Sequence record: MK629526
Source of the DNA: Escherichia phage Lilleen
Direction: 5' to 3' (one strand)
Length of the DNA stretch: 5,342 nucleotides
The notes beneath the pieces were generated by a model that saw nothing but the letters and a program-made list of their open reading frames with translations, was not told the origin of the DNA and made no database searches. Shown here piece by piece: positions 1 through 5,342 of this stretch. How positions within the stretch are numbered: position 1 is the stretch's first letter; each line of letters opens with the position of its first letter. The translations under genes were made by a program, and so were the position numbers.

Positions 1-1635
1 ATGTCTGTAGAACTCATCAAACCGCTCGTCGAAGCCGCTGGCATGTCGACACTTACTCAATCTCCAAACCTCCGTATCTGGAAACAGGTAAACACTCGCG
101 TAAAATTACTCGAAGAAATCCTTGCTCACTGGACAAACGGAATCCGTCGCTGCCCTGAAACCCAAGACTTCTACATGAACCCAAATTCTCAACTGGCTAC
201 TACTATTGCCTATCGTGCTCATCAAAAAGGACATAACCCAAAACTCATTCAATACCCTGACACATTTACTCTCGACGACATTATTCGCCGTAAACCAATC
301 CCTCAAACTGCCCCTGACGAACTACGCCTCTCTGATGAAATCGGTGAGGATTACCGCCTTACAGTCATCGCCATTGCTGACGAACTGCAAGAATGTTACG
401 ACGTGCTCGGACAACTTGATATTAATAACACTATAGACCACACCCCTAAAGGTAACGCCCACTGGAGTATGCTTTATGATAAACCTGTTAACACCCATTG
501 GTCACAGCTCGTATCTAAACGACCCCTTAAAGATATCCGCGCCGATTACAACTATGCAAAGGCGAAGGGTATTAAGGATGAATGCTCAAAAATGCTTGAG
601 GAATCCACCATGAAATCACGCCGTGGCTTTACCGTTCAACGATTGATGAATGCTATGCGCCAAGCCCACACTGACGGCTGGTATGTTGTATTCGACACTC
701 TTACTCTTGCCGATGACCGCATACAGGCTTTCTATGATAATCCCAATGCTCTTCGTGACTACTTCCGTGATATTGGTCGTATGGTGCTTGCTGCCGAGGG
801 TCGCTCTGCTAATGACTCACACGCCGACTGCTATCAGTATTTTTGTGTTCCAGAGTATGGCACACAGCACGGTCGTCTACATTTCCACGCAGTGCACCTT
901 ATGCGCACACTTCCTCTGGGTTCTCGTGACCCTAACTTCGGTAAGCTGGTACGCACTAATCGCCAAATAAACTCCTTGCAAAACACATGGCCCTATGGCT
1001 ATTCTATGCCCATCGCAGTCCGGTACTCCCAAGACGCATTCTCGCGCGCTGGCTGGCTCTGGCCTGTTGACTCAAAGGGTGAACCCCTTAAAGCTACCTC
1101 GTATATGGCTGTCGGCTTCTACGTCGCTAAATACGTTAATAAAAAATCTGATATTGATATGGCCGCAAAAGGCCTAGGGAATAAAGAATGGAACGCATCA
1201 CTCAAGACCAAAATATCTCTCCTACCAACAAAACTATTCAGAATCCGGATGTCCCGCAACTTCGGGATGAAGATGTTATCAATGGCGCACCTGACCGCCG
1301 AAACATTAATCCAACTGACCCAGCTGGGCTACGACTCGACCCCGTTCAACAACGTCTTGAAGCAGAACGCCAAGAAAGAGCTGAAATCGAGACTGGCAAA
1401 AGCATCTGTCGCGACCGTTTTGGCGGCGCAACCTGTAACGACCAATCTGCTAAAATTTATGCGCGATTTGACCCGAACAATCGGAGCGTCCAACCTGCAG
1501 AATTTTATCGCTTCAATGACTCAGAAATTAACACTCATGGATACTTCTGATGAGACCAAAAACTACCTTGCTGCTGCAGGAATTACTACTGCTTGCTTAC
1601 GAATTAAATCGAAGTGGACTGCTGGCGGAAAATGA
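1..1635 (+). CDS. A: Replication initiation protein A (rolling-circle HUH endonuclease)
   Basis: 544-aa ORF that I recognise as phiX174/G4 protein A: HUH-type motif 'GRLHFHAVH', twin catalytic tyrosines '[10 protein letters not shown]', conserved C-terminus '[14 protein letters not shown]'. If the window is circular, GGAGG at 5331-5335 sits 7 nt upstream of the ATG at 1 and an in-frame TAA at 5325-5327 closes the frame upstream. Stop TGA 1633-1635 overlaps the C start (ATGA). Confidence 0.9.
412..441 (+). other. Viral (+) strand origin of rolling-circle replication (A-protein nick site)
   Basis: Exact match to the conserved microvirus 30-nt origin CAACTTGATATTAATAACACTATAGACCAC as I recall it. 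The nick would fall between G418 and A419. It lies inside the gene A coding sequence, as in phiX174. Confidence 0.85.
610..1635 (+). CDS. A*: A* protein (in-frame internal initiation within gene A)
   Basis: In-frame ATG at 610 ('MKSRRGF...') preceded by GAGGA at 598-602 (7-nt spacing). Gives a 341-aa product, the same length as phiX174 A* as I recall it. Confidence 0.6.
977..1005 (+). promoter_or_regulatory. Candidate sigma70 promoter upstream of B (PB-like)
   Basis: TTGCAA (977-982), 17-nt spacer, TATTCT (1000-1005), inside gene A about 180 nt upstream of B. Weak match; position is analogous to phiX174 PB. Confidence 0.25.
1188..1550 (+). CDS. B: Internal scaffolding protein B
   Basis: 120-aa ORF nested in gene A in another frame. 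Conserved motifs 'PQLRDE', 'RFGGATC', and C-terminus 'QPAEFYRF...GYF' match phiX174 B (also 120 aa). AGGGA at 1175-1179 upstream of ATG 1188. Stop TGA 1548-1550 overlaps the K start. Confidence 0.9.
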
Positions 1636-1714
1636 AGAAATTCAATCTTGCACTAAAGAACTCGAGAGGGTCTTACTTCGCAACCTTTCGCCATCAACTA
1701 GCAATACTCTCTAA
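1550..1714 (+). CDS. K: Protein K (small non-essential membrane protein)
   Basis: Hand translation from ATG 1550 (TGATG overlap with B stop) gives 54 aa '[54 protein letters not shown]', close to phiX174 K (56 aa). Spans the A/C junction as in phiX174. Below the ORF-track length cutoff. Confidence 0.7.
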
Positions 1715-1892
1715 GGCCGATGCCCTCGACGAGGAAAAATGGCTTAACATGATGGGCGCTCTTCTTAAGGACTGGTTCCGCTACGAAGAACATTTCGTAC
1801 ATGGCAAACAATCTTTAGTTGACATATTAATCGAACGGGGGTTACTATCCCCCACACAAACAACCCGTAACAACAAAGGAAATACCAAATGA
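1632..1892 (+). CDS. C: Protein C (DNA maturation / stage II to III switch)
   Basis: ATG 1632-1634 overlaps the A stop (ATGA). 86 aa '[28 protein letters not shown]...', matching phiX174 C (86 aa). Stop TGA 1890-1892 overlaps the D start. Confidence 0.9.
1819..1848 (+). promoter_or_regulatory. Candidate sigma70 promoter PD (drives D-E-J-F-G-H)
   Basis: Perfect -35 TTGACA (1819-1824), 18-nt spacer, -10 TACTAT (1843-1848), inside the 3' end of C. Same hexamers and location as the phiX174 PD promoter as I recall it. Confidence 0.55.
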
Positions 1893-2344
1893 ACTCCAAT
1901 GAATCGGCTGTAGCCTTTCAAACTGCAATCGCCTCTATCAAAATGATTCAGGCCTCATCTGTCCTCGACCTTACCGAAGACGACTTCGAATTCTTAACTG
2001 GTGACCGTGTCTGGATTGCTACCGACCGTTCTCGCGCTCGCCGTGCTGTGGAGGCCTGCGTTTATGGCACACTGGACTTTGTCGGGTATCCTCGCTTTCC
2101 TGCTCCTGTTGAGTTTATTTCTGCTGTTATCGCTTACTACGTTCATCCGGTCAACATCCAGACCGCTTGTCTCATCATGGAAGGAGCCGAGTTTACTGAA
2201 AACATCGTCAATGGCGTTGAATCCCCAGTTAAGGCTTCCGAGCTCTTCGCTTTCGTTCTCCGTGTCCGCGCTGGCTGTAAAGACGTCCTCGAAGGCGCCG
2301 AAGACAACATCCGCGCTAAACTCCGTGCCCAAGGAATCATGTAA
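1889..2344 (+). CDS. D: External scaffolding protein D
   Basis: 151-aa ORF with very strong similarity to phiX174 D ('VYGTLDFVGYPRFPAPVEFI', 'AYYVHPVNIQTACLIMEGAEFTEN'). AAGGA at 1876-1880 upstream. ATG 1889 overlaps the C stop (ATGA). Confidence 0.93.
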   Translation: MNSNESAVAFQTAIASIKMIQASSVLDLTEDDFEFLTGDRVWIATDRSRARRAVEACVYGTLDFVGYPRFPAPVEFISAVIAYYVHPVNIQTACLIMEGAEFTENIVNGVESPVKASELFAFVLRVRAGCKDVLEGAEDNIRAKLRAQGIM

Positions 2345-2357
2345 ATATTATGGCTAA
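2064..2357 (+). CDS. E: Lysis protein E (MraY inhibitor), +1 frame inside D
   Basis: ATG 2064 preceded by GGAGG at 2050-2054. 97 aa starting 'MAHWTLSGILAFLLLLSLFLLLSLTTFIRSTSRPLVSSWK', an N-terminal transmembrane helix resembling phiX174 E ('MVRWTLWDTLAFLLLLSLLLPSLLIMFIPSTFKRPVSSWK'). The ORF track's earlier start at 2001 is a GTG. Confidence 0.75.
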   Translation: MAHWTLSGILAFLLLLSLFLLLSLTTFIRSTSRPLVSSWKEPSLLKTSSMALNPQLRLPSSSLSFSVSALAVKTSSKAPKTTSALNSVPKESCKYYG

Positions 2358-2436
2358 AGGCAAATCATATCGCCGCGGTTCCGCTGGCAATAAAAAAGGC
2401 TCCCGCCTCTGGTACGTTGGCGGCTCTCAATTCTAA
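2350..2436 (+). CDS. J: Small basic DNA-binding/packaging protein J
   Basis: Hand translation gives 28 aa 'MAKGKSYRRGSAGNKKGSRLWYVGGSQF'. Basic, with the conserved C-terminal 'RLWYVGG.QF' of phiX174/G4 J. Below the ORF-track length cutoff. Confidence 0.8.
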   Translation: MAKGKSYRRGSAGNKKGSRLWYVGGSQF

Positions 2437-2444
2437 CCTTCTAT

Positions 2445-2470
2445 GTGGGACCACGGTCCCACTCTATTTA
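2445..2470 (+). terminator. Stem-loop plus T-rich tail in the J-F intergenic region (TJ-like)
   Basis: GTGGGAC (2445-2451) pairs with GTCCCAC (2456-2462) across a 4-nt loop, followed by TCTATTTA. Position corresponds to the terminator after J in phiX174. Confidence 0.4.
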
Positions 2471-2480
2471 AGGATATAAA

Positions 2481-3806
2481 ATGTCTAATGTTCAAACTTC
2501 TGCCTCTCGTGATGCAATTGATTTATCACATCTGGTCTTCAACACTGGCGCTATTGGTCGCCTTAAAGTCGCATCATGGACCCCTGTTATCGCTGGTGAT
2601 TCTTTCCAGCTTGACGCTGTTGGTGCTTTACGCTTATCCCCTCTGCGTCGCGGCTTGGCTATTGACTCAACTGTTGATTACTTCACTTTCTATATTCCAC
2701 ACCGTCATATCTATGGCGATGCATGGATTCAATTTATGAAAACTGGCGTCGCTGCCACTTCTCTTAACCCTGTAACCACTGGCGAATACGTTGATAGCGC
2801 CTCTTATCTTGGTGTAATCCCTTCCAAAGATGGCAAGGTTCCTAAGTTCCTGCATCAAGGCTATCTCAATATTTATAATAACTACTTCAAAGCTCCTTGG
2901 ATGGCTGACCGTACTGAGGCAAACCCATCTAACTTAAACGACGACGACCGTCGTCATGGCTTCCGCTGCTGCCATCTAAAAAACATATGGTCTGCACCTC
3001 TTCCTCCTCAAACGGAAATCACTCGCGCTATGGATACTGGCGCTACTTCCATTGATATCATGGGTCTTCAAGCTGCCTACGCCCAACTTCACACTGACCA
3101 AGAACGTGACTACTTCATGCAACGTTACCGTGACGTAATCTCTTCGTTCGGTGGCAAAACTCACTATGACGCTGACAACCGTCCTCTTCTGCTTATGCGC
3201 TCTAACTTCTGGGCTTCTGGCTATGACATTGACGGTACTGATCAAACCTCATTAGGTCAATTCTCTGGTCGTGTCCAACAAACATTCCGCCACTCTGTTC
3301 CTCGCTTCTTCGTACCGGAACACGGCGTTATTATGACTCTTCAACTCGTACGCTTCCCGCCTACCTGCACTGAGGAAACTCACTACCTCGTCGGCAAAGG
3401 CGCACTAAGCTATACTGACCTTGCGGGCGACCCTACTCTTTACGGTAACTTACCGCCTCGCGAAATCGAAATGAAAACTCTCTTCCGTGGCGCTGCTGGC
3501 TCTTCTGAAAAAATCAAAATTGCCGAAGGGCAATGGTATCGCTATCATCCTTCTTACGTTGATGGTCAATATCACAACCTTCAAGGGTTCCCGTTCATCC
3601 CAAATGGTCCAACTGGCAACATGGAAAACCGTGTACTGATTGACCATAAAAAATATGACGAATGCTTCCAGTCACTTCAATTAACTCACTGGAATGCCCA
3701 GGCTAAATACAATGTCACTGTATATCGACACATCCCAACTACTCGTGATAGTTACTACTACTATCACAAAGGCCGTCACTCCCGCCGCGTTGGCTCCTAT
3801 TATTAA
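2481..3806 (+). CDS. F: Major capsid protein F (C-terminal 17 aa are out-of-frame read-through into G sequence)
   Basis: 441-aa ORF, AAGGA at 2470-2474 (6-nt spacing). Strong similarity to phiX174 F along the whole length up to '...[14 protein letters not shown]' (codon about 424). After that the reading is '[17 protein letters not shown]' instead of the expected short '...IMTS*'. Those last codons overlap nucleotides that encode G in the +1 frame. Confidence 0.9.
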   Translation: MSNVQTSASRDAIDLSHLVFNTGAIGRLKVASWTPVIAGDSFQLDAVGALRLSPLRRGLAIDSTVDYFTFYIPHRHIYGDAWIQFMKTGVAATSLNPVTTGEYVDSASYLGVIPSKDGKVPKFLHQGYLNIYNNYFKAPWMADRTEANPSNLNDDDRRHGFRCCHLKNIWSAPLPPQTEITRAMDTGATSIDIMGLQAAYAQLHTDQERDYFMQRYRDVISSFGGKTHYDADNRPLLLMRSNFWASGYDIDGTDQTSLGQFSGRVQQTFRHSVPRFFVPEHGVIMTLQLVRFPPTCTEETHYLVGKGALSYTDLAGDPTLYGNLPPREIEMKTLFRGAAGSSEKIKIAEGQWYRYHPSYVDGQYHNLQGFPFIPNGPTGNMENRVLIDHKKYDECFQSLQLTHWNAQAKYNVTVYRHIPTTRDSYYYYHKGRHSRRVGSYY

Positions 3807-4236
3807 TACGCCAACCGTTGCGCGTAACAATCTCTTTGTGAACTTAACTACTACCGCCCTAACTTCTCCGGGCGGTATCTCTGCTGTTGTCGCTATCGAC
3901 AACTCTTCTCATACCGACAATCAGGTTATCTCTATTGCTGCCTCTCTTTCTACTGCTGGCAGTCTAGTACCTGTTCTTTGTCGGTTTGAATCTGCTACTG
4001 TACCAACGGCTATCCCCGCATCTGCGGTTACTTACTATCCGTTGGAATTTAAATTATCTGCTACTGCTCTATCCGTCAAGGACTGCGCTACTGTCTCTAC
4101 TATTTCTCGCTCTGGCAATCCTGTTTATGTAGGTATTGCCCTTATTGCGAAATCATTTATCGCCGATACTGTATACGGCTCTATCTCAATTAATCAGGTT
4201 GACCAAGAAATCACAACTCTGCAACCCCTCAAATAA
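3694..4236 (+). CDS. G: Major spike protein G (canonical N-terminus, RBS and start absent; true start uncertain)
   Basis: G-like sequence runs from about 3766 ('[16 protein letters not shown]...[13 protein letters not shown]...VKDCATV...NPVYVGI...LQPLK*'), matching G4/phiX174 G from roughly residue 15-20 to the C-terminus. Upstream, the frame stays open inside F to ATG 3694 (and ATG 3712) with no convincing Shine-Dalgarno. The expected 'MFQ.FIS.HN' N-terminus is absent. Confidence 0.7.
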
Positions 4237-4246
4237 AGGAATCTCT

Positions 4247-5284
4247 ATGTTTGGTGCAATCGCTGGCGGCATCGCCTCTACTCTTGCTGGCGGTCTAATG
4301 TCCAAACTGATGGGCGGCAATAAACAAGCCGCCCCTTCAACTCCCGGACAAGGCCTCTTCGCTACCCCTGAAGCTACTATCTCTGCTGATAATGCAGGTA
4401 TTCAATCTGTTATGCAGGGACCTAACCCGCCTAGACCTGATCAGGCGGCTCCTACATTTACTGAATCTGCCGTCTCCTCACTTAAGGATGCTGGCAAAGG
4501 ACTTCTCGATGGTACTCTACAAGCTGGCGGCTCTGCTGTTCAACAAGCTCTTCTTAATAAAATTGGCCTCGGTGGCAAATCTGCTGCTGATAAAGGCAAG
4601 GATACTAAAGATTACCTTGCTTCTGCGTTCCCCGAGCTCAACCCGTGGGAACGCGCTGGCGCTGGTGCTTCCTCTGCTGGTATGGTTGACGCTGGCTTTG
4701 AAAACCAAAAACAACTAACCAAGATGCAACTTGACAACCAAGTCAAAATCGCTAAGATGCAAAACGACACTCAAAAGGATATCGCTGGTATCCAGTCTGC
4801 CACATCACGCATGAACACTAAGGACTCTGTATATGCTCAAAACGAAATGCTCCAATACAACCAAAAGGAATCTATGTCACGTGTTGGCGCTATTCTCGAA
4901 AACACAAGCCTCACCAAACAACAACAAACTTCTGAAATTATGCGCCAAATGCTTACTCAGGCTCAAACCTCAGGACAACACTTTACTAACGCTCAAATCC
5001 AAGAACTTACTCGAAAAGTCGGTGCTGATATTGATGCTGTTCGTGCTAACACTCAACGCACCAATGTAGAAACTGACCGCTCTAAACAGGAAGTCCAAAA
5101 CTCACGTTACGCATCATCACAGGTCGGTAAAACCGCCAAGGACGTATCAAATGTCATTAGTGACGCATCTTCTGGTATTGTTGATTATTTTCGTGGCGTT
5201 GATAAAGCTGTGGCTGACACTTGGAACAATTATTGGAAAGATGGTAAAGCCGACGGAGTAGGCTCCAACATGTCTCGCAAATAG
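4247..5284 (+). CDS. H: Minor spike / DNA pilot protein H
   Basis: ATG 4247 preceded by AGGA at 4237-4240. 345 aa '[11 protein letters not shown]...[22 protein letters not shown]...[26 protein letters not shown]', collinear with phiX174 H. The ORF-track start at 4136 is a TTG in the G 3' end and is not used. Confidence 0.9.
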
Positions 5285-5285
5285 C

Positions 5286-5315
5286 TTGACAATCACATCA
5301 TAAATCCTATCTAAT
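5286..5315 (+). promoter_or_regulatory. Candidate sigma70 promoter PA (gene A promoter)
   Basis: Perfect -35 TTGACA (5286-5291) just after the H stop, 18-nt spacer, -10 TCTAAT (5310-5315). Position corresponds to phiX174 PA in the H-A intergenic region. Confidence 0.4.
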
Positions 5316-5342
5316 AGCCTCCATTAACACGGAGGCTTTAAC
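5316..5342 (+). terminator. H-A intergenic hairpin (TH-like terminator; 3' arm contains the gene A Shine-Dalgarno)
   Basis: AGCCTCC (5316-5322) pairs with GGAGGCT (5331-5337) across an 8-nt loop, followed by TTTAAC and then, across the circular junction, the A start codon. phiX174 has the analogous 'GCCTCC...GGAGGCTTTTTTATG' arrangement. Confidence 0.45.

Follow-up and report, generated by a model that had tools for sequence, protein, structure and literature searches.

phiX174/G4-type start/stop junctions in the A-B-K-C-D block of a G4-like microvirus sequence

In phiX174, the junctions B-K, A-C, C-D and D-J have been named start/stop overlaps; when the overlaps were removed, the phage was viable, less fit and made less protein C, a reduction which the authors tentatively tied to the lost A/C overlap together with the changed 5′ region (10.1101/2020.06.10.143693; PMC11527146). 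The same phage has the pD promoter within codons 63-75 of C and the ribosome-binding site (RBS) of D at C codons 82-83, according to a saturation-mutagenesis preprint (10.64898/2026.07.25.740675). Bacterial genes on the same strand overlap most often by ATGA and next most often by a single shared A, two arrangements linked to coupling and reinitiation (10.64898/2026.09.10.750558). A literature search for direct assays of translational coupling in phiX174 or G4 returned only indirect evidence, namely the proteomics of decompressed genomes.

The three junctions and the genes that they join

The window, that is, the whole stretch of 5,342 nt of DNA analysed here, contains junctions of the same two motif classes (ATGA and 1-nt overlaps) as bacterial operons. 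The sequence-only reading had placed B/K, A/C and C/D overlaps in it and had considered them identical to those of phiX174. Direct reading of the sequence showed all three to be present, and the listing of open reading frames (ORFs) agreed (Table 1). The identity with phiX174 (NC_001422) was likewise borne out: there, the motifs are located at 49-53, 133-136 and 390-393, in the same frames and with equal spacing between the starts of K, C and D (82 and 257 nt). Protein C is 86 aa long in both, and the pD hexamers TTGACA/TACTAT of phiX174 lie at the same place within C. As a yardstick, phiX174 shares the motifs but is a distant reference, being assigned to a different genus (Sinsheimervirus) than the G4-like window, with only 71.3% identity over the 345-nt junction stretch, about 71-72% (~72%) overall, and a K of 56 rather than 54 aa.

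The junctions also fit the gene calls: each of the five flanking ORFs (A, B, K, C and D) matches its Pfam family, is complete and without internal stops, and has the same length as in the nearest relative, Lilleput. Homologues of A, B, K, C, D and J follow each other on one strand in the order of Bullavirinae, with Phage_GPA, Phage_B, Protein_K, Phage_C, gpD and Microvir_J all above the Pfam cut-off. The nesting is that of the Bullavirinae block, with B inside A, K extending over the A/C boundary and E beginning in D. Gene E (2064-2357) starts within D, ends 13 nt beyond the D stop and overlaps the J start, as E of G4 does; its Pfam match is under the cut-off (19.8 compared with 25 bits), and it aligns lengthwise with E of Lilleput. 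Positions 1632-1635 are read in three frames, since K crosses the A/C junction.

Table 1. Coordinates of the junctions, genes and expression signals in the window.
Feature	Position	Strand	Remarks
B/K junction	1548..1552	+	TGATG; B stop TGA 1548-1550, K start ATG 1550-1552; 1-nt overlap; T[GA]ATG in 32/32 Bullavirinae genomes
A/C junction	1632..1635	+	ATGA; C start ATG 1632-1634, A stop TGA 1633-1635; 4-nt overlap; phiX/G4 groups
C/D junction	1889..1892	+	ATGA; D start ATG 1889-1891, C stop TGA 1890-1892; 4-nt overlap; 12/32 genomes including the window
D/J junction, non-canonical	2342..2352	+	TAA, 5-nt spacer, ATG; private 6-nt insertion 2344-2349 splits TAATG
Gene A, replication initiator	1..1635	+	544 aa; Pfam Phage_GPA 2.4e-60; Lilleput A of equal length, 3 aa differences
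Gene B, internal scaffolding protein	1188..1550	+	120 aa; nested in A, other frame; Pfam Phage_B 4.8e-43; Lilleput length
Gene K	1550..1714	+	54 aa; crosses A/C junction; Pfam Protein_K 1.1e-17
Gene C, DNA maturation	1632..1892	+	86 aa; Pfam Phage_C 7e-40, alignment from residue 6; coordinates of annotated Lilleput gpC
Gene D, external scaffolding protein	1889..2344	+	151 aa; Pfam gpD 1.6e-81; protein identical to Lilleput D
Shine-Dalgarno of gene D, AAGGA	1876..1880	+	8 nt before ATG (optimal spacing); predicted -5.6 kcal/mol
Putative pD-type sigma-70 promoter	1819..1848	+	TTGACA-18 nt-TACTAT; inside C, downstream of C start

Conservation of the junctions across Bullavirinae

Whole-genome identity of the window was highest to Lilleput (97.6-97.8%), followed by Lilledu (97.0%), lillemer (96.8%), Lilleto (96.2%), MG1 (96.1%) and SECphi17 (93.4%); with about 95% or more identity to clade members taken as the criterion, sequence comparison places the window in the Lilleput clade of G4-like phages. 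Lilleput itself (MK629525) has A (1-1635), C (1632-1892) and D (1889-2344) at the coordinates of the window, with identical B/K, A/C and C/D motifs and identical D and J proteins. MG1 has GTGA at A/C where the window has ATGA.

The junctions were surveyed in 32 Bullavirinae genomes from three genera, including the window and leaving out L026, whose contig ends fall within D. Conservation of B/K and A/C, which is confounded with third-frame coding constraint since B/K lies within A, and A/C within A and K, was complete for the former (1-nt overlap in 32/32 genomes; TGATG in L014 was read by eye) and group-specific for the latter (4-nt overlap in 18/18 genomes of the phiX and G4 groups, as ATGA in the window and 16 of the 17 others and as GTGA in MG1). 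In two alpha3-like genomes, TGATG of B/K has become TAATG, whereby stop and start are both preserved. The 14 genomes of the alpha3 group have a 26-nt spacer in place of the A/C overlap. The C/D junction is labile: a 4-nt overlap is found in 12 of the 32 genomes (the Lilleput clade, to which the window belongs, PJNS002, phiX174 and ID2), and a 14-nt overlap, a 1-nt spacer or gaps of 26-43 nt are found elsewhere. G4 and ID18 (Gequatrovirus) share gene order, TGATG at B/K and ATGA at A/C with the window but differ from it at C/D, where G4 has TGA-A-ATG with its 1-nt spacer and ID18 the 14-nt overlap. The alpha3/WA13 group (Alphatrevirus) retains the 1-nt B/K overlap (TGATG or TAATG), has lost the A/C overlap to the 26-nt spacer following an 18-nt insertion, and has the 26-43-nt gaps at C/D.

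The three motifs very probably represent inherited gene junctions of a phiX174/G4-type microvirus (Bullavirinae), located in its compressed A-B-K-C-D block, the window being G4-like and of the Lilleput clade. They are textbook phiX174/G4-type junctions, inherited unchanged, and as such already known and ordinary.

Initiation of K, C and D

The proximity on which coupling depends is given at all three junctions, where the upstream stop overlaps the downstream start. Translational coupling had been proposed for the overlaps collectively, which is too strong as a blanket claim: coupling is plausible at B/K and possible at A/C, but unlikely to matter much at C/D. Predicted Shine-Dalgarno (SD) energies are -3.1 kcal/mol for K (no better than 39% of random ATGs), -4.8 for C and -5.6 for D, compared with -9.5 for A and -9.3 for E, and the predicted probability of the start region being unpaired is 0.35 for K and 0.34 for C (both poorly accessible) and 0.78 for D, although SD energy and folding accessibility are crude predictors and a weak SD may merely mean low expression.

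Because K has essentially no SD and its start is predicted to be hard to access, this gene is plausibly translated by reinitiation after B. Ribosomes finishing B would restart on the overlapping ATG, which is the most likely route to K given that it is devoid of a usable SD, and K would then be made in a small and constant proportion to B; B and K would share transcripts. C is intermediate between K and D: the SD-like GGCGGA is weak and the start poorly accessible, and at A/C some of the synthesis of C may therefore depend on termination of A/A*. However, most mRNA in this region is expected to originate from the B promoter, which lies beyond the A and A* starts (in the phiX174 record, pB transcription starts at 4899, downstream of both), so that C must also initiate independently.

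D is probably independent of C, given that an AAGGA precedes its start, that this start is very accessible by prediction and that a putative pD-type promoter lies within C. The AAGGA corresponds to C codons 82-83, the D RBS of phiX174. No other start region in the genome is predicted to be as accessible as that of D, which is in the 99th percentile of all ATGs. The pD-like site is the best promoter-like site in the window (10/12 matches), corresponds in hexamers and position to phiX174 319-348 and maps to C codons 63-73; transcription from it would be expected to start at about 1855. As this promoter follows the C start, C would be missing from many D mRNAs; D transcripts would largely begin at pD in C and never carry the C start, and D, the most abundant scaffold protein, would be made via its own AAGGA and open start region, which would make the C/D overlap mainly a packing arrangement. 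Unlike in bacterial operon coupling, two of the three junctions in the window lie inside a third reading frame, and C/D would be bypassed by a putative internal promoter.

Alternative readings and the state of the genome

It is extremely unlikely that the motifs are chance occurrences of ATGA and TGATG and that K, C or D truly start elsewhere, for example C at GTG 1614. The frequency of the motifs would permit it: ATGA occurs 48 times on both strands of the window, which is the chance level (47.3 expected), and TGATG 19 times, which is modestly above it (11.1 expected); motif enrichment was dropped as evidence. Of 36 plus-strand stop/start-overlap motifs, five lie where an upstream open frame meets a downstream ORF, with a minimum length of 50 codons required of both, and dinucleotide shuffles of the window yielded a mean of 0.37 and never reached five in 2000 trials, a test that is inflated by the long genes of the real sequence and that returned two false positives (610 and 2736, in-frame Met codons within A and F). 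The other three are the claimed junctions, and only they join two distinct Pfam-verified genes. The position of the junctions is non-random, the motifs by themselves are statistically unremarkable, and conservation is stronger evidence than the shuffle test. With regard to the starts, the ORF listing does open the C frame at an in-frame GTG at 1614, six codons upstream of the ATG at 1632; it is the less likely start, as the beginning of the Pfam alignment, the annotation of relatives and GTGA of MG1, which at the exact A/C site points to that codon as the start, all favour 1632. Furthermore, the K ORF has no earlier start, the Pfam profiles start at residues 2-6 of the called proteins, and Lilleput, ID2, G4 and phiX174 have independently been annotated with the same coordinates. 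It is less clear-cut, though still rather unlikely, that the overlaps are by-products of compaction of a capsid-limited ssDNA genome (by overprinting and by gain or loss of stops and starts) and have a translation-level role at none of the three junctions. The free drift of C/D among relatives, the complete loss of the A/C overlap in the alpha3 group, the viability of fully decompressed phiX174 and the independent promoter and RBS of D would all be expected under compaction, but the persistence of B/K in every genome of three genera, even across the change from TGA to TAA, argues against it, as do the lack of any SD proper to K and the lower fitness and reduced C of decompressed phiX174.

Beyond inheritance of the junctions, which is the preferred reading, the state of the molecule that carries them has to be considered. 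This part of the genome had been described as intact, which holds for A, B, K, C and D, all full length, but not beyond the end of D, where the D/J junction is split. All six Lilleput-clade relatives, phiX174, ID2 and G4 have atgtaATG at this site; phiX174 thereby retains a fourth overlap (TAATG) that is lost in the window, which is the sole genome of the phiX and G4 groups with a D/J spacer (TAATG in L008 was read by eye). ID18 has an 8-nt D/J overlap, and the alpha3/WA13 group a 1-nt spacer. Further downstream, a private 155-nt deletion at 3751/3752, equivalent to Lilleput 3746-3900, removes the stop and end of F, the F-G spacer and the start of G, and a third private indel, a 1-nt insertion, follows the G stop. 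Lilledu, lillemer, Lilleto, MG1 and SECphi17 have none of the three indels. The Pfam Phage_G match spans only profile positions 19-175, and H is intact. The window thus lacks the 1-nt D/J overlap of phiX174, G4, ID2 and the Lilleput clade as well as a complete set of the structural genes F, G and H. Because the G start is deleted, the genome is probably not viable as written, and "function" therefore refers to the lineage and not necessarily to the molecule in the window. The break at D/J together with the F-G deletion suggests that this molecule is defective or artificial.

Chances are even that the window does not represent a replicating natural genome: it could be an artefact of assembly or editing, be defective, or have been designed or generated, and its junctions would then be copied from a Lilleput-like template and hence uninformative on selection here. 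Consistent with this, its three private indels are absent from six close relatives and two of them hit functional junctions (D/J and F/G), the D/J insertion and F/G deletion junction sequences gave no exact match in IMG/VR, JGI metagenomes or GTDB genomes, and the record begins at the ATG of gene A, exactly as the GenBank entries of the Lilleput clade do. On the other hand, substitutions follow a natural-looking pattern (35 are private, and close relatives range from 12 to 62), and all proteins except F, G and E are full length. The Evo phage-design preprint mentions neither Lilleput nor G4-like templates, which speaks neither for nor against a generated origin. An artefactual or defective origin is compatible with the junctions being homologous to known ones. 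It is very unlikely, in turn, that the window is a real, replicating variant of the G4-like phages. In such a variant, 6 nt would have uncoupled D/J, F and G would have been merged so as to overlap newly by 113 nt, and translation of G would begin at an ATG at 3694 or 3712 within F. If this were true, B/K, A/C and C/D would be the overlaps that cannot be lost, and the genome would show, as a natural experiment, which overlaps microviruses cannot do without.

The possible defective or artificial state bears on how other findings in the window are read. For junctions inherited from the phiX174/G4-type block, the use is mainly that of quality control: the A-B-K-C-D block copies the classic overlapping-gene architecture and anchors the gene calls. 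Within this block, the junctions differ from one another: the whole subfamily has B/K, and K is the only one of the downstream genes without a ribosome-binding signal of its own; C/D changes readily in evolution and would be bypassed by a putative internal promoter.

Overlaps at B/K, A/C and C/D and the genes that they join

The window spans the complete genome of a microvirus, numbered from the ATG of gene A. Direct reading, coordinate extraction and the ORF ends place the three overlap motifs exactly where the sequence-only reading had put them, to the base (see the table). Its gene calls hold as well: the flanking ORFs match the expected Pfam families, with the matches of A, B, K, C, D and J all exceeding the curated cut-offs. 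The profile alignments start at residues 2-6 (K, C and D) or residue 14 (B), which is consistent with the proposed start codons; for the C ORF, the ORF list starts at an in-frame GTG at 1614. K also runs through 1632-1635, so that all three frames make use of this tetranucleotide.

Features of the window, with predicted start-site properties and conservation of the junctions
Feature	Position	Strand	Description	Basis	Pfam match (E)	SD pairing (kcal/mol)	P(unpaired), percentile
B/K junction	1548-1552	+	TGATG; 1-nt overlap in 32/32 genomes	direct reading, coordinate extraction			
A/C junction	1632-1635	+	ATGA; 4-nt overlap in 18/18 phiX- and G4-group genomes, window counted	direct reading, coordinate extraction			
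C/D junction	1889-1892	+	ATGA; in 12 genomes, window counted (Lilleput clade, PJNS002, phiX174, ID2)	direct reading, coordinate extraction			
A	1-1635	+	544 aa; stop TGA 1633-1635	ORF list	Phage_GPA (2.4e-60)	-9.5	0.48, 55th
B	1188-1550	+	120 aa; stop TGA 1548-1550	ORF list	Phage_B (4.8e-43)		
K	1550-1714	+	54 aa; ATG 1550-1552	ORF list	Protein_K (1.1e-17)	-3.1	0.35, 18th
C	1632-1892	+	86 aa; ATG 1632-1634, stop TGA 1890-1892	ORF list	Phage_C (7e-40)	-4.8	0.34, 17th
D	1889-2344	+	151 aa; ATG 1889-1891; AAGGA 8 nt from ATG	ORF list	gpD (1.6e-81)	-5.6	0.78, 99th
E						-9.3	0.30, 9th
J					Microvir_J (9.3e-09)		
6-nt insertion	2344-2349		AATATT/ATATTA; splits canonical D/J TAATG				
155-nt deletion	between 3751 and 3752		Lilleput 3746-3900				
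1-nt insertion	4235		extra A directly after G stop, upstream of H Shine-Dalgarno				

Escherichia phage Lilleput (MK629525, 5490 nt) is the closest relative, with 97.6% identity over 100% of the window by megablast against GenBank phages and 97.8% in the clade alignment; it is followed in megablast by Lilledu, lillemer, Lilleto, MG1 and SECphi17, and with ID2 and G4 at ∼80-82%. In the clade alignment the window carries 35 private substitutions (relatives' range, 12-62). Identity to phiX174 is ∼72% genome-wide and 71.3% over 1548-1892. By sequence comparison, the window is a G4-like phage that has the phiX174 motifs but is no variant of phiX174. The Lilleput annotation gives the same coordinates for A (1-1635), C (1632-1892) and D (1889-2344). 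In phiX174 (NC_001422), K, C and D start at 51, 133 and 390 (contexts tttctgATGAG, ggaaaATGAG and aaatcATGAG) and B, A and C end at 51, 136 and 393; junction motifs and start-to-start spacing (82 and 257 nt) are identical to those of the window, so that the stated match to phiX174 holds for the motifs. The SECphi17 record (LT960607) has a 55-nt terminal direct repeat, most likely from a circular genome over-assembled as linear.

Chance expectation and conservation across Bullavirinae

The bare motifs are unremarkable, ATGA occurring 48 times on both strands of the window (47.3 expected) and TGATG 19 times (11.1 expected); it is their position that matters. Plus-strand stop/start-overlap motifs were then required to connect two frames of 50 codons or more, an open frame upstream and an ORF downstream; 5 of 36 passed, three of them being B/K, A/C and C/D. 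Dinucleotide shuffles yielded a mean of 0.37 passing motifs, and five were reached in 0 of 2000 trials. The remaining two fall on in-frame Met codons within long genes, at 610 (A* start) and 2736 (within F). Since the real sequence holds long genes, the test is biased, and homology and conservation were therefore given more weight. The A* start ATG at 610 (341 codons) is itself part of an ATGA (610-613), and A* equals the annotated A* of ID2 and G4 in length; that a 45-aa ORF in another frame (476-613) ends at this ATGA is probably coincidence.

For conservation, 32 Bullavirinae genomes were compared: the window, GenBank genomes L001-L007 and L027-L032, and 18 of 19 IMG/VR loci found by a D-protein profile (L026 was dropped). 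At B/K, two alpha3-like genomes have TAATG in place of TGATG, altering an A codon but keeping B stop and K start. At A/C, all 14 alpha3-group genomes have, instead of the overlap, a 26-nt spacer after an 18-nt insertion. In MG1 (OR702609), where gene C is unannotated, 1632-1635 reads GTGA rather than ATGA, so that C would begin with GTG; either natural variation to a GTG start or a sequencing error would account for this. C/D is a 1-nt spacer (TGA-A-ATG) in G4 proper, a 14-nt overlap in ID18-like phages and a gap of 26-43 nt in the alpha3 group; the alpha3-like locus IMGVR_UViG_2974698926_000001 (6259 nt) has an insertion of ∼233 nt between C and D compared with the other genomes. In this comparison, evolutionary stability is unequal among the three junctions. 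The stable ones lie within a third frame (B/K inside A, A/C inside K), and their conservation is therefore partly confounded with coding constraint.

Start signals and translational coupling

Coupling had been implied for all three junctions alike. This blanket claim does not stand: coupling is probable at B/K, possible at A/C and probably of little weight at C/D. Shine-Dalgarno (SD) strength was taken as predicted pairing with the 16S anti-SD sequence, and accessibility as mean unpaired probability at positions -15 to +5 in a 140-nt context, ranked among all ATGs. B and K would be cistrons of the same transcripts, and the K start has no predicted initiation signal of its own, pairing as good as K's being found at 39% of all window ATGs; B/K is thus the most plausible candidate of the three for termination-reinitiation. 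In the phiX174 record, the A (3981) and A* (4497) starts both lie upstream of the point where pB transcription begins (4899), so much A/C-junction mRNA would be untranslated in the A frame, and C must therefore also self-initiate.

D has its own AAGGA, a start predicted to be open and a candidate promoter inside C. The top sigma-70-like site of the whole window (TTGACA-18-TACTAT, 1819-1848) lies within gene C, at codons 63-73; it shares both hexamers and their position in C with phiX174 pD (319-348). By saturation mutagenesis in phiX174, pD was located to C codons 63-75 and the D ribosome-binding site to C codons 82-83 (10.64898/2026.07.25.740675). Predicted transcripts from 1819-1848 begin ∼30 nt upstream of the D ATG, without the C start, and D translation on them would therefore not be coupled to C. 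In phiX174, each procapsid requires 240 copies of D, and C is a minor protein; this difference in need, supported by the product notes, would also argue against dependence of D on C. On the predicted signals, the C/D overlap is mainly packing. Elsewhere, the J-F spacer holds at 2445-2462 a G+C-rich hairpin and then a run of T, terminator-like and at the position of phiX174 T_J, and a hairpin at 5320-5338, the 3′ end of the window, carries in its 3′ arm the gene A GGAGG Shine-Dalgarno across the circular junction, as described for the pA/T_H/RBS arrangement of phiX174.

For these phiX174-type junctions the literature gave indirect experimental evidence, and no direct coupling assay was found. 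Wright et al name four start/stop overlaps in phiX174 (B-K, A-C, C-D and D-J); their decompressed phiX174 was viable, with lower fitness and reduced C, a reduction that they put down tentatively to the missing A/C overlap and an altered 5′ region (10.1101/2020.06.10.143693). In modelling, promoters and terminators alone left altered A*, B and C levels unexplained, pointing to combined changes in transcription and translation initiation (PMC11527146). Among same-strand gene overlaps in bacteria, ATGA and the single shared base are the most frequent types, and they have been linked to coupling and reinitiation (10.64898/2026.09.10.750558).

Integrity of the molecule

Genes A, B, K, C and D match those of Lilleput in length with 0-3 aa differences each, D being identical. 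The region had been called intact, which holds for 1-2344 and fails directly beyond, where D/J is split. Three indels distinguish the window from Lilleput, all private against six clade members. The 6-nt insertion turns D/J atgTAATGg into atgTAAatattATGg, shifts the J ATG to 2350 (14 nt from the J AAGGA) and lengthens E by two codons (97 versus 95 aa); the window alone has a D/J spacer among 18 phiX- and G4-group genomes. The 155-nt deletion took out the last codons and stop of F, the entire F-G intergenic hairpin region and the ribosome-binding site, ATG and first 13 codons of G. With the F frame now extending to 3806 (441 aa) and the G frame open from 3694, the two frames overlap by 113 nt. 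Anti-SD pairing found no SD before the G-frame ATGs at 3694 and 3712, the Pfam Phage_G match spans profile positions 19-175 only, and the deletion ends share no microhomology. The insertion at 4235 is probably harmless. The private D/J and F/G junction sequences were absent from IMG/VR, JGI metagenome contigs and GTDB genomes.

The contrast drawn by the sequence-only reading, between an intact A-D block and a disrupted F-G region, is right in view of the deletion; it missed that D/J, the fourth classical overlap, is disrupted too. These two private changes, at D/J and at F-G, point to a molecule that is probably defective or artificial.

The overlaps themselves are confirmed and their interpretation is partly supported, in that gene calls and phiX174 homology hold. 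Of most use besides are the separate account of each junction and what was learned about the molecule itself; the three junctions are the long-known, already described overlapping-gene architecture of the phiX174/G4 type, inherited in a Lilleput-clade genome.

Follow-up and report, generated by a model that had tools for sequence, protein, structure and literature searches.

The window analysed here is the whole of sequence record MK629526 (Escherichia phage Lilleen), 5342 nt in length, which covers nearly all of the genome of a G4-like microvirus (Microviridae, Bullavirinae) with the gene order A(A*,B,K)-C-D(E)-J-F-G-H. Over its full length it is 96-98% identical to the genomes of phages Lilleput, Lilledu, lillemer, Lilleto and MG1, while identity amounts to 93% with SECphi17, 83.5% with Salmonella phage PJNS002 and only about 80%, over partial coverage, with the recognised species of Gequatrovirus. 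Lilleput, Lilledu, lillemer and Lilleto are Danish wastewater phages with Escherichia coli K-12 MG1655 as their host (Olsen et al. 2020, PMC7552041), and MG1 originates from China. The Lilleen record also contains a 155-nt gap in which the F stop and the G start are gone, and which looks like an assembly-type defect.

Gene D, encoding the external scaffolding protein, occupies positions 1889..2344 (+ strand) and serves as the host frame of the lysis gene E, which is read in the +1 frame at an offset of 175 nt (2064..2357, + strand; 97 codons plus stop). E starts at the ATG at 2064, terminates at the TAA at 2355-2357, and lies inside D, between C and J, in a position syntenic with the annotated E genes of ID2, ID18, WA3, G4, phiX174 and alpha3. 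Its 97-aa product begins MAHWTLSGILAFLLLLSLFLLLSLTTFIRSTSRPLVSSWK and in translation reads MAHWTLSGILAFLLLLSLFLLLSLTTFIRSTSRPLVSSWKEPS...SCKYYG. A Shine-Dalgarno-like GGAGG (2050..2054, + strand), putatively the ribosome-binding site as read from the sequence, is located 9 nt upstream of the E start. The same GGAGG precedes E in Lilleput, MG1, SECphi17 and the genome L033; Lilledu, lillemer, Lilleto, PJNS002, phiX174 and G4 have GAGG at this site, and the change between the two is synonymous in D.

Gene J (2350..2436, + strand) encodes a 28-aa protein, MAKGKSYRRGSAGNKKGSRLWYVGGSQF, whose C-terminal ARLWYVGG-type motif is one that we take to be common to the annotated J proteins of relatives. 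The E stop lies 13 nt past the D stop at 2344, so that the last part of E overlaps the J start ATG at 2350 and shares the first 8 nt of J. The initial annotation had pointed to this extension as a departure from phiX174, whose E stops 5 nt short of the D stop; the extension itself is real, although it is normal in G4-like phages, with E of G4 and WA3 running 31-37 nt past the D stop into J and that of the other Lille phages running 7 nt past it. The D/J junction of Lilleen carries 6 extra nucleotides (TAAATATTATG), which corresponds to a WA3-type junction and alters the tail of E from ...SCNG to ...SCKYYG.

A transmembrane helix is predicted for E codons 10-28 (LAFLLLLSLFLLLSLTTFI; 2091..2147, + strand), with a mean Kyte-Doolittle hydropathy of 2.62, and it is proline-free. 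Where canonical phages have Pro21 (CCG), Lilleen has Leu21 (CTG, 2124..2126, + strand), and Pro29 (CCG), present in canonical E and in PJNS002, is replaced by Arg29 (CGG, 2148..2150, + strand); the first proline of the protein is Pro34 (CCG, 2163..2165, + strand). The protein thus lacks the hallmark residue of E, having Leu at 21 and no proline before 34, just as the initial annotation had stated. Two further residues to which it had drawn attention are likewise present, His3 (CAC, 2070..2072, + strand) and Phe19 (TTT, 2118..2120, + strand), and their bases are the states produced in phiX174 by the Epos change G575A and by G624T, respectively. Codons 19-26 form a variant block (2118..2141, + strand; TTT CTG CTG TTA TCG CTT ACT ACG = FLLLSLTT), which differs from the canonical LLPSLLIM by six substitutions within 24 nt, while the canonical 24-nt block is the same base for base in phiX174, alpha3, G4-WWN, WA3, ID2 and ID18. 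Altogether, seven of the twenty helix residues differ from canonical E, and Lilleen carries H3 F19 L21 L22 S23 T25 T26 R29 against R/H/L3 L19 P21 S22 L23 I25 M26 P29 in the references. Downstream of the helix, the predicted cytoplasmic C-terminal part (residues 35-97; 2166..2354, + strand) is divergent and predicted to be disordered.

Over the E helix, the overlapping frame of gene D reads FISAVIAYY. The E changes in codons 21-29 are third-position transitions in D and all of them are synonymous there, including the one that creates Leu21 (D GCC->GCT). The compatibility with a conserved D sequence claimed at the outset holds. L19F (TTG->TTT) causes an Ala->Ser replacement in D, the sole non-synonymous effect on D among the E changes in codons 19-29; accordingly, Lilleen D carries Ser where phiX174 D has Ala79.

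Homology to known E proteins was evident in several types of search. The best HMMER match, ID8 gpE, had an E-value of 6.5e-17, and phmmer against PDB chains gave E-values of 5.8e-10 for 8g01_B and 1.4e-8 for 8g02_B. The closest annotated proteins are the gpE of G4-like phages, with 52-59% identity to Lilleen E. Residues 1-18 match G4-like E except at residue 2, with residues 3-18 identical (MAFFT), and F27, I28, W39, K40 and the SSWK motif are kept in common with MraY-targeting E proteins. The Pfam family PF04517 (Microvir_lysis) matched residues 36-62 with 19.8 bits (E-value 7.6e-4), short of its gathering score of 25, compared with 79.3 bits for phiX174 E. Judged by its sequence, Lilleen E is an orthologue of gene E by descent.

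The position of Leu21 depends on the alignment register, and the initial annotation had allowed that its one-residue-shifted alignment might be wrong and a proline lie opposite Pro21. Codon-by-codon comparison with phiX174, alpha3, G4, WA3, ID2 and ID18 places Leu21 opposite Pro21 with no gap, and the same ungapped register was returned by MAFFT and by HMMER against 8g01_B and 8g02_B. A gapped alignment with a proline opposite Pro21 was considered and rejected, as all aligners gave ungapped solutions and WA3 has its KPLVSSWK motif in the same register.

The proline-free helix is not confined to Lilleen. The sequence LFLLLSLTT, in place of the canonical LLLPSLLIM, is also found in about nine other genomes, with 84-98% identity to Lilleen, carriers being Lilleput, Lilledu, lillemer, Lilleto, MG1, SECphi17, PJNS002 and the contig OBLN01002562.1, a Lille-type metagenome contig of about 90% identity. 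In each of the other genomes without Pro21 (9/9), the variant block of codons 19-26 is unchanged. Within the GenBank phage collection the variant occurs in 7/573 Bullavirinae records; the weakest BLAST match in that collection, Z35638 'mutE', proved to be a synthetic construct and was rejected as a natural variant. Three collections were then scanned with the D protein held fixed (FPAPxEFIxAVIAYYVHPV) and all D-synonymous bases left free, which yielded 231 canonical helices, 1 of G4 type, 1 more of Lille type (OBLN01002562.1) and 1 new intermediate; most of the 231 canonical matches represent phiX174 spike-in contamination in 'bacterial' assemblies. Two scans of IMG/VR, one of them using the upstream half of the helix as its anchor, recovered canonical or G4-type helices only, and no E protein without Pro21 was present among 5.8 billion predicted proteins, where the best match was ID8 gpE with 59% identity. 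An E annotation is absent from all seven GenBank records of the clade.

Comparison across these genomes identifies the E without Pro21 as a clade-wide natural variant, and as neither a one-off mutation nor an error. The initial annotation had itself envisaged that close natural relatives with His3, Phe19 and Leu21 might turn out to lyse normally, and such relatives were found: Leu21 is shared by about nine more genomes, and isolates among them are propagated lytically; the variant is therefore no oddity or defect of a single genome. The central point of the initial annotation is thereby made stronger, in that there is an entire natural clade with an E lacking Pro21. A full-text literature search, of incomplete coverage and hence no proof of priority, found no mention of a natural E without Pro21, so that this clade apparently has gone unreported so far. 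Searches of the literature likewise returned no experiment on any E without Pro21, and nothing relevant for SECphi17 together with slyD or for Bullavirinae together with MraY.

A series of helix haplotypes suggests how the variant may have arisen. The canonical haplotype is LLLPSLLIM-FIP; that of G4 is LFLPSLLI[M/T]-FIP, with H3, F19 and T26 in some; that of L058, a metagenome fragment (NFYY01001704.1), is LFLPLSLTT-FIP, with Pro21 and Pro29 both kept; PJNS002 has LFLLLSLTT-FIP, with P29 retained; and the Lille clade has LFLLLSLTT-FIR, with R29. Since the G4 and L058 intermediates retain Pro21, the order of haplotypes suggests that this residue disappeared only once the surrounding positions of the helix had been remodelled, and that Pro29 was lost later still. 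L058 looks like the state 'one step before': it has F19, L22, S23, T25 and T26 in common with Lilleen and is 97% identical to it over E codons 10-29, but it differs in having Pro21, Pro29, Arg3 and an alpha3-like tail, and in the flanking D sequence, where it comes nearest to alpha3-like phages, its identity with Lilleen is no more than about 61%. The sharing of the block by this 1-kb fragment may reflect descent, recombination or convergence.

The same comparison changes the meaning of His3 and Phe19. His3 is the wild-type residue in E of the G4, WA3, ID2, ID8 and ID21 type (the ID21 chain being that in 8G01), and Phe19 is found in G4 itself and in the divergent metagenomic lineage L058. Because His3 is normal in the G4 lineage and Phe19 is shared with G4 and L058, the pair is best seen as a lineage trait and not as a fresh adaptation. 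Alignment to G4, alpha3 and G4-like E proteins, which had been suggested as a check, shows His3 and Phe19 occurring naturally in G4, Pro21 kept in all of these phages, and Leu21 in the Lille clade and PJNS002. The description of Lilleen E as having exactly the Epos genotype is accordingly accurate for the residues themselves, but not for their implied singularity, as His3 is nothing special in a G4-like E.

Several lines of evidence bear on whether the proline-free E is maintained by selection. Within the clade, variable D third positions number 33/58 in the part of D that precedes E and 30/54 in the part that overlaps the E tail, compared with 1/20 in E codons 9-28 (versus 63/112 elsewhere; Fisher P=1.2e-5); the sole variable helix site is codon 17, with S17N in lillemer. 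A similar contrast exists between phiX174 and alpha3, where the helix-coding bases are identical while flanking D is only about 60% identical. Conservation of helix bases across phages is a known signature of E constraining the silent sites of D. Because bases of the helix are nearly invariant at D-synonymous sites that vary elsewhere, the substitution pattern indicates that the helix without Pro21 is under purifying selection. Moreover, the E frame, its ATG and its ribosome-binding site are intact in 10/10 genomes despite up to 16% divergence, and after random synonymous recoding of D the E frame stays open in just 2.4% of cases. The phages are productive as well: the Lille phages were isolated on MG1655 (PMC7552041), and according to the literature cultures infected with SECphi17 are grown until they collapse and its titre is determined from plaques, while PJNS002 forms plaques on Salmonella. 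With the helix conserved, the frame intact and the phages lytic, the alleles without Pro21 therefore read as functional in nature.

For almost 30 years, Pro21 has been treated as the single residue of E that is conserved everywhere and cannot be dispensed with. Early proposals made it the site of isomerisation by SlyD, and later descriptions a kink by which E follows the bent helix 9 of MraY. The requirement for it, which the initial annotation had named, is borne out by published work: proline at 21 is described as critical in phiX174 E in a review of the findings of Tanaka & Clemons 2012, according to which shifting it along the helix abolishes MraY inhibition and P21 substitutions also abolish function (PMC5039524), and the G4-like ID52 E no longer lyses cells when it carries P21A (PMC11126076). 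Lysis by ID52 E is suppressed by mraY overexpression, and lysis has been reported in a slyD knockout when this E is overexpressed (PMC11126076). In a paper that cites the cryo-EM work, E is described as bent by a conserved transmembrane proline (there called 'Pro-19') and as sitting in a groove beside MraY helix 9 (PMC11812184). The natural occurrence of Leu21 is notable because P21A is dead in ID52, a phage that is G4-like as Lilleen is, and whose experimentally tested E has, unlike that of Lilleen, a canonical helix (PMC11126076). The clade described here contradicts the published view of Pro21 as conserved and indispensable.

That R3H and L19F are the Epos changes of phiX174, as the initial annotation held, is also supported by the literature. 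In these mutants, pos6 is G575A (R3H), pos5 is G624T (L19F together with D A79S) and pos4B is the combination of both (PMC4825663 Table 1); they were selected on slyD- hosts and synthesise E faster (PMC4825663), and R3H and L19F emerged a second time, independently, during adaptation to a host defective in slyD (PMC3324380 Table 2). The pos4B, pos5 and pos6 mutants (Bernhardt et al. 2002, in PMC4825663) thus share the base states G575A and G624T with Lilleen, but they are laboratory suppressors of slyD- on a helix with Pro21, whereas in Lilleen these states are natural, lineage-wide and accompanied by five or six other helix changes.

Like phiX174 E (chain B of 8G02, the MraY-E-SlyD 'YES' complex), Lilleen E is nested in the +1 frame of D and has one transmembrane helix at its N-terminus and a basic, proline-rich tail behind it, and W4-T5-L6, L10-L18, L20, L24, F27, I28 and S37-K40 are common to the two; phiX174 E differs in having R3 L19 P21 S22 L23 I25 M26 P29 at the positions listed above. 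With the gpE of G4, ID8 and WA3 (Gequatrovirus) it shares the N-terminal MxHWTLSGILAFLLLLSL, His3 included, and, in the case of WA3, the juxtamembrane motif KPLVSSWK, whereas Pro21, Ser22, Leu23, Ile25 and Pro29 are all kept in these proteins.

We consider it likely that Lilleen E is a functional lysis protein of a natural clade in which a co-adapted F19/L22/S23/T25/T26 helix accommodates the replacement of Pro21 by Leu, and which, by analogy with its relatives, is still directed at MraY. An unchanged target is suggested by orthology and by the conservation of residues 1-18, F27, I28 and the SSWK motif. Lilleen E would insert into the membrane as a single helix, N-out/C-in, and this helix would block the lipid I synthase MraY in the TM5/TM9 groove, the site that E occupies in the structures with MraY and SlyD. 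In that case, whether E needs Pro21, as it does in phiX174 and ID52, would be a matter of sequence background. Ser and Thr are generally able to bend membrane helices, and the Ser23/Thr25/Thr26 cluster could supply the bend or flexibility, unless a bend is no longer needed; alternatively, a straight helix might fit once residues 19-26 have changed. We infer the compensation by neighbouring residues, the MraY target and the relation to SlyD alike. Set against this reading are the lethality for lysis of Pro21 loss on the near-canonical backgrounds of phiX174 and ID52, the extent of change within the helix, and a tail that falls below the Pfam gathering score.

Structure models offer a limited view of the helix. 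AlphaFold2 models of E alone, built from a 7-sequence alignment and informative on helix extent and confidence but not on kink geometry, predict for Lilleen E an uninterrupted helix over residues 3-32 (pLDDT 95 for residues 11-20 and 89 for 21-30), and for the canonical ID8 E a helix over residues 3-26 (pLDDT 86 and 68 for the same intervals). The tail is predicted to be disordered in both proteins, with pLDDT <50 for Lilleen residues 35-97. The models fit a Lilleen helix that is straighter and longer, are suggestive at most, and say nothing on binding. A helical-wheel analysis gave no significant clustering of the seven altered residues on one face (resultant length 0.48; P=0.1 against random choices).

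These observations also have to be set against other explanations. That E keeps its function without proline but adopts a different pose on MraY, as a straight helix not tracking the bent TM9, or acts on another membrane step of cell-wall precursor synthesis, so that the clade would have retargeted or rebuilt its one-gene lysis system, is in our view unlikely, despite several features that would suit it: a residue reported to be indispensable for inhibiting MraY is gone, as are six further residues of the canonical helix, the E of the solved complex is said to be bent by the conserved proline (PMC11812184), AlphaFold2 predicts a longer uninterrupted helix, the C-terminal region has diverged beyond the Pfam cut-off, and unrelated small lysis proteins converge on few membrane targets. 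Against it, residues 1-18, F27, I28, W39 and K40 remain as in MraY-targeting E proteins; the intermediates G4 and L058 combine Pro21 with most of these neighbours, pointing to a helix that drifted gradually while its target stayed the same; and Lilleven, an alpha3-like phage with a canonical E, was isolated on the same host in the same screen, which argues that the host demands no new target. Much further from the data is the notion that the frame is a decaying or non-functional remnant and that lysis is achieved by other means. The lack of a residue essential in the two E proteins tested, and of any E annotation in the records of the clade, would agree with such a remnant, but the strong purifying selection on helix bases at D-synonymous sites, the intact ORF, start and ribosome-binding site in 10/10 genomes, and the lysis of hosts by phages whose 5.3-5.5 kb, eleven-gene genomes hold no other candidate lysis gene make it very improbable. 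As for sequencing or assembly errors at Leu21 and its neighbours, the gap elsewhere in the Lilleen record might raise the suspicion, yet the block is the same base for base in nine other genomes, a metagenome among them, that were sequenced independently by different laboratories in different countries, which reduces this explanation to a practically negligible one.

The relation to SlyD is more evenly poised. The idea that His3 and Phe19 show an E adapted to lyse without SlyD draws on the identity of their bases with those of phiX174 pos4B, a mutant able to plate on slyD- hosts and quicker to synthesise E, on the stronger GGAGG site in a subclade, and on the reported lysis by overexpressed ID52 E in a slyD knockout (PMC11126076). 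However, His3 is the ancestral state of the whole G4 lineage and Phe19 also occurs in G4 and L058, so that neither is evidence of recent adaptation; the Epos effect was measured in the phiX174 context only; and the SlyD-contacting C-terminal part is still recognisable, as a weak PF04517 match. In-silico folding of the mRNA at the E start, for phiX174 wild type, G575A, G624T and the double mutant as well as eight natural phages, at three window sizes, revealed no consistent change in accessibility of the ribosome-binding site and thus no consistent opening of the start region. On balance, we hold such an adaptation to be possible, with the evidence leaning somewhat against it. The weaker statement that Lilleen E has a reduced dependence on SlyD is plausible by analogy, because His3, Phe19 and GGAGG represent states linked to higher E synthesis in phiX174. 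The most far-reaching version, in which a straight, proline-free helix meets MraY in a new pose or binds another membrane target, acts independently of SlyD, and shows that the kink is not intrinsically needed, appears to us rather unlikely. If a straight helix were nevertheless true, the series from canonical E through G4, L058 and PJNS002 to the Lille phages would already display the compensatory changes as natural variants.

Protein E is the textbook 'protein antibiotic', and its target MraY is an unexploited drug target. Homology-based surveys of E miss the clade without Pro21, because the gene is unannotated in its seven GenBank genomes and no database protein represents it. A natural proline-free E provides a genetic system for the role of Pro21, for the neighbours that may replace it, and for the ways in which MraY might be blocked by other helix shapes, and a block of MraY by differently shaped helices would be useful for peptide or peptidomimetic design. 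With SECphi17, the clade includes a phage already in wide use, and the natural absence of Pro21 makes the role of the proline in E directly testable.

The putative ribosome-binding site of the lysis gene E (2064-2357, plus strand), which lies in the +1 frame inside D (1889-2344), is GGAGG at 2050-2054 in the window. Sequence comparison found the same motif in front of E in Lilleput, MG1, SECphi17 and the metagenome locus L033, and GAGG in Lilledu, lillemer, Lilleto, PJNS002, phiX174, alpha3 and G4. This difference is synonymous in the overlapping D gene (GTG versus GTC or GTT), and the split parallels that between Ala2 and Glu2 in E. As a side observation, the E frame is uninterrupted upstream to a GTG at 2001 (2001-2063), giving a hypothetical ORF of 118 aa that would add a hydrophobic N-terminal stretch to the protein; no indication of its use was seen.

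At its other end E runs into the D/J junction, which at 2344-2349 reads TAAATATTATG, compared with TAATG in the other Lille phages. This six-base difference sets the D stop apart from the J start and makes E two residues longer in the window. WA3 has the same junction. The J gene that follows (2350-2436) encodes 28 aa, MAKGKSYRRGSAGNKKGSRLWYVGGSQF, longer than the annotated J of G4-like phages (25-26 aa) and shorter than that of phiX174 (38 aa).

A further version of E came from a 1035-nt contig, NFYY01001704.1, which represents part of a genome from a divergent lineage of Bullavirinae and has a D gene only ~61-73% identical to that of any phage compared. Its E, of 86 aa, combines an alpha3-like tail with the alternative helix, here in the form LFLPLSLTT, in which Pro21 is retained. 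More than 120 contigs deposited as "bacterial genomes", each of ~5.4 kb, are phiX174, and FUFK010037421.1 is a 328-kb metagenome contig of tandem phiX174 copies spaced at 5386 nt. The phiX174 contigs among public "bacterial" assemblies are Illumina spike-in contamination.

A stretch of 155 nt present in Lilleput (positions 3746-3900 there) is absent from the Lilleen record, where the junction lies near 3751 of the window (region ~3745-3806). The stretch comprises the stop codon of F with the five codons before it, the entire F-G intergenic region and approximately the first 13 codons of G, which is thus left with no start codon. Since the F stop falls within the gap, the F ORF of the window reads on out of frame to 3806. 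A genome with such a gap would not be viable, and the gap is therefore probably an assembly artefact in the Lilleen record. Separately, a single additional base relative to Lilleput is present at 4235, directly 3' of the G stop in the G-H intergenic region.

The GenBank records of the seven close relatives (L001-L007) annotate E, J, K, B and A* in none of the seven, and that of SECphi17 carries no annotation at all. Because these records leave them unannotated, the overlapping and small genes of the clade to which they and Lilleen belong are missing from protein databases.

Follow-up and report, generated by a model that had tools for sequence, protein, structure and literature searches.

The boundary between the major coat protein gene F and the spike protein gene G is collapsed in the publicly available genome of Escherichia phage Lilleen (MK629526; this whole record of 5342 nt, with a GC content of 46.9%, is the window analyzed here), with 155 nt that are common to all of its close relatives being absent between positions 3751 and 3752, and we infer that this is probably a hole in the deposited sequence, left by an incomplete contig that was closed as a circle, rather than a feature of the living phage. 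Lilleen is a Lilleput-type gequatrovirus (Bullavirinae) that shows 97.6% identity to Lilleput at 100% coverage and is colinear with it except for three indels, and its ORFs and the Pfam matches for F, G and J agree with such an assignment. The Lilleput-type gequatroviruses (Lilleput MK629525, Lilledu, Lilleto, lillemer, MG1 and SECphi17), along with Logan contigs, are 93–98% identical to Lilleen at the genome-wide nucleotide level (~90% for two ENA contigs), and these gequatroviruses share with it the gene order A/B/K-C-D/E-J-F-G-H, the A or D proteins even being identical in some of them.

The gap was seen in an alignment with six GenBank relatives, as well as in a whole-genome alignment with Lilleput, as a single clean one, having …CGTGATAG up to 3751 as its left flank and TTACTACT… from 3752 as its right flank (Table 1). 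The missing segment corresponds to nt 3746–3900 of Lilleput and comprises 16 nt of F (the final base of the Ser424 codon, the IMTS codons and the TAA), the entire 99-nt F-G spacer and 40 nt of G (the ATG, then 12 codons, then one base of codon 14). The first and last bases of the absent segment are C and T, and the window reads …G/T… across the junction, so that the gap can be placed in only one way, and the microhomology at the junction amounts to 0 nt. The circular length is 5483–5490 nt in the ten full relatives versus the 5342 nt of Lilleen. The initial annotation had suspected a deletion or misjoin hitting two essential structural genes, expected to appear as a clean alignment gap of 150–230 nt and to leave F with a 17-aa out-of-frame tail ending at 3806, all the remaining intergenic regions being intact; the comparisons with the six relatives, Lilleput and the 10 relatives bear out the disruption of both genes, the actual gap against the six relatives and Lilleput lies within the range proposed, translation yields precisely such a tail, and the only other indels in the Lilleput alignment are +6 nt at 2345–2350, which keeps the E ORF in frame, and +1 nt near 4237. 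Both of these remaining private indels of Lilleen are found at gene junctions and are biologically sensible in appearance.

Table 1. Features of the Lilleen window at and around the collapsed F-G boundary.
Feature	Coordinates	Strand	Description
F (major coat protein) ORF	2481..3806	+	441 aa; colinear with the 428-aa F of relatives to residue 424 (…TTRDS), out of frame after
Non-native G N-terminal stretch	3694..3751	+	Begins M(PRLNTM); +1 frame of F codons; stands in for MFQNFVTKHNSPQ
G-frame ORF	3694..4236	+	180 aa from ATG 3694 (GenBank annotation) or 174 aa from ATG 3712
Junction	3751..3752	.	Blunt join; 155 nt absent (six-relative alignment, whole-genome alignment, flanks of 10 relatives)
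Native G part	3752..4236	+	Codon 14 (position 2) to stop; intact, colinear with relatives
Aberrant F tail	3753..3806	+	17 codons and stop (3804-3806); G codons in the wrong frame, in place of IMTS
tactactactat tract	3753..3764	+	Ordinary G codons 15-18 (T-T-T-I), in all relatives
H (minor spike/pilot protein)	4247..5284	+	Intact, colinear with Lilleput H; downstream limit of the affected region

The part lost from F is under strong constraint. The C-terminus of this protein, …RDSIMTS, is near-invariant judging by the sequences compared: the R[DE][SGA][IV][ML]T… terminus was present in 44 of the 46 full-length F homologues, RDSIMTS itself in all ten of the other members of the F cluster (90% cluster), and an F of the group would be expected to be 427–431 aa long and to end in R-D-S-I-M-T-S, which the Lilleen product (identical to QCG76763.1) does not. 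Pfam Phage_F matches it only as far as residue 424 (profile position 499 of 501), versus residue 426 (501 of 501) for Lilleput, and the full-length matches each span just 96% of the Lilleen query, the tail being covered by no F homologue (120 matches listed of 392 in both cases).

The start of G is constrained as well. All 14 other listed members of the G cluster (90% cluster) start with MFQNFVTKHNS, a G of the group would be expected to be ~174 aa long with a start of the M-F-Q-x-[FY]-x-[ST]-[KR]-H type, and the N-terminal motif (MFQxF…HN) is kept across five clades at 32–47% identity, whereas the Lilleen G (identical to QCG76764.1 when counted as 180 aa) has no such start and is matched by Pfam Phage_G from profile position 19 only (86.5 bits, as opposed to positions 1–175 and 100.8 bits for the Lilleput G). 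Cryo-EM structures, including that of PJNS002 (83.5% nucleotide identity to the Lilleen window), have Met1, Phe2, Gln3, Phe5, Ser7 and Asn10 of G engaged in conserved G-G and G-F hydrogen bonds, and Lilleen G is without all six. In the relatives, the same +1 frame of F is open as well, but meets a stop after 15 codons (MSLYIDISRLHVIAS and the stop). That the sequence resumes within G, and that G has no native start, had been noticed initially, and both hold in essence (the native part begins at 3752); the resumption point is residue 14–15 of G at the 3751/3752 junction, however, and not residue 15–20 as had been proposed, and there are in-frame ATGs upstream, at 3712 and 3694, neither of them with a proper ribosome-binding site. 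The pairing with the 3′ end of 16S rRNA upstream of ATG 3712 is −3.3 kcal/mol (40th percentile of all the ATGs in the window) and that upstream of ATG 3694 is +2.0, while the real gene starts of this genome reach −5.4 to −5.9, so that neither substitute start has a usable Shine-Dalgarno sequence. An internal start at TTG 3790 was rejected upon inspection of the sequence, its AAGG lying 16 nt upstream, which is too distant. The suggestion that the tactactactat tract might be microhomology at the junction had to be abandoned: these are native G codons in all relatives, no copy of the tract abuts the left breakpoint and the flanks share 0 nt (TTTACTACTACTATCAC is found in nine of the ten full relatives, and TTTACTACTAATATCAC in Lilleput).

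As to the spacer, 10/10 full-length relatives have an F of 428 aa, a spacer of 99 nt and a G of 174 aa; among the Lilleput-type relatives, in which F ends with RDSIMTS and G begins with MFQNF (Lilleen has neither), the spacer is 101 nt long in Lilleto and 99 nt in the others, whereas Lilleen has none. The nucleotide diversity (pi) of the spacer among the 10 relatives is 0.016 (5/99 sites variable), compared to 0.13 for the third codon positions of F and ~0.08 for the other two spacers, and by this measure the F-G spacer outranks every other non-coding element of the clade in conservation. It folds, as DNA, into a strong hairpin (−20.6 kcal/mol, z = −4.3), has, like that of phiX174, a pair of one long and one short hairpin, and aligns with the phiX174 F-G spacer over the blocks TATAACG, the AAAAATTTTAATTTTT loop region and GGTTGA.CAAGCG.AAGCGCG.TAG. 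Among the k-mers of the intact spacer are GACAGGGGGAAAAATTTTAATTTTTCGCCCCCTGTC and ATGTTTCAGAACTTTGT. The phiX174 F-G spacer holds the T_F hairpin, which overlaps the ori(-)/PriA (primosome) site, a second functional hairpin and the ribosome-binding site of G (PMC3606162; bioRxiv 10.1101/2020.03.05.979765; bioRxiv 10.64898/2026.07.25.740675), and homology to it, together with the conservation seen, suggests that the spacer would serve comparable functions in the Lilleput group. A simple terminator scan revealed no canonical terminator (stem and T-run) in the Lilleput spacer, and the T_F assignment thus comes from the phiX174 homology alone. Each of the ten full relatives has this ~99-nt spacer, complete with a hairpin pair resembling that of phiX174 and an AAGGA that serves G as ribosome-binding site; the Lilleen window has no part of it.

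Apart from this boundary, the Lilleen genome, judged by its substitutions, appears to be correct and to come from a lineage that functions: of its 29 private substitutions, ~22 are synonymous, only four events are amino-acid-changing, and none fall within ~70 nt of the junction. Nor was a natural relative sharing such an F/G overlap, which would have spoken against a damaged boundary, encountered among 10 full genomes, 569 Bullavirinae records, the listed members of the 90% clusters (15 for G and 11 for F) or the 120 listed of 392 F homologues, and the only proteins having a Lilleen-type F end or G start were Lilleen's own GenBank pair. Exact-protein look-ups of F, G (from both starts) and H retrieved no independent contig of Lilleen. 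The exact junction patterns were also absent from IMG/VR and the JGI metagenomes, but so was the intact boundary of the relatives, meaning that there are no Lilleput-type phages there and that this particular negative is uninformative.

How such a sequence might have come about is best considered along with its provenance. The study in question sequenced lysates of enrichment wells, not purified plaques, using Nextera XT and de novo assembly by CLC/SPAdes; Lilleen, from sample 33A (Sommersted), was represented by 1058 reads (26x), the fewest of the six microviruses, compared to assembly coverages of 254x for Lilleput and 701x for Lilleven, and the start points of the study's genomes were set to common ones (PMC7552041). 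The Lilleen window and the Lilleput, Lilledu and Lilleto records do begin at or near the gpA ATG; the ends of the lillemer record lie inside F. It is this provenance (26x coverage, an unpurified lysate, common start points) that makes a misjoin the likelier of the two branches, deletion or misjoin. The de novo contig assembled from these reads would have failed to close over the hairpin-rich F-G spacer, with one contig end within the 3′-terminal portion of F and the other within the 5′-terminal portion of G; taken as a complete circle, it would have had these ends abutted and its start moved to the gpA ATG, upon which automatic annotation would have delivered a 441-aa “F” and a 180-aa “G”. In that case the actual phage would resemble its relatives in having an F ending in …RDSIMTS, a spacer of ~99 nt and a G starting with MFQNF….

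A blunt junction with no microhomology is what two abutted contig ends would be expected to leave, and the absence of shared sequence at the junction is accompanied here by a clean neighborhood, low coverage and a changed start point. The strong constraint on all of the lost pieces (the spacer, the F C-terminus and the G N-terminus), the lack of a usable Shine-Dalgarno sequence for the substitute G starts and a boundary that is unique among the sequences compared, within an otherwise healthy genome, likewise count for the assembly hole; nonsense mutations of phiX174 are lethal in 99% of cases. Several points speak against it, nevertheless. Chance would not open a 155-nt hole even at 26x, and coverage has to be taken as strongly biased at this spot or the strains as heterogeneous; contig ends are not brought together by assemblers unaided, and a manual or scripted circularization has to be supposed, whereas the paper states only the change of start point; and the two other private indels at gene junctions indicate that the Lilleen lineage does have unusual junctions. 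Furthermore, the ORF from ATG 3712 has exactly the native G length of 174 aa, an outcome given by only 2.7% of simulated deletions with their ends in the two stretches concerned (23% came within ±6 aa, and 61% left some in-frame ATG); such a coincidence would be easier to understand if the deletion were viable and had been selected.

A real 155-nt illegitimate deletion yielding a defective genome is unlikely, even though several observations would sit well with it. Such a deletion would have arisen in replicative forms or in a subpopulation during the two high-titer enrichment rounds, and the defective molecules would have been either propagated with the aid of intact helpers or merely chosen as the assembly path, having on their own no functional F or G and no complementary-strand priming. 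Intracellular double-stranded forms in the crude lysate were probably the source of the library, so that non-packaged or non-viable molecules could have been sampled, the losses do look lethal, and the purifying selection seen elsewhere in the genome implies that any deletion must be very recent; yet losing the counterpart of the phiX174 PriA site/ori(-) gives no obvious replication advantage over a helper, and a helper present at a comparable level should have put spacer reads into the assembly. In ssDNA phages, the end points of spontaneous deletions usually fall in short direct repeats, and there are none at the ends of the Lilleen gap. Among the particular routes to a deletion that were tried and rejected, slippage between ACT repeats (ACTACT ~7 nt to the left of the junction and at its right) would remove CGTGATAG, which is kept, excision of the hairpin alone would leave a gap far smaller than that observed, and cleavage by the gene A protein at a pseudo-origin was discarded by reasoning, since, despite the presence of TGATA, the break lies elsewhere than at G/A.

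It is more doubtful still that the deletion is real and Lilleen a viable natural bullavirus, one that lost its F-G spacer and gained a new F/G overlap of 95 nt (113 nt if G starts at ATG 3694 instead of ATG 3712), out of frame and with the G start inside F, along with a de novo 14-residue G N-terminus at native length and a 17-residue F tail, which F would have to tolerate while priming and transcription attenuation proceed without the F-G spacer. Plaques were obtained from the well, of which Lilleen was the sole microvirus assembled, the exact native length of the ORF from ATG 3712 would be accounted for, out-of-frame overlaps are already in use among phiX174-type phages, an F one residue longer at its C-terminus is tolerated in phiX174, and spacer deletion has been viable in the lab-evolved phiX174 CMMloC (27 nt, J-F). 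On the other hand, G, of which each virion needs 60 copies, would have to be made without a Shine-Dalgarno sequence, none of the conserved N-terminal G residues that form inter-subunit and G-F bonds is kept, F has lost its invariant C-terminus, the clade's most conserved non-coding element, whose phiX174 counterpart is the PriA site/ori(-), is missing too, and the arrangement has no match among the genomes, cluster members and Bullavirinae records compared. The +1 frame and ATG 3712 also exist already in the relatives examined, and this, with not a single private substitution close to the junction, leaves no sign of adaptation. Least probable is an artefact at the level of the library or reads, for example polymerase jumping or chimeras arising as the Nextera PCR crossed the structured spacer, with the deleted fragments then followed by the assembler, for while the hairpin in the missing region is very stable and a few chimeric fragments could dominate locally at low coverage, template jumping normally takes place at repeats or at the hairpin base, the gap exceeds the long hairpin by ~26 nt upstream and ~90 nt downstream, and its ends are without homology.

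If the boundary is indeed an artefact of assembly closure, the value of recognizing it is curatorial: a “complete genome”, MK629526, would be carrying a 155-nt hole, the 17-aa tail of QCG76763.1 and the N-terminus of QCG76764.1 would be false, and both of these proteins, being present in protein clusters, could mislead alignments, start-site models and Bullavirinae genome-size statistics. The sequence taken literally would describe a coat with a foreign 17-aa tail and a spike without the N-terminal arm that bonds neighboring G subunits and F, with no Shine-Dalgarno sequence for G and no counterpart of the phiX174 complementary-strand origin. Were it both real and viable, which the evidence makes unlikely, it would represent the recent one-step birth of an overprinted overlap and complementary-strand priming without a canonical site; a microvirus could then do without the counterpart of a PriA-type origin and without the conserved N-terminal arm of G, and questions on overprinting and on ssDNA priming would become directly testable.

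Among the systems that invite comparison, three entries of public protein sets (P0052, P0061 and P0111, one of them labelled Penicillium manginii) have F running into G as F-G “fusion proteins”, but their joins are in frame, unlike the Lilleen junction and unrelated to it, and these entries appear to be phiX174 spike-in contamination that went through eukaryote-style gene prediction, internal segments having been skipped like introns. Closer in kind is phiX174 CMMloC (AF299314, 5356 nt), which is, like Lilleen, a bullavirus genome shortened by the loss of an intergenic hairpin; its deletion of 27 nt, however, lies within the J-F spacer and keeps the ORFs and start sites, as would befit a viable spacer deletion confined to non-coding sequence, whereas the 155 nt of Lilleen include the coding ends of both genes. 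The overlaps of phiX174-type phages (B in A, E in D, K across A/C) are out of frame, and so is that of Lilleen F and G as written, which differs from a genuinely overprinted pair in that none of the related genomes compared has the overlap, there is no Shine-Dalgarno sequence and the conserved residues of both proteins are lost. The E-in-D and D/J overlaps are common to Lilleen and Lilleput, the TAATG of D/J being present in eight relatives as well, while the F/G overlap is confined to MK629526.

The deposited Lilleen sequence (5342 nt, GC 46.9%, position 1 being the ATG of gene A) represents a phiX174/G4-type microvirus (Bullavirinae), submitted as a complete genome. Megablast returned six close relatives at 93–98% identity (Escherichia phages Lilleput, Lilledu, lillemer, Lilleto, MG1 and SECphi17, with deposited lengths of 5484–5538 nt), exact-protein look-ups brought in further members of the group as ENA and Logan contigs, and the trimming of assembly overlaps left ten full relatives with circular lengths of 5483–5490 nt.

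Genes of the deposited Lilleen genome (MK629526)
Feature	Position	Strand	Length	Basis and remarks
A	1-1635	+		ORF list; B and K inside or across A
C	after A			ORF list
D	1889-2344			ORF list; E frame inside D
J	2350-2436			ORF list
F as it stands	2481-3806		441 aa	identical to QCG76763.1, annotated major coat protein of Lilleen
G-frame ORF	3694-4236		180 aa	identical to QCG76764.1, annotated major spike protein of Lilleen
H	4247-5284			ORF list

Both the alignment with the six GenBank relatives and the whole-genome alignment with Lilleput (MK629525) contain a single clean 155-nt gap after window position 3751 (…CGTGATAG) and before 3752 (TTACTACT…), the counterpart of which is Lilleput nt 3746–3900. 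It encompasses 16 nt of the coat gene F (third base of the Ser424 codon, the I-M-T-S codons and TAA), the entire 99-nt F-G spacer and 40 nt of the spike gene G (ATG, twelve further codons and one base), which bears out the claim of the initial annotation that the F stop, the spacer and the native G start are missing. Translation likewise agrees with its reading of F through …TTRDS into a tail of 17 out-of-frame residues (stop at 3804–3806), and G-coding sequence does resume partway in, albeit at residues 14–15 rather than at 15–20, the native sequence being back from codon 14 on. Every other intergenic region is intact, as had been stated; the only further indels versus Lilleput are 6 extra nt where D meets J and 1 extra nt between G and H. 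With C as the first and T as the last base of the missing segment, against G and T in the retained flanks, the junction placement is unambiguous, blunt and without microhomology. The ‘tactactactat’ tract, previously suspected of being microhomology, was rejected as a junction feature: it consists of native G codons 15–18 (T-T-T-I) common to all relatives, and the flanks share none.

What is lost is under strong constraint elsewhere. The F C-terminus reads R-[DE]-[SGA]-[IV]-[ML]-T-… in 44 of 46 full-length homologues (52–99% identity), and its last five codons show no nucleotide variation inside the clade; nonsense mutations in phiX174 are lethal in 99% of cases, and stop-loss mutations of F are tolerated, which the authors credit to a second stop codon immediately after. 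Five clades, with G otherwise at 32–47% identity, all keep M-F-Q-x-[FY]-x-[ST]-[KR]-H at the start of the protein, and the Pfam Phage_G profile is matched from position 1 by Lilleput G and from position 19 only by the window G. Cryo-EM structures of two microviruses, one of them PJNS002 (83.5% nucleotide identity to the window), have conserved hydrogen bonds G1Met1-G2Asn10, G1Phe2-G2Phe5, G1Phe2-G2Ser7 and G1Gln3-F4Gln255 (PMC12328618), and the lost G arm therefore joins adjacent G subunits, as well as G to F.

The F-G spacer is the most conserved non-coding stretch in the relatives (pi 0.016, 5 of 99 sites variable; for comparison, 0.13 and 0.07 at F and G third codon positions, and ~0.08 in the J-F and H-A spacers). 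As DNA, it is predicted to form two hairpins, the long one first and the short one after it (−20.6 kcal/mol, z = −4.3), and it can be aligned with the phiX174 F-G spacer, not with that of G4. The phiX174 region holds the T_F terminator hairpin, with which ori(-) and the PriA binding site overlap; it also contains the G ribosome-binding site and a second hairpin in which many mutations are detrimental (PMC3606162; bioRxiv 10.1101/2020.03.05.979765; bioRxiv 10.64898/2026.07.25.740675). Homology and conservation suggest that the Lilleput-group spacer shares these functions; a simple terminator scan called no canonical terminator in it. In Lilleto (MK629529), two inserted nucleotides, GC, in the 5′ arm of the long hairpin (columns 150–151 of the alignment with the six GenBank relatives) pair with a CG that, in the other genomes, bulges out of the 3′ arm (GGGGGCGAAAAA / TTTTTCGCCCCC); the indel lengthens the stem and lends support to the structure. 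The Lilleput group and ID18 are classed as gequatroviruses, yet carry a phiX174-type spacer homologous to the PriA-site hairpin (Lilleput 3762–3860 in the spacer alignment including phiX174 and G4), whereas the G4 spacer is unrelated in sequence; the assumed complementary-strand origin element does not track genus assignment.

A close relative with the same F/G overlap, the case that the initial annotation had named against its own reading, was looked for and not encountered in the genomes, clusters and homologues searched. None of the ten full relatives has this arrangement (428 aa for F, 174 aa for G and 99 nt for the spacer in every case); of the other sequences in the clusters at 90% identity, the 14 distinct G sequences listed all begin with MFQNFVTKHNS… and none shares the window start, while all ten other F sequences end in …RDSIMTS and lack the window tail. 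Of 392 F homologues, 120 were listed, and the full-length matches among these, each covering 96% of the query, also leave that tail uncovered. With Lilleput G as a tblastn query, 569 of 569 Bullavirinae records of the phage collection gave a match over at least 80% of its length, every match among the rows listed beginning at residue 1. The junction was absent from IMG/VR and the JGI metagenomes in pattern scans, but so was the intact boundary of the relatives, and the scans are therefore uninformative either way. Three public proteins in the F homologue list that join F to G (P0052, P0061 and P0111) are phiX174 F-G and D-F-G “fusions” with internal pieces skipped, one being labelled Penicillium manginii, and appear to be phiX174 spike-in contamination via eukaryote-style gene prediction.

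The source of Lilleen was wastewater enriched twice in liquid culture with E. coli MG1655, and lysates of plaque-giving wells, not purified plaques, were sequenced (Nextera XT libraries, NextSeq, de novo assembly with CLC and SPAdes; Olsen et al. 2020, PMC7552041). Lilleen was in sample 33A alongside another phage and, at 26x and 1058 mapped reads, had the fewest reads among the six microviruses (coverage was 254x for Lilleput and 701x for Lilleven); the authors call the sequencing of ssDNA phages by a dsDNA transposase kit “peculiar”, probably having proceeded via replicative-form DNA (PMC7552041). The genomes of the study were set to common starting points: the records of Lilleen, Lilleput, Lilledu and Lilleto start at or near the gpA ATG, whereas the lillemer record has its ends inside F. 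The proposed “deletion or misjoin” was right, with a misjoin being more likely than a deletion: the gap probably represents an incomplete contig closed as a circle. The contig would have failed to close across the structured F-G spacer, and would have been taken for a complete circle with its two ends abutted; the record now begins at gpA. Such a history explains why the junction is blunt and free of homology, why strongly constrained elements are missing from an otherwise healthy genome, why the source formed plaques, and why the arrangement is unique. Its weaknesses are that a hole at even 26x needs strong local bias, and that the closure step is assumed.

That defective molecules with a genuine deletion were picked up from the crude lysate seems unlikely. 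The rest of the genome holds 29 private substitutions versus the ten relatives, with about 22 synonymous events and four changing amino acids (F A116K, G D39N, G S115L and H S63R), and this pattern is typical of a functional lineage whose sequence is accurate; any real deletion must be very recent. F A116K stems from four adjacent private substitutions (2825–2828, CAAA vs TGCT in all ten relatives), which may have arisen together as one multi-nucleotide change or have come in as a short recombined patch from a lineage not yet sampled. Lilleen has three private indels, and each lies at a gene junction. The 6-nt insertion ATATTA (2345–2350) comes between the D stop and the J start (TAAATATTATG vs overlapping TAATG in the eight relatives matched by anchor search), moves the AAGGA Shine-Dalgarno of J from ~8 to ~14 nt from its ATG and, being in frame for the E-type ORF inside D, changes the end of the latter from …CNG to …CKYYG before the stop. 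An extra A right after the G stop (4235–4237, AAATAAAGGAATC vs AAATAAGGAATC or AAATAAGGGATC in eight relatives) extends the G-H spacer from 9 to 10 nt.

That the deletion is real and Lilleen viable, with F and G overlapping by overprinting, is very doubtful. The G frame is open upstream into F, and translation from ATG 3712 gives 174 aa, exactly the native G length (ATG 3694, used in GenBank, gives 180 aa). A simulation covered every one of the 3904 deletions that begin within the final 63 nt of F and finish within the opening 60 nt of G: 61% of them retained an in-frame upstream ATG, 23% yielded a G within ±6 aa of native length and 2.7% the exact length; the match is a mild coincidence and the sole point for a selected, viable deletion. 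Against such a phage stand the lost G contact residues, F C-terminus and counterpart of the phiX174 PriA site/ori(-), as well as a missing ribosome-binding site: by 16S rRNA 3′ end pairing, neither ATG has a real Shine-Dalgarno sequence (−3.3 kcal/mol for ATG 3712, the 40th percentile of window ATGs, and +2.0 for ATG 3694, vs −5.4 to −5.9 at the F, native G, H, D and J starts). The gap fuses G to a +1 frame at the F end that is already open, with its ATG, as a 15-codon ORF in the relatives examined, and there are no private substitutions within ~70 nt of the junction, so there is no sign of adaptation to the new arrangement. Nor does the overlap qualify as an evolved gene pair: the relatives lack it, it comes without a ribosome-binding site, and conserved residues are replaced by it. 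The short ORF itself reads MSLYIDISRLHVIAS before its stop in Lilleput, without a Shine-Dalgarno sequence (window 3712–3756; Lilleput 3706–3753). A PCR or chimera artefact is highly improbable.

The record MK629526, along with those of its F and G proteins, is best regarded as suspect, and the biological interest of the F-G gap as low. By identity and gene order, Lilleen belongs to the Lilleput-type gequatroviruses, yet it departs from them in three boundary features that define the group. Its gap also differs from known viable spacer deletions, such as the 27-nt one in the J-F spacer of phiX174 isolate CMMloC, which leaves all ORFs intact.

Follow-up and report, generated by a model that had tools for sequence, protein, structure and literature searches.

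The sequence analysed here, hereafter the window, is the complete 5342-nt genome of Escherichia phage Lilleen (MK629526; GC 46.93%), a phiX174-like phage with the gene order A(A*,B,K)-C-D(E)-J-F-G-H, deposited in a record rotated so that the ATG of gene A comes first. The nearest GenBank records are six coliphages isolated on E. coli K-12, which are 93-98% identical to the window (Lilleput, MK629525, at 97.8%; Lilledu, lillemer, Lilleto, and MG1; and SECphi17 at 93.3%). The genomes of these relatives measure 5484-5538 nt (n = 6), compared to the 5342 nt of the window. The whole-genome alignment showed three indels that occur in the window only: a 6-nt insertion at the D/J junction, a 1-nt insertion past the G stop, and a deletion of 155 nt at 3751|3752, between F and G. 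Exact-protein look-ups returned no recorded protein identical to F, G, or H of the window.

On the plus strand, the F ORF spans positions 2481-3806 and encodes 441 amino acids. Residues 1-424 correspond to the F protein of the relatives; the final 17 residues (3753-3803), basic and aromatic in composition, are codons 14-31 of G read out of frame, up to a TAA at 3804-3806. The F terminus ...TTRDSIMTS is conserved, with IMTS invariant in this clade, G4, ID2, ID18, and phiX174, and in the window the IMTS is missing. The first-pass annotation had taken the 3' end of F to be conserved, a view that fails on the loss of IMTS and the gain of the 17 out-of-frame codons. Near this end, F also contains an imperfect hairpin on the plus strand (3666-3677/3683-3694), with 12-nt arms that are 83% complementary. 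Farther upstream in the gene, codons 116 and 185 (window 2825-2828 and 3033-3034) carry multi-nucleotide changes to Lys and Asp, unlike all relatives and conspicuous against an otherwise synonymous background.

The G-frame ORF lies in frame +1 relative to F, is open after a TAA at 3682-3684, and ends with the TAA at 4234-4236. Within it, G codons 15-174 and the stop are intact (3754-4236, plus strand). The window G is 96% identical to the nearest G protein of the public collections, over 92% of the query, and the homology to the body of Phage_G continues through to the C-terminal ...LQPLK. The Pfam model PF02306 (Phage_G) matched the window ORF with 86.5 bits at profile positions 19-175, whereas Lilleput G is matched from position 1. 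The part absent from the window G is the conserved N-terminal MFQxF/Y...H (profile positions 1-18), which is the most conserved segment of this fast-evolving protein, and G begins with MFQ in each of the five database homologues and in the five reference phages. AlphaFold2 models of the native and the window G, built on a shallow alignment, both have pLDDT <50 across the N-terminal 40-55 residues. Immediately downstream, at 4237, an extra A follows the G stop (AAATAAAGG vs AAATAAGG in all relatives); this window-only insertion is non-coding and leaves the Shine-Dalgarno (SD) spacing of H the same.

G lacks its canonical start because of a deletion at the junction 3751|3752, where the window is missing 155 nt that all relatives carry from F codon 424 to G codon 14. 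In order, the loss takes in the third base of F codon 424 (1 nt), the 12 nt of F codons 425-428 (IMTS), the 3-nt F stop, the 99-nt F-G intergenic region with the SD of G, the 39 nt of G codons 1-13 with the ATG, and a single base, the first, of G codon 14. Thus, G residues 1-14 (MFQNFVTKHNSPQF) are gone, and the window G does not have its own SD and ATG in an F-G intergenic region, the region itself being missing. The first-pass annotation had reported that G lacks a canonical initiation signal; this stands, but the cause, a deletion unique to this sequence, had been missed. Indeed, the F-G arrangement is intact in nine independent close relatives (the six GenBank records, Logan SRR11461802 and SRR25667319, and JGI OBLN01002562) and likewise in phage ID2. 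The junction, searched with degenerate bases, had no match in viral, metagenome, or genome contigs, and the lost segment was not found moved elsewhere in the window.

All these relatives retain an F ending in ...SIMTS and its stop, a 99-101-nt intergenic region with a hairpin, the TAAGGACTACTCAAATG, and the G start MFQNFVTKHNSPQF, none of which is in the window. A core of about 83 nt of the intergenic region is almost invariant across the seven intact aligned sequences and the JGI contig, and it is 92% identical to that of ID2, whose G protein is 41% identical. The same 92% identity is found over the whole F-G intergenic region (Lilleput 3762-3860 vs ID2 3830-3928), whereas the whole genomes are about 80% identical; this high identity to ID2 points to very strong constraint or recombination in the region. 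The intergenic hairpin of the relatives has a folding energy of -20.6 kcal/mol (z = -4.3). The hairpin and the GC-rich block downstream of it are present in all relatives, and with up to three mismatches allowed (<=3), neither matched anywhere in the window. In the F-G region of phiX174, PriA binds the T_F terminator hairpin, which overlaps ori(-), the origin of the complementary strand; another short hairpin in this region is mutation-sensitive as well (bioRxiv 10.64898/2026.07.25.740675). Judged by sequence comparison, the F-G region of the relatives is the counterpart of this T_F/ori(-)/PriA element, and from the alignment with phiX174, we infer that their hairpin would bind PriA and prime the complementary strand. 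In the literature searched, nothing was found on survival of phiX174 without the PriA site.

A perfect inverted repeat of 8 bp, GTGATAGT / ACTATCAC (3745-3752/3760-3767), straddles the deletion junction, and no direct-repeat microhomology is present there. An inverted repeat this good arose in 0.15% of simulated 155-nt deletions, a frequency to be read as that of a post hoc observation. In Lilleput, the right arm of the repeat occurs with one mismatch, and the Lilleput fold did not predict a long-range stem joining the two endpoints in the parental single-stranded DNA. The repeat is a hint that a polymerase did switch templates, either in the cell or during library PCR, as opposed to a blind join.

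Outside the deletion, the genome appears to be under normal purifying selection. Indeed, 27 of the 36 window-specific substitutions are synonymous; none of the 36 creates an SD, and none falls within 3600-3751. We considered relaxed selection on G, as would follow a long-term loss of function, and ruled it out: the changes unique to the window G are three non-synonymous and three synonymous, a ratio similar to that of G in the relatives. As the genome is normally selected, the deletion should be either very recent or non-biological.

Other features of the window were also recorded. The gpA protein (window 1-1635) is identical to that of Lilledu, despite a 3% difference between the genomes. At 2345-2350, the window-only 6-nt insertion changes the TAATG in which the D stop and the J start overlap in 6/6 relatives to TAA-ATATT-ATG; the reading frame of the overlapping lysis gene E is kept, its end changing from ...SCNG to ...SCKYYG, and the AAGGA of J precedes its ATG by 11 nt in place of 5. 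The junction of this insertion had no match in viral contigs. The J-F intergenic region carries a hairpin at 2445-2462 (GTGGGACC-AC-GGTCCCAC), then a T-rich run; in Lilledu and SECphi17, the allele is TGGGGC-TTCG-GCCCCA, with the stem kept and the sequence different. A further hairpin, AGCCTCC...GGAGGCT, lies between H and A at 5316-5337, with the GGAGG SD of gene A in its 3' arm, the same arrangement as in the T_H terminator of phiX174 (bioRxiv 10.64898/2026.07.25.740675).

Then, we examined the possible starts of G in the window. The ORF scan confirmed that the only ATGs in the G frame are those at 3694-3696 and 3712-3714 (plus strand; ATG3694 and ATG3712), both within the F ORF. ATG3694 is the F codon pair aAT Gcc (Asn-Ala) read in +1, and ATG3712 is the pair aAT Gtc (Asn-Val) read in the same way. 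Both are invariant across the relatives because they belong to the F codons for W-N-A and Y-N-V, respectively. Neither has a usable SD, as the first-pass annotation had reported: a UGGA abuts ATG3694 (aligned spacing -2), and a weak AGG lies 9 nt upstream of ATG3712. Its statement that the other genes have AGGA/GGAGG-type sites was also upheld. In the predicted mRNA fold, the first base of ATG3694 is in the stem of the 3666-3694 hairpin described above, and ATG3712 lies in an unpaired stretch. The proteins that would begin at these codons, 'MPRLNT...' and 'MSLYID...', had been put forward as possible N-termini of G; they are the 3' end of F in the +1 frame and not a diverged G. In Lilleput, the same +1 frame stops 15 codons after the second ATG and 21 after the first, and neither ATG combines an SD-like site 4-9 nt before it with an ORF kept in the relatives, as an internal overlapping start would. 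Both ATGs are ordinary F codons, and a missing SD at these positions is not anomalous in itself.

Relative initiation rates were predicted with a simplified Salis-type thermodynamic model, a calculation of ribosome-binding strength that the first-pass annotation had suggested for the two ATGs in expecting poor expression of G. This expectation was borne out by the model, with a rate of about 0.001 for ATG3694 and 0.15 for ATG3712, compared to 7.9 for the native G start of Lilleput, i.e., about 50 times above ATG3712. Among the other genes, the predicted rates were 5.8 for D, 5.5 for F, 0.5 for H, 0.4 for J, and 0.2 for A*, and the B, K, and E starts of the window ranged over 0.10-0.44. Within F, 5/26 ATG triplets (19%, ATG3712 counted) score at least as high as ATG3712, which therefore is not marked out as a start. 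The alternative in-frame starts GTG3745, TTG3790, and GTG3838 all score <=0.04 and would shorten G further. Initiation at ATG3712 would give a G of 174 aa, exactly the native length, as happened in 2.4% of simulated deletions between the end of F and the start of G. We also considered whether the presence of an in-frame ATG could be a mark of selection for viability; this was rejected, as such an ATG arises in 66% of the simulated deletions, and the exact length is only mildly unusual.

Considering these results as a whole, we find it highly probable that G has no proper start as a consequence of the 155-nt deletion and that the sequence is an artefact or a defective replicative molecule and not a working phage. 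Three invariant features are hit together (the N-terminus of G, the C-terminus of F, and the origin-like hairpin), the deletion is unique, no adaptation is found nearby, and the sample is poor; the combination favours a sequence that does not represent a working phage. It is by chance that the junction puts ATG3694 and ATG3712 into the G frame. Most likely, the deletion is an artefact of assembly, of circularisation, or of the library in the Lilleen record; failing this, it would come from a defective replicative-form molecule in the uncloned lysate. Both imply a normal G start in the infectious phage, whose intergenic region would be intact and provide the strong site from which G is usually translated. 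The missing start is a symptom of the 155-nt loss, and a new mechanism of translation initiation is not indicated.

The provenance of the record bears on this interpretation. The Lille phages were not plaque-purified: wastewater went through two overnight liquid enrichments, and positive-well lysates were taken to Nextera XT libraries (PMC7552041). Lilleen comes from sample 33A, a mixed lysate with the myovirus garuso, and was assembled from 1058 reads at 26x coverage, in a study where coverage ranged over 20-12122x (PMC7552041). A unique indel that destroys invariant features in a genome elsewhere under purifying selection, from a low-coverage and uncloned source sample, has the profile of an artefact. 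Artefacts of circular assembly are also found at the record ends of sibling phages. SECphi17 has an exact terminal redundancy of 55 nt, so its true genome should measure about 5483 nt. Inside F, where the record ends of lillemer meet, 2 nt are superfluous, and the record of Lilledu has 1 nt too many, its final base being the A of the next ATG. A chance coverage gap was considered as the origin of the deletion and excluded: under even coverage, about 55 reads are expected on the lost segment, and the probability of none is about 1e-24. An artefact would therefore require either a handling error or a systematic dropout combined with a chimeric fragment that bridges the gap. It counts against an artefact that sibling phages with the same hairpin, and just 2-3 times more reads, were assembled across F-G. 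The inverted repeat at the junction is a further hint in this direction, as is the fact that the authors took the differences 'in non-coding regions' among the Lille phages as real (PMC7552041).

A real deletion carried by defective genomes is an unlikely explanation when taken separately, although it has points in its favour and overlaps the second branch of the preferred one. Helper-dependent molecules or dead-end replicative forms could have been enriched over the two high-density liquid rounds and have come to dominate the double-stranded DNA that Nextera can capture. The lysate was indeed uncloned and twice enriched, and the microvirus DNA captured was, in the authors' opinion, intracellular and double-stranded (PMC7552041). 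The inverted repeat would fit a polymerase template switch, the absence of decay elsewhere in the genome is as expected for a recent event, and a chance coverage gap is excluded. However, a genome without the region of the complementary-strand origin should replicate worse, not better. Moreover, the subfamily Bullavirinae is not known to produce defective interfering genomes. A full-length helper contig was not reported for sample 33A (PMC7552041).

Much less probable is a real deletion in a viable phage, and we regard this as very unlikely. Such a phage would make the 174-aa G, with a foreign 14-residue N-terminus, from the SD-less ATG3712 inside F, where ribosomes translating F could perhaps keep the site open; it would tolerate the new tail of F and make its complementary strand without the hairpin. 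The native length of the resulting G and the unpaired ATG3712 are consistent with it, and internal out-of-frame starts already exist in microviruses, where B, K, and E are expressed in this way. Furthermore, the lysate was plaque-forming, and one microvirus was reported from the sample (PMC7552041). On the other hand, viability would have to survive the joint loss of the three features named above, with a predicted initiation about 50 times under the native one for a protein needed in 60 copies. ATG3712 scores as an ordinary F-internal ATG, no compensating substitutions are found near it, its mere presence in frame carries no weight given its frequency in the simulations, and the arrangement was not found in other public sequences searched.

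Finally, expression of G by termination-reinitiation after the F stop, or of an F-G fusion by a +1 frameshift in the overlap (3694-3806), would agree with the equal numbers in which F and G are required and with the +1 frame of G relative to F, but it is extremely improbable, as the F stop comes 110 nt after ATG3694 and 92 nt after ATG3712, without the stop/start proximity that reinitiation needs; the nearby TTG3790 and GTG3838 score poorly and would drop 26-42 residues of G, including the conserved VTPAALAP; neither a slippery site nor a stimulatory structure was identified in the overlap; and a fused F-G protein of 580 residues is without precedent. The reinitiation that the first-pass annotation had allowed for is not supported.

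If the preferred reading holds, i.e., an artefact or a defective molecule, the public record MK629526 most likely misstates both F and G and is missing the intergenic region between them, and the main value of the observation is one of data quality: annotation pipelines, protein clusters, and trained models would inherit a chimeric N-terminus of G and a false C-terminus of F. Should the phage instead be viable and its deletion real, three subfamily-invariant elements would prove dispensable together, a notable result for both microvirus assembly and the priming of the complementary strand.

The comparison with known systems is as follows. The window shares with the Lilleput-like gequatroviruses and ID2 the body of F, G codons 15-174, the G stop, and the ribosome-binding site of H, with flanks 93-98% identical; these phages keep the F-G intergenic region and the native G start, whereas the window is without both. 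The F-G region of phiX174 is 62% identical to that of the relatives, with a common AAAAATTTTAATTTTT loop and GGTTGAnCAAGCG(C)AAGCGCG block, and this element is missing from the window, with no copy elsewhere in it. Like the G-frame ATGs of the window, the microvirus genes B (in A), K, and E (in D) start within another gene and in another frame; however, B and E of the window have clear AGGGA/GGAGG-type sites, and ATG3694 and ATG3712 have no usable one. Lastly, the deletion resembles the end artefacts of SECphi17, lillemer, and Lilledu, which are likewise record-specific, unshared indels in small circular genomes assembled from short reads, with the difference that the sibling artefacts are duplications at record ends, whereas that of the window is a loss, internal to a record rotated to gene A.

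Follow-up and report, generated by a model that had tools for sequence, protein, structure and literature searches.

The GenBank record of Escherichia phage Lilleen, MK629526, is probably incomplete: it lacks a single block of 155 nt at the boundary of the major capsid gene F and the major spike gene G, and the ends of a contig appear to have been joined there when the sequence was rotated to the start of gene A. Judged from its sequence, the spacer lost with this block is a homologue of the phiX174 PriA primosome site and T_F hairpin and not a G4 primase origin, and from that homology we infer a PriA function for the spacer of the clade. Lilleen came out of a high-throughput screen as a phage that forms plaques on MG1655, and its analysis was in silico only (PMC7552041). 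A plaque-forming isolate is unlikely to carry such a genome because two essential genes are truncated and an origin is lost.

Genome organisation

The window, by which is meant the whole stretch of DNA analysed, is the 5342-nt Lilleen record, a phiX/G4-like (Bullavirinae) genome whose position 1 is the ATG of gene A; the same accession and length are given for Lilleen in a table of the source paper (PMC7552041). The products of A, C, D and H, as well as the 441-aa F and 180-aa G-frame products, are exact matches to the NCBI Lilleen proteins. The usual gene set is all there, on a single strand and in the Bullavirinae order A(A*,B,K)-C-D(E)-J-F-G-H, and gene A contains the 30-nt viral (+) strand origin. 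Of the two origins only the (-) origin is absent and the (+) origin is intact. The nearest records are those of Escherichia phages Lilleput, Lilledu, lillemer, Lilleto, MG1 and SECphi17, with identities of 93-98%.

The F-frame ORF (2481-3806) and the G-frame ORF (3694-4236) overlap, and there is no F-G intergenic region, as the first-pass annotation of this DNA had claimed. The lengths which it gave for the remaining four spacers are also correct (Table 1), and its statement that each holds at most one simple hairpin agrees with the folding, which gives one hairpin each in the J-F and H-A spacers and none in the D-J and G-H spacers. The phiX174 counterpart of the H-A hairpin, T_H, has been described (bioRxiv 10.64898/2026.07.25.740675). 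The region 3750-3806, in which the first-pass annotation placed the absent origin, is no spacer at all and consists of G codons 14-32 read out of frame.

Table 1. Positions of genes, origins, spacers, hairpins and private changes in the Lilleen window
Feature	Position	Strand	Length	Remarks
Gene A	1-1635	+		B and K nested inside
Viral (+) strand origin	412-441	+	30 nt	in gene A; exact match, 0 expected by chance
Private insertion (AATATT)	2344-2349		+6 nt	D stop to J start
D-J spacer	2345-2349		5 nt	no fold
J-F spacer	2437-2480		44 nt	one simple hairpin
J-F spacer hairpin	2445-2462	+		positional counterpart of terminator T_J
Retained major capsid gene F	2481-3751	+		codons 1-424, ending ...TTRDS; relatives 428 aa, ending RDSIMTS
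Chance upstream G-frame extension within F	3694-3751	+		from ATG 3694, giving the 180-aa 'major spike protein' of GenBank
Junction-spanning hairpin	3745-3767	+		perfect 8 bp, GTGATAGT / ACTATCAC, 7-nt loop; -5.3 kcal/mol
Junction of the missing block	3751-3752		155 nt missing	PriA site / T_F hairpin and second hairpin lost in the spacer
Hairpin GACAGGGGGAAAAATTTTAATTTTTCGCCCCCTGTC				belongs to the full-length spacer block missing at 3751/3752
Out-of-frame F tail	3752-3806	+	17 codons, then stop	in relatives G codons 14-32
Retained major spike gene G	3752-4236	+		second base of codon 14 to stop; lacks native start codon and ribosome-binding site
Double hairpin in gene G	3852-3903	+		TACCGCCC/GGGCGGTA and GTTGTCG/CGACAAC, with TCTCTGCTG between; CTG triplets between stems
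Private insertion	4235		+1 nt	G-H spacer
G-H spacer	4237-4246		10 nt	no fold
H-A spacer	5285-5342		58 nt	one simple hairpin
H-A spacer hairpin	5316-5337	+		positional counterpart of terminator T_H; GGAGG in 3' arm, upstream of gene A

The missing block and the F/G boundary

Alignment to the nearest relatives revealed that one block of 155 nt, equivalent to Lilleput 3746-3900, is absent between window positions 3751 and 3752 and that it comprises the last 16 nt of F, the entire 99-nt F-G spacer and the first 40 nt of G. The comparison covered 13 other distinct genomes of the clade, namely GenBank Lilleput, MG1, Lilledu, lillemer, Lilleto and SECphi17 together with contigs from ENA and Logan, further contigs from the latter two being recruited by a look-up with the D protein of the window. 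All 13 keep the block, with an F of 428 aa ending RDSIMTS, a spacer of 99 nt and a G of 174 aa beginning MFQNF, an arrangement that is not found in the window.

In a whole-genome alignment the window carries three indels that are private with respect to every relative (+6 nt, +1 nt and -155 nt). There are 36 private substitutions, most of them synonymous, and at least one further substitution (F D185) is shared with metagenome contigs. A synthetic or language-model origin of the sequence was considered on account of the three private indels at gene junctions and was rejected, as the proteins are exactly those of Lilleen and the substitutions are mostly synonymous or shared with metagenomes.

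The first-pass annotation was right that the spacer is gone, but the loss is not a clean one. The missing end of F, C ATC ATG ACT TCT TAA, holds its last four codons, which are conserved, plus the stop, and G has lost its AAGGA Shine-Dalgarno sequence, its ATG and its first 13 codons. The join would run from F codon 424 straight into the middle of G codon 14, and the resulting 441-aa F product is labelled major coat protein in GenBank. No Shine-Dalgarno sequence precedes any of the three in-frame starts left to G (ATG 3694, ATG 3712 and GTG 3745). When the termini were compared in phiX174, SP14, G4, ID2, ID18, PJNS002 and alpha3, the F C-terminus RD(S/G)IMTS and the G N-terminus M(F/Y)Qx(F/Y)..(K/R)H(N/D) were found to be near-invariant across three genera, that of G being conserved although no protein of the subfamily varies more than G does in its remaining part.

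The lost spacer as a phiX174-type PriA site

In BLAST the Lilleput spacer aligns to phiX174 nt 2301-2371 with ~77% identity (E = 1e-5), its other matches being to its own clade and to ID2-like phages, and in one phiX174 record the complementary (-) strand origin is annotated at nt 2308-2351, inside the aligned stretch. Since the lost spacer is homologous to this annotated origin, its absence from the window is real and goes beyond chance. In a complete mutagenesis of phiX174 its hairpin is described as serving both termination, as T_F, and the binding of PriA, with a second functional hairpin just downstream (bioRxiv 10.64898/2026.07.25.740675).

An alignment of 12 spacers from phiX174-like, PJNS002, ID18, ID2 and Lilleput-like phages showed an invariant AAC...GGTT base, a nearly invariant apex, AAAAATTTTAATTTTT, and an invariant 3' flank, GGTTGA(A/C)CAAGCG(C)AAGCGCG. 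The middle stem occurs in four versions with pairing kept in each, and standard pairs make up 97.8% of the structure cells. Compensatory two-sided changes were present in 11 of the 27 pairs, compared with 5.5 +/- 1.4 in shuffled alignments, none of 500 of which reached 11, and with at most 3 in slid controls. In a sliding fold scan the spacer has the lowest folding energy of the Lilleput genome. Lilleput and ID2, whose genomes are only ~80% identical, have exactly the same initial 83 nt in this spacer, which points to strong constraint on the spacer and argues for the importance of the element. The group of Lilleput, ID2, ID18 and PJNS002, although filed under the genus of G4, thus carries by sequence comparison a phiX174-type PriA site, the structure of which is supported by covariation. 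The first-pass annotation had left the lost origin as of either the phiX174 or the G4 type; that an origin is absent stands, and the type can be sharpened to a phiX174-type PriA site despite the G4 classification.

It could be argued that the (-) origin of the clade lies outside the F-G spacer, within gene G or the H-A spacer for instance, and that the gap is then irrelevant to the conversion of single strand (SS) to replicative form (RF). The position of the origin does vary within the subfamily, a G4-type origin being located between G and H in alpha3 and St-1, and a study of phiX174 evolution cites the H-A spacer as a second stretch of non-coding DNA with an important part in converting ssDNA to dsDNA (PMC3606162). 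Against this, the spacer of the relatives is a clear, covariation-supported homologue of the annotated phiX174 origin and PriA site, and no G4-type origin was detected in Lilleput, ID2 or ID18, so that such a location is very improbable indeed. The placing of the (-) origin in the F-G spacer by the first-pass annotation accordingly holds for the relatives of Lilleen, whose spacer carries one, but not for alpha3 and St-1 with their G-H location.

Search for a replacement origin

Two covariance models were used to look for a (-) origin elsewhere in the window. The first, R1, describes the phiX-type site (12 sequences, 27 pairs) and was run with filters off; its scores for Lilleput, ID2 and ID18 are 95-102 bits, and neither strand of the window gave a match at E<=10. 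The second, R2, describes the G4-type origin and was built from the F-G spacers of G4, WA3, ID12 and ID52 and the G-H spacers of alpha3 and St-1. True origins score 132-162 bits with R2 (G4 162, alpha3 132), whereas its best match in the window, at 2386-2491, reached only 11.4 bits and placed the J-F hairpin on G4 hairpin I, followed by TCTATTT and no CTG. In Lilleput, ID2 and ID18 scores with R2 were ~7-9 bits and there is no G4-type origin anywhere in these genomes.

With the deleted block and the spacers of G4, alpha3 and phiX174 as queries, blastn-short and nhmmer returned only chance-level matches in the window. For the conserved 3' flank of the PriA site, which forms a small second hairpin, the only match in the window was one of 11-14 nt within G (4194-4207, E = 0.1-0.6), and nhmmer found none below E = 1. 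The window therefore has neither the hairpin, the 3' flank nor the F-G spacer location of a phiX174-type PriA site, and it also lacks the three adjacent hairpins with a CTG just 3' of hairpin I that mark a G4-type oric. The first-pass annotation had proposed a search for a primase- or PriA-type substitute elsewhere in the genome, and nothing credible emerged in the window from R1, R2, blastn-short or nhmmer; relocation of the origin within the window was rejected on these results.

The strongest structures left in the window, according to the sliding fold scan, are inside G and at the start of H. The double hairpin in G shows the most significant structure anywhere in the genome (z = -7.7), with stems that hardly vary across the clade. 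No other candidate emerged for a putative secondary priming signal.

These results bear on the possibility that a viable Lilleen truly lacks the F-G spacer, with G translated from ATG 3694 or GTG 3745, a 17-residue F tail tolerated and (-) strand synthesis begun elsewhere, either inefficiently or for example at the G double hairpin with its CTG triplets. Both ORFs are open and carry coat and spike annotations, the remaining genes are all intact, as is the (+) origin, and this very stable double hairpin lies ~100 nt downstream; viable deletions of the M13 complementary-strand origin were reportedly obtained by Kim, Hines and Ray in 1981. Set against this are the loss of near-invariant protein termini and of the ribosome site of G, a protein needed at 60 copies per virion, the exceptional conservation of the lost spacer (the 83 nt shared by Lilleput and ID2), the occurrence of a similar loss in 0 of 13 relatives and the failure of either origin model to find a substitute. 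A viable deletion of this kind is consequently judged quite improbable. No report on the viability of a phiX174 PriA-site deletion was found in the literature searched.

The junction

No microhomology or direct repeats were found at the endpoints of the block in the alignment. Slippage between direct repeats was therefore rejected as a route of deletion, and a polymerase jump over a stem enclosing the block was also rejected, as the folds predicted for Lilleput and MG1 contain no long-range pairs and the left arm pairs locally. The junction sequence had no match in collections of viral, metagenome and genome contigs, and the private D/J insertion had none in viral contigs.

A short hairpin spans the junction (Table 1). 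Among simulated 155-nt deletions a perfect stem of at least 8 bp arises in 0.15% and an equally stable junction-spanning fold in 2.5%. As proof of a physical event the hairpin was rejected, being rare by its perfect stem, only mildly unusual by its stability and examined post hoc; it is probably a coincidence, though one without explanation.

The hairpin is nevertheless a hint at a physical event over an arbitrary join, and it is one of the points in favour of a real deletion in defective genomes, present as RF DNA or in particles and accompanied in the enrichment lysate by a full-length helper, with the assembler having followed the deleted dsDNA species. The deleted genome would have 97.3% of the full length, and laboratory lines of phiX174 among the records range over 5339-5368 nt. 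Deletion mutants of phiX174 at high multiplicity were reportedly described by Zuccarelli, Benbow and Sinsheimer in 1972. The library procedure tagments dsDNA only and so replicative forms were sequenced, and isolation was by liquid enrichment (PMC7552041). However, replication of a genome that lacks the primosome site should be poorer than that of its helper, and such a genome would not be expected to dominate the pool. Among the contigs reported for the sample (33A) there is no second Lilleput-like one, and the block has neither direct repeats at its endpoints nor a predicted long-range stem around it. On balance a deletion in defective genomes seems unlikely.

Assembly of the record

An incomplete record would be explained if the linear contig of a low-coverage, short-read assembly failed to span 155 nt near the F-G spacer or was over-trimmed, and if the two ends of this contig were then fused in the course of rotating the sequence to the start of gene A. 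As the record starts at gene A, rotation needed a joining of contig ends, and ends that never met or were over-trimmed would account for a clean loss, free of microhomology, in an otherwise natural-looking genome. With 1,058 mapped reads Lilleen reached 26x coverage, less than any of the other five Microviridae in the study. The libraries were made with Nextera XT, a method the authors themselves called 'peculiar' for ssDNA phages, and de novo assembly was by CLC or SPAdes (PMC7552041).

Other records of the clade show the state in which contigs were deposited. That of lillemer is an unrotated contig broken within F, with a terminal redundancy of 2 nt, and that of SECphi17 has a terminal duplication of 55 nt, from which it appears that contig ends in the clade are arbitrary and that closure went unchecked. 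The 'GG' frameshift in F of lillemer was considered as a precedent for sequence error and rejected, since it is the join of the ends of the raw record on circularising. The products specific to Lilleen (C, the 441-aa F, the 180-aa G-frame product and H) were found only in NCBI sources, and hence the collections searched hold no independent assembly. The 155 nt equal two 77-mers plus one nucleotide, and 77 is the largest default k of SPAdes, an agreement of lengths that was set aside as numerology.

Several observations run against an assembly gap. Under uniform coverage the probability that 155 nt are left uncovered by 1,058 reads is ~2e-22; a random coverage gap was on this basis rejected, and local depletion of ~20-fold or an error of trimming or curation would be needed. 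Five sister phages were assembled through the F-G region by the same method, the 8-bp hairpin at the junction is not explained by an arbitrary join, and the sequence was deposited as a complete genome, the authors stating that the five phages differ in non-coding regions (PMC7552041). An incomplete record still appears the probable explanation.

If the record is incomplete, the real phage would keep, as its relatives do, a spacer of 99 nt that includes a primosome assembly site of the phiX174 type. PriA would bind the long hairpin on the SSB-coated viral single strand, PriB, DnaT and DnaC/DnaB would be loaded next, DnaG would prime and Pol III would make the complementary strand, and in the transcript the same hairpin would serve as the terminator T_F.

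Implications

The gap is most likely a database artefact. In that case GenBank MK629526 is unfit as a complete reference, and the 441-aa 'coat' and the 180-aa 'spike', which are already in protein databases and could enter training sets, are chimeras made by a faulty join. The first-pass annotation had expected a genome of this form to be impaired in SS-to-RF conversion; it is correct that there is no (-) origin of either known type in the sequence, but the expectation probably describes a faulty record, assembled at 26x and with truncated essential genes, and not the phage.

A real deletion would make Lilleen the first phiX-like phage with demonstrated growth in the absence of a complementary-strand origin. 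Were it also viable, the canonical (-) origin would be dispensable in a phiX-like phage, the F terminator having been lost too, and the 'invariant' coat and spike termini would be replaceable.

Comparison with known systems

The closest system is that of Lilleput (MK629525) and the Lilleput-SECphi17 'gequatrovirus' clade, to which the whole window is 97.6-97.8% identical in nucleotides. Gene order, the (+) origin and the J-F and H-A hairpins are alike, whereas the window differs in lacking the 155 nt at the F/G boundary and in its private 6-nt D-J and 1-nt G-H insertions. With the (-) origin of phiX174 (nt 2308-2351) the spacer of the relatives shares the same AAAAATTTTAATTTTT apex, the AAC...GGTT base, the 3' flank and a compensated stem, but the window, unlike phiX174, has no copy of the PriA site on either strand. 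The oric of G4, which is dependent on DnaG primase and has three hairpins and a CTG start, is also located in the F-G spacer, and the clade is classified in the genus of G4; in contrast to G4 the clade has no G4-type origin, the R2 scores of Lilleput, ID2 and ID18 being ~7-9 bits and that of the window no higher than 11.4 bits. A real deletion would have a precedent in the M13 deletions of Kim, Hines and Ray, with which a ssDNA phage reportedly survives without its (-) origin. Those in M13 are said to be confined to non-coding DNA, whereas the gap in Lilleen also truncates two essential genes.

The F-G spacer and the PriA site

ID2, ID18, the Lilleput-like phages and PJNS002 carry a predicted PriA site (the phiX174-type primosome assembly site, in the F-G spacer), which shows strong covariation, and not a G4 primase origin. 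By classification, ID2 and ID18 belong to the genus Gequatrovirus or lie close to it, and the Lilleput-like phages and PJNS002 were placed there by similarity. Over nucleotides 1-83 of the spacer Lilleput and ID2 do not differ at all, although their genomes are only ~80% identical, which suggests either very strong constraint on this sequence or its horizontal transfer.

Coordinates of the features discussed (L-numbers denote comparison records)
Feature	Record	Position	Detail
F-G spacer	Lilleput, L001	3762-3860	
F-G spacer	ID2, L008	3830-3928	
F-G spacer	ID18, L012	3837-3928	
F-G spacer	PJNS002, L024	207-303	
Double hairpin	Lilleen	3852-3903	inside gene G; Lilleput 4000-4051
Junction hairpin	Lilleen	3745-3767	perfect, 8 bp, across missing-block junction; GTGATAGT-TACTACT-ACTATCAC
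PriA-site flank match	Lilleen	4194-4207	3' end of G; CAGGTTGACCAAGA
QCG76763.1, 'major coat protein'	Lilleen, GenBank	2481-3806	441 aa
QCG76764.1, 'major spike protein'	Lilleen, GenBank	3694-4236	180 aa
Private 6-nt insertion	Lilleen	2344-2349	AATATT (palindrome), between D stop and J start
Private 1-nt insertion	Lilleen	4235	A, G-H spacer

The Lilleen record and related records

The coat and spike proteins deposited for Lilleen are chimeras created by the join at 3751/3752, where the end of F, the spacer and the start of G are missing, and each contains wrong-frame residues translated from the DNA of the other gene. All three private indels in the record fall at gene junctions. The AATATT insertion abolishes the TAATG stop/start overlap that was present at the D/J site in 12/12 clade genomes compared; it preserves the E frame, and the C-terminal end of E therefore reads KESCKYYG and not KESCNG. 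With the single-nucleotide insertion, the stretch just upstream of H reads TAAAGGAATCTCTATG in place of TAAGGAATCTCTATG.

SECphi17 (LT960607; L006/L015) has a 55-nt duplication at its termini, a pattern typical of untrimmed circular assembly. Lillemer (MN850599; L004) was deposited in reverse orientation with ends redundant by 2 nt, and its F is annotated in pieces because the record is broken inside that gene. Salmonella phage SP14 (PP501405; L025), a 5513-nt phiX174-like microvirus, carries the taxonomy line Caudoviricetes in the collection, evidently a mislabel.

Hairpins and a PriA-site flank match in Lilleen

Most relatives already have seven of the eight pairs of the junction hairpin, in the form of an inverted repeat ~160 nt apart. 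Judged by the perfect-stem test, such a hairpin was rare among simulated deletions (0.15%); judged by stability, it was not (2.5%). The match in G to 11-14 nt of the conserved PriA-site flank GGTTGACCAAG is no better than expected by chance (E = 0.1-0.6); it corresponds to codons of the conserved NQVDQE motif.

The highest structural significance, in Lilleen and Lilleput alike, was found over the double hairpin inside gene G (-15.3 kcal/mol, z = -7.7). Its first stem, TACCGCCC/GGGCGGTA, has a 10-nt loop and is separated by TCTCTGCTG from the second, GTTGTCG/CGACAAC, with a 4-nt loop; the stems are nearly invariant across the clade, with substitutions located in loops and flanks. Strong hairpins also occur at roughly the same place in G of ID2 and G4, although the sequence is unrelated, and the geometry of the double hairpin, a hairpin followed by CTG, is reminiscent of G4 hairpin I.
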